DNA of 41,380 nt from Candidatus Falkowbacteria bacterium (GTDB taxonomy: Bacteria; Patescibacteriota; Patescibacteriia; Patescibacteriales; XYC2-FULL-47-12). Location: positions 1 to 41,380 of the forward strand of contig JBDRNG010000005.1 of assembly GCA_043811275.1 (NCBI GenBank). Direction: 5' to 3'. Each line of letters opens with the position of its first letter. Position 1 is the first letter of the stretch. A program made the position numbers and the translations under genes. Below, in pieces: positions 1-41,380 of this stretch. The notes beneath the pieces were generated by a model, which did no database searches, was not told where the DNA came from, and saw nothing but the letters and a program-made list of their open reading frames with translations.

Positions 1-103
1 TTTAGCACAAAAACCTCTGTTTGAGACGAGGATAACTTAACAAAATTATTCAATTTTCAAAGTAATTTTTGCCCTGCGAGCAGGGTATTCTTCTACACTC
101 TAA
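1..103 (-). mobile_element. Terminal fragment of a second copy of the IS at 8205-9536 (the window begins inside the element)
   Basis: 1-103 reads the same as 9434-9536 and ends in the same terminus, ttctacactctaa. Confidence 0.8.
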
Positions 104-132
104 TCTTAGAACGCCAAGCACACCTAGGAACT

Positions 133-432
133 TTGATTACTTATGGTCAATTATATGAACAAATTGGTGTTGATCCTAAAATGGTAAAAGAGCGTAACAG
201 GGGTGCTAATATATTAGCTCTAGTGAATAAGCAGACAATCAAAGATCATGATTTTATGATTTCTGCTATTGTGGTATTACAATACAAAGAGATACCTGAA
301 AAAGGTTTTTTTGAATTTGCGGAAGAATTAGGCAGGTTACCTGCGGACTCAACCACAGAAGAGAGAATGAATTTTTTTCAAAAAGAAAAGAAAAAAATAT
401 TTGATTTTTACAAAGTAGAGAATAAAAATTAA
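133..432 (+). CDS. Hypothetical protein, possibly the 3-prime remnant of a gene interrupted by the IS copy at 1-103
   Basis: 99-aa ORF with a TTG start. The frame stays open upstream across the IS boundary back to a TGA at 22-24, so there is no independent start signal. Confidence 0.35.
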   Translation: MITYGQLYEQIGVDPKMVKERNRGANILALVNKQTIKDHDFMISAIVVLQYKEIPEKGFFEFAEELGRLPADSTTEERMNFFQKEKKKIFDFYKVENKN

Positions 433-466
433 ATAGGTATTTAAATAAGTATTTAACTTAAAATAT

Positions 467-643
467 ATGCGAAGAAAACTAGGCGACAAAAACATTAGAA
501 AATTAAGTCGGATAGGGGATAAGAGTATTGGGTTAACATTGCCGATTGAAATCGTGCGGGAATTAAAGTGGCGGGAGAAACAGAAAGTGGTGGTCAAGAA
601 AAGCGGGAAGAAAATTATTATTGAGGACTGGAAGAAAACATAA
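467..643 (+). CDS. Small AbrB/SpoVT/MazE-like DNA-binding protein (58 aa), absent from the ORF track
   Basis: My translation is MRRKLGDKNIRKLSRIGDKSIGLTLPIEIVRELKWREKQKVVVKKSGKKIIIEDWKKT. The pattern (IGLTLP..IVREL.W..G..V.V) is typical of the swapped-hairpin AbrB fold. Confidence 0.5.
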   Translation: MRRKLGDKNIRKLSRIGDKSIGLTLPIEIVRELKWREKQKVVVKKSGKKIIIEDWKKT

Positions 644-645
644 AA

Positions 646-688
646 ATGTAGGGACAGCACAATGTAGGGACAGCACACTGTGCTGTCC
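646..688. repeat. Tandem 16-mer (atgtagggacagcaca, two copies) running into a near-perfect palindrome ggacagcaca-c-tgtgctgtcc
   Basis: Read directly: copies at 646-661 and 662-677, palindrome at 668-688. It may act as a weak terminator after the AbrB-like ORF. Confidence 0.6.
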
Positions 689-721
689 TTATAATAAAAA
701 GCGGTAAGAATATTATAATTA

Positions 722-916
722 GTGATTGGCCCCGCTCATCTCTCTAACGCGATTGATCGGGCAAGAAGAAAAAATAAACACATGGAAGAAGAAATTAGGG
801 AACTTATGGAGAATTATGACTTAGACGAGGATAAAGCTGAAGAAGTTCAGGGGGTTATTGATGAGCTGGGTGTTGATGAAGAGGATGCTATTATGTTAGT
901 TGAAGAAGGATTATAA
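722..916 (+). CDS. Small acidic hypothetical protein (the start may be the ATG at 782)
   Basis: ORF-track entry with a D/E-rich C-terminal half. No clear Shine-Dalgarno sequence. Confidence 0.3.
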   Translation: MIGPAHLSNAIDRARRKNKHMEEEIRELMENYDLDEDKAEEVQGVIDELGVDEEDAIMLVEEGL

Positions 917-931
917 TTAAATTTTTAAAAT

Positions 932-1819
932 ATGAATGATCTCATAAACATAAAAGTAATTCAAAAGGATTTTAACGGTGAGAAGAAAAGATTTGTTAAC
1001 GCTAGAGAATTACACCAATGGCTTGGTGTTGGTAAGTTTTTTGCTAACTGGATTAAAGACAGGATTGAGAAGTATGATTTTGTCGAAGATTTGGACTATT
1101 TTGTAACCATTGCCAATTCTGGCAATGGATTAAAAGCCAATAAAACTGGGAAAATCATTGATGCCAAGACCGGCAAGGTTTTACCAAAAGAGTATGTTCT
1201 TTCTGTGGATATGGCGAAAGAGCTGGCAATGGTAGAAAACAGCGAAGTCGGCAAAAAAGTAAGAAAGTATTTTATTAGGGTTGAAGGTGATTTTAAAAAA
1301 GTCATGCGAATTGCCACACTAGATCCAAAAATAATCAATCAATTAGCGAGTAAGTTTTCAGAAACCAGAGAAGAGACTAAGGATTATAGGAAAGATTTCA
1401 CTGATTGTATTAAAAATTTTGTGGCAGTAAAGAATTACGGAACATATACGGACATGCTGTATGGTTTTTTATTTTTAGAAAAAGCCAAGGAATATAGAAA
1501 GCTTTTGGATTTGGCGAAAAAAGATTTTACTAGAAACACAATGTACGAAGAAATTTTGTTAATCATCGGTGCTTTTGAAACGGGATTATCAGGAGAAGTT
1601 GAAAAAGAGTTTAAAAAATTAGGTAGGATATTAACTAAGGATGAATTTACAAATAAGTTTAATGAATTTGCATCGCAGAAGAATTGGCTAGTGTATCAGA
1701 AAAGAGCGAGGAATATTATGGCGACTTATGATGAAGAACTGCGCAGCATAAAACATCCTAAGTTGATTGATTATAAAAAAGAATTTAGCCAAGAAGATAT
1801 TGAAAAGCTTATTGGGTAA
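932..1819 (+). CDS. Phage-type antirepressor with an N-terminal AntA/AntB domain
   Basis: The N-terminal segment FVNARELHQWLGVGKFFANWIKDRIEKYDFVEDLDYF matches the AntA motif pattern (saReLH..L.v...fs.Wi.rri..y.f.e..Dy). Confidence 0.75.
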   Translation: MNDLINIKVIQKDFNGEKKRFVNARELHQWLGVGKFFANWIKDRIEKYDFVEDLDYFVTIANSGNGLKANKTGKIIDAKTGKVLPKEYVLSVDMAKELAMVENSEVGKKVRKYFIRVEGDFKKVMRIATLDPKIINQLASKFSETREETKDYRKDFTDCIKNFVAVKNYGTYTDMLYGFLFLEKAKEYRKLLDLAKKDFTRNTMYEEILLIIGAFETGLSGEVEKEFKKLGRILTKDEFTNKFNEFASQKNWLVYQKRARNIMATYDEELRSIKHPKLIDYKKEFSQEDIEKLIG

Positions 1820-1844
1820 TTATAAAAATTAGATAAATAAAAAT

Positions 1845-2648
1845 ATGTCCACATTTTACAAACCCCATCGCCATCCAAACTGGAATTATAATCCAGATGT
1901 AAAAAATAACTGGAAGCTATCCCGTTCAAAGTTGGATTTGTTTATGCAATGCCCGCGTTGTTTCTATATTAACAACCGCCTAGGAACTGCGCGTCCGGGA
2001 GGATTTCCTTTTAATTTAAATACTGCAGTGGATACTTTGCTGAAAAAAGAATTTGATATTCATCGGGCGAAAAATAAACAGCATCCTTTGCAGAAAAAAT
2101 ATGGGATTGACGCAGTGCCGGTAGCGCATGAAGATTTAGACAAGTGGCGACATAATTTTACCGGTGTGCAGTTTTTACATAAAAAGACAGGGATGGTGAT
2201 CTCTGGCGCGATTGATGATCTATGGGTAAAAGGAGTGAATTCCCGCCTCCGCGGGAATGACAAAAAAGGCGGGAATGACAAAAAGTTGGAGTATATAGTT
2301 GTTGATTATAAGGCGACTTCTAAGGATGAGGAGATAATTGCCTTGGATAAAGATTGGCAAATTGGTTATAAGAGGCAGATGGAAGTGTATCAGTGGCTTT
2401 TACGGCAGAATAAACTTAAAGTCAGTGATACTGGTTATTTTGTCTATTGCAACGGGATTACTGATAAAAAAGCTTTTGACGCGAAACTGGAATTTGATAT
2501 TACTTTGATTGCGTATAAAGGCGATGATAAATGGGTAGAGCCGGCGATAATTAAAGCGCATAAATGTTTAAATAGTAAAAAAATTCCTAAAGCTGATAAG
2601 GATTGTGATTATTGTAATTATATTGAGGTGGTGAATGAATATAATTAA
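1845..2648 (+). CDS. PD-(D/E)XK (Cas4/RecB-like) nuclease family protein with terminal Cys pairs
   Basis: Motifs AIDDLW, VVDYKAT and QMEVYQWLL, plus an N-terminal CPRC and a C-terminal CDYC. Confidence 0.7.
   Translation: MSTFYKPHRHPNWNYNPDVKNNWKLSRSKLDLFMQCPRCFYINNRLGTARPGGFPFNLNTAVDTLLKKEFDIHRAKNKQHPLQKKYGIDAVPVAHEDLDKWRHNFTGVQFLHKKTGMVISGAIDDLWVKGVNSRLRGNDKKGGNDKKLEYIVVDYKATSKDEEIIALDKDWQIGYKRQMEVYQWLLRQNKLKVSDTGYFVYCNGITDKKAFDAKLEFDITLIAYKGDDKWVEPAIIKAHKCLNSKKIPKADKDCDYCNYIEVVNEYN
2241..2285. repeat. GC-rich repeat patch inside the nuclease CDS: hairpin tcccgc-ctcc-gcggga plus a direct repeat of gcgggaatgacaaaa
   Basis: Read directly (2251-2266 and 2269-2284). It is translated in frame as RLRGNDKKGGNDKK. 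Confidence 0.7.
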
Positions 2649-2664
2649 ATTTTCAAAATAAAAA

Positions 2665-2694
2665 ATCACTCGCCAATTAACGAGTGATTTTTTT
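2665..2694. terminator. Bidirectional intrinsic terminator between the convergent nuclease gene and tsaD
   Basis: Hairpin atcactcg/cgagtgat flanked by an A-run and a T-run. Confidence 0.7.
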
Positions 2695-2705
2695 ATTTCT
2701 AAATT

Positions 2706-3866
2706 TTACAATGATAAATTACAATCCACCCTCAACTTATCCCACGGGGTGAATTTTTTTTGTTTAGCTAGGAAATACCCAGCCGCGGCGATCATGGCGG
2801 CATTGTCGGTAGTGTATTTTAGATGAGGGATGTGATAGGTTACTTTTGTCCCGAGTTCTCGGGATTGTTTTACTGCGTCACCTAACTGTTGGCGCAGTTC
2901 TTTATTAGCGGCTACTCCACCGGCTAAGATTATGGATTTTATCCGCGCACCACTTGAGGTGCGGGACGACGCCTTATATTTTTTAGCAGCTTTAATGGTT
3001 TTATGGATTAAAACATCAATTACAGCTTGCTGAAAAGAAGCGCAGTAATCTTCTACTTTATTTTTATAATCAGGGTCTTTCTGGGTTTGATATAAAACAG
3101 AAGTTTTAAGTCCGGAAAAAGAAAAGTCTAGGTTATCGTCTTGCATCATTGGACGAGGCATCTTAATATTTAACACCTGACACCTGACACCTGACACCTG
3201 ACTTTTTGATTTAAATAATTCTGCTGCTTTTGATACTGCCGGTCCACCGGGGTAACCCAGGCCGAGTATTTTAGCGACTTTATCAAATGCTTCGCCAGCG
3301 GCATCATCACGAGTCTGGCCAATGATTTTAAATTTAAAATGGTCTTTTATTAAAACTAATTCAGTATGTCCACCAGAAACGATTAAAGCTAGGGCAGGAA
3401 ATTGAGGTAGTTTTTTTTGTTCCACCCACGCGCTATAAATATGTCCGACCAGATGATTAACGCCAATCAATGGCTTTTGCCAAACATAAGCAAGAGATTT
3501 GGCAGTTTCAGCGCCAATTAGTAAAGATGACATTAAGCCAGGACCGGCAGTAACTGCGATGGCGTCTAGACCTCCCTCCACCTTCGCTAAAGCTCCGGCG
3601 GACAAGCCTGCCCCATTTTTTCGCGAGGAGAGAGAGGAAAATGTCTCATCTATAACAGGCAGAATATTCTTAATATGATTGCGGGCGGCAACTTCCGGCA
3701 CTACGCCGCCGTATTGCTGATGAATTTTTATTTGCGATGAAACTACATTAGACAACACTTTGATTGTGCTGTTTTTACCCGCCTTGCCATTGGCTTGGGC
3801 AGGGTTGACTTCTATTATAGATGCCGCGGTTTCATCGCAACTGGATTCTATACCTAATATTTTCAT
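2706..3866 (-). CDS. tsaD: tRNA N6-adenosine threonylcarbamoyltransferase TsaD (Kae1/OSGEP family)
   Basis: MKILGIESSCDETAASI, GGVVPEVAARNH, TAGPGL, VSGGHTEL, DDAAGEAFDKVAKILGLGYPGGP and TDNAAMIA. Confidence 0.92.
   Translation of the reverse strand: MKILGIESSCDETAASIIEVNPAQANGKAGKNSTIKVLSNVVSSQIKIHQQYGGVVPEVAARNHIKNILPVIDETFSSLSSRKNGAGLSAGALAKVEGGLDAIAVTAGPGLMSSLLIGAETAKSLAYVWQKPLIGVNHLVGHIYSAWVEQKKLPQFPALALIVSGGHTELVLIKDHFKFKIIGQTRDDAAGEAFDKVAKILGLGYPGGPAVSKAAELFKSKSQVSGVRCQVLNIKMPRPMMQDDNLDFSFSGLKTSVLYQTQKDPDYKNKVEDYCASFQQAVIDVLIHKTIKAAKKYKASSRTSSGARIKSIILAGGVAANKELRQQLGDAVKQSRELGTKVTYHIPHLKYTTDNAAMIAAAGYFLAKQKKFTPWDKLRVDCNLSL
3174..3201. repeat. Heptamer tandem repeat cacctga, four copies, inside tsaD
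   Basis: Read directly. It falls in the extra segment SQVSGVRCQVL of the protein. Confidence 0.8.
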
Positions 3867-3928
3867 ATCATATTAATCATATTAATCTTTGCCAATTTTT
3901 TGCAAAAGATTAATAAGATTTATAAGAA

Positions 3929-4627
3929 TTATTTTATTTTTTTACTATTCTTCTTTCTCCATCCCTCAATCTTCTTATGGTCTCCAGAAAGAAGTATTTT
4001 TGGAACCTTTAAACTGCGTCCGTTAATTTTGAAAACTTCCGGTCTAGTATAGTGCGGATGTTCTAAAATATTTTTTTCAGAATGGGATTCGTGTAAAGTA
4101 GATTCTTTATTACCTAATACACCAGGTAAGAGGCGAGTGATAGAATCAGTAATTATCATAGCGGGAAGCTCACCGCCGGTTAAAACATAATCGCCCACAG
4201 AAATTTCTGTATCCACGAACTGCTTAATACGCTCATCAACTCCTTCATAGCGTCCGCAAATTAAAATCAAATTATCTAGCTTAGCGTATTTTTTCGCCAT
4301 CGCTTGATCCCACTTTTTGCCCTTGGCAGATAACAGCACAATTTTTGAATTTGAATTTTTAAATTTTAAATTTGTTTTGGATTTAGAGTTTTGGTATTTG
4401 GAATTTATAGTACTCAATGCCTTTAAGATAGGTTTGGCCATTAATACCATCCCCGCTCCTCCGCCAAAAGGGCGATCGTCAACCGTTTTATGTTTATCTT
4501 TAGTCCATTTGCGCAAATCATGAGTTTTAATTTTTATAATTTTTTTTACTCGCGCGCGTTTAAGAATACTCTCGTTAATGTAAGAGTCTAGTATTTGAGG
4601 AAAGATGGTGATGATGTGGAAGTTCAT
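3929..4627 (-). CDS. trmD: tRNA (guanine37-N1)-methyltransferase TrmD
   Basis: ITIFPQ, TVDDRPFGGGAGMV, ICGRYEGVDERI, SVGDYVLTGGELPAM and HPHYTRP. Confidence 0.92.
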   Translation of the reverse strand: MNFHIITIFPQILDSYINESILKRARVKKIIKIKTHDLRKWTKDKHKTVDDRPFGGGAGMVLMAKPILKALSTINSKYQNSKSKTNLKFKNSNSKIVLLSAKGKKWDQAMAKKYAKLDNLILICGRYEGVDERIKQFVDTEISVGDYVLTGGELPAMIITDSITRLLPGVLGNKESTLHESHSEKNILEHPHYTRPEVFKINGRSLKVPKILLSGDHKKIEGWRKKNSKKIK

Positions 4628-4640
4628 AAAATAATTTTAA

Positions 4641-4772
4641 ACCCTAAGCCCAAAGCTCAAAACAAATTTAAATTTTAAAAATTCAAATACCTAAACTATG
4701 TCCATGTTTTGAAAATTCATTCATTTGAATTTTGGATTTGTTTTGGATTTAGAGTTTAGAGTTTTGGAATTT
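4641..4772. repeat. AT-rich long inverted repeat (hairpin element, family A: ccaaa/tcaaaat/aacaaat arms)
   Basis: Left arm cccaaagctcaaaacaaatttaaatttt... pairs with right arm ...gaattttggatttgttttggatttagag. The same arm style occurs at 18567-18708 and inside the 23S gene. Confidence 0.7.
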
Positions 4773-4803
4773 AAATATAATTATATAGTCATTATACCAA
4801 AAA

Positions 4804-4829
4804 AGCCACTTTTAGGTGTGGCTTTTTTA
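4804..4829. terminator. Hairpin agccac/gtggct with flanking A- and T-runs, downstream of the KH gene
   Basis: Read directly. Confidence 0.5.
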
Positions 4830-4847
4830 GATATATGTTTAATATAT

Positions 4848-5174
4848 TTAGATCTTTAGATCATCAACTGCGTCAGTTGAGATTTCTCCTCGTGGGGTAG
4901 AATCTTCTCGTCTACCTCTTGTAGAACCTTCTGGTTCAATAATTTTTAAGTTAACGCGAGCATTATTTTTAGCACCGACAATCTTTAAGAGTGTGCGGAT
5001 TGCTTTTGCAGTCTGACCACTACGGCCGATTACATAGCCCATGTCTTCTGGGTGAATTTTGAGTGATAACAATACACCCATTTCATCTACTGTACGCTCT
5101 GCAACTACATCTTCTGGATGTGCTACAATAGCCTTTACAATATATTCTAAAAAATCTCGATCAGAAATTTCCAT
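4848..5174 (-). CDS. KH-domain RNA-binding protein (UPF0109/YlqC-like)
   Basis: VIGRSGQTAKAIRTLL (GxxG KH motif). Its position between rpsP and trmD matches the conserved rpsP operon. Confidence 0.85.
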   Translation of the reverse strand: MEISDRDFLEYIVKAIVAHPEDVVAERTVDEMGVLLSLKIHPEDMGYVIGRSGQTAKAIRTLLKIVGAKNNARVNLKIIEPEGSTRGRREDSTPRGEISTDAVDDLKI

Positions 5175-5334
5175 ATTTTCTGTCTCCCTTACTCTTTTGT
5201 CAGCGCCTAAAAAGGATGATCAATAGAGCGGTTATTAAATAAACAATACTGATTTTAAATTATATCACAATTATATATTTTGTCAATCCTTCGCTAAAGC
5301 TACGGATTGCAAGCAAGCTTTTATTTGACTAATT

Positions 5335-5868
5335 TTAGCTATTTTTATCCTCCTTTTCTGATTTATCATCCTCTTTCTTTTCTGCATTATCTTCCACTTT
5401 TTCTGAATTATCCTCCTTTTTCTCTTCTTTTGTATCTTTTTCTACTAGCTTATTATCTGTTTTTTCTTTGTCCTTTTCTCCGTCTTGATTATCCTTGTTA
5501 TTCTTCTCACTTTTGACTTTTTGACTTTCTGACTCTTCACCTCGTCCTCGTTCGAGGCGGGGTAAACTTTCAGATTTTTTATCTAATTTTTTCTTTCTCT
5601 TATTACTTAGAGTGCTTGATTTTTGCTTTTTTCCTTCAATAATCCCTTTTGTAATAAGTAAATTATTAACTGTTGCCGAAGCTTGAGCGCCATTAGAAAG
5701 CCAGTGTTTAATGCGATCTGCATTTAATTTAGCTTCTTTGGTGCGAGGATTGTAATTTCCTAATATTTCTAAAGCTTTGCCATACATATCGCGCGCTTTT
5801 TCAGATACTACTAAGCGATAATAAGGTTGTTTTTTCTTGCCAATTCTGGCTAATCTGATCATTAACAT
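5335..5868 (-). CDS. rpsP: 30S ribosomal protein S16 (bS16) with a long K/E/D-rich C-terminal extension
   Basis: MIRLARIGKKKQPYYRLVV...GNYNP...IKHWLSNGAQ. Confidence 0.9.
   Translation of the reverse strand: MLMIRLARIGKKKQPYYRLVVSEKARDMYGKALEILGNYNPRTKEAKLNADRIKHWLSNGAQASATVNNLLITKGIIEGKKQKSSTLSNKRKKKLDKKSESLPRLERGRGEESESQKVKSEKNNKDNQDGEKDKEKTDNKLVEKDTKEEKKEDNSEKVEDNAEKKEDDKSEKEDKNS
5523..5571. repeat. 49-nt block identical (as reverse complement) to 10784-10832 in rpsA
   Basis: Both blocks were read base by base. Both are translated in the gene sense as ESLPRLERGRGEESES. Confidence 0.85.
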
Positions 5869-5992
5869 GAATTTTGGTTAAAATTAATAATTATTAAACA
5901 GTAATATCAGTTTATCTTATTCTGTAATTATGTCAACCCCGTTCAATAAATATTACTTGTTACTGGTTTTATTTAACTGGGGTCAAGTAAAA

Positions 5993-6017
5993 AACGGCTA
6001 TCCTCAAAATAGCCGTT
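5993..6017 (-). terminator. Intrinsic terminator after the ORF at 6031-6348
   Basis: Hairpin aacggctat/atagccgtt, with a T-run on the minus strand. Confidence 0.6.
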
Positions 6018-6030
6018 TAATTTTTATTCT

Positions 6031-6348
6031 TTATTCTGTTCTTCCATATTTTAAGTATTTTAAAAAACGAATAATTACCCATTCAAATTTAGTTGGTTTG
6101 GGATAGGAAGATTTTGCTGACGCATCTGATTTAGGTAGCGTGCCGTCCAGAACTCTTCTCATTGTGTCTCTTGAAGCCTCTAACAGTTTATCCGCATTTT
6201 CTCTGCCATAATCAATAGCTTCTTGTGGGGGCGGGCATGATATAATCTTAGAATATTGCCAAATGTTATTAAGTCTTCGCCAAGTTATTACCACAAAAAG
6301 AGCAAGGATAAGTATTGTTATAAAGAACAATTCAAGACTTGAAAACAT
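6031..6348 (-). CDS. Hypothetical membrane-anchored protein
   Basis: Strong SD (aggagg, 8 nt upstream of the ATG) and an N-terminal hydrophobic helix LELFFITILILALFVVITW. Confidence 0.55.
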   Translation of the reverse strand: MFSSLELFFITILILALFVVITWRRLNNIWQYSKIISCPPPQEAIDYGRENADKLLEASRDTMRRVLDGTLPKSDASAKSSYPKPTKFEWVIIRFLKYLKYGRTE

Positions 6349-6406
6349 GATAAAATCCTCCTTTTCCTGTTTTTTATAATTATATCTAAAATTATTTTTG
6401 TAAAGC

Positions 6407-6434
6407 TTGACAGAATGAGTTTTAATAGTATAAA
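6407..6434 (+). promoter_or_regulatory. Sigma70-like promoter for the radical SAM gene
   Basis: TTGACA, 16-nt spacer, TATAAA. The SD aaggaggg lies at about 6468. Confidence 0.55.
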
Positions 6435-6478
6435 ATAATCTATTAGGTCTTTAACAACCAATAAATAAGGAGGGAAAA

Positions 6479-7678
6479 ATGTCTCAGATTAAAATAATTG
6501 AACCGACAAATATTTTTAACAAATGGAATCGAATCGAATCATTAAATGACAAAACTCGCATAATCGCTTCTTCTCAATTTTTTTATCCAGTAGACATGGC
6601 TTTTTATGTAAATTTAATTAGAAAAAATTGTGATGAATTAGTAGCTACGGAAATTTGGCCATCTAGTTTTTGTAACCATCATTGTATTTTTTGTAGTTCA
6701 GACATATTTGGACAAAACAATAAATATATGTTGGAAATAAATACCTTAAAGAAATTAATACTTGATCTTTCTTCAATGGGAAATAAAGTAGTCAGATTTT
6801 CTGGTGGAGGAGAACCTTTTTTGTTAAATAATCTTGATAGTATCATAGAGTTAATAACAGAAAAAGGGATGCATAGTTTATTTATTACAAATAGTTCATT
6901 GCTCAAAGCCACGGCGATTAATATGCTAGCAAAATTCTCTTCTGTTGTTAGGATAAGTTTTAATGGAGGAACTGAGGAAGATTATTCAGTTGTATATAGA
7001 ATGGATCATTTCCAAAAAGTAATAAATAATATGCAAAAATTATCTTCGGAAAGAATTGCTGAAAATCGAGAAGATGAATTACTCTTAGGCGCTACTTTTG
7101 TAGTAACTCCACAAAACTTCAAACACATTTCTAACGCAACGTCCATAGTAAAAGATTGTGGTTTTGATTTTATTCTTATACGTGGATTAAATCCTATTAG
7201 ATCTCGTTTTATTGGCTCAGATTATGATATCCTCAGAATCCAATTGCAAAAAAGTCATGAATTTAAAAGTGGTGATTTTTACGTTGGTGGTTCAATCACA
7301 AAATTAGATGGATCTCGAGGAAAGAAAAAAATTTATAAGAATTGCCATACTTGCAATTTTCGTTCTTTTATTAATTCAGATGGAAATGTCTATCCTTGCT
7401 TTAGTGCCATTATGCACAAACAAAATTTTTTTGGTAATATTTATAAAACTCCAATTACAAAAATTTGGGAAAATTTAAAACACGTTGAGCTAAAAAATGA
7501 ATTAAATAATGGCTCAATTCCAGAATTTTGTAATAAATTTTGTGACCATGTCGAATTCAACGCTTTCATAGACTGGGTAAAGACACAATTGGATGAAAAC
7601 AAACAAACAAAATTTCGTAGAATACCAAGGGGTTGGGCAGAGGAATTTATAGATGATAAATACAAAAATTCATTTTAA
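6479..7678 (+). CDS. Radical SAM enzyme with a Cys-rich SPASM/twitch-like C-terminal region
   Basis: CNHHCIFC (CxxxCxxC), FSGGGEPFL, C-terminal CHTCNF...DGNVYPCF and CNKFCDH. Confidence 0.8.
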   Translation: MSQIKIIEPTNIFNKWNRIESLNDKTRIIASSQFFYPVDMAFYVNLIRKNCDELVATEIWPSSFCNHHCIFCSSDIFGQNNKYMLEINTLKKLILDLSSMGNKVVRFSGGGEPFLLNNLDSIIELITEKGMHSLFITNSSLLKATAINMLAKFSSVVRISFNGGTEEDYSVVYRMDHFQKVINNMQKLSSERIAENREDELLLGATFVVTPQNFKHISNATSIVKDCGFDFILIRGLNPIRSRFIGSDYDILRIQLQKSHEFKSGDFYVGGSITKLDGSRGKKKIYKNCHTCNFRSFINSDGNVYPCFSAIMHKQNFFGNIYKTPITKIWENLKHVELKNELNNGSIPEFCNKFCDHVEFNAFIDWVKTQLDENKQTKFRRIPRGWAEEFIDDKYKNSF

Positions 7679-7686
7679 TTATATTT

Positions 7687-7731
7687 AGACTGTTTAATTT
7701 GTTAAGCAAACATTTTAGACAGTCTTTTTTA
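7687..7731 (+). terminator. Intrinsic terminator after the radical SAM gene
   Basis: Stem agactgt...acagtct followed by tttttt. Confidence 0.6.
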
Positions 7732-7804
7732 GAATAAAAATTGAATAAGTTTTAAATATGATATATGATATTATTAAATAACTGTTTAAATTAGTCACCT
7801 TTTT

Positions 7805-8194
7805 ATGTCAAAATTCTATCTCAAAAATATTAAAAGAACAATGTTTGTAATTATAGGTAAGCAATTATTTTTGTCTCCTCCTAATTTGCACATTCCACAT
7901 GGAGATTGGTTTAAAAATGAAGGATGGATGGATAATAATGATAAGTCTTTTATGGAAAATAATCCACGAGGCTATATAGACACAAAAGGTATATATATTT
8001 ATCAAGGATATGATGCTCGAGTTCCTATAATTTCAAAAAAAATATTAAAAAAAATCATTAAAGATTTAAGTGTAAAATTAAATATCAATAATAATCTTCA
8101 TATTTTTTTAGGCACTATTGATATGCCTAATAATAAAAATGGTAGGCTTTCACCAAAGAATGATCTGGGATCAATTTCAAATGTCTTAAAATAG
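7805..8194 (+). CDS. Hypothetical protein (very AT-rich, no clear SD)
   Basis: ORF track only. Confidence 0.3.
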   Translation: MSKFYLKNIKRTMFVIIGKQLFLSPPNLHIPHGDWFKNEGWMDNNDKSFMENNPRGYIDTKGIYIYQGYDARVPIISKKILKKIIKDLSVKLNINNNLHIFLGTIDMPNNKNGRLSPKNDLGSISNVLK

Positions 8195-8204
8195 AATATA
8201 ACGT

Positions 8205-9536
8205 TTAGAGTGTAGAAAAATACTCGTTTAAAACGAAATATTTTTCTAAAATTTATTTATTGATACAGGCAAGGTGGCAAAACGAGTTTTACAGCCCTGC
8301 CCGTGGCAATGAATTGATATTATTAGATTGATTTTTAATGTTCTTTGATATTTTTAAGCTGTTTTTGGAATTAAAAAATTGACCATTCGCTTAAGATTGA
8401 CTGTTAAATAGATGATTAGGCTGTGTATATGCACTCTCCATTTGCCTCTATGTCTAGCTTTGCCAAGCCCATGCCTGTTTTTTACTTCCGCGAATTTCTG
8501 TTCAACCTTGTAACGCAATTTTTTTAAATGCAGGTAATGTTTATTTTTGTCTTTTTTTTCTTTGGCTCTTTTCATGTTATCTCGCGGTATCACATAATCC
8601 AGAATATTCCGTTCTTCCAATTCATCCGTATGTCCGACATATCCTTTATCTCCGCCTTGTTTTCGGATAGCGTCTTCTCCGCGGTAATCGCGCTCTTTGT
8701 CTATTAATGGAACAAGCTGGGATTCATCGGTTTTGTTCGCTTCGGTGGTAATAACCGCTGTTATCAGTTTGGTCTCCGCATCATCGTTTGTGTGACTTTT
8801 ATATCCGTACCAGCCCTTGCCGTTTGATTCTTTTTTTCCGAATTTAGCATCCTTGTCAGTTGTATTTCGATCAATGTAGGTCTTGTCGTTTTTATCCTGC
8901 TTGTCCTTGGCGCATTTTTTAAGATCAACATTAGCTTGAATATCGGTAGCATCCGCGTTCCTTTTATTTGATATTGATATGCCCAGCCGTTCAGCTTCGT
9001 CAAGCACGCGGTAAAATAGTCTTTCAAACGCATCCGCTCCTATCCTCTCTTTGAATTTTCCTAATTCAGTCCAATGCGGAACATCTTCGTTTAAACCTAA
9101 TCCGACGAAATAGCGATAAATAATATTGCAGTCTGTATTTGTCATTAATTCCCTTTCCGACAGGTTGTAGAGATTCTGGATTATGAGCAGTTTAAACATT
9201 CTTACCGGATGAATGGCGTTTTGCCCCATGCTTGAGTAACGGTCAGCAACCTCGCTTTCAACGAACGACCAGTCAATCAGTTTATTAATTTTAATGAGAA
9301 TATGATCCTGATTACGCTCAATAATTGGATCATAGGCGTAAGAGCCGAACATTGAATTAGTAAATTGGCTTTGAGTTTTAAACATAGATTTGTGTGTTTT
9401 AATTATTAGTAAAAATATTATTCTTACCTTAATTTTAGCACAAAAACCTCTGTTTGAGACGAGGATAACTTAACAAAATTATTCAATTTTCAAAGTAATT
9501 TTTGCCCTGCGAGCAGGGTATTCTTCTACACTCTAA
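8205..9536 (-). mobile_element. Complete IS5-family insertion sequence (1332 bp) with terminal inverted repeats and a 4-bp ACGT flanking duplication
   Basis: The left end ttagagtgtagaaaaatac is the near-exact reverse complement of the right end gtattcttctacactctaa. acgt occurs at 8201-8204 and 9537-9540. Confidence 0.85.
8354..9385 (-). CDS. IS5-family DDE transposase (InsH-like N-terminal domain plus DDE_Tnp_1-like core)
   Basis: HPVRMFKLLIIQNLYNLSERELMTNTDCNIIYRYFVGL, a DATDI segment, and a C-terminal YKVEQKFAEVKNRHGLGKARHRG. Confidence 0.85.
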   Translation of the reverse strand: MFKTQSQFTNSMFGSYAYDPIIERNQDHILIKINKLIDWSFVESEVADRYSSMGQNAIHPVRMFKLLIIQNLYNLSERELMTNTDCNIIYRYFVGLGLNEDVPHWTELGKFKERIGADAFERLFYRVLDEAERLGISISNKRNADATDIQANVDLKKCAKDKQDKNDKTYIDRNTTDKDAKFGKKESNGKGWYGYKSHTNDDAETKLITAVITTEANKTDESQLVPLIDKERDYRGEDAIRKQGGDKGYVGHTDELEERNILDYVIPRDNMKRAKEKKDKNKHYLHLKKLRYKVEQKFAEVKNRHGLGKARHRGKWRVHIHSLIIYLTVNLKRMVNFLIPKTA

Positions 9537-9568
9537 ACGTTGTATATCCGATTACGCTTCACTAAACC

Positions 9569-9597
9569 TTGACTATTTTTGCGGTATGTATTAATAT
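9569..9597 (+). promoter_or_regulatory. Sigma70-like promoter upstream of rpsA
   Basis: TTGACT, 17-nt spacer, TAATAT. It lies 33 bp from the IS end. Confidence 0.5.
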
Positions 9598-9691
9598 AAA
9601 ACATAACAATCATGCCTTTAATATAATCTCTTAATTCAAGGCGTTAGGGGAGCTCATAGATGGGTTTAAGATACTTTTTTTATTTAAAAAT

Positions 9692-11014
9692 ATGCAAGAT
9701 AAAACAAATCCAAAATTTGAAAATTTACTTAATAGCGCGACAATTACTTCACCACAAGTAGGGGATATTATAAAAGGAACTGTGCTTTCCGCCTCAAAGT
9801 CAGCCGTCAAAATGGATATTGACGGTATTATGATTGGTATTGTTCGCGGTCGTGAATTATATCGTGAAGCTCCAGAATACGCCAATTTAAAAGAAGGTGA
9901 TGAAGTAGAAGCAACAGTAATTGATTTAGAAAATGAAGATGGAGAGCTAGAATTGTCTTTCAGTTATGCTGGTCACCAAAAAGCTTGGGCCACCTTAACT
10001 AAAGCCTTTGAAGAAAAAGAAGTTATTATTGCTAAAGTTAAAGAAGCGAATAAAGGTGGTTTAGTTGTAACCTATGGACAGATAATGGGATTTTTGCCTG
10101 TTTCACAATTGTCTCCGGAAAACTATCCGCGTGTTAGTGGTGGTGATAAAACTAAAATTTTAGAAAAACTAAGAAGTTTTGTTGGCAATGATACAGAAGT
10201 AAAAGTTATGGATTTATCTGAAAAAGAAGATAAACTTATTGTTTCAGAAAAAATGGCTTGGAGTGAAAAACAAAAAGATGTGATTTCTCAATATAAATCA
10301 GGTTCAGTGGTTGAAGGAACAGCTACTGCTATTACTAACTTTGGTGTCTTTATCAGTTTTGGCGATAATCTGGAAGGATTAATTCATATTTCAGAATTGG
10401 CTTGGCAGCGCATTGAAAATCCAGCTGATCTTATTAAAGTGGGAGAAAAAATTAAAGCAGAAATTATTAATATTGATGGAGCAAAGATTTTTCTTTCTGC
10501 TAAAAAATTATTAAAAGATCCATGGATGGAAGTTGCTGAAAAATATAAAATTAACGCCAAAGTAAAAGGTTTAGTTCTTAAAGTTAATCCTTTTGGTTTA
10601 TTTGTAAAACTTGATGATGATATTCATGCCTTAGCTCATGTTACTTCACTAGCTATAAAAGAAGGTGAGTCTGTTGAAAGTAAATTTGAAGTTGGTAAGA
10701 GTTATGATTTTTATGTTATTTCCATGGAACCAAATAAACATCGTTTAGGGTTAGGCCTTAAACCAATTAAGGATAAGAAGTCCGAAAGTTTACCCCGCCT
10801 CGAACGAGGACGAGGTGAAGAGTCAGAAAGTCCAAAAGTCAACCCCGTTCACCCCGCCAAGTTGCGGGGCAAGCAAAGTAAGGACGAGGTAAAAAGTAAA
10901 AAGACCCTCCCTAGCCTACGGCAGGGCGGGCAAGAAGATCAGGACAAAAAAAAGAAAGAAAAACCCGCCGACGCTGGCAAGGCAAAGGAAGAGATAAAAG
11001 ATAAAAAAATATAG
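9692..11014 (+). CDS. rpsA: 30S ribosomal protein S1 (four S1 domains) with a basic/acidic low-complexity tail
   Basis: Repeated S1-domain pattern (G.I..G.V...........V..G..G.I). Confidence 0.85.
   Translation: MQDKTNPKFENLLNSATITSPQVGDIIKGTVLSASKSAVKMDIDGIMIGIVRGRELYREAPEYANLKEGDEVEATVIDLENEDGELELSFSYAGHQKAWATLTKAFEEKEVIIAKVKEANKGGLVVTYGQIMGFLPVSQLSPENYPRVSGGDKTKILEKLRSFVGNDTEVKVMDLSEKEDKLIVSEKMAWSEKQKDVISQYKSGSVVEGTATAITNFGVFISFGDNLEGLIHISELAWQRIENPADLIKVGEKIKAEIINIDGAKIFLSAKKLLKDPWMEVAEKYKINAKVKGLVLKVNPFGLFVKLDDDIHALAHVTSLAIKEGESVESKFEVGKSYDFYVISMEPNKHRLGLGLKPIKDKKSESLPRLERGRGEESESPKVNPVHPAKLRGKQSKDEVKSKKTLPSLRQGGQEDQDKKKKEKPADAGKAKEEIKDKKI
10784..10832. repeat. 49-nt block shared with rpsP (5523-5571)
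   Basis: See 5523-5571. Confidence 0.85.
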
Positions 11015-11028
11015 TTTAAAATTTGTTG

Positions 11029-11207
11029 TGCGGATTTATTAATATATCAAACCATTAATCCGAATACTCTGTGTTTATTTAAATCTTCATGCAACTATCC
11101 GAATGTTCCGAATGCTTACTATAAATTCCACAAATTATTTCATCCAAATTCGTGGCATTCGGATAGTTACAGGGGGTGTGTAGATACGCACAAATCATTC
11201 GGATTAA
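11029..11207. repeat. Intergenic palindromic repeat, family C copy 1 (ttaatccgaat...gcaactatccgaatg...cattcggatagtt...attcggattaa)
   Basis: Nested inverted repeats read directly. Related copies lie at 15360-15597 and 19683-19875. Confidence 0.75.
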
Positions 11208-11248
11208 AAGATCATAAATTTTTTAAATCCGTATAAAATAAATTCTAT

Positions 11249-13093
11249 ATGAAACAATTACTTAAAAATTTTGTTATATTTTTCGCCATCTTTATTGTAT
11301 TGGCCGGAGTTTTTTATAGTATGTCTGACGAAGCGCAACAGCAAGAGCGAGTGGGAATTCAGAAATTAGTAGAAGAAATTAATAATGAAGAAGTGAAAAG
11401 TATTACGGTTGAAGGCAGTTTGCTGAATATCGCGCTTAATGATGATACAAGACAAGTTGTTAAAAAAGAAATAGGAGAGTCACTTTCAAGTATGCTTAAA
11501 AATCTTGAAGTGCCAACGGAAAAGATTGCTAAAGTTAATATTGAAGTTAAAGAAGAGAGTGGTTGGCAGTTTTGGATGACAACGTTGTTGCCGTTTTTAT
11601 TACCGCTTTTTGTAATCGGCATCTTTATTTATATTATGTTTAGGCAAGTGCAGGGCGCTAATGGCAGGGCAATGATGTTTGGTCAATCTCAAGCTCGTGA
11701 ATTTAATAAAGAAGACAAAGATAAAAAAGACCGTATTACTTTTAAAGATGTAGCTGGTGTTAAAGAAGCTAAAGAAGAGTTAGAAGAAGTAGTGGAATTT
11801 TTAACTAATCCTAAAAAATTCTTAGAGTTGGGTGCGCGTATTCCGAGAGGAGTGCTATTAGTAGGCGGTCCAGGAACTGGTAAAACTCTTTTAGCTAAAG
11901 CAGTCGCTGGTCAAGCTAAAGTGCCTTTTTATCATATCTCCGGTTCAGAGTTTGTGGAAATGTTTGTTGGCGTGGGAGCATCTCGTGTACGCGATTTATT
12001 TAAGCGCGCTAAAAAGAATTCTCCTTGCATTGTTTTTATTGATGAAATTGACGCAGTTGGTCGTCGGCGAGGAGCTGGTTTAGGTGGCTCGCATGATGAA
12101 CGAGAACAGACTTTAAATCAAATTTTAGTAGAGATGGATGGTTTTGAACCAACTACTAATGTCATTGTCATTGCCGCTACTAATCGACCTGATGTTTTAG
12201 ATCCGGCTTTATTGCGCCCGGGTCGCTTTGATCGCCGAGTTGTGCTAGATAATCCTGATTTACAAGATCGCACAGATATTTTAAAAGTGCATGCTAAGAA
12301 AAAGCCTTTAGCCAAAGAAGTAAGTTTACGACGTATAGCTGAACGCACTCCTGGGTTTACTGGCGCTGATTTAGCCAATTTGCTTAATGAGGCGGCTATT
12401 CTAGCTGCCCGCAAAAATAAAAAGTTAATTGAAATGGAAGATACTTTTGATAGTATTGAAAAAGTAATGTTAGGTCCAGAAAGAAAAAATCGCATCATCT
12501 CTGAAAAAGAAAAAAAGATTACCGCCTATCATGAAGCTGGGCATGCTTTAGTAGCTCATGTTTTACCAAATGTTGATCCAGTCCAAAAAATTTCAGTAAT
12601 TTCTCGTGGCATGGCCGGTGGTTATATGCTTAAAGTTCCAACCGAAGATAAACACATGCATTCTAAAACAGAATTTGTAGAAGATATTTCGGTAATGCTA
12701 GGCGGTTATATAGCAGAGAAAGAAGTTTTTAATGACATTACCACCGGCGCTACTAGTGATCTACGCAAAGCCACTGAATTAGCCCGTCAGATGATTACTG
12801 ATTATGGCATGAGTAATAACTTAGGTCCGCGCACTTTTGGCAATAAAGATGAATTGGTATTTTTAGGTAGAGAAATACATGAACAGCGCGATTACTCGGA
12901 AAAATTAGCCGAAAAGATTGACGAAGAAATAATGGATTATATTAATAAAGCCGCCGAGCGCGCTCGGGAAATTATTCATAATGATCGCGACAGGCTAGAA
13001 AAAATTGTTAAAGTTTTGTTAAAGAAAGAAACATTAGAAAAAGAGGAATTTGAGAAGTTGATGGAAGAAGATGAAGTGAAAAATGAGAAATAA
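11249..13093 (+). CDS. ftsH: ATP-dependent zinc metalloprotease FtsH
   Basis: [13 protein letters not shown]-type Walker A (GGPGTGKT), DEIDAVG, a second region of homology, and the HEAGHAL zinc motif. Confidence 0.95.
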
Positions 13094-13164
13094 AAAATAA
13101 GAATAGCGAGGATTATAAGAATAAAGAGTAAGTATAAAATAATAGATAATAGATATTTCAGTAG

Positions 13165-13193
13165 GAACAGGGCATTGCCCTGTTCTTATTTTT
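13165..13193. terminator. Intrinsic terminator after ftsH
   Basis: gaacagggc-att-gccctgttc followed by ttattttt. Confidence 0.75.
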
Positions 13194-13244
13194 AAATAAA
13201 AAAAGCCCAGACATTTTCTGTCGGGGCGTGAGGTGAGGCGTGGG

Positions 13245-13436
13245 TTAAGCGAATGATCCACAAAGTTCAAGTTTGTCCAATTCTTTTTTACATTTTTCTT
13301 CCGAATCCCACATATTTGATAATACTTGTCGTTGTTCTGGTGTGAGCGTGAATGAGAAAGTTTTTTTATCGGGCGGTTCATGAACGACGCAAGGAAGTTC
13401 TTTGTCATCAGGTTTTTTATTTGAATTTGTCATCAT
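13245..13436 (-). CDS. Small hypothetical protein (63 aa)
   Basis: ORF preceded by aaaggagaaaaaatc-ATG. Confidence 0.45.
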   Translation of the reverse strand: MMTNSNKKPDDKELPCVVHEPPDKKTFSFTLTPEQRQVLSNMWDSEEKCKKELDKLELCGSFA

Positions 13437-13464
13437 GATTTTTTCTCCTTTCTCTTAATCTTTT

Positions 13465-13647
13465 TTAAGAGACAACGCATTCATGTGCTAAATAATTCCA
13501 CCAATACTTCTCATTTTCTTCCCTGAATTTTGGTTCCATGTCTTTCTGATATCGTCTGGATATTCCATCGATTTCTTTTTTAGTAAATCTGCCTAAACAT
13601 TCAGTATTTGGATACTCTGTGTCTAACTCAAACTCAAAAGTTGGCAT
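13465..13647 (-). CDS. Small hypothetical protein (60 aa)
   Basis: ORF preceded by aaaggagaaaaatc-ATG. Confidence 0.45.
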   Translation of the reverse strand: MPTFEFELDTEYPNTECLGRFTKKEIDGISRRYQKDMEPKFREENEKYWWNYLAHECVVS

Positions 13648-13683
13648 GATTTTTCTCCTTTCTATTTAGCTGATAAAACCATA

Positions 13684-13803
13684 TCAGCTAAAAACTCCCA
13701 TTTTCCAGAATAGCCATGTTAATAAAATAACTGATACAACAGTTGAGGCCACAGGATGAAAATAGAAACAAGAACTAATCTGTTGTTTTGTGTTATCAAA
13801 CAT
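13684..13803 (-). CDS. Candidate 39-aa hydrophobic peptide, absent from the ORF track
   Basis: My translation is MFDNTKQQISSCFYFHPVASTVVSVILLTWLFWKMGVFS. The SD gagggagg lies 7 nt upstream. Confidence 0.35.
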   Translation of the reverse strand: MFDNTKQQISSCFYFHPVASTVVSVILLTWLFWKMGVFS

Positions 13804-13955
13804 GGTTATCCTCCCTCAAATTGTGATGTTTCACGTGAAAAGAACAATACCTTCTTATTTTAAGCTTAACTCTTATTTTAATTGTGGTCAAATAGTGAAT
13901 ATTGTTTATTTTTGAATAAAGTGATAATATGATTATGTAATTAATATTTGTTATT

Positions 13956-14216
13956 ATGCTTGACCAAAGTGATCTACAATCAATAAAAAGCCTTATTGAT
14001 CAAAGCTTAGCGCCTATTAAACAAGAATTGTCTTCTATAAGGCAAGAAATTTTTAATTTTGGTAAAGATTTAAAGAGAGTTGAAGATAAATTGGATAGAG
14101 TTATTAAAATGGAAACAGAAGATATTATTGCGCTTAATAACGACGTTAAAGAATTAAAACAAAAATATTTTACATTAGAACAACAGCTTAAGAATTTACA
14201 GCAACAACAAATATAA
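13956..14216 (+). CDS. Hypothetical coiled-coil protein
   Basis: Heptad-like L/I/Q/K composition. Confidence 0.4.
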   Translation: MLDQSDLQSIKSLIDQSLAPIKQELSSIRQEIFNFGKDLKRVEDKLDRVIKMETEDIIALNNDVKELKQKYFTLEQQLKNLQQQQI

Positions 14217-14244
14217 TTTATTAAGTATAATTTATTATTTTTAA

Positions 14245-14351
14245 TACCCCATCCCCTTGGGGTGGGTACATTATAGAAGGGAAAGGTGTCGGGAAACCGT
14301 AGGTTTCCTGACTTAAATCAAATAAGATACCCCGTCCGCTTGCGGCGGGGT
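14245..14351. repeat. Three consecutive short GC-rich hairpins in an AT-rich spacer
   Basis: taccccatcccc/ggggtgggta, gtcgggaaacc-gta-ggtttcctgac and accccgtccgc/gcggcggggt. Confidence 0.6.
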
Positions 14352-14392
14352 TACCTAAGCTAATTCATTTAAATTTTTTAAAGGAGGAATAC

Positions 14393-15349
14393 ATGCCTAT
14401 TAAATACAAACAACTTTTAACTTCAGCGATGCAAATGATACTGCATCATAAGTACCTTTGGTTTTTTGGATTGTTTTCAGCATTTTTAACCGGAGGTTTT
14501 AGTTATCGCATTGATGATGGCAGTTTTTTATATAATTGGCAGCAATTACAGAGCACGGGAATTTTTGACCTTAGTATTTTTAGCAAGATTACTGAATTAG
14601 CGCAAGTTAATCCAACTGGATTGATTGTACAGGCGAGTATTTTAATTGCAGTGATTATTTTAGGATTATTTTTATTGTGGTTAGCGATTGTATCTCAAGG
14701 AGCTTTAATTAATTCGGTGTCTAAAATTGATAGTAATAAAAAAACAGATTTTTCTGACGGACTGCAAGCAGGCAAGAAGCATTTTTGGGCAATATTTTTT
14801 TTCCGAGTATTAGAAAGAGTTGTGATTGTCGCCTTGCTTTTAGTAGTACTTGTCTCTGCTTTTGCGGCTTTAGCGGTTTCTCAACAAATTTTTATCCGTT
14901 TGATTTATTATATCGCAACAGTTGTGGTTATTATTTTAATATTTTTATTAACTATAGCTGTTCGTTACGCTATTTCTTACCAAGTGATAAAAGATTTGCG
15001 TTTTATTGAATCGTTGCAAGTAGGATTTTGGTTGTTAAAACGTAATTTTTTAGCTAGCATTGAAGCAGGCATAATTATTTTTGCAGTTAGTTTTGTTTTA
15101 GGATTTTTAGTATTAATGTTATTGGCTGCTGCAGTTATTCCTTTTGCGTTTTTATTATTTATTTTTTTCAAACTAGCGTTTAATGCTGTTTTAATGGCTG
15201 TCTTAATAACTGGCATTATCACCCTTTTTATTTTAATTGTAATTATTGGCGGTATCTTGGGGGCGTTTAATGATATTTATTGGACATTAGTATTTTTACA
15301 AGTAGCAAAGAATAATCCAAAAAGTATTATAAGATCAGTCTTTAATTAG
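14393..15349 (+). CDS. Multi-pass integral membrane protein, function unknown
   Basis: SD aaaggagg and several long hydrophobic segments. Confidence 0.7.
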   Translation: MPIKYKQLLTSAMQMILHHKYLWFFGLFSAFLTGGFSYRIDDGSFLYNWQQLQSTGIFDLSIFSKITELAQVNPTGLIVQASILIAVIILGLFLLWLAIVSQGALINSVSKIDSNKKTDFSDGLQAGKKHFWAIFFFRVLERVVIVALLLVVLVSAFAALAVSQQIFIRLIYYIATVVVIILIFLLTIAVRYAISYQVIKDLRFIESLQVGFWLLKRNFLASIEAGIIIFAVSFVLGFLVLMLLAAAVIPFAFLLFIFFKLAFNAVLMAVLITGIITLFILIVIIGGILGAFNDIYWTLVFLQVAKNNPKSIIRSVFN

Positions 15350-15359
15350 AAGTAACTTA

Positions 15360-15597
15360 GTGCGGATTTAATTTTGTATACGATCATTTAATACGCCCTC
15401 CCATGCTACGCTAGGCGGGTAAAAATGCGCTGTGCGGATTTAAACCGACTCAGATTCACCCCGTTAGATAATACCAAGCAATCTAATGGGGTAAATGCGA
15501 ATGCCACGAATTCCGCTCATAATGTTTTGTGCAGAATTCGTGGCATTCGCATAGTTGCAGGCAGATTTAAGTTCGCACAAGGTATTCGTATTAATGG
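15360..15597. repeat. Family C palindromic repeat, copy 2 (with extra GC-rich inserts)
   Basis: gtgcggattta..., aatgcgaatgccacgaatt / aattcgtggcattcgcatagttgca. Confidence 0.7.
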
Positions 15598-15683
15598 ATT
15601 GTAAACCGTTTAAAAGCATACAAAGTTACTTCTACTAGTAATTAGTAGGGATAAAAATTAAGTATAAAACTCAACATTATTTT

Positions 15684-17387
15684 ATGTCTAGTGATTTTAA
15701 ATCAATTGAAGATTTATTGCCTGAAGACGGCGATGGTAGTAAAGATGAAGATACAACCCAAGGAAAGTTTCAAAGTAAACAAGTAGAAATTAAGAAAAAA
15801 GAAGCTGAAAAAATAACTGAAGAAAAAGCAAACAGCGCAGGCTTGCCTTATATAAATTTAACTGGTTTTCCAATTAGCCCAGAAGCGTTGTCTAAGATCT
15901 CTGAAGAAGAAAGCAAACGGCTTAAGGTCGTCTGTTTTTTATATAATGGTGAAGAATTGCGTTTGGGAGTAGTTGCTGTAACTACTGAAGTTGAAGAGAT
16001 ATTAAAACAATTGACTGAAAAATTACACGCCAAAGGACAACTTTATCTTATTTCCGAAGATAGTTTTCAGAAAGCGATTGTGCTTTATAAAAATATCGCT
16101 AAGCCTAAAAATATTGTTAAAGGAGTAAAAGTTACTGAAGAAGAATTAAATAAATATAGTGAAAAGTTCAGTAGCTTTAAAGATCTGCAGAGTCAAATTG
16201 TTAAAGCCGATATTAGCCAGACTGTTTCTATGATGTTGGCGGCAGCTATTAAATCTCGCGCTTCAGATATTCATATTGAAAGTGAAGAAAAAGAAATAAA
16301 AGTGCGTTATCGCATTGACGGTGTTTTGCAAGATGTGGCCATGTTTAATCAAGAGAGGAGAGAAAAAATTGTTTCTCGACTTAAAGTTTTAGCTAAAGTA
16401 AAAATTAATGTTATTGACAGACCGCAGGATGGGAGATTTACTATTTTTATGAAAGAGAGAAAGATTGATATTCGCATTTCCTTTTTACCCACTGCCTACG
16501 GTGAAAGCGTGGTTATGCGTTTACTTGATTCTAAAAAGCAGGATATTTCTTTTGAAGATTTAGGCTTAGTTGATAAAGCTTTTGAACAATTAAAGCGAGA
16601 AGTTGAACGGCCTAATGGCATGATAATTACTACCGGGCCAACTGGCTCTGGTAAAACAACCACCCTTTATGCTATTTTAAGAAAGCTTAATCAGCCAAAA
16701 ACGAAAATTATTACTATTGAAGATCCAATTGAATATCAGATTGAAGGCATTAACCAAAGCCAGACATCGGAGAATTATACTTTTGCCAAAGGCTTGCGTT
16801 CTATTGTTCGTCAAGATCCAGATGTAATAATGGTCGGGGAGGTGCGCGATTTAGAAACTGCTGAAATTGCCACCCAAGCCGCTTTAACCGGACATTTAGT
16901 TTTGTCCACTATCCATACTAACGACGCCTCCGGAACAATTCCGCGTTTACTATCCATGGGATTAAAGCCATTTTTATTAGCTCCTTCTTTAAATGCTATG
17001 ATTGGCCAACGTTTAGTTCGTCGTGTTTGCGACAAATGTAAAAAAGAGGTAGCATTGTCGGATGAACAAAAAAAACGCATTAAAGATATTATGGATAAAC
17101 TGCCAGAAGAAGAGAAAAGTAAATATAATATTGAAGAAGCAAAATTTCAAAAAGGCGAAGGTTGTGATGAGTGTCAAAGTTTAGGCTATAAAGGTCGGAT
17201 TGGAATTTATGAAGTTATGGTCATGAATGCTGATATTGAAAAATTAATTCAAGAAGAAAAAGTTAGTGAATTTAATATAGCTGAAGTAGCTAGAAAAGAT
17301 GGCATGATAACTATGGCGCAAGATGGTGTTATTAAAGCAATGCAAGGGAAAACAACAGTGGAAGAGGTTCTTCGTGTCGCGGAGTAG
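15684..17387 (+). CDS. GspE/PilB-family secretion or type IV pilus assembly ATPase
   Basis: GPTGSGKTTT Walker A, DPDVIMVGEVRD, an His box TGHLVLSTIHTND, and a CxxC...CxxC tetracysteine motif. Confidence 0.9.
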   Translation: MSSDFKSIEDLLPEDGDGSKDEDTTQGKFQSKQVEIKKKEAEKITEEKANSAGLPYINLTGFPISPEALSKISEEESKRLKVVCFLYNGEELRLGVVAVTTEVEEILKQLTEKLHAKGQLYLISEDSFQKAIVLYKNIAKPKNIVKGVKVTEEELNKYSEKFSSFKDLQSQIVKADISQTVSMMLAAAIKSRASDIHIESEEKEIKVRYRIDGVLQDVAMFNQERREKIVSRLKVLAKVKINVIDRPQDGRFTIFMKERKIDIRISFLPTAYGESVVMRLLDSKKQDISFEDLGLVDKAFEQLKREVERPNGMIITTGPTGSGKTTTLYAILRKLNQPKTKIITIEDPIEYQIEGINQSQTSENYTFAKGLRSIVRQDPDVIMVGEVRDLETAEIATQAALTGHLVLSTIHTNDASGTIPRLLSMGLKPFLLAPSLNAMIGQRLVRRVCDKCKKEVALSDEQKKRIKDIMDKLPEEEKSKYNIEEAKFQKGEGCDECQSLGYKGRIGIYEVMVMNADIEKLIQEEKVSEFNIAEVARKDGMITMAQDGVIKAMQGKTTVEEVLRVAE

Positions 17388-17442
17388 TTCTAAATTATCA
17401 TAGATAAAATATAAGTTTTTAAGGGTTAAAAATTTAAACATT

Positions 17443-18012
17443 ATGTTAAACAAAAAATTTTTACAAAAATTAAATAAAGATTACGAAGAAAAATCAGGAG
17501 AGCGTCGGCAAATTATTAGCCGCGCTAATATTATTTTACACGATTCTAAACGGGTTATTTTTGCCTTGCATCGGGAAGATATAAAAACAGCCGAGCAATC
17601 ATTGAAAGAAATAGAAAAGACCTTGCAACAAATGGAGAAAAAATTCGGTTATAACAGATTAATTCAAGAAGGCGCCTATAATGCCGGCGTAGAAGAATAT
17701 GTAGAAGCTAAAATGTTTTATAAAATAGTTAATAATGAAAAGATTGATAAAATTAAGGGAATTAATTTAAGCATAGACACTTACATCGGAGGCATTTGCG
17801 ATACCACTGGAGAGCTCGTGCGCTTAGCGACTAATAAAGCAGCGCAGGGGAACATGGAAGATGTTCATAAAATTAAAGATATAGTCAGTGATATTTTAGC
17901 GGAATTAGTGGAGTTTAATATAACTGGATATTTGCGCACTAAATATGATCAAGCTAAGGGAAATTTGCGAAAAGTTGAACAAGTTGTTTATGACATTAAT
18001 ATTAGGAAATAG
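17443..18012 (+). CDS. Translin-family-like protein
   Basis: YIGGICDTTGELVRLA resembles the translin signature (Y.gG..DltGEl.R). Confidence 0.55.
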   Translation: MLNKKFLQKLNKDYEEKSGERRQIISRANIILHDSKRVIFALHREDIKTAEQSLKEIEKTLQQMEKKFGYNRLIQEGAYNAGVEEYVEAKMFYKIVNNEKIDKIKGINLSIDTYIGGICDTTGELVRLATNKAAQGNMEDVHKIKDIVSDILAELVEFNITGYLRTKYDQAKGNLRKVEQVVYDINIRK

Positions 18013-18074
18013 TTATTAGTTACTTAGTTAGATAGTTTACCCCGCCTATAAAAGGCTGGGGTTAATTAGTTTCT

Positions 18075-18566
18075 ATGAAAATAGCAATTATTTCAGATAC
18101 TCACGATAATATACCGAACTTGGAAAAGGCGTTGGCGTGGATGAAACAAAATAATATAAAGCAATTGATTTGCTGTGGTGATGTCTGTAATAGTGAAACT
18201 TTAAAATATTTAGCAGAGAGTTTTAAGAATAAAATCCACTTAGTTTATGGTAACATGGAACTTTACGAACAAAATGAAGCAAAACAGTATGATAATATTA
18301 ATTTTTTAGGGCGTTATGGAATTGTCAGCATAAATAATAAGCAAATTGGAATATGCCATGAGCCATGGTTTGTAGATAAAATTTTAGAACAAGATAAATA
18401 TGATATTATTTTTTATGGTCATACTCATAAGCCGTGGGATGAGATGGTGAAAAAAATCAGAATGCTAAATCCGGGAACTTTAGCTGGCATGTTTTATAAA
18501 GCTACTTTTGCGGTTTGGGATACGGAGAATAATAATTTTGAGCTTAAAGTTTTAGAAGAGATGTAA
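18075..18566 (+). CDS. YfcE/MJ0936-type metallophosphoesterase
   Basis: ISDTHDN, CCGD and GHTHKP motifs. Confidence 0.8.
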   Translation: MKIAIISDTHDNIPNLEKALAWMKQNNIKQLICCGDVCNSETLKYLAESFKNKIHLVYGNMELYEQNEAKQYDNINFLGRYGIVSINNKQIGICHEPWFVDKILEQDKYDIIFYGHTHKPWDEMVKKIRMLNPGTLAGMFYKATFAVWDTENNNFELKVLEEM

Positions 18567-18708
18567 TAAATACCAAATACCAAAGTTCAAAATTCAAAAC
18601 AAATTTAAAATCTAAATTTATAAAATTCAAAACACGACGGCCGAGTTTAAAAATTTGAATTTTGAATTTTAATATTATTTTGGATTTTGTGCTTAGGATT
18701 TTGGAATT
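18567..18708. repeat. Family A AT-rich long inverted repeat with a small GC apex (cgacggccg)
   Basis: The arm ccaaataccaaagttcaaaattcaaaacaaat pairs with tttgaattttgaatttt...ttttggattttgtgcttaggattttgg. Confidence 0.7.
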
Positions 18709-18715
18709 AAAAAAA

Positions 18716-18742
18716 CAGGGAATAACGACCCTGTTTTTTATT
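18716..18742. terminator. Bidirectional terminator between the phosphoesterase gene and efp
   Basis: caggg-aataacga-ccctg with flanking A- and T-runs. Confidence 0.65.
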
Positions 18743-18748
18743 TAAAGA

Positions 18749-19306
18749 TTATCCTCTCTCTACATATTCTCCTGTTTCTGTATTAACTTTAATTTTATCT
18801 CCTTCATTAATAAACATGGGGGCTGAAATTTCTACTCCGGTTTCTAACGTAATTACTTTAGTGATATTGCCAGCAGAATTTCCTTTTACTCCTGGAGGAG
18901 CGGATGTTACTTTAAGACTAATTTTCGGCGGGAGTTTTACAGATACCGGCCGATTTTCAAAATATAATACTTTTACATCAGTTCCATCTTTAAGCCAATT
19001 CATAGCATCGCCTAGCTGTTCAATAGATAAATTAAACTGTTCATAGCTTTCATTATCCATAAAGTAAGCGTCGTCACTGTCTTTATATAAGTATTGAGAA
19101 TTTTTTTCTTGAGTAGTTGCTGCTTCAGCTTTGTCATTACCTTGAAAAGTTTTTTCTAAAACATTACCACTAATTAAATTTTTTAATTTTATTTTAAGCA
19201 CGGCTCCGCCTCGAGCTACCTTACTGTGGGCAGATTTAATAACAACATAAGGTTCGTTGTTGATTTTAAGCAGAGAACCAAGTTTTATTTCGTTGAGAGA
19301 CAACAT
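18749..19306 (-). CDS. efp: Elongation factor P
   Basis: Length and the conserved SAHSKVARGGAVLKIKLKNL loop region. Confidence 0.9.
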   Translation of the reverse strand: MLSLNEIKLGSLLKINNEPYVVIKSAHSKVARGGAVLKIKLKNLISGNVLEKTFQGNDKAEAATTQEKNSQYLYKDSDDAYFMDNESYEQFNLSIEQLGDAMNWLKDGTDVKVLYFENRPVSVKLPPKISLKVTSAPPGVKGNSAGNITKVITLETGVEISAPMFINEGDKIKVNTETGEYVERG

Positions 19307-19419
19307 GTGTTTGCCATTAATAAAGATTAGTAATTAATTAGTGTACATTCGTGGGATAAATTTAAAATTACTAATTATCACAAATTTGTTCACTAATTTT
19401 ACTAATAAATTTAGGATGC

Positions 19420-19644
19420 TTATCGTGGTACAAACGGCAAGACAGAGATTAGACGTGCTCGCTTAATAGCAGTCGCTAATTTGCGCTGGTGTTTAGAACA
19501 AACACCAGTTCTTTTTTTAGGCAGTATTTTTAAATAAGAACTTAAAAAGCGTCTTAAAAGTTGTGAATCTTTATATTCCACATCTTTTAAATTATTAACG
19601 CAAAAGTAGCATTGCTTTTCTTTTTTTAATGGTTTTGGTTTCAT
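19420..19644 (-). CDS. rpsR: 30S ribosomal protein S18 (bS18)
   Basis: CYFC...YKD..LLRRF.S...KILP.KRTG.C.KHQR.L..AIKRAR. Confidence 0.9.
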   Translation of the reverse strand: MKPKPLKKEKQCYFCVNNLKDVEYKDSQLLRRFLSSYLKILPKKRTGVCSKHQRKLATAIKRARLISVLPFVPR

Positions 19645-19682
19645 ATGTTCAAGGGATGTTCAATGGATTTAAAAAATTAATT

Positions 19683-19875
19683 AACCATTAATCCGAATAC
19701 TCTGTGCTTATCTAAAATTACTTGCAACCATTCGAATGCCCCAAATATTTTCTACTCGCCTGCCAAAGCTATGCTTTACATTGCGGGCAGGCAAATTCTA
19801 CAAATTATTTTATCCAAATTCGTAGCATTCGCATAGTTGCACATTAAATTAGATCCGTACAAATTATTCGGATCA
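19683..19875. repeat. Family C palindromic repeat, copy 3, between ssb and rpsR
   Basis: aaccattaatccgaatactctgtg..., aaattcgtagcattcgcatagttgca, ...attattcggat. Confidence 0.75.
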
Positions 19876-19918
19876 AACAATCATCTATGTTAATAAGTCC
19901 AAATAAAGGCCTGTTAGT

Positions 19919-20446
19919 TTAGAAGGGTATATTTTCTACTTTAATATCTTCAATTGAATCAGCGTCAGATCCATCATTAGCAATTGGATTCATGTCTTCA
20001 ATAGGATTAATATTAGTTGGCACGTCTTGATCAATAACAGGAATTTCATCCATTGGAGATACGGGTGTTATTGGAGTTGGAGCTGGAGTAAATCCACCAC
20101 CTTGCGCAGATCCTGACGCAGAACCTAATAGAATCATATTATCAGCAATAATTTCAGTGCGGAAACGACGGATACCGTCTTGGCCAGTCCATTCACGAGT
20201 TTGTAAACGACCTTCAATAAAGATTTGTTTACCTTTTTTAATATATTGACCACAAATTTCTCCCAGTTTTCGCCAAGCAACAATATTATGAAATTCAACT
20301 TTTTCTTGCGCCTGTCCTTGTGCATCAGTCCATTTTAAATTTGTGGCTACTGAAAAATTTGCTACTGTTTGTCCTGATGGCGTAGTGCGCACTTCAGGGT
20401 CGCGAGTAGCATTGCCGATGACTTGAGCTCTATTTAGATTCATCAT
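19919..20446 (-). CDS. ssb: Single-stranded DNA-binding protein
   Basis: N-terminal OB fold MNLNRAQVIGNATRDPEVR, with an acidic C-terminal tip ENIPF. Confidence 0.9.
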   Translation of the reverse strand: MMNLNRAQVIGNATRDPEVRTTPSGQTVANFSVATNLKWTDAQGQAQEKVEFHNIVAWRKLGEICGQYIKKGKQIFIEGRLQTREWTGQDGIRRFRTEIIADNMILLGSASGSAQGGGFTPAPTPITPVSPMDEIPVIDQDVPTNINPIEDMNPIANDGSDADSIEDIKVENIPF

Positions 20447-20498
20447 ATATTTATATTATTAGTAAATTATTTTGAGCTTTATAACTCAAGGAAATTAT

Positions 20499-21047
20499 TT
20501 AAATTAAATCTTCAGTATTGTCTAAAATTTTATCTAATTTTTCATCAAGCTGTTTCATGTCAACTTCTTTCGTTTCTTTCTTTTTAATTGGAGCTGGTAC
20601 AGAAATAGAGGCAAATGGTTTTTTTTGTTCTGCTGTTGCTCTACTTGCTTTTTTCTCAGCAATTTCTTCCGCTCGTTTTTCAGCAACTTTCTGTTCATTT
20701 TTAGCCTCCGCCTTAGTTTTAATTCGTTTAATAACGACTAAATAGCGTAAGATTTCCTCACTAAGGCGCAAGTGTTTTTCTAATTTTTTAAGACTATCTG
20801 GTTTTAAGTCAAATTCAATAATGAAATAATAAGCATGATAAAAGTGCTTAATAGGGTAAGATAATCTGCGTTTGCCCCAATTTTCTTCAGCGATAATTGT
20901 CCCGCCATTACCCGTAATTAACTTTAGCACAGAAGATGTAATTGGTTCAAGTTCATCCTCGCTGAACTTGTTGGAAATTAAATAAACAAGCTCATAACGT
21001 TTTAAATCATCATTATATTCATTTGGTTGTTGTTTTTCTTCGATCAT
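20499..21047 (-). CDS. rpsF: 30S ribosomal protein S6 (bS6) with a C-terminal extension
   Basis: YELVYLI..., WGKRRLSYPI, and the rpsF-ssb-rpsR gene order. Confidence 0.85.
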   Translation of the reverse strand: MIEEKQQPNEYNDDLKRYELVYLISNKFSEDELEPITSSVLKLITGNGGTIIAEENWGKRRLSYPIKHFYHAYYFIIEFDLKPDSLKKLEKHLRLSEEILRYLVVIKRIKTKAEAKNEQKVAEKRAEEIAEKKASRATAEQKKPFASISVPAPIKKKETKEVDMKQLDEKLDKILDNTEDLI

Positions 21048-21074
21048 ATTATTTTAAGTTATATAATGCCGTAT

Positions 21075-21250
21075 TTTTGTCATTCTGAACGGAGTCCCGA
21101 CGCTTCGGGACGAAGTGAAGAATCTATAATATTTTAATAATAGCAACTATCACGTATTACCCGCCTGTCCCGCTGATGCAGTCAGACGGGCAGGTAGATC
21201 TTTCCCCGCTCAATGCGCTACGTTTATGAGCGGGTCAAGATGACAAAAAA
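21075..21250. repeat. MITE-like element bounded by tttttgtcat...atgacaaaaa, with internal GC-rich hairpins
   Basis: Terminal inverted repeat read directly. Internal hairpins are gtcccgacgcttcgggac and cgcctgtcccgc...gacgggcagg. Confidence 0.65.
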
Positions 21251-21475
21251 TAAGTAATTTTGTAGTTTAAAATAGTTAGAAATAAAATATCCCACAGGCA
21301 TCCTTAGCTCATTGTGGGAGTTGAGAAATACCTTAATTACATGTTCCCGAGTAATCGGGACTGTAATTTGCCCTGAAATATCAGGGGTTGGGAAGGTGTT
21401 GATTAAGTTGTAAAGATACTATAACATAAGCATGAAAAATTTGCAAGAGTAAAGAAATTAAGTTAATCTAAAAAC

Positions 21476-22759
21476 ATGCAATACTTCTTCATCCTCGGCA
21501 ACAATCTAACCTTATCATTCGCAGAATTAGTGTCTGTTTTAAATTTAAAACAGGAACAAGTTTTATTTTTGTCGGAAAAAGCTATGATAGCAGATGTTCG
21601 TGAAGAGTTAGATGTTCAGAGAATGATAAGAAGATTAGGAGGAACTATAAAGATAGGCGTGATTAATGGTCAATCTTCAATTATCAATCTTCAATTATCA
21701 ATTTTCAATGAACAAATTTTCAATGAAGCGAATATTAACGGTAAATTTAATTTTGGCATTTCATATTATGGCCCATCCTTCGCTAAAGCTACGGAGGGTA
21801 AATTCAATGAAAAAAGTTTGGCAATGGAATTAAAAAAAGCGCTAAAAGAAAAAGGTGTAAATTCAAGATGGGTTACATCTCGTGAGGAACAGCTTTCATC
21901 TGTGGTAGTGGAACAGAATAAGTTAATAGGGGATAAAGGTATAGAAATTGTAATCATCAATGATCGTAAAACTAATTATATTGGCAAAACTTTAGCAGTT
22001 CAGCCGTTCAAAGAATTATCTAAGCGAGATTATGGCCGACCAGGACGAGATGATCGTTCGGGAATGTTACCACCAAAGCTGGCGCAGATCGCCCTCACCC
22101 TAACCCTCTCCCAGAGGGAGAGGGGACAATCTTCACCTCGTGAATTTGTATTACTAGATCCTTTCTGCGGTTCTGGCACAATTTTAACCGAAGCGATGTT
22201 AATGAACGCCCTCACTCCTAATCCGCTTTTCTCAAAAATAATTGGTTGTGATAAGAGCGAAAAGGCAGTTAGCAATACGCGTGAAAATTTTCAATTTACA
22301 ATTTCCAATTTTCATTCAATTTTCAATAAAAAAATTTCCAATGATCAATTAAAATTATTTCAGTGCGATGTTAAAAATTTAAGTAATAAAATAAAACCAA
22401 ATTCTATTGATGCGGTTGTGACTGAACCATATTTGGGCCCATCAAATATAAGGCGAGATAGGAATTCTATTGAAAAAGTTGTGAAAGAATTAGAGCAGTT
22501 ATATCATGAAGCGATTTTAGAATTTGAAAAAGCGCTTAAATCTAAAGGTAGAGTAGTAATGATCTGGCCGGTATTTAGAGTTGACAACGGTGATATTATG
22601 TTAAATACTAAAAATATTCTTAAACATAGTTCTTTTGAAATAATTAATCCTTTGAAGGATTTTGATTATAAAGTTTTAAAGTTGACCAACAGAAATACCA
22701 TAATTTATGGCAGGGAAGGGCAGAAGGTCTGGCGGGAGATTGTAATTTTGGAAAAATAA
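21476..22759 (+). CDS. Class I SAM-dependent methyltransferase (UPF0020/Trm11-like putative RNA methylase) carrying several in-frame repeat insertions
   Basis: MLPPKLAQI...LLDPFCGSGTILTEA and VTEPYLG motifs. Confidence 0.7.
   Translation: MQYFFILGNNLTLSFAELVSVLNLKQEQVLFLSEKAMIADVREELDVQRMIRRLGGTIKIGVINGQSSIINLQLSIFNEQIFNEANINGKFNFGISYYGPSFAKATEGKFNEKSLAMELKKALKEKGVNSRWVTSREEQLSSVVVEQNKLIGDKGIEIVIINDRKTNYIGKTLAVQPFKELSKRDYGRPGRDDRSGMLPPKLAQIALTLTLSQRERGQSSPREFVLLDPFCGSGTILTEAMLMNALTPNPLFSKIIGCDKSEKAVSNTRENFQFTISNFHSIFNKKISNDQLKLFQCDVKNLSNKIKPNSIDAVVTEPYLGPSNIRRDRNSIEKVVKELEQLYHEAILEFEKALKSKGRVVMIWPVFRVDNGDIMLNTKNILKHSSFEIINPLKDFDYKVLKLTNRNTIIYGREGQKVWREIVILEK
22091..22126. repeat. Palindromic GC-rich repeat (family G: ccctcRccctaaccctctccc-aga-gggagaggg) in frame in the methyltransferase
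   Basis: Read directly. It is translated as ALTLTLSQRERG. Confidence 0.85.
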
Positions 22760-22775
22760 AAAAAAGGAGAAGAAA

Positions 22776-22907
22776 ATGTCTAAAAGAGAAAAGAAAAGTA
22801 AAAACAAGCCAACGTTTACTCTTACTGGCGAGCAGAAGCAACGTGTTTTTAAAAAATGGATGTCATGGCCATGGCGTTTTCTTTTTGGCAAGAAAAAGGA
22901 GGCCTAA
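22776..22907 (+). CDS. Candidate 43-aa basic peptide, absent from the ORF track
   Basis: SD aaggaga lies 7 nt upstream. The peptide begins MSKREKKSKNKPTFTLTGEQKQRVFKKW..., and the terminator at 22939 follows. Confidence 0.35.
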   Translation: MSKREKKSKNKPTFTLTGEQKQRVFKKWMSWPWRFLFGKKKEA

Positions 22908-22938
22908 GAGGGATTTATAAGCAAAATAGCACATTATA

Positions 22939-22967
22939 ATCCAGAGTATCACACTCTGGATTTTTTT
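22939..22967 (+). terminator. Intrinsic terminator
   Basis: atccagagt-atcac-actctggat followed by a T-run. Confidence 0.7.
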
Positions 22968-23086
22968 ATATTTAAATTTGCTAAAATTACAATGATTATA
23001 TATACTATAATTAGGTTTTTCTAAATAAAATATTAAAAATAAACTTCGCCTCTTTAAGAGAGGTGCGAGGTGAAAAGGAGAAAATC

Positions 23087-23314
23087 ATGAATAATAATAA
23101 AGAAGAAGACTTTATTCCAGGAAGCAAAGAGTGGAATGATGTATTAAATACTGATTTGCCTAAAGTAAAAATAACAAAAGAAATGGTTGAGCGATCACAA
23201 AAAGCAAGTAGAGGAGTTAGAAGTAGTGTAAGAATATCAACAGGAATAGTTTGGGCTGATGATGAATATGAAGAATACAGGAATAAAATTTTAAATCCTT
23301 CTTTTTTACCGTAA
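23087..23314 (+). CDS. Hypothetical protein (75 aa from the SD-preceded ATG; the track starts at an upstream GTG, 23063)
   Basis: aaaaggag-aaaatc-ATG. Confidence 0.4.
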   Translation: MNNNKEEDFIPGSKEWNDVLNTDLPKVKITKEMVERSQKASRGVRSSVRISTGIVWADDEYEEYRNKILNPSFLP

Positions 23315-23360
23315 CAATGTAATTTTATTAAGCGAATAAATCAGGAAAGGAGAATTGATA

Positions 23361-23534
23361 ATGGAAACTTTAACAGGTGAGGAATTAATAGAACAACTTG
23401 AAAGAAGTGACAATATTCGTCGGGTAGAACAAGATATTGAATACCGAGAGGACTTGAGCGCATTTGTGTGGCCCGTGTTAATAACGATAGGCGCAATAGG
23501 ATTAATGTGGGTATCTACGTTCTTTACAAAGTAA
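23361..23534 (+). CDS. Candidate 57-aa tail-anchored membrane protein, absent from the ORF track
   Basis: SD aaaggag. METLTGEELIEQLERSDN...FVWPVLITIGAIGLMWVSTFFTK. Confidence 0.4.
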   Translation: METLTGEELIEQLERSDNIRRVEQDIEYREDLSAFVWPVLITIGAIGLMWVSTFFTK

Positions 23535-23553
23535 TAATATAAAAATAAAAATT

Positions 23554-23588
23554 AGACCCGAGATTTATTTTGGGTCTTTTGCTTTTTT
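23554..23588 (+). terminator. Intrinsic terminator
   Basis: agaccc...gggtct followed by ttttgctttttt. Confidence 0.65.
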
Positions 23589-23673
23589 AGAACAAATTCT
23601 GTAAGCTATAAGTAATTATTTTAATAGAGGACGTTGCAATGCTAACGGGATTGCCACGACCCCTGGCCTCGCA

Positions 23674-24699
23674 ATGACAAACGAAGACAACAATAGGATA
23701 ATTAGCCCTACAGAAAATAACGGTGATTTGGCGTTAGATCAAAGTTTGCGCCCCAAAAATTTAGGCGAATATGTAGGACAAGATAAGATTAAAGATAATC
23801 TGCATATTTTTATGCAGGCGGCTAAAAATAGGAACGAGCCGATTGAGCATGTTCTACTTTATGGCGCTCCTGGATTAGGTAAGACGACGCTAGCTCATGT
23901 GATAGCGAATGAAATGGGTGTAAATTGTCGGGTTACTTCAGGACCGGCTGTAGAAAAAGCTGGCGACTTGGCGGCTATTTTAAGCAATATGGGTGAAGGC
24001 GATATTTTATTTATAGATGAAATTCATCGATTAAATAAAACCATTGAAGAGATTTTATATCCAGCCATGGAAGATTACGCCTTGGACATTATTATTGGTA
24101 AAGGGCCAAGCGCGCGGACTTTACGAATTGATTTAGCGAAATTTACCATTATCGGCGCGACCACTAAGATGAGCATGCTATCTGCTCCTCTGCGCGATCG
24201 GTTTGGTTCTACTTATCATTTAGATTTTTATAATATTAATGATATTGAAAAAATTATTCAACGAAGCGCTAATATTTTAAATGTGCAGTTAGAAATGAGC
24301 GCTTGCGACCATATTGCTCGTCGTTCTCGTCGCACTCCGCGGGTAGCTAACAGATTATTAAAGCGGGTGCGCGATTATGCAGAAGTTAAACATGATGGAA
24401 ATATAACGCCAAGTATTAGCCAACAAGCATTAGATATGCTAGAGATTGATAGCTTAGGATTAGATTATGTTGATCGGAAAATTTTACATACCATTATGGA
24501 AAAATTTAGCGGCGGCCCGGCTGGCTTAAATAGTATTGCGGCGGCGACTGGCGAAGAAATGGCGACCATTGAAGATGTGTATGAGCCATATTTATTACAA
24601 CTTGGATTTATTGAACGAACTCCCCGAGGTCGGACAGTAACCGATTTGGCAAAAGAGCATTTAGGGGTTAAAATAAAAGCACAAAGTGGTTTATTATAA
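23674..24699 (+). CDS. ruvB: Holliday junction branch migration ATPase RuvB
   Basis: [33 protein letters not shown] and [15 protein letters not shown]. Confidence 0.95.
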
Positions 24700-24740
24700 A
24701 TATTGTACCTTAATAATCAAAAATAAGGAGGGAATACATA

Positions 24741-24863
24741 ATGTTTGTTGACGCGATTATAGTAAGTGTTTTTGGCGCTAGTTTTATCGGTTGTGCTATC
24801 TTCATAAGAGAATTTTTCTTTTTGGGTTATGAAAGTGGAGAGAGAGGTAAGCGATATGAATAA
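24741..24863 (+). CDS. Candidate 40-aa hydrophobic peptide, absent from the ORF track
   Basis: SD aaggaggg. MFVDAIIVSVFGASFIGCAIFIREFFFLGYESGERGKRYE. Confidence 0.3.
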   Translation: MFVDAIIVSVFGASFIGCAIFIREFFFLGYESGERGKRYE

Positions 24864-25041
24864 ATCAGCAGAAGAATCAGAAAGTTTAGATGACTTTTTT
24901 TGTGAAGAGCGTTCTTATTCTGATCCAGAAGTGAAATTGTTCTGGGAAACATTATCTGAAGAAATTGCTCCGATAATAAGGGAGAATGCTCGTGGCAGAA
25001 TGAGATCTTTAGCTTTTGCACATAAAATTGTAGTTGCATGA
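24856..25041 (+). CDS. Small acidic hypothetical protein (internal ATG of the track ORF 24829-25041), overlapping the previous stop
   Basis: ATG embedded in atATGAataa (start/stop overlap). Confidence 0.3.
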   Translation: MNKSAEESESLDDFFCEERSYSDPEVKLFWETLSEEIAPIIRENARGRMRSLAFAHKIVVA

Positions 25042-25057
25042 AAGGAAGGAGAAAAAT

Positions 25058-25198
25058 ATGGACGCGCTCATTCTCATCCTTTTTTGTTGCTTGTATTGGT
25101 ATTTTATGTATCGCATTGGTCATCCATCAAAAAAGCATCCACAATGCAGAAGATCAGAAGCAGGTATACATTATGGCATTGGGGATCGCCAGGATTAA
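25058..25198 (+). CDS. Candidate 46-aa peptide (the alternative reading is the track ORF 25038-25223)
   Basis: aaggaaggag lies 7 nt upstream of the ATG. Two frames are open here and the sequence alone cannot decide between them. Confidence 0.25.
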   Translation: MDALILILFCCLYWYFMYRIGHPSKKHPQCRRSEAGIHYGIGDRQD

Positions 25199-25223
25199 AT
25201 TTTTCGCTCTTTATATAAAATAA

Positions 25224-25252
25224 ATCCCACCTTTTACAGGGCGGGATTTTTT
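25224..25252. terminator. Bidirectional terminator
   Basis: atcccac...gcgggat followed by a T-run. Confidence 0.55.
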
Positions 25253-25273
25253 GTGTTAAAAGATGAATTTATA

Positions 25274-25462
25274 TTATTCCAAAGGACTTTCTAATTCATC
25301 TAAAATTTCATTAAGCATATCACGATCACGGCGTAAAACAGTTTGCGAAGCATTTGTCCATCCTTCATCAGCAATAGTGCTTGCTGGACCACCGCTATCA
25401 ACCGTGCGGTTTTCATAATACTCTTCTGTCATGTGCGGTTTACCTTTATATACATCGGTCAT
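25274..25462 (-). CDS. Small hypothetical protein
   Basis: SD aggagg upstream. The second ATG is taken as the start. Confidence 0.4.
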   Translation of the reverse strand: MTDVYKGKPHMTEEYYENRTVDSGGPASTIADEGWTNASQTVLRRDRDMLNEILDELESPLE

Positions 25463-25611
25463 AGTCATTACCTCCTAGATTAAAGATCTGTATATATTTT
25501 ATCATAATTTTGTAAAATTTGCCAAAATTGCAATAATAAGCTATATTAAAGTAAGATTATGTGTTTTATTAATAATTCTTAATTTATAATTTTTAATTCT
25601 CAATTCAAAAT

Positions 25612-25812
25612 ATGTCAGTACCAAAAAAACGTAGAACAAGAAGTTCGGTTAAGAGACGACAGTCTCATCACTCGTTAAAAAAGAAAAATTTAGCTGTTTG
25701 TTTGCAGTGTGGTAAAGCAATTTTATCTCATACTGTTTGTTTAATTTGTGGCTATTATAAAGGCAAACAAGTTATTAAAATTAAAAGTAAAGTTGATAAA
25801 AAGAAGAAGTAA
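25612..25812 (+). CDS. rpmF: 50S ribosomal protein L32 (bL32)
   Basis: MSVPKKRRTRSSVKRRQSH...C..CG......H..C..CGYY. Confidence 0.9.
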   Translation: MSVPKKRRTRSSVKRRQSHHSLKKKNLAVCLQCGKAILSHTVCLICGYYKGKQVIKIKSKVDKKKK

Positions 25813-25842
25813 CTTTTTGATTTTAAACTTTAAACTAATTTT

Positions 25843-26301
25843 ATGTCCAATCGTCATCTTTCTAGAACAATCGCTATGCAAGCTCTTTATCAATGGGATT
25901 TTAATGGACAGAAAGAAAAAAATATCAAGGGTTTGTTAAAAAAGTGCATGCAGGAGTTCGCGCCTGATTTTGAAGATGATCAGTTTGCTTATAAACTTGT
26001 CAAAGGGGTGATTGATAATTTGAAAGAGATCAATGAACAGATTATTAACTATGCTCCAGAATGGCCATTAGATCAGATTACTAATGTTGACAGAAATATT
26101 TTGCGCATTGGAGTTTATGAAATGCTTTTTAATAAAGACATTCCTGATAAAGTAGCGATTAATGAAGCGATTGAAATTGCTAAAGCATACGGGGGAGAAG
26201 CAAGTGGAAAATTTATTAATGGCGTGCTAGGCGCGATCTTTAAAGATTTACAAGCATCTGAAAATGCAAACCCCGCAGAAGACGGGGCAAGTAAAAAATA
26301 A
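25843..26301 (+). CDS. nusB: Transcription antitermination factor NusB
   Basis: [26 protein letters not shown] and the [13 protein letters not shown]...FINGVL pattern. Confidence 0.9.
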
Positions 26302-26389
26302 TTAATTTAATATATTGTTAAATTATTGAATTGTTAAATTTTTTTAAAAAGTAATTAAACAATTCAACAATAGAGCAATCCTAACTATC

Positions 26390-27085
26390 ATGAAAAATTT
26401 TAAGAAATTGGAGGATTCCATTGGAGTTAATTTTAAAAATGAGGACTTATTAAAACAAGCCCTTGTCCATCGTTCTTATATTAATGAACATAGTGATTTT
26501 GAACTTGACCATAATGAACGGTTAGAGTTTTTAGGTGATGCGGTTTTAGAAATTGTGGTTACTGAATTTTTGTATCATAAATTTCCAGAAAAACCAGAAG
26601 GGCAGTTAACCAACCTGCGTGCTAGTTTAGTGAACGCCAAGATGCTGACACAGATAGCTTATGAACTAGGGATTGAACCCAATTTATATTTAAGTAAAGG
26701 AGAATCAAAAGACAGTAATACTAAAGCGCGCAATTATATTATAGCTGATGCGGTTGAGGCTATTATCGGAGCGATTTATTTAGATCGAGGAGCAAGTGTT
26801 GCTAAGAAATTCATTGTAGAAAAAATCCTTTCTCATTTAGACGAAGTGCTGGATCAACAGCTTTATTTGGATCCTAAAAGCACTTTTCAGGAAAAAGCGC
26901 AGGAATTATATAATATTACCCCTCATTATTCCGTACTTTCTGAAATAGGACCAGATCATAAGAAAATATTTGATGTAGGGGTTTATATTGGCGAAGAATT
27001 AGTCGCCAAAGGCAAGGGAACAAGTAAGCAAGAAGCGCAGGTTGAGGCGGCTTTAACGGCTATTGAGAAGAAAAAATGGTCATAA
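26390..27085 (+). CDS. rnc: Ribonuclease III
   Basis: NERLEFLGDAVLE signature, ADAVEAIIGAIYLD, and a C-terminal dsRBD. Confidence 0.92.
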   Translation: MKNFKKLEDSIGVNFKNEDLLKQALVHRSYINEHSDFELDHNERLEFLGDAVLEIVVTEFLYHKFPEKPEGQLTNLRASLVNAKMLTQIAYELGIEPNLYLSKGESKDSNTKARNYIIADAVEAIIGAIYLDRGASVAKKFIVEKILSHLDEVLDQQLYLDPKSTFQEKAQELYNITPHYSVLSEIGPDHKKIFDVGVYIGEELVAKGKGTSKQEAQVEAALTAIEKKKWS

Positions 27086-27222
27086 AATAAATAATAACCA
27101 GTTTAACCGTTAGTATTTTGAGAGACAAATTTAGTTATGTGATTTTTTTAACTTATTTCCCCCATAAATCTACCAGCCAGCAACTGCGTAGCTGTGGGCG
27201 GGTAAATTTGTGGGGTATACGC

Positions 27223-27250
27223 TTGACACTTATTTTTGTTAGTGTATAAT
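27223..27250 (+). promoter_or_regulatory. Near-consensus sigma70 promoter, candidate rRNA operon promoter
   Basis: TTGACA, 16-nt spacer, TATAAT. Confidence 0.55.
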
Positions 27251-27347
27251 AAGGATACTTGTTAATAACTTGATAATACACAAAATATGATAAATAAAGC
27301 CTTAGTACATAATAAAAATGGCGGTTAAAACATCAGCTTAATTTTTT

Positions 27348-27368
27348 GTGTTGATTCGACCGCCAAAA
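27348..27368 (+). terminator. Terminator-like hairpin inside the rRNA leader
   Basis: accgcc-aaaa-ggcggt followed by ttttt. Confidence 0.4.
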
Positions 27369-27569
27369 GGCGGTTTTTTGGTACCCTAGTTACCTTAAAA
27401 AAGAAATTTAAAAATCCGTGTTAATCTGTTTTAAATTTGTGTTGATTAGTGACAAATTATACACAAATTTATTCAGATATTTACTAATATCTACATTTCG
27501 TAATTTAAAGTAACTAAATTTAACATCTGATAATTGTAGAATATATGTAATTACTAGCTGTTAATGAAT

Positions 27570-27581
27570 GAACTTTAACAA
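27570..27581 (+). promoter_or_regulatory. BoxA-like antitermination element
   Basis: gaaCTTTAACAA compared with the boxA consensus GCTCTTTAACAA. Confidence 0.3.
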
Positions 27582-28007
27582 TTGAATAAAAAGCTAATTA
27601 AAGCTAATTAAAATTAGATCAAATATATTTATTGCAATTTCAACCCTGTTAAATATCCTATAGATATTACAGGGTAAAAATCTTGTTAGATATTATTTGC
27701 AACTTTTAACAAGATTAATTCCGTAAAACGGAATAAATCCCGTAAATCTTAACGGGATAAACTTTATGGATATAAAATCTGTAAGGTAAAGAGTAATTTA
27801 AGGGTGTATGGTGAATGCCTTGACATTAAGAGACGATGAAGGACGTAGCAGCCTGCGATAAGCCTCGCTTAGGTGGCAAGCAACCTTTGAAGCGGGGATT
27901 TCCGAATGGGGAAACCCACTCTGTTGAAGACAGAGTATCCTGACATACGTCAGGATGAGTACCCGGGGAATTGAAACATCTTAGTACCCGGAGGAAAAGA
28001 AAAAAAT

Positions 28008-28122
28008 GCTTTGCAATTTTACATTTGACATTTAACCACGCACTCACTATGTGAAGCGTGGTAAACTTTTGACTTTTAACCTTAAGTTGATTGTCAACTG
28101 TCAAGTGTAAAATTTGCGAAGC
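28008..28122 (+). other. 23S insertion 1: about 115-nt hairpin roughly 220 nt from the 5-prime end
   Basis: It lies between ggaaaagaaa and attccgtaagtagtggcgagcgaa, which are only about 10 nt apart in E. coli. The stem is gctttgcaattttaca/tgtaaaatttgcgaagc. Confidence 0.75.
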
Positions 28123-28460
28123 TTATTCCGTAAGTAGTGGCGAGCGAAAGCGGATCAGCCTAAACTTTATAGACCGCGTTTTTATTTTGGCTTCGGCTAA
28201 TTTGAGAACAGAAGGACCCAAGTCCATATGTCTATAGGGTGTTATAAGATTTTTATATTTATTGCTTGGATTCAATAAGGTAGAGACAAAATTTATAATT
28301 TCTAATTGAACGGTCTGGAAAGGCCGGCCAAAGATGGTGATAGCCCAGTAAGTGAAAGAAATTATAACTCTACGATAAAAATTCTTAAGTAAGGCGGGAC
28401 TCGAGAAATCCCGTTTGAAGTTGGGTCGACTATGATCCAAGGCTAAATACTCTTAATGAT

Positions 28461-28497
<37 letters not shown>

Positions 28498-28554
28498 CAT
28501 CCCGGGAGGGAGGTGAAATAGTACCTGAAACCATATACTTACAAAGAGTAGGAG

Positions 28555-28659
28555 CTTCGCTAACGCTTCGCTAACATTTAACAATTAACATTTAACATTT
28601 GACAAAGATAGTCAGGTGTCAAGTGTCATAAGTTAAGTGTTCACGGAGCGATAGCGGAG
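28555..28659 (+). other. 23S insertion 2: extended helix-25-region hairpin (about 105 nt)
   Basis: It lies between cctgaaacc...agtaggagc and gtgactgcgtgcc. The arms carry aacatttaac / gtcaggtgtcaagtgtca motifs. Confidence 0.75.
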
Positions 28660-29290
28660 TGACTGCGTGCCTATTGAAGAATGAGCCAACGAGTTGCTTC
28701 TATGTGGCTTACATAAATCTCGTTTTGGGAGATATGTGTAGTGAAAGCGAGGGTTAACCGCCCGTATTCTTACTTTATGTAAGATAGTCGCATGGAGCAG
28801 ACCCGAAGCCGAGTGATCTAGCCATGGCCAGGTTGAATGTCGTCGAAAGACGACAGGAGGACCGAACCCACTGATCGTGCAACATCAGGGGATGAGCTGT
28901 GGTTAGCGGAGAAATTCCAATCGAACTCGGCAATAGCTGGTTCTCCTCGAAATAGCTTTAGGGCTAGCCTCGGATGCTGACTACAGGGGGTAGAGCACTG
29001 GATAAGAGTTGGGTCTTCGGATACCATTCTTAATCAAACTCCGAATACCTGTAGGTGTAATCCGGGAGTTAGACTATGGGGGCTAAGCTCCATTAGTCAA
29101 AAGGGAAACAGCCCAGATCACCAATTAAGGTCCCTAAATTCATGCTAAGTGTGAAAGGTGGTGTCGCGACTGCGACAACTAGGAGGTTGGCTTAGAAGCA
29201 GCCATCCTTTAAAGAAAGCGTAACAGCTCACTAGTCTAGTTACCGCGCGCCGAAAATGTAACGGGGCTAAGCATGATACCGAAATTGTGA

Positions 29291-29454
29291 ACCGCACACA
29301 GTGCGGAAATCCCAAATAATAAATTCCAAATTCCAAAGAAATTCTAAATAATAGATTATAAATCCAAAAGTCGACTTTATAATTTTGACTTTATAATTTG
29401 ATATTTCTTTGTTATTTGGTGCTTGAAATTTGGAATTTCCGCACTGCGTGCGGT
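29291..29454 (+). other. 23S insertion 3: helix-45-region hairpin (about 164 nt) with family A AT-rich arms
   Basis: It lies between ggggctaagcatgataccgaaattgtga and ggtagaggagcattc. The basal stem is ccgcacacagtgcgg.../...ccgcactgcgtgcgg. Confidence 0.8.
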
Positions 29455-29994
29455 GGTAGAGGAGCATTCTGTATTTATTGAAGCTATCTTGTGAGAGATA
29501 GTGGAAAGTACAGAAGAGAGAATGTTGGCATAAGTAGCAAAAAGGCGGGTGAGAACCCCGCCCACCGAAAGCCTAAGGGTTCCTGGGCAACGTAAATCGG
29601 CCCAGGGTTAGTCGGTCCTAAGGTGAGTCTAGTGTAATGCTAGGGTAGCCGATGGATGATGCCGTTAATATTCGGCAACTACTATTGTATTTCAATGGAG
29701 TGACGCATTAGCGATGTTTGAGCGTTCTATGGTATGGACGTTGCTACTGGCGTCTGGCTGTTCCAGGTAAATCCGGAACACTTTTAGCCAGATAAAAGTG
29801 GCAGAAGTTGAAGCCTTGTGCGGAAGCAATTCAAGTTGAACTGGTGCCTAGAAAAGCTTCTAGAGCTAATGCAATAGTAACCGTACCGTAAACCGACACA
29901 GGTAGGCGAGGCGAGAAGCCTCAGGTGCACGAGAGAACCTTCGTTTAGGAACTCGGCAAAACAGCGGTCGTAATTTCGAGATAAGGCCTGCCTG

Positions 29995-30160
29995 CCGATG
30001 CGTAGCATCGGAAATTTCAAAATCCAAAATCCAAATAACAAATAAACTCTAAATAATAAATTATAAATTTCAAAATTATCTTTATAATTTAAAGTTTAGA
30101 ATTTAAAATTTGTTTGTTATTTGTTATTTGGTGCTTGTAATTTCCGCTGCTATGCAGCGG
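29995..30160 (+). other. 23S insertion 4: hairpin in the variable helix-63 region (about 166 nt)
   Basis: It lies between ggaactcggcaaa...gataaggcctgcctg and tgggtcgcagctaacgaccccgagtgactgtttatcaaaaacacag. Confidence 0.7.
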
Positions 30161-30281
30161 TGGGTCGCAGCTAACGACCCCGAGTGACTGTTTATCAAAA
30201 ACACAGCTCCCTGCTAACTCATAAGAGGATGTATAGGGGGTGACGCCTGGCCAGTGTCCGAACGTTAAGGGGAAGGGTCAA

Positions 30282-30444
30282 CTGTGTATAGCACAGAAAT
30301 TCCAAATCCCAAATAACAAAAAACAAATAAATTCTAAATCACAAATTCAAAATTTCAAAGAAAGAGTTTTGAATTTAGTGCTTGAAATTTTAAATTTGTT
30401 TGTTATTTGGTGCTTGTATTTTGGATTTTCCGTGCTGTGCACGG
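30282..30444 (+). other. 23S insertion 5: hairpin at the tip of the helix about 40 nt 5-prime of H69 (probably H68), about 163 nt
   Basis: It replaces the short loop between gttaagg..gggtcaa and tgaagcttt...ggccgtaactataacgg. Confidence 0.7.
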
Positions 30445-30475
30445 TGAAGCTTTGAACTGAAGCGCGGATGAACGC

Positions 30476-30516
<41 letters not shown>

Positions 30517-30699
30517 ACGGGTAAGTTCCGTCCTGCACGAATGGCGTAACAACTTGGGGACTGTCTCAACGAAGGACTCGGCGAAATTGCAAGGCGAGTA
30601 AAGATGCTCGCTACCCACAGCCGGACGAAAAGACCCCGTGAAGCTTTACTACAGCTTGATATTGTATTTTGATATGCTCTGTTCAGCATAGGTGGGAGA

Positions 30700-30903
30700 C
30701 TGTGCGCAGCACAGAAATTCTAAAGAGTTTTTAAACTCAAATACCAAAGCACAAAATTCAAAATAAATTAAAATAATAAAATTTAAATGATCATCCCGAG
30801 TGTTCGGGATTGAACATTTAATATTTGAATTCTAATATTGTTTTGAGTTTTGAGTTTAGGATTTTGAGCTTGAGATAATTTGGAATTTCCGTGCTGTGCG
30901 CAG
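30700..30903 (+). other. 23S insertion 6: about 200-nt hairpin occupying the L1-stalk (H76-78) region
   Basis: It lies between ataggtgggaga and ttgccagtgagataccaccc. The apex carries tcccgagtgttcggga. Confidence 0.7.
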
Positions 30904-31262
30904 TTGCCAGTGAGATACCACCCTTAGTCTATTAGAATACTTACCTCCCTCCGTTATCCGGAGAAGGGACAGTATCTGGTGGGTAGTTTGTCTGGGGCGG
31001 ATGCCTCCCAAAATGTAACGGAGGCGTTTACAAAGGTTGGCTATCCCGGGATGGAAACCCGGGAGATAGTGTAAAGGCATAAGCCAGCTTTACTGCGAGA
31101 CCTGCAAGTCAAGCAGTTGCGAAAGCAGAACTTAGTGATCCGACCGTCCAATATAGGATGGCGGAAGCTCAACGGATAAAAGCTACTCCGGGGATAACAG
31201 GCTAGTCCTTTCCAAGAGTTCACATCGACGAAAGGGCTCGGCACCTCGATGTCGGCTCGTCT

Positions 31263-31293
<31 letters not shown>

Positions 31294-31339
31294 TGGCTGT
31301 TCGCCAATTAAAGAGGCACGCGAGCTGGGTTCAGACCGT

Positions 31340-31751
31340 CAAGTAATTGAAGATTTATGATTTTAGATTTATGATTTCTTCAATTTTTTGACAATCTGAA
31401 CCCTTAAAGACAATTACGGCGGCGTTTAGCAGTAATGCTAAATGTAAAGCTAACTTATATCGGTAGAATCCTAAAAATGTGATGAGAAATCACAAAGCTC
31501 TAATCTCTAAATCCAAAACAAATTCAAATAATAAAATTTAAAATACGGCGTTTTTGAACATTATAAATTTGAATTTTGATATTATTTTGAGTTTAGGATT
31601 TATGATTTTGAGTTTTTATAAATATTAGGATAATACCGAGGGAATCCTTAATTTAAGATATTAAGGAGCCCGTAGAGACTAAACGTTAGCCTCCCGAAGC
31701 ATTTCGGGATGAAGTTATAGTCCATACACCTGGTAACAGGTGAGTAATATG
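31340..31751 (+). ncRNA. ORF-less group I intron in 23S domain V, at the site equivalent to the I-CreI / Cr.LSU homing site
   Basis: It interrupts gaccgu|cguaagacaggucgg. The 5-prime exon can end in U and the intron in G. R-like element guAGAGACUAAAc at 31672-31684, S-like element gAAGuUAUAGUCC at 31711-31723. P3 is gctaac/gttagc, P4 is tcggta/taccga, P8 is tcccgaa/ttcggga, and P9 is cacctg-GTAA-caggtg. Confidence 0.75.
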
Positions 31752-32228
31752 CGTAAGACAGGTCGGTCTCCTATCCGCTGTGGGCGTTGAAATTTGAGAA
31801 GATCTTTCCCTAGTACGAGAGGACCGGGAAGGATAAACCTCTGGTGTACCAGTTGTTCTACCAAGGGCATTGCTGGGTAGCCACGTTTAGTTAGGATAAG
31901 TGCTGAAAGCATATAAGCACGAAGCCGTCTTCAAGATTAGATTTCGTAGGATCGTCAGAGACTATGACGTTGATAGGCCCTATGTGTAAGCGCAGTAATG
32001 CGTTAAGCAGAGGGGCACTAATAATCCATTTTACTCTTTACCTTTTAGGTTTTATACACTGAGTCAATAGATATATTTAGAAATATTTCTATAATTACTT
32101 TTTTTAGTTAAAAATAAATAGAATACACAATCTTGGTGCTTCTTGTCCCGTCATTCAACGGGATAAACTCCGTGGTATTTTGTCATAAAGGCGAAATTAA
32201 AGTAGCGCATTAAAATTAAGTGTAAAAT

Positions 32229-32344
<116 letters not shown>

Positions 32345-32399
32345 ATTTTACACTTAATTTTTTTTATTTAAAGCCGACTTGTCCCGTCGGATGACGGGG

Positions 32400-32427
32400 T
32401 GGTACTTAGGCTTGTTCCTTGGGAGAG
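32400..32427 (+). repeat. 28-nt duplicate of a 5S segment (tggtacttaggcttgttccttgggagag) downstream of the 5S gene
   Basis: Identical to 32301-32328 by direct reading. Confidence 0.8.
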
Positions 32428-32533
32428 CTCGCCTCCACTTTGAGCTACGGCGGAGCAAAGTAGGTTGGAGTTTATCCCTCCGTAGTCCCGCAGTATTGCG
32501 GGGAGAAGGGGGATATTTTATTTTTGTCAAAAA

Positions 32534-32562
32534 AGAAAAGCACTTGCTACTTTTCTTTTTTT
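32534..32562 (+). terminator. Possible rRNA operon terminator
   Basis: agaaaag...cttttct followed by a T-run. The stem is AT-rich and weak. Confidence 0.4.
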
Positions 32563-32614
32563 AATTTAAACTAAAATTGAATTTGTTCATTACAAAAATC
32601 GGAGGTAATATATC

Positions 32615-33583
32615 ATGATCGGCGATTTAGTGTTACTACCCGGAAATTCTAATCCCAAATTATTTAAAGCAATTGAACAATACATCAGGGGCTTGCCAGG
32701 CTGGTCAAGAGTTAATTCTGTAGATTGTACTATAGGCACTTTTAGTGATACTGAACCAAGAATTGAAATCAAAGAAAACATAAGAGGTAAGGATGTTCAT
32801 ATTTTGCAGTCAACTTGTTCTCCTGTGGGCCATAATTTTATAGAGCTTTGTTTAATGACAGATGCTTGTCGTAGGGCATCAGCTCAAAATATTACAGTAG
32901 TAATCCCATATTTTGGGTTAGCCCGACAAGACAGAAAAAAGAAATCAAGAGAGCCTATTAGCGCGAGTTGGGCATGTAAAATTTTAAAAGCATCTGGCGC
33001 TGATCGTATTATTAGTATGGATTTACATGCAGGGCAGATTCAAGGTTTTTTTGATGGTCCTTATGATAACCTATATGCCAGGCCAGTTTTTATGGAATAT
33101 ATCAAAAGTAATTTTGATGTAAGTAAGCTGGTTGTTGTTTCTCCTGATGCTGGCGGGGCGGATAGGGCTAGAGGATTAGCCATGCGTTTAGGCGATTTAC
33201 TAATTGCCATTATTGATAAACGGCGCTCTAAGCCTAATGTTGCAGAGGTTCATCATGTTCTTGGAAAAGTTAAAGGTAAAATAGCTATAATCTTTGATGA
33301 CATTGCTGATACAGCCGGAACATTGAAAAGCGCAGCGCAAGCATTGAAAAAGAAGGGAGCAATAGAAGTGTATGGAGCCTGCACTCATCCAGTGTTATCT
33401 GGAAAAGCTATAAAAAACATTAATAACTCTTGTTTAAAAGGGCTAATTGTTACAGACACTATCCCTCTGAACGGTAAGGCAAAAGAATGCAAAAAAATAA
33501 TAGTTCTTCCTGTTGCTGAAATAGTAGCCAAAGCAATTATGTGTTCACATAATGGTGAATCAGTATCCGCTCTTTTTAAATAA
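32615..33583 (+). CDS. prs: Ribose-phosphate pyrophosphokinase
   Basis: FSDTEPRIEI, VIPYFGLARQDRK, DLHAGQIQGFF and DDIADTAGT. Confidence 0.92.
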   Translation: MIGDLVLLPGNSNPKLFKAIEQYIRGLPGWSRVNSVDCTIGTFSDTEPRIEIKENIRGKDVHILQSTCSPVGHNFIELCLMTDACRRASAQNITVVIPYFGLARQDRKKKSREPISASWACKILKASGADRIISMDLHAGQIQGFFDGPYDNLYARPVFMEYIKSNFDVSKLVVVSPDAGGADRARGLAMRLGDLLIAIIDKRRSKPNVAEVHHVLGKVKGKIAIIFDDIADTAGTLKSAAQALKKKGAIEVYGACTHPVLSGKAIKNINNSCLKGLIVTDTIPLNGKAKECKKIIVLPVAEIVAKAIMCSHNGESVSALFK

Positions 33584-33589
33584 TAATCT

Positions 33590-33629
33590 ACTCCCTCTTT
33601 GAATTTTCAGAGAGGGAGTTTTGCTTTTT
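33590..33629 (+). terminator. Intrinsic terminator after prs
   Basis: actccctct...agagggagt followed by tttgcttttt. Confidence 0.7.
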
Positions 33630-33778
33630 ATGTCAACATTTGTTACGCTAAGGATACTTATTCTCATAAATTTTAGCAATGATTCATAAGATTAATATGA
33701 TTATTTTTAAAATTTTTATCTTATAAATCTTATGAATCCTTGCTAATTACATTATTTAAAATAGCTTAGTAATAGTTT

Positions 33779-35080
33779 ATGCAAAAAATTCTAGACCTCC
33801 ACATTCATTCCAAATATTCCCGCGCTTGTTCAAAACAATTAGAACTAGAACAAATTGCGCGAACATGTGAAATAAAAGGCGTTGATATAATCGCGACTGG
33901 TGATTTTACTTTTCCAAAATGGCAGCAAGCCCTCGCCCTAACCCTCTCCCAGAGGGAGAGGGGGCTCTATATTTTGAAAGATGGTAGTAGTAATGTACGA
34001 TTTATTCTGTCTACAGAATTAGCCTTGATTTACAAGCAGGGTGAGGGACACGCTAGACGGTTGCACTTGGTAGTGCTGGCTCCGAATTTAGAAGCAGTTG
34101 CTAAGTTTAATAAATATTTAGAAGATCATGATTATAATATTAAGTCTGATGGACGACCAATACTGGGAATGTCAGCTATTGAACTATGTAAAATATTATT
34201 TAATATAGACGAGAAGTTTATGGTAATTCCAGCGCATATTTGGACGCCATGGTTTGCTGTTTTTGGTTCTAAATCTGGTTTTGATAGCATGGCAGAATGT
34301 TTTGGTGAATTTACTAAAAATATTTACGCTTATGAAACTGGATTATCAAGTGATCCAGCTATGAATTGGCGGGTGTCAGAATTAGATAATTTAACATTGC
34401 TTTCTAATTCAGACGCGCATAGCTTACCAAATATTGCTCGCGAAGCAAATGTATTTGAAATGTCAGAAGTTAGTTATGATGTAATTTATGACATTATAAA
34501 AAATAGTTCTCCTAAAAAGCGAGCTCAAAACAAGAATTCAAAGTTTGGCGAGTTGCTTTATACTATAGAATTTTATCCAGAAGAGGGGATGTATCATTAT
34601 GACGGGCATCGGGATTGCCAAGTGCGCCTGGCTCCGGCAGAAACAAAAAAACACCAAGGCATTTGTCCTAAGTGCAAGAAAAAATTAACCGTCGGCGTTG
34701 ACTATCGCGTTAATGAATTAGCTGATAGGGAATTAGGATTTAAACCCAAAGGAGCAGTGGATTTTAAAAAATTAGTAGAGTTGGATAAAATAATTGCTGA
34801 AAGTATGGATATAAAAAGTCGTAGTTCGCAGAAAGTGCAAATAGAATATCAAAAGTTGATTAAAAAAATAGGCACCAATGAATTAGATATTTTAATTAAC
34901 CAACCATTAGATGCTTTAGCCAAAGCTACTCTGCTAGAAGTTGTGGAAGGTATTAAGCGTGTTCGTGAAGAAAAACTTATTATTGAACCCGGCTTTGACG
35001 GGCAATATGGCACAATTAAAATTTTTAATCCTGAAGAAAAAGCAAGTAATAAGCAAGCTAAACTTCCCCTCATCCTCTAA
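33779..35080 (+). CDS. Endonuclease Q-like PHP-domain nuclease (TIGR00375-type)
   Basis: LDLHIHSKYSRA, ATGDFTFPKW, IPAHIWTPWF, ETGLSSDP, LLSNSDAHS, a zinc ribbon CQV...CPKCKKKLTVGVDYRV, and a C-terminal PGFDGQYG. This pattern matches my recollection of Pyrococcus EndoQ. Confidence 0.8.
   Translation: MQKILDLHIHSKYSRACSKQLELEQIARTCEIKGVDIIATGDFTFPKWQQALALTLSQRERGLYILKDGSSNVRFILSTELALIYKQGEGHARRLHLVVLAPNLEAVAKFNKYLEDHDYNIKSDGRPILGMSAIELCKILFNIDEKFMVIPAHIWTPWFAVFGSKSGFDSMAECFGEFTKNIYAYETGLSSDPAMNWRVSELDNLTLLSNSDAHSLPNIAREANVFEMSEVSYDVIYDIIKNSSPKKRAQNKNSKFGELLYTIEFYPEEGMYHYDGHRDCQVRLAPAETKKHQGICPKCKKKLTVGVDYRVNELADRELGFKPKGAVDFKKLVELDKIIAESMDIKSRSSQKVQIEYQKLIKKIGTNELDILINQPLDALAKATLLEVVEGIKRVREEKLIIEPGFDGQYGTIKIFNPEEKASNKQAKLPLIL
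33929..33964. repeat. Family G palindromic repeat in frame in the EndoQ-like gene
   Basis: gccctcgccctaaccctctcccagagggagagggg, translated as ALALTLSQRERG. Confidence 0.85.
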
Positions 35081-35145
35081 CCCCTTCTCCCAAAGGGAGA
35101 AGGGGAGCTCCCTCTCCTCTAGGAAGAGGGTTGGAGTGAGGGCGA
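35065..35145. repeat. Compound family G-like palindromic repeat spanning the EndoQ stop codon
   Basis: cccctcatcctcTAAccccttctcccaaagggagaagggg...ctctcctctaggaagagggttggagtgaggg. Confidence 0.75.
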
Positions 35146-35153
35146 CACCAAAA

Positions 35154-35205
35154 ATCCCACACTATCTAGTGTTAATTATTTAACAACATATAGTGTGGGA
35201 TTTTT
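35154..35205. terminator. Bidirectional terminator between the EndoQ-like gene and the H1-like gene
   Basis: atcccacactat...atagtgtgggat with flanking A- and T-runs. Confidence 0.7.
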
Positions 35206-35208
35206 ATT

Positions 35209-35409
35209 TTATTTCTTTTTTCTACGTTTAGCTGGCTTTCTCTTCTTAGTAGCCTTTCTTTTAGCTGGCTTTCTCTTCTTAGTGGCCTTTCTTTTAGCTG
35301 GTTTTCGTTTAGCTACTTTTTTGCGTTTTGGAGTAGCTTTTCGTTTAGCTACTTTTTTACGTTTAGCTGGCTTTCTCTTCTTAGTAGCCTTTCTTTTTTT
35401 AACTGGCAT
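35209..35409 (-). CDS. Histone-H1-like, extremely basic K/R/A/P repeat protein (66 aa)
   Basis: SD aggagg lies 9 nt upstream. There are 33-nt tandem repeats encoding KRKATKKRKPA-type units. Confidence 0.7.
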   Translation of the reverse strand: MPVKKRKATKKRKPAKRKKVAKRKATPKRKKVAKRKPAKRKATKKRKPAKRKATKKRKPAKRRKKK

Positions 35410-35569
35410 AATTTTTCACCTCCTTTCCTCCTTATTTTACCAATGGCAATTATTTTTTAAGTAGCCACCATTGATAAAAAGATAAAATTTTTAAAATTAT
35501 ATAAAGTTTATTCTAAATTCAAATCAATATTAAATAATCATAGCAACAGTTTTAAACTTAAGTTTTACT

Positions 35570-35785
35570 CCTACCAATTACTAATCTTTTACCAATATAC
35601 TAAAATTCGTTGTCTTGTTGCCTAGAAATTCGTAATAGAAATTAGAAAAAAAAACGAATTTCTATTTTTTAATTTCTATTACTAATTTATAATTTCTAAA
35701 CAACGAATTTCTAAAATTGGTATATTAGCCTGCCCGACTGACGCTGTCAGTGGACGGGCGGGTATGTGATTCGTAATTGGTAGGG
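35570..35785. repeat. MITE-like inverted-repeat element with a GC-rich internal hairpin
   Basis: cctaccaattac...gtaattggtaggg. The inner arms are accaatatactaaaattcgttg / caacgaatttctaaaattggtatatt. The hairpin cctgcccgactgac...gtcagtggacgggcggg resembles the one at 21170-21206. Confidence 0.7.
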
Positions 35786-36139
35786 AAATAAAGTTTGTTT
35801 ATATAACTTACTCTTTATTAATATTAGAATGAATTTAAAAATTTTTTATGTGAGTCCTATCTATTTTTATTATAAAGTATTTTTTTTGTTTTAACAATAC
35901 ATTGTTTAGAAAAAATAAAATTAGAAAAAATAAAATAAATTTATTTTTAAAATTTTATTGTCTGAATTTGTCACAATCGTTCTGTAATTCTCTAAGAAAA
36001 ATTTAAAAAGCAATTCGTTAAATTATTTTTATAGCATAATAAGAACGGGAATGATAATTATAATTTTTTTATAACATGATATAAAATAAAGTAATTTATT
36101 GAATATTAGCCAATAAATAGGGCATTATAACAGTAGTTG

Positions 36140-36168
36140 TTGACAAAAAAAATTTATTATGCTAAGAT
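36140..36168 (+). promoter_or_regulatory. Consensus-like sigma70 promoter driving the candidate ncRNA
   Basis: TTGACA, 17-nt spacer, TAAGAT. Confidence 0.55.
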
Positions 36169-36175
36169 ACTATAT

Positions 36176-36307
36176 TACCTTAACTAAAGCTGATTTAAGC
36201 GGGCCAGGCACGACAAGCATGGGGATTTTACCGCCGATTATTTTTGGTTTCGACTCGAAATTTTCGATGGAAAAATTTTCTGCCTGCCCGCTCAAGTCAG
36301 TTTTTTT
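36176..36307 (+). ncRNA. Candidate structured small RNA of unknown class (about 130 nt)
   Basis: A closing stem of about 20 bp forms between ctgatttaagcgggccaggca (36190-36210) and tgcctgcccgctcaagtcag (36281-36300), followed by a run of seven T. There is no ORF and no downstream same-strand gene. Confidence 0.45.
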
Positions 36308-36363
36308 ATTTTATAAAATTTTTTGTTAAAGAATAAAAAAGTTATCCACTATTTTGTTATCCT

Positions 36364-36421
36364 GTCATTGCGAAACGTAGTCCCGCCTCGCGCGAGAGGC
36401 GGGACTACGTTTCGCAATGAC
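36364..36421. repeat. Perfect 26-bp-stem hairpin (gtcattgcgaaacgtagtcccgcctc / gaggcgggactacgtttcgcaatgac)
   Basis: Read directly. It belongs to the gtcat...atgac-ended repeat style seen at 21075, 2251 and 23655. Confidence 0.8.
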
Positions 36422-36469
36422 AATAAGAAAGAAATAAAAAGTAAAAATTTTGTAATTTAAAGTAATTAA

Positions 36470-38449
36470 TTATTCAGCCAGAATTTTTTCAATTTCTTCT
36501 GCTAGTACTGGCGTGGAAGTTGCTTTGCCAACCAAACAAACTTCTTGCCATGGGCGGTAGTGGCTGTAAAATGTTTCTTCTTTTACTTCTCCGTCAGGAT
36601 ATTCAACTTTATAATAAAAATTAGCATCGGCTCCGTTATGCGCTTGTTCGGTGCATTTTTTTTCTCTGGGAACAAGCTCATCTGTTTCAATTAGTTTAGT
36701 TGGCGGTGGTTGAGTAATATTATAGATATTTGGTTTGCCTATAATTATTTTTCGTTGATCATTAGTTCCCCAAAAATCAAAATATAAATTACTGCCTTCA
36801 ATTCTTCTTTGAATTAAAATATAATTATTAGTATCATTTTTAAATTTAAAATCCGGCGCTGGGTCATAAATAGTAGCGTCAGTACCGGCTGGTTCATAGT
36901 AACTGACGCGGTAAGAATGATTGCGCCGTTCAGTAATAGGCAATCCTGTTTCAAGGCTGGCGCGAAAAACAGTAGTTCCTATTTGGCAAAGTCCGCCACC
37001 ATATTCAGGAATTGTTTCATCGCCTTTAATTACTAATTCAGGTAAGTAGCCAGTAGAAGCATTTATTACTCCTAATGTTTTAATTAAAGAAAATTCTTCT
37101 CCTGGTGCAATCAATGTGCCATGTACTGCCATTGCTCCAGTAGCTATATTATGGCGTCGATTATGGGGAGAGCCGGCAAAGCTAGAATAGCCGGTGCCGA
37201 TTAATTCTATAATGCCCAAGTTATTAACATTTTCATTAGTAATTTCGCTAGCCACTTCTTCAACTATCAACTCAATAGCTAAAGGACTAACGCTCATTTT
37301 TTCAGTGGTTGATAAAGCGACTGCAGTTAAAGTTTTTTCAATTTTTTCCGCGCTGGCAGAGACATTAAGTTTTTGTCCGGAACGACTTGATTTAAATTCA
37401 CTAACCTTTTTGCCGTTAATAGTAAATTTAGCGTTAATCGGCTTTTGATCAATATCAGAGCTGGCTTTAGTAGCCAGTAATTGTTCAAGAGCGTTTAAGT
37501 TAAGACCGATGGCAACCTGAGAATTTTTATCCTTTTTTAGTTTTAAGAGAAAAGTGAAGAATTGTTTCCCCTCAGATATTTTTTTGGCAGTTATTAATGA
37601 AGCCAGCTCTGTTTGATTGATGCCCCATTTTTTTTTCTGAGCTGATATATCGTCGGCTATATACAAAGTCAGAGGGGCTAAAGTTAACATATTCTGCGTT
37701 TGTTTTATAACAAGTTGAAGCTGATCATTATAAATATTGGGATAGTCAGTTTTTAAGCTAATATTAATTGGTTCAGTGTTTAAATTAGCAAGCCGATTTT
37801 TAATTTTAGTAATAATTTCTTCATAATCAAAAACACTTCCGTATTGTTCATGGCTAATATCAATTTTTTCATTAGCAAAAAAAATAGTAGCGTCTTTAGC
37901 AGTTGTTTCATATTGGTTAAAATGTTGGATCAGTAATTTTTTTACTTCTGCTTCATTAACATAATAATCAGCTTTGTAATCTGGAGAAAAAATAAACAAA
38001 GTCAGCTGTTGCTGTATTTTAGTAAACCAGTTTCCTTGGCGACCGATTTGAAATAAATCATGCAAGGCATTATCAGTATTAATAGAAAATAAATCAAATG
38101 ATATGTCTGGATTTGTAGTTAGGGGAGAGGGAATTAAAATAAAAGCTTCATCATTATAAACAATAGTTAAGCCATCCTTAAGAATGCTGTCAATTTTTTT
38201 CCCAGCAATGGAGCGCGCTTCTTCAGCTGTTTTTGCTCTTAAGGAAGTATTAGTTAAAGTGGCTCCAGGGAAATATGTATAAGCGTATGCTTTTTGATAA
38301 ACAAATACTAAACAAATTACCAACAGGCTGGAAATAAAAAAAATAGCTAATCCATTAGACAGCCATTTTGGTATAAAAAATTCAGGCATTTTTATTTTTG
38401 CCTGTTTTTTAATGCTTTTAATTATTTTGTTCTTTATTTTTTTTAACAC
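36470..38449 (-). CDS. VanW-family protein with an N-terminal membrane anchor
   Basis: GGGLCQIGTTVFRASLETGLPITERRNHSYRVSYYEPAGTDATIY..DFKFKNDT. Confidence 0.85.
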   Translation of the reverse strand: MLKKIKNKIIKSIKKQAKIKMPEFFIPKWLSNGLAIFFISSLLVICLVFVYQKAYAYTYFPGATLTNTSLRAKTAEEARSIAGKKIDSILKDGLTIVYNDEAFILIPSPLTTNPDISFDLFSINTDNALHDLFQIGRQGNWFTKIQQQLTLFIFSPDYKADYYVNEAEVKKLLIQHFNQYETTAKDATIFFANEKIDISHEQYGSVFDYEEIITKIKNRLANLNTEPINISLKTDYPNIYNDQLQLVIKQTQNMLTLAPLTLYIADDISAQKKKWGINQTELASLITAKKISEGKQFFTFLLKLKKDKNSQVAIGLNLNALEQLLATKASSDIDQKPINAKFTINGKKVSEFKSSRSGQKLNVSASAEKIEKTLTAVALSTTEKMSVSPLAIELIVEEVASEITNENVNNLGIIELIGTGYSSFAGSPHNRRHNIATGAMAVHGTLIAPGEEFSLIKTLGVINASTGYLPELVIKGDETIPEYGGGLCQIGTTVFRASLETGLPITERRNHSYRVSYYEPAGTDATIYDPAPDFKFKNDTNNYILIQRRIEGSNLYFDFWGTNDQRKIIIGKPNIYNITQPPPTKLIETDELVPREKKCTEQAHNGADANFYYKVEYPDGEVKEETFYSHYRPWQEVCLVGKATSTPVLAEEIEKILAE

Positions 38450-38454
38450 AATTG

Positions 38455-38673
38455 CTATGAATCATTTGCTAGTATTTCATTTAATAGATGTTTAGCGAGT
38501 TCTTTTTGAAAATTTGTTTTATCTTTTTGAACGCGAGTGGCAATATTAATAACATCGCCTTCTTTAACTTCAGTTGGCAATAATGCTAACGGTAATGTAT
38601 AGTTTTTATTTTCATGAACAATTACTGCCTGATCCTCCTCAATTCTATCAATAGTCGCTGTAAATATATTCAT
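38455..38673 (-). CDS. DUF3006-like small protein
   Basis: ATIDRIEEDQAVIV.....YTLPLALLPTEVKEGDVINI pattern. Confidence 0.55.
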   Translation of the reverse strand: MNIFTATIDRIEEDQAVIVHENKNYTLPLALLPTEVKEGDVINIATRVQKDKTNFQKELAKHLLNEILANDS

Positions 38674-38674
38674 A

Positions 38675-39118
38675 TTAATTTTTTACTTTTACCGAAATTT
38701 GTTTTTCAGTCTGCGCTTTAGGCAAGGTAACAGTTAAAATTCCATTTTCAATAGTAGCATCAATTTTATCAGTTTTTACTTCAACTGGTAAAATAATAGA
38801 GCGAGAAAAATTTCCCCAGTAACATTCCTGGTAAAAGTAGCTATCTTCTTTTACTTCTTCTTTCATTTCGCGTTTACCGCGGATAGTCAACATGTCATTG
38901 TTTACAGAAATATCAATATCCTCGGATTTAACGCCGGCAATAGTAGATTTAACAATAATATTATCTTTTGTTTGGTAGACATCAATCGATAACTGTCCTT
39001 CTTCATAATCATCAGCTAGCCAATTTTCTTCTGACATTTCTTTTTTAGCTTCTGTGTCATTATGAACATCTACTTCTTTTTTTTGATTGAGTCCAGATAA
39101 GTTAGTAAAAAACCCCAT
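38675..39118 (-). CDS. Hsp20/alpha-crystallin small heat-shock protein
   Basis: DVYQTKDNIIVKSTIAGVKSEDIDISV..DMLTIRGKR...F.RSI.LP..V....I.A...NGILTVTLPK. Confidence 0.9.
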   Translation of the reverse strand: MGFFTNLSGLNQKKEVDVHNDTEAKKEMSEENWLADDYEEGQLSIDVYQTKDNIIVKSTIAGVKSEDIDISVNNDMLTIRGKREMKEEVKEDSYFYQECYWGNFSRSIILPVEVKTDKIDATIENGILTVTLPKAQTEKQISVKVKN

Positions 39119-39266
39119 AAGTGTAAGTGTGATGCTAATCCGCGAACAAGATGTGATGCTTCCACCTTCGCTAAAGCTACGGTGGATAAAAATCTGCGAA
39201 TTGCGAATAAATATTAACTATTTTTATTATACAAATTTTTAAGAAAACAAGCAAGAGAAAATAAAA

Positions 39267-39288
39267 ACGAACACCCGTAAGTGTTCGT
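39267..39288 (-). terminator. Intrinsic terminator after the GIY-YIG gene
   Basis: acgaacac-ccgtaa-gtgttcgt, with a T-rich run on the minus strand. Confidence 0.6.
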
Positions 39289-39300
39289 GAATTTTTGCAT

Positions 39301-39528
39301 TTAGAAAAAGTTCTTTCTTTGTTTTTTAAGAAATTTTTCTCTATTCATAGCCTCTGCTCTAGTTGTATATTGTTCATTATATACAATTTTCCATTCGCCA
39401 CTATATTTTGCAGTATAAGTTGATAATTTATTATTATGTTCAAATAATCTTTTATCTAAATTATAAGTTTGACCAATATAAAATTTGTCATGTTCAGCGT
39501 TATATAAAATATAAACGTAGAATTGCAT
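39301..39528 (-). CDS. GIY-YIG nuclease-family small protein (UPF0213/YhbQ-like)
   Basis: FYVYILYN....FYIGQTYNLDKRLFEHN and the REKFLKK tail. Confidence 0.8.
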   Translation of the reverse strand: MQFYVYILYNAEHDKFYIGQTYNLDKRLFEHNNKLSTYTAKYSGEWKIVYNEQYTTRAEAMNREKFLKKQRKNFF

Positions 39529-39529
39529 G

Positions 39530-39603
39530 TGGGTATACCCTGACTCGAACAGGGGACCTCTACGATGTCAACGTAGCACTCTAACCAACTGAGCTATATA
39601 CCC
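39530..39603 (-). tRNA. tRNA-Val (anticodon GAC), CCA not encoded
   Basis: Reverse complement GGGTATA-TA-GCTC-AGTTGGTTA-GAGT-G-CTACG-TTGACAT-CGTAG-AGGTC-CCCTG-TTCGAGT-CAGGG-TATACCC-A folds as a canonical cloverleaf. Confidence 0.9.
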
Positions 39604-39610
39604 TAAATAT

Positions 39611-39662
39611 TACGATGTCAATCCCGAGTACTCGGGACTCTAACCAACTGAGCTATATGCCC
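39611..39662 (-). pseudogene. 5-prime-half tRNA-Val pseudo-copy in which a 16-nt hairpin replaces part of the anticodon stem
   Basis: The reverse complement is GGGCATATAGCTCAGTTGGTTAGAG-[tcccgagtactcggga]-TTGACATCGTA. There is no matching T-arm or 3-prime acceptor strand. Confidence 0.65.
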
Positions 39663-39700
39663 TTTTTCAATTACTAATTTTCAAAATAATTTTATTATTA

Positions 39701-39800
39701 TAGAACACAGATCTAATGGATATAACGGATACACACGGATTAATAAAATAGATAAAACAAATCTGTTCTAATCCGTCTAATCTATCCAATCCGTGTTCTA
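39701..39800. repeat. Inverted-repeat element (tagaacacagat...ggattaat / atctgttctaatcc...aatccgtgttcta)
   Basis: Read directly. Confidence 0.55.
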
Positions 39801-39909
39801 TTTTTATTTGAACTTTTACTTCTTCAATTAGAAAAATTTTTGACTTTCCATTTTTTAAACAATTAACTTCAATTAATTCGCTATTTTAAACTTATAATTC
39901 CATTATATC

Positions 39910-41082
39910 CTACAAAGCCAACTTACTCAATTTACTTTTAAGGTGCTCTACAATTTTTGTTTCAAATTCAACTAAGGGTTTATCAGAAGTAATAATAGTA
40001 TGATTTTTTGAACTTGTTTGGGTGGTTAAATTATTTTCTTTAAATTCTCGCATTAAATTACGAACGTCAATATTTTTAAAAGTGTAAATTTGCGCTGTAC
40101 TTTTATGATTATCGCCGCCAGTAAAAAGAGCAATAACTTCTGCTTCAGGCACATTAACTATTAGTTCTTCAATAACATTATCAATATCATCAGGCTGGCT
40201 GTTAGTTTTAGAAAAATCGGTTTCATTTAATGATGACCAGACAAAGCGTCCGTCTGAAGTTTGTTGCAACTTAGCCAGCACGCGCCCCCAAAGTTTTAAG
40301 GTGTTAATATTTCGGCTTTGGTAAAGATGATGGATAATTTCTTCACGACGCGCTCCTAGATTAACTAAGTCACTGGCAATAGTTAAGCTATTAGGAGTTA
40401 GCGATCCGATTTTAAAACTTTTACTTTCAGTAATAATGCCGGTTAATAAACAAGTGGCTATATCTGAATTAATTATTTCTGCCGAGTGATTATGTAAAAG
40501 TGAAAATAAAATTTCCGCGGTAGCTAAAGCGGTGATTTGCACATAGTTAATTTGTCCAAATTCCTCGTTATGAGGATGATGGTCAATATTAATGACAGGA
40601 GTGTTATAAAAAAATTCAGTATTATGACTGTAAATTCCATTTAGTAATTCTAGATCTGGTGTCGCTAGAATAATAATAAGATCATAGTCATCCCCGACCA
40701 TTCCTAAGCTAACATCTTCCGGTGTAAATTGCCCTTCTTGCGGTGTAATCATAAAATCCAATTTATTACCATTGGCCTCATAACTAATATCTGTAGCCGA
40801 TGTCTTAGAAGTATCTAAAGAAATAATAAATTGTTTAGCGGTGATTAATTTTGGTTGAACTACAGAGACACTAGGCAAGAAAGAGAATAATTTTGGTTTT
40901 TGAAAATTAGCATTAATGATACTTACATTTTTATCTAATTTTTTTAAAAATAAATACAAAGCCAGCGCGGAAGATATTGCATCTCCGTCATAATCTTCCT
41001 TAAAAGTAATAAGAATATTATTAGCTTTTTCTATTTGATCAAAGATTTGTTGTTCGTCTGTTAACATAAAATAAATTATCAA
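39910..41082 (-). CDS. DHH/DHHA1-family phosphoesterase (NrnA-like); the true start may be the ATG at 41067
   Basis: DGDAISSALAL, NIDHHPHN and a C-terminal DHHA1-like region. Confidence 0.8.
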   Translation of the reverse strand: MIIYFMLTDEQQIFDQIEKANNILITFKEDYDGDAISSALALYLFLKKLDKNVSIINANFQKPKLFSFLPSVSVVQPKLITAKQFIISLDTSKTSATDISYEANGNKLDFMITPQEGQFTPEDVSLGMVGDDYDLIIILATPDLELLNGIYSHNTEFFYNTPVINIDHHPHNEEFGQINYVQITALATAEILFSLLHNHSAEIINSDIATCLLTGIITESKSFKIGSLTPNSLTIASDLVNLGARREEIIHHLYQSRNINTLKLWGRVLAKLQQTSDGRFVWSSLNETDFSKTNSQPDDIDNVIEELIVNVPEAEVIALFTGGDNHKSTAQIYTFKNIDVRNLMREFKENNLTTQTSSKNHTIITSDKPLVEFETKIVEHLKSKLSKLAL

Positions 41083-41089
41083 TTTTCAA

Positions 41090-41235
41090 TTTTGCAATTT
41101 TCATTCAATTTACAATTACCAATGTTCAATTTCTGCCTATTAACAGATTTAATAAATGCGCCAATAGCAGGATATTTGAAAATTAGAATATTGAAAATTG
41201 ATTATAAATTGATCATTGTGAATTGAAAATTAACA
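41090..41235. repeat. AT-rich inverted repeat of family B (ttttcaatt / aattgaaaa motifs)
   Basis: The arm ttttcaattttgcaattttcattcaatttacaatt pairs with gaaaattgattataaattgatcattgtgaattgaaaatt. The same motif style occurs in frame at 21660-21725 and 22285-22350. Confidence 0.6.
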
Positions 41236-41315
41236 TGTAAATTGTAAGATATAATAGCGTTGTTTACAATTTTGCATTATGCTAAAAGCATAATTCAATA
41301 ACAGTAAACAACAAT

Positions 41316-41380
41316 ATGATGATTCACAAAAGAACAAAGTTAACGCCGATTCAAAGAAAACAGTTATCTAATGATTACTA
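41316..41380 (+). CDS. Start of an ORF running off the window, with an N-terminus reminiscent of IS481-family transposases
   Basis: MMIHKRTKLTPIQRKQLSNDY compared with the IS481-type pattern HKNARLTP.GR. Only 21 codons are visible. Confidence 0.3.
   Translation, partial: MMIHKRTKLTPIQRKQLSNDY

Follow-up and report, generated by a model that had tools for sequence, protein, structure and literature searches.

An ORF-less, probable group I intron after U2593 of a 23S rRNA gene, with a covarying helix across the 5' splice site and an AT-rich repeat nested in P5

In a stretch of 41,380 nucleotides (the window) we found a 412-nt insert at 31340-31751 that is, with a probability of roughly 0.88, a true group I intron that carries no endonuclease gene; its site, its fold and the covariation of its helices are established here, and its catalysis is predicted. 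The group I identity, proposed in a first-pass annotation, was borne out by a full-length match to the Rfam model, by covariation, by the terminal omega-G and by an IGS complementary to both exons. The main interest lies in a covarying helix at the 5' splice site and in a repeat that is nested in L5.

The host 23S rRNA gene was aligned with that of E. coli by MAFFT. One insert of 412 nt was seen between the flanks GACCGT and CGTAAGACAGG, together with at least ten further inserts in the same gene that are not introns; because of these many inserts the gene reaches a length of 4254 nt. Two landmarks, the sarcin-ricin loop and the peptidyl-transferase motif GGGAUAACAGG, show that the E. coli copy used is numbered 6 below the standard, and therefore the insertion lies immediately after U2593 (L2593, E. 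coli numbering), which is the Cr.LSU/I-CreI site. The interruption of domain V at an I-CreI-type site had been claimed in the first-pass annotation and was thereby confirmed, as was a 5' exon ending in U with an intron ending in G. Moving the boundary by one base in either direction gives an intron that ends in C or a broken exon, so this is the sole boundary compatible with a group I intron.

The adjacent genes are bacterial (FtsH, PilB/GspE, S1, RNase III and Prs), with the RNase III gene immediately upstream of the 23S gene and a 5S gene beyond it at 32230-32344 (Rfam scan). The GC content is 34.5%. The 23S sequence showed 85-89% similarity to named Patescibacteria MAGs, the nearest named ones being Falkow-, Magasanik- and Uhrbacteria (about 85-86%), and the host is likely a CPR/Patescibacteria bacterium, as judged by 23S similarity. 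When the insert was compared with plasmids by blastn, no match was obtained. The features of the gene, the exons and the intron are listed below, with the evidence in brackets.

27788-32041 (+): host 23S rRNA gene (2331 bits with Rfam LSU_rRNA_bacteria over model positions 1-2925).
31327-31339 (+): end of the 5' exon, 13 nt (G2581-U2593), of which -13 to -5 pair with the distal intron strand and -4 to -1 (CCGU) with the IGS.
31340-31751 (+): predicted group I intron, 412 nt, after U2593, with omega-G at 31751 (E. coli alignment, Rfam, covariation).
31340-31390 (+): L1 hairpin, 31340-31353 with 31377-31390, which prolongs the exon-intron helix (inverted repeat I17, fold, covariation).
31391-31403 (+): distal strand ACAAUCUGAACCC, which holds tctgaaccc and binds the exon by complementarity to G2581-U2593 (covariation).
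31414-31418 (+): P10 strand of the IGS, UUACG, partner 3' exon CGUAA at 31752-31756 (covariation, RNAalifold).
31419-31422 (+): P1 strand of the IGS, GCGG, with CCGU of the 5' exon as partner and a G.U pair at the splice site (complementarity, Rfam P1 3' strand).
31425-31442 (+): P2 hairpin UUUAGCA-GUAA-UGCUAAA with a GNRA loop (Rfam, RNAalifold, covariation).
31449-31454 (+): P3 5' strand GCUAAC, partner 31685-31690, in a pseudoknot with P7 (two-sided changes in 5/6 pairs).
31460-31474 (+): P4 5' strand (31460-31465) and P5 5' strand (31469-31474) (RNAalifold, covariation).
31475-31625 (+): 151-nt L5 insert, in which the small hairpin GUGAUGAGAAAUCAC precedes an imperfect, AT-rich palindrome of 'family A' (absent from L090, L123 and L124).
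31625-31639 (+): P5 3' strand (31625-31630) and P4 3' strand (31634-31639) (RNAalifold, covariation).
31640-31671 (+): P6 (GGG/CCC) and P6a (CCUUAAU/AUUAAGG) (RNAalifold, covariation).
31675-31681 (+): 5' strand of P7, which lies in the R element and comprises G31675, a bulged A31676, G31677 and ACUA (invariant in 22/22).
31685-31690 (+): P3 3' strand GUUAGC (covariation).
31692-31709 (+): P8 hairpin UCCCGAA-GCAU-UUCGGGA (double changes in 5/7 pairs, compensatory differences from L090).
31718-31723 (+): P7 3' strand UAGUCC within the S element (covariation alignment).
31727-31742 (+): P9 hairpin CACCUG-GUAA-CAGGUG (double changes in 5/6 pairs).
31752-31756 (+): CGUAA, with which the 3' exon starts and which pairs in P10 (covariation, RNAalifold).

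The first-pass annotation had suggested a search with Intron_gpI (RF00028). A sensitive scan of 31300-31800 matched the whole model (positions 1-253) at 31395-31743 with an E-value of 5.4e-8, but the score of 37.2 bits stayed below the curated gathering score of 50 bits, which is an operational cut-off and not a biological criterion; at gathering level the Rfam scan left the intron unreported. The alignment to the model left a block of 151 nt inside P5 unaligned, and the shortfall in score coincides with this insert. Five family members were scanned with Rfam. The compact L2593 relatives L114 (68.9 bits), L044 (63.9 bits), L090 (59.7 bits) and L057 (56.5 bits) all scored above 50, and L009 (349 nt) gave no Intron_gpI match. 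L090 is 86% identical to the intron and has no 151-nt insert.

Relatives were collected with a degenerate pattern of the R...S core, scanned over one genome per bacterial and archaeal species. This returned at least 120 loci, mostly in Patescibacteria MAGs, and among the 120 loci listed 42 further introns had both L2593 exon flanks, 232-738 nt apart. The terminal G was present in 43/43 collected L2593 introns, although the extraction did not demand it. Closest were L090 (261 nt), L123 (248 nt) and L124 (308 nt), the latter two from the metagenome scan, which represent the same intron at 86-89% identity; over the first approx. 85 nt they reach about 95% identity with the query intron, from which they differ in P8 and P9 by compensatory changes. 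Two larger members, L014 and L119, encode single-motif LAGLIDADG proteins of 150 and 144 aa that match I-CreI over their full length (E 1.7e-17) and are homologues of I-CreI/I-MsoI, which ties the intron lineage to homing of the I-CreI type. No ORF longer than 25 aa was detected inside the insert at 31340-31751, in agreement with the earlier claim that a homing endonuclease ORF is missing. Judged by its sequence, the copy is an ORF-less member of a lineage with I-CreI-type enzymes.

The core was examined in an alignment of the part from the IGS to the 3' exon in 22 compact members, with 31475-31625 removed from the query intron. For the full fold (P2-P9, the P3/P7 pseudoknot, P8 and P10) 87.2% of the cells were paired, compared to 33-45% when the partners were slid. 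Two-sided changes were found in 38 of 57 pairs, and the observed values were reached in 0/500 shuffles. RNAalifold recovered P10, P2, P4, P5, P6, P6a, P7 and P9 unaided. P3 is absent from its output because a pseudoknot cannot be drawn, and P8 was missed because of loop-length gaps; both were added to the structure by hand and then counted in the covariation test. The outer P2 pairs were paired in only 69%, since the column mapping lies one register off that of RNAalifold.

All the pairings that the first-pass annotation had named (P3, P4, P7, P8 and P9) are present in the sequence. Its coordinates for the S element, AAGTTATAGTCC at 31712-31723, were exact, whereas the R element, AGAGACTAAA, was located at 31674-31683, one base off the position given earlier (31675-31684). 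P7 consists of G31675-C31723, the bulged A31676, G31677-C31722, A-U, C-G, U-A and A-U, and thus holds the G-C pair of the guanosine-binding site beside the bulged A; it was invariant in 22/22 members. We take its register to be the same as that of the Tetrahymena P7, with G31677-C31722 equivalent to Tetrahymena G264-C311. The intron fits the covarying structure of its family and no core pair is broken. As far as sequence analysis goes, this establishes the fold along with the G site, omega-G and P10, and the intron is predicted to be catalytic.

In its fold (z = -4.75) the 151-nt block prolongs P5 and comprises the small hairpin, an A-rich arm and a T-rich arm, and the AT-rich family A hairpin that had been placed in P5 before was located here. 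L5 measures only 3-5 nt in L090, L123 and L124, in which exactly 31475-31625 is missing. We concluded from these relatives without the block that it is a later insertion into the L5 loop, and thus derived. Related imperfect palindromes of 130-160 nt were found in the 23S gene at 29291-29454, 29995-30160, 30283-30439 and 30700-30906, which gives five family A copies in the gene and the intron, besides intergenic copies at about 4343-4766, 18566-18714 and 39605-39637. An alignment of the family had a mean column identity of 60%, with fold z-scores of -4.75 and -3.70. The intron copy is closest to the one at 30700-30906 (82% identity over 62 nt, 30810-30871), and the latter is absent in L123, L007 and L090. 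L123, the closest 23S sequence, has neither of these two copies and carries family copies at other rRNA sites. These observations support a dispersed repeat family that has recently been active.

Mobility of the palindrome, and with it the status of a 'selfish element', is what we infer from this distribution. Alternatively, the AT-rich block in P5 could be a lineage-specific extension that is neither mobile nor selfish, formed in place or by gene conversion between rRNA hairpins, and maybe structural. A transposase was not identified for it, nor were a target-site duplication or defined termini, its AT-rich composition of low complexity inflates the apparent similarity, and most of the copies are within one 23S gene, so that intragenic duplication or conversion is possible. 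However, copies occur in unrelated intergenic DNA as well (about 4343-4766, 18566-18714 and 39605-39637), the 62-nt match to 30810-30871 has the high identity given above, these two copies are missing in L123 while others are present there, and the three intron relatives have a plain short L5. We therefore regard a non-mobile extension as unlikely.

The sequence 5'-UUACG-GCGG-3' (31414-31422) is complementary to the ligated junction CCGU-CGUAA over nine contiguous positions, with G.U at the splice site. P10 covaries: at position +4 of the 3' exon and its IGS partner we counted G:C 29 times, A:U 8 times and G.U twice with one mismatch (Fisher p = 7e-7, uncorrected for phylogeny), and UACG was present in 8/8 introns having a CGUA 3' exon, the query included. 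Directly 5' of P2 the family has a conserved (U)CACG-GCGG or UACG-GCGG. By script, (A)CGGCG[G/A] was found in 40 of 41 unique members; L020 reads AUGGCGG and L027 ACGGCGA. The Rfam model sets its P1 3' strand on the CGGCGG. P1 proper would consist of 4 bp, CCGU (31336-31339) with GCGG (31419-31422), worth about -3.6 kcal/mol. As this pairing is invariant, no covariation test of P1 could be made, and its assignment is based on complementarity and position. We assign UUACG-GCGG as the catalytic guide, a single strand that serves P10 and P1 in the manner classical for group I introns.

Another segment, tctgaaccc at 31395-31403, had been put forward as P1/IGS in the first-pass annotation. It does pair with the exon sequence gggttcaga (31327-31335) and covaries with it, but it is not the guide that defines the splice site. 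Since the splice site lies outside the segment, it was rejected as IGS and kept as a covarying exon-binding strand.

The helix formed by this strand was followed in 41 unique introns, and no mismatches were seen at two exon positions: opposite the distal strand, exon position -8 gave C:G 36 times and U:A 5 times, and position -6 gave G:C 23 times, A:U 16 times and G.U twice. The helix continues through the splice site, as the 8 nt that precede the distal strand are the partners of intron positions +1 to +8, and double changes were found in 8/8 of these pairs. Overall, 88.5% of the cells were paired compared to 17-50% when slid. L090 was left out of this alignment (A3), because the automatic pick of the distal strand fell on a neighbouring near-duplicate site.

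At the splice site itself, U(-1) stands opposite A in 32/39 and G(-2) opposite C in 39/39 sequences, and C(-3) forms a conserved C x A mismatch in 28/39. In the query intron C x A mismatches stand at both -4 and -3 (opposite 31393-31394). The hairpin is worth -34.4 kcal/mol, and the region 31320-31446 folds with z = -6.65. Releasing CCGU from it costs 5.5 kcal/mol, compared to the -3.6 kcal/mol gained by CCGU/GCGG. An invariant P1 of 4 bp is thus in competition with a much stabler hairpin in which the splice-site U is paired with A.

The motif GATTTATGATTT occurs in L1 (at 31352 and 31366) and was considered as a second family A insertion. This was rejected, because L123 and L124 have no P5 element and yet show about 95% conservation of L1.

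Most likely, the distal strand and the L1 helix together are an extra exon-binding or folding element that offsets the 4-bp P1. Exon positions -13 to -5 may stay clamped while CCGU swaps to GCGG, resulting in a pseudoknot, which the 10-nt linker and the L1 hairpin make sterically possible. Alternatively, the hairpin may be a pre-catalytic state that must partly open. We tentatively propose that a second exon-binding strand, supplied by the intron, pairs and covaries with G2581-A2589 of the peptidyl-transferase loop; it would be either a pseudoknotted clamp beside a minimal P1 or a hairpin that hides the 5' splice site before the core is folded. If true, such a clamp would give group I introns a parallel to the way in which group II introns recognise their exons in two parts. 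A literature search, with older structure papers mostly outside its coverage, returned no description of a conserved helix spanning the 5' splice site in group I introns.

The same helix could also be read in another way, with the long pairing of 31327-31353 and 31377-31403 as the real P1, U-A at the cleavage site and GCGG not paired to the exon. Both the exon and the first eight nucleotides of the intron covary in this pairing, it is far stabler than CCGU/GCGG, and the partners of U(-1) and G(-2) are A (32/39) and C (39/39). On the other hand, a covarying P10 strand lies directly 5' of GCGG, and UUACG-GCGG matches CCGU-CGURA over nine positions with the canonical G.U, an arrangement that is required to align both exons; the P1 3' strand of Rfam falls on CGGCGG as well. 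Group I introns have a near-universal U.G at the cleavage site, which a U-A pair goes against. Finally, the C x A mismatch at -3 (28/39) is what is expected if this stretch must open. A long-helix P1 is thus improbable, and we keep the 4-bp P1 with UUACG-GCGG as the guide.

By homology to the group I pathway, GCGG would pair with the exon end CCGU, placing the G.U wobble at the splice site, and exogenous guanosine bound at the P7 pair G31677-C31722 would attack the 5' splice site. UUACG would then pair with the 3' exon CGUAA (P10), and omega-G31751 would move into the G site. Ligation of the exons should restore H93 and the peptidyl-transferase region, with a predicted junction of GACCGU followed by CGUAAGAC. 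The strand 31391-31403 pairs with exon G2581-A2589 and, with L1, forms the helix through the 5' splice site. The 151-nt repeat lies in the solvent-facing L5, where the core should stay undisturbed. The intron lineage would spread via the I-CreI-like LAGLIDADG enzymes of some members, the present copy being without one.

Could the element be a group I intron by descent that has lost the ability to splice, for instance through the P5 insert, and that is either retained or cut out by host RNases so that the rRNA is left fragmented? A precedent is the 23S intron of Simkania, which was reported to be unspliced according to a citation in PMC11270868. The Rfam score under the threshold, the large AT-rich insert in P5, the sequestering of the 5' splice site by a very stable hairpin and the RNase III gene directly upstream of the 23S gene would all fit such a loss. 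All core helices are nevertheless intact with no pair broken, and so are the G-binding pair, IGS, omega-G and P10; the insert occupies the terminal loop L5, a usual spot for tolerated insertions. Moreover, 412 nt left in the peptidyl-transferase region would be expected to be harmful. Loss of splicing is thus considered very improbable. That the element is no intron, but an intervening sequence (IVS) or an expansion segment resembling the other hairpin inserts of the gene, whether excised by RNase III or kept, would agree with the at least ten non-intron inserts in the same gene and with the frequent short non-intron inserts in CPR 23S genes (PMC11270868), but has next to no probability given the full-length match to the group I model, the covariation behind P2-P10 including the pseudoknot, the omega-G with an IGS complementary to both exons, and close homologues that exceed the Rfam cut-off.

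CPR 23S introns at position 2593 are already published, and the intron at 31340-31751 adds one ORF-less copy. As many ORF-less L2593 introns are known in CPR, a single copy changes little. For annotation it matters that the default threshold of Rfam misses this intron of the peptidyl-transferase region, probably because of its inner repeat, and other nested cases would be missed too. The set of 43 introns provides a covariation-backed structure for the lineage, including a splice-site helix that can be tested by mutagenesis. The window also points to a family of palindromic repeats that colonises tolerated loops of rRNA and ribozyme alike, with differences in presence and absence that can be dated among relatives.

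Rickettsia palindromic elements are dispersed palindromic repeats that insert into genes, and the hairpins of 23S IVSs are classical. Family A resembles both in being imperfect palindromes of 130-160 nt with many copies, which occupy intergenic DNA and tolerated surface positions of structured-RNA genes, a likeness by description only; unlike them, one family A copy sits in the peripheral loop of a ribozyme. IVS sites in CPR 23S genes have been noted (PMC11270868), and short inserts at the classical sites were suggested to be RNase III-processed IVSs (PMC11270868).

Among CPR 23S inserts, Tsurumaki et al. (2024, J Bacteriol) assigned 45% of 968 to group I introns by Rfam (PMC11270868). These introns cluster around the peptidyl-transferase centre, with LAGLIDADG_1 ORFs at sites including 2593 (PMC11270868). 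The CPR 2593 introns share the gene, the position, the Rfam model and, as far as can be inferred, the host group with 31340-31751. Some of their copies have LAGLIDADG_1, whereas ours has no ORF and a nested AT-rich palindrome. No description of the secondary structure of the 2593 intron was found in that survey of sites and ORFs (PMC11270868).

Cr.LSU of the Chlamydomonas reinhardtii chloroplast 23S gene, the host of I-CreI, occupies the identical site after U2593. The cyanobacterial L2593 introns of Synechococcus and Thermosynechococcus are 744-748 nt long with a LAGLIDADG ORF, a short P5 and an extension of approx. 65 nt forming P7.1/P7.2 (PMC1995217). By contrast, the intron at 31340-31751 has neither P7.1/P7.2 nor an ORF, and its P5 is enlarged. 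Its order is P7 - AAC - P3' - C - P8 - J8/7 - P7', and the spacer between P7' and P9 is AUA (31724-31726). As this leaves no room for P7.1/P7.2, the intron shares the site with the Cr.LSU and cyanobacterial introns, but not the structural type.

The Tetrahymena LSU intron reportedly has alternative pairings of the 5' exon, namely P(-1) and an exchange between P1 extension and P10, as described by Woodson and Cech. Common to both is a helix of the 5' exon or splice site that either rivals the catalytic P1/P10 pairings or gives way to them, and P1ex/P10 of the Tetrahymena LSU intron is dynamic (PMC7877785). In contrast to the Tetrahymena P(-1), a hairpin between exon sequences, the competitor strand found here is 13 nt of intron sequence that could exist alongside P1 in a pseudoknot. 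In the family of 31340-31751, moreover, this competitor strand covaries with the exon across 39 sequences.

The 23S rRNA gene of the window (27788-32041, + strand) was found to carry, besides the group I intron, at least ten non-intron inserts of 18–157 nt between 28002 and 30906 when compared with the E. coli copy, and its length of 4254 nt is due to these inserts together with the intron. The inserts follow approximately E. coli positions 221, 266, 289, 544, 648, 1174/1180, 1742, 1862, 2123 and 2143; these positions are counted on the E. coli copy used, whose numbering is up to 6 below the standard. Some of the inserts coincide with classical IVS sites (~544 and ~1174).

Several copies of family A were located in helices of the 23S rRNA, and others were intergenic. 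The units of this family are AT-rich imperfect palindromes of 130–160 nt, in which an A-rich arm precedes a T-rich arm, and a small hairpin of higher GC content often adjoins them.

Family A copies in the window
29291-29454, 23S rRNA helix
29995-30160, 23S rRNA helix
30283-30439, 23S rRNA helix
30700-30906, 23S rRNA helix
~4343-4407, intergenic
4658-4766, intergenic
18566-18714, intergenic
39605-39637, intergenic

The closest 23S gene, that of the metagenome locus L123, shares family A copies with the window at some sites and lacks them at others. A second short repeat, distinct from family A (ATTTAACATTTGACA... / GTCAAGTGT...), is common to two other 23S inserts (28015-28114 and 28573-28626).

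The 23S gene is bracketed by a 26-nt inverted repeat with 88% complementarity (27771-27796 / 32031-32056) and the 5S gene by a perfect one of 23 nt (32212-32234 / 32339-32361); both are probably processing stems. Directly upstream of 23S lies the RNase III gene rnc (26390-27085; TIGR02191, E 6e-70). Since the window has no 16S gene ahead of the 23S-5S pair, the 16S and 23S-5S genes appear to be unlinked.

Among the related loci, L090 (CAYXNV010000019.1, 140-5686) belongs to a MAG labelled 'uncultured Gammaproteobacteria'. This label is probably wrong, because its 23S sequence resembles those of the window and of other Patescibacteria. The L090 gene contains three additional inserts of ~740–900 nt at places where the window has none.

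In most members of the intron family, an AAGACA(U)CA motif is conserved in the linker that joins the distal exon-binding strand to the IGS (31404-31413 in the window). The relatives L124 (523-830) and L007 (3653-3940) possess a ~60-nt extra hairpin past P9, built of repeated CTGAAATCCGA-like units, which the window's intron lacks; this is another peripheral insertion polymorphism of the intron lineage. Among the matches listed, two family members inserted at the site of the window's intron are larger, those of L014 (189-896) and L119 (142-879). They encode single-motif LAGLIDADG proteins of 150 and 144 aa, respectively, homologous to I-CreI and I-MsoI.
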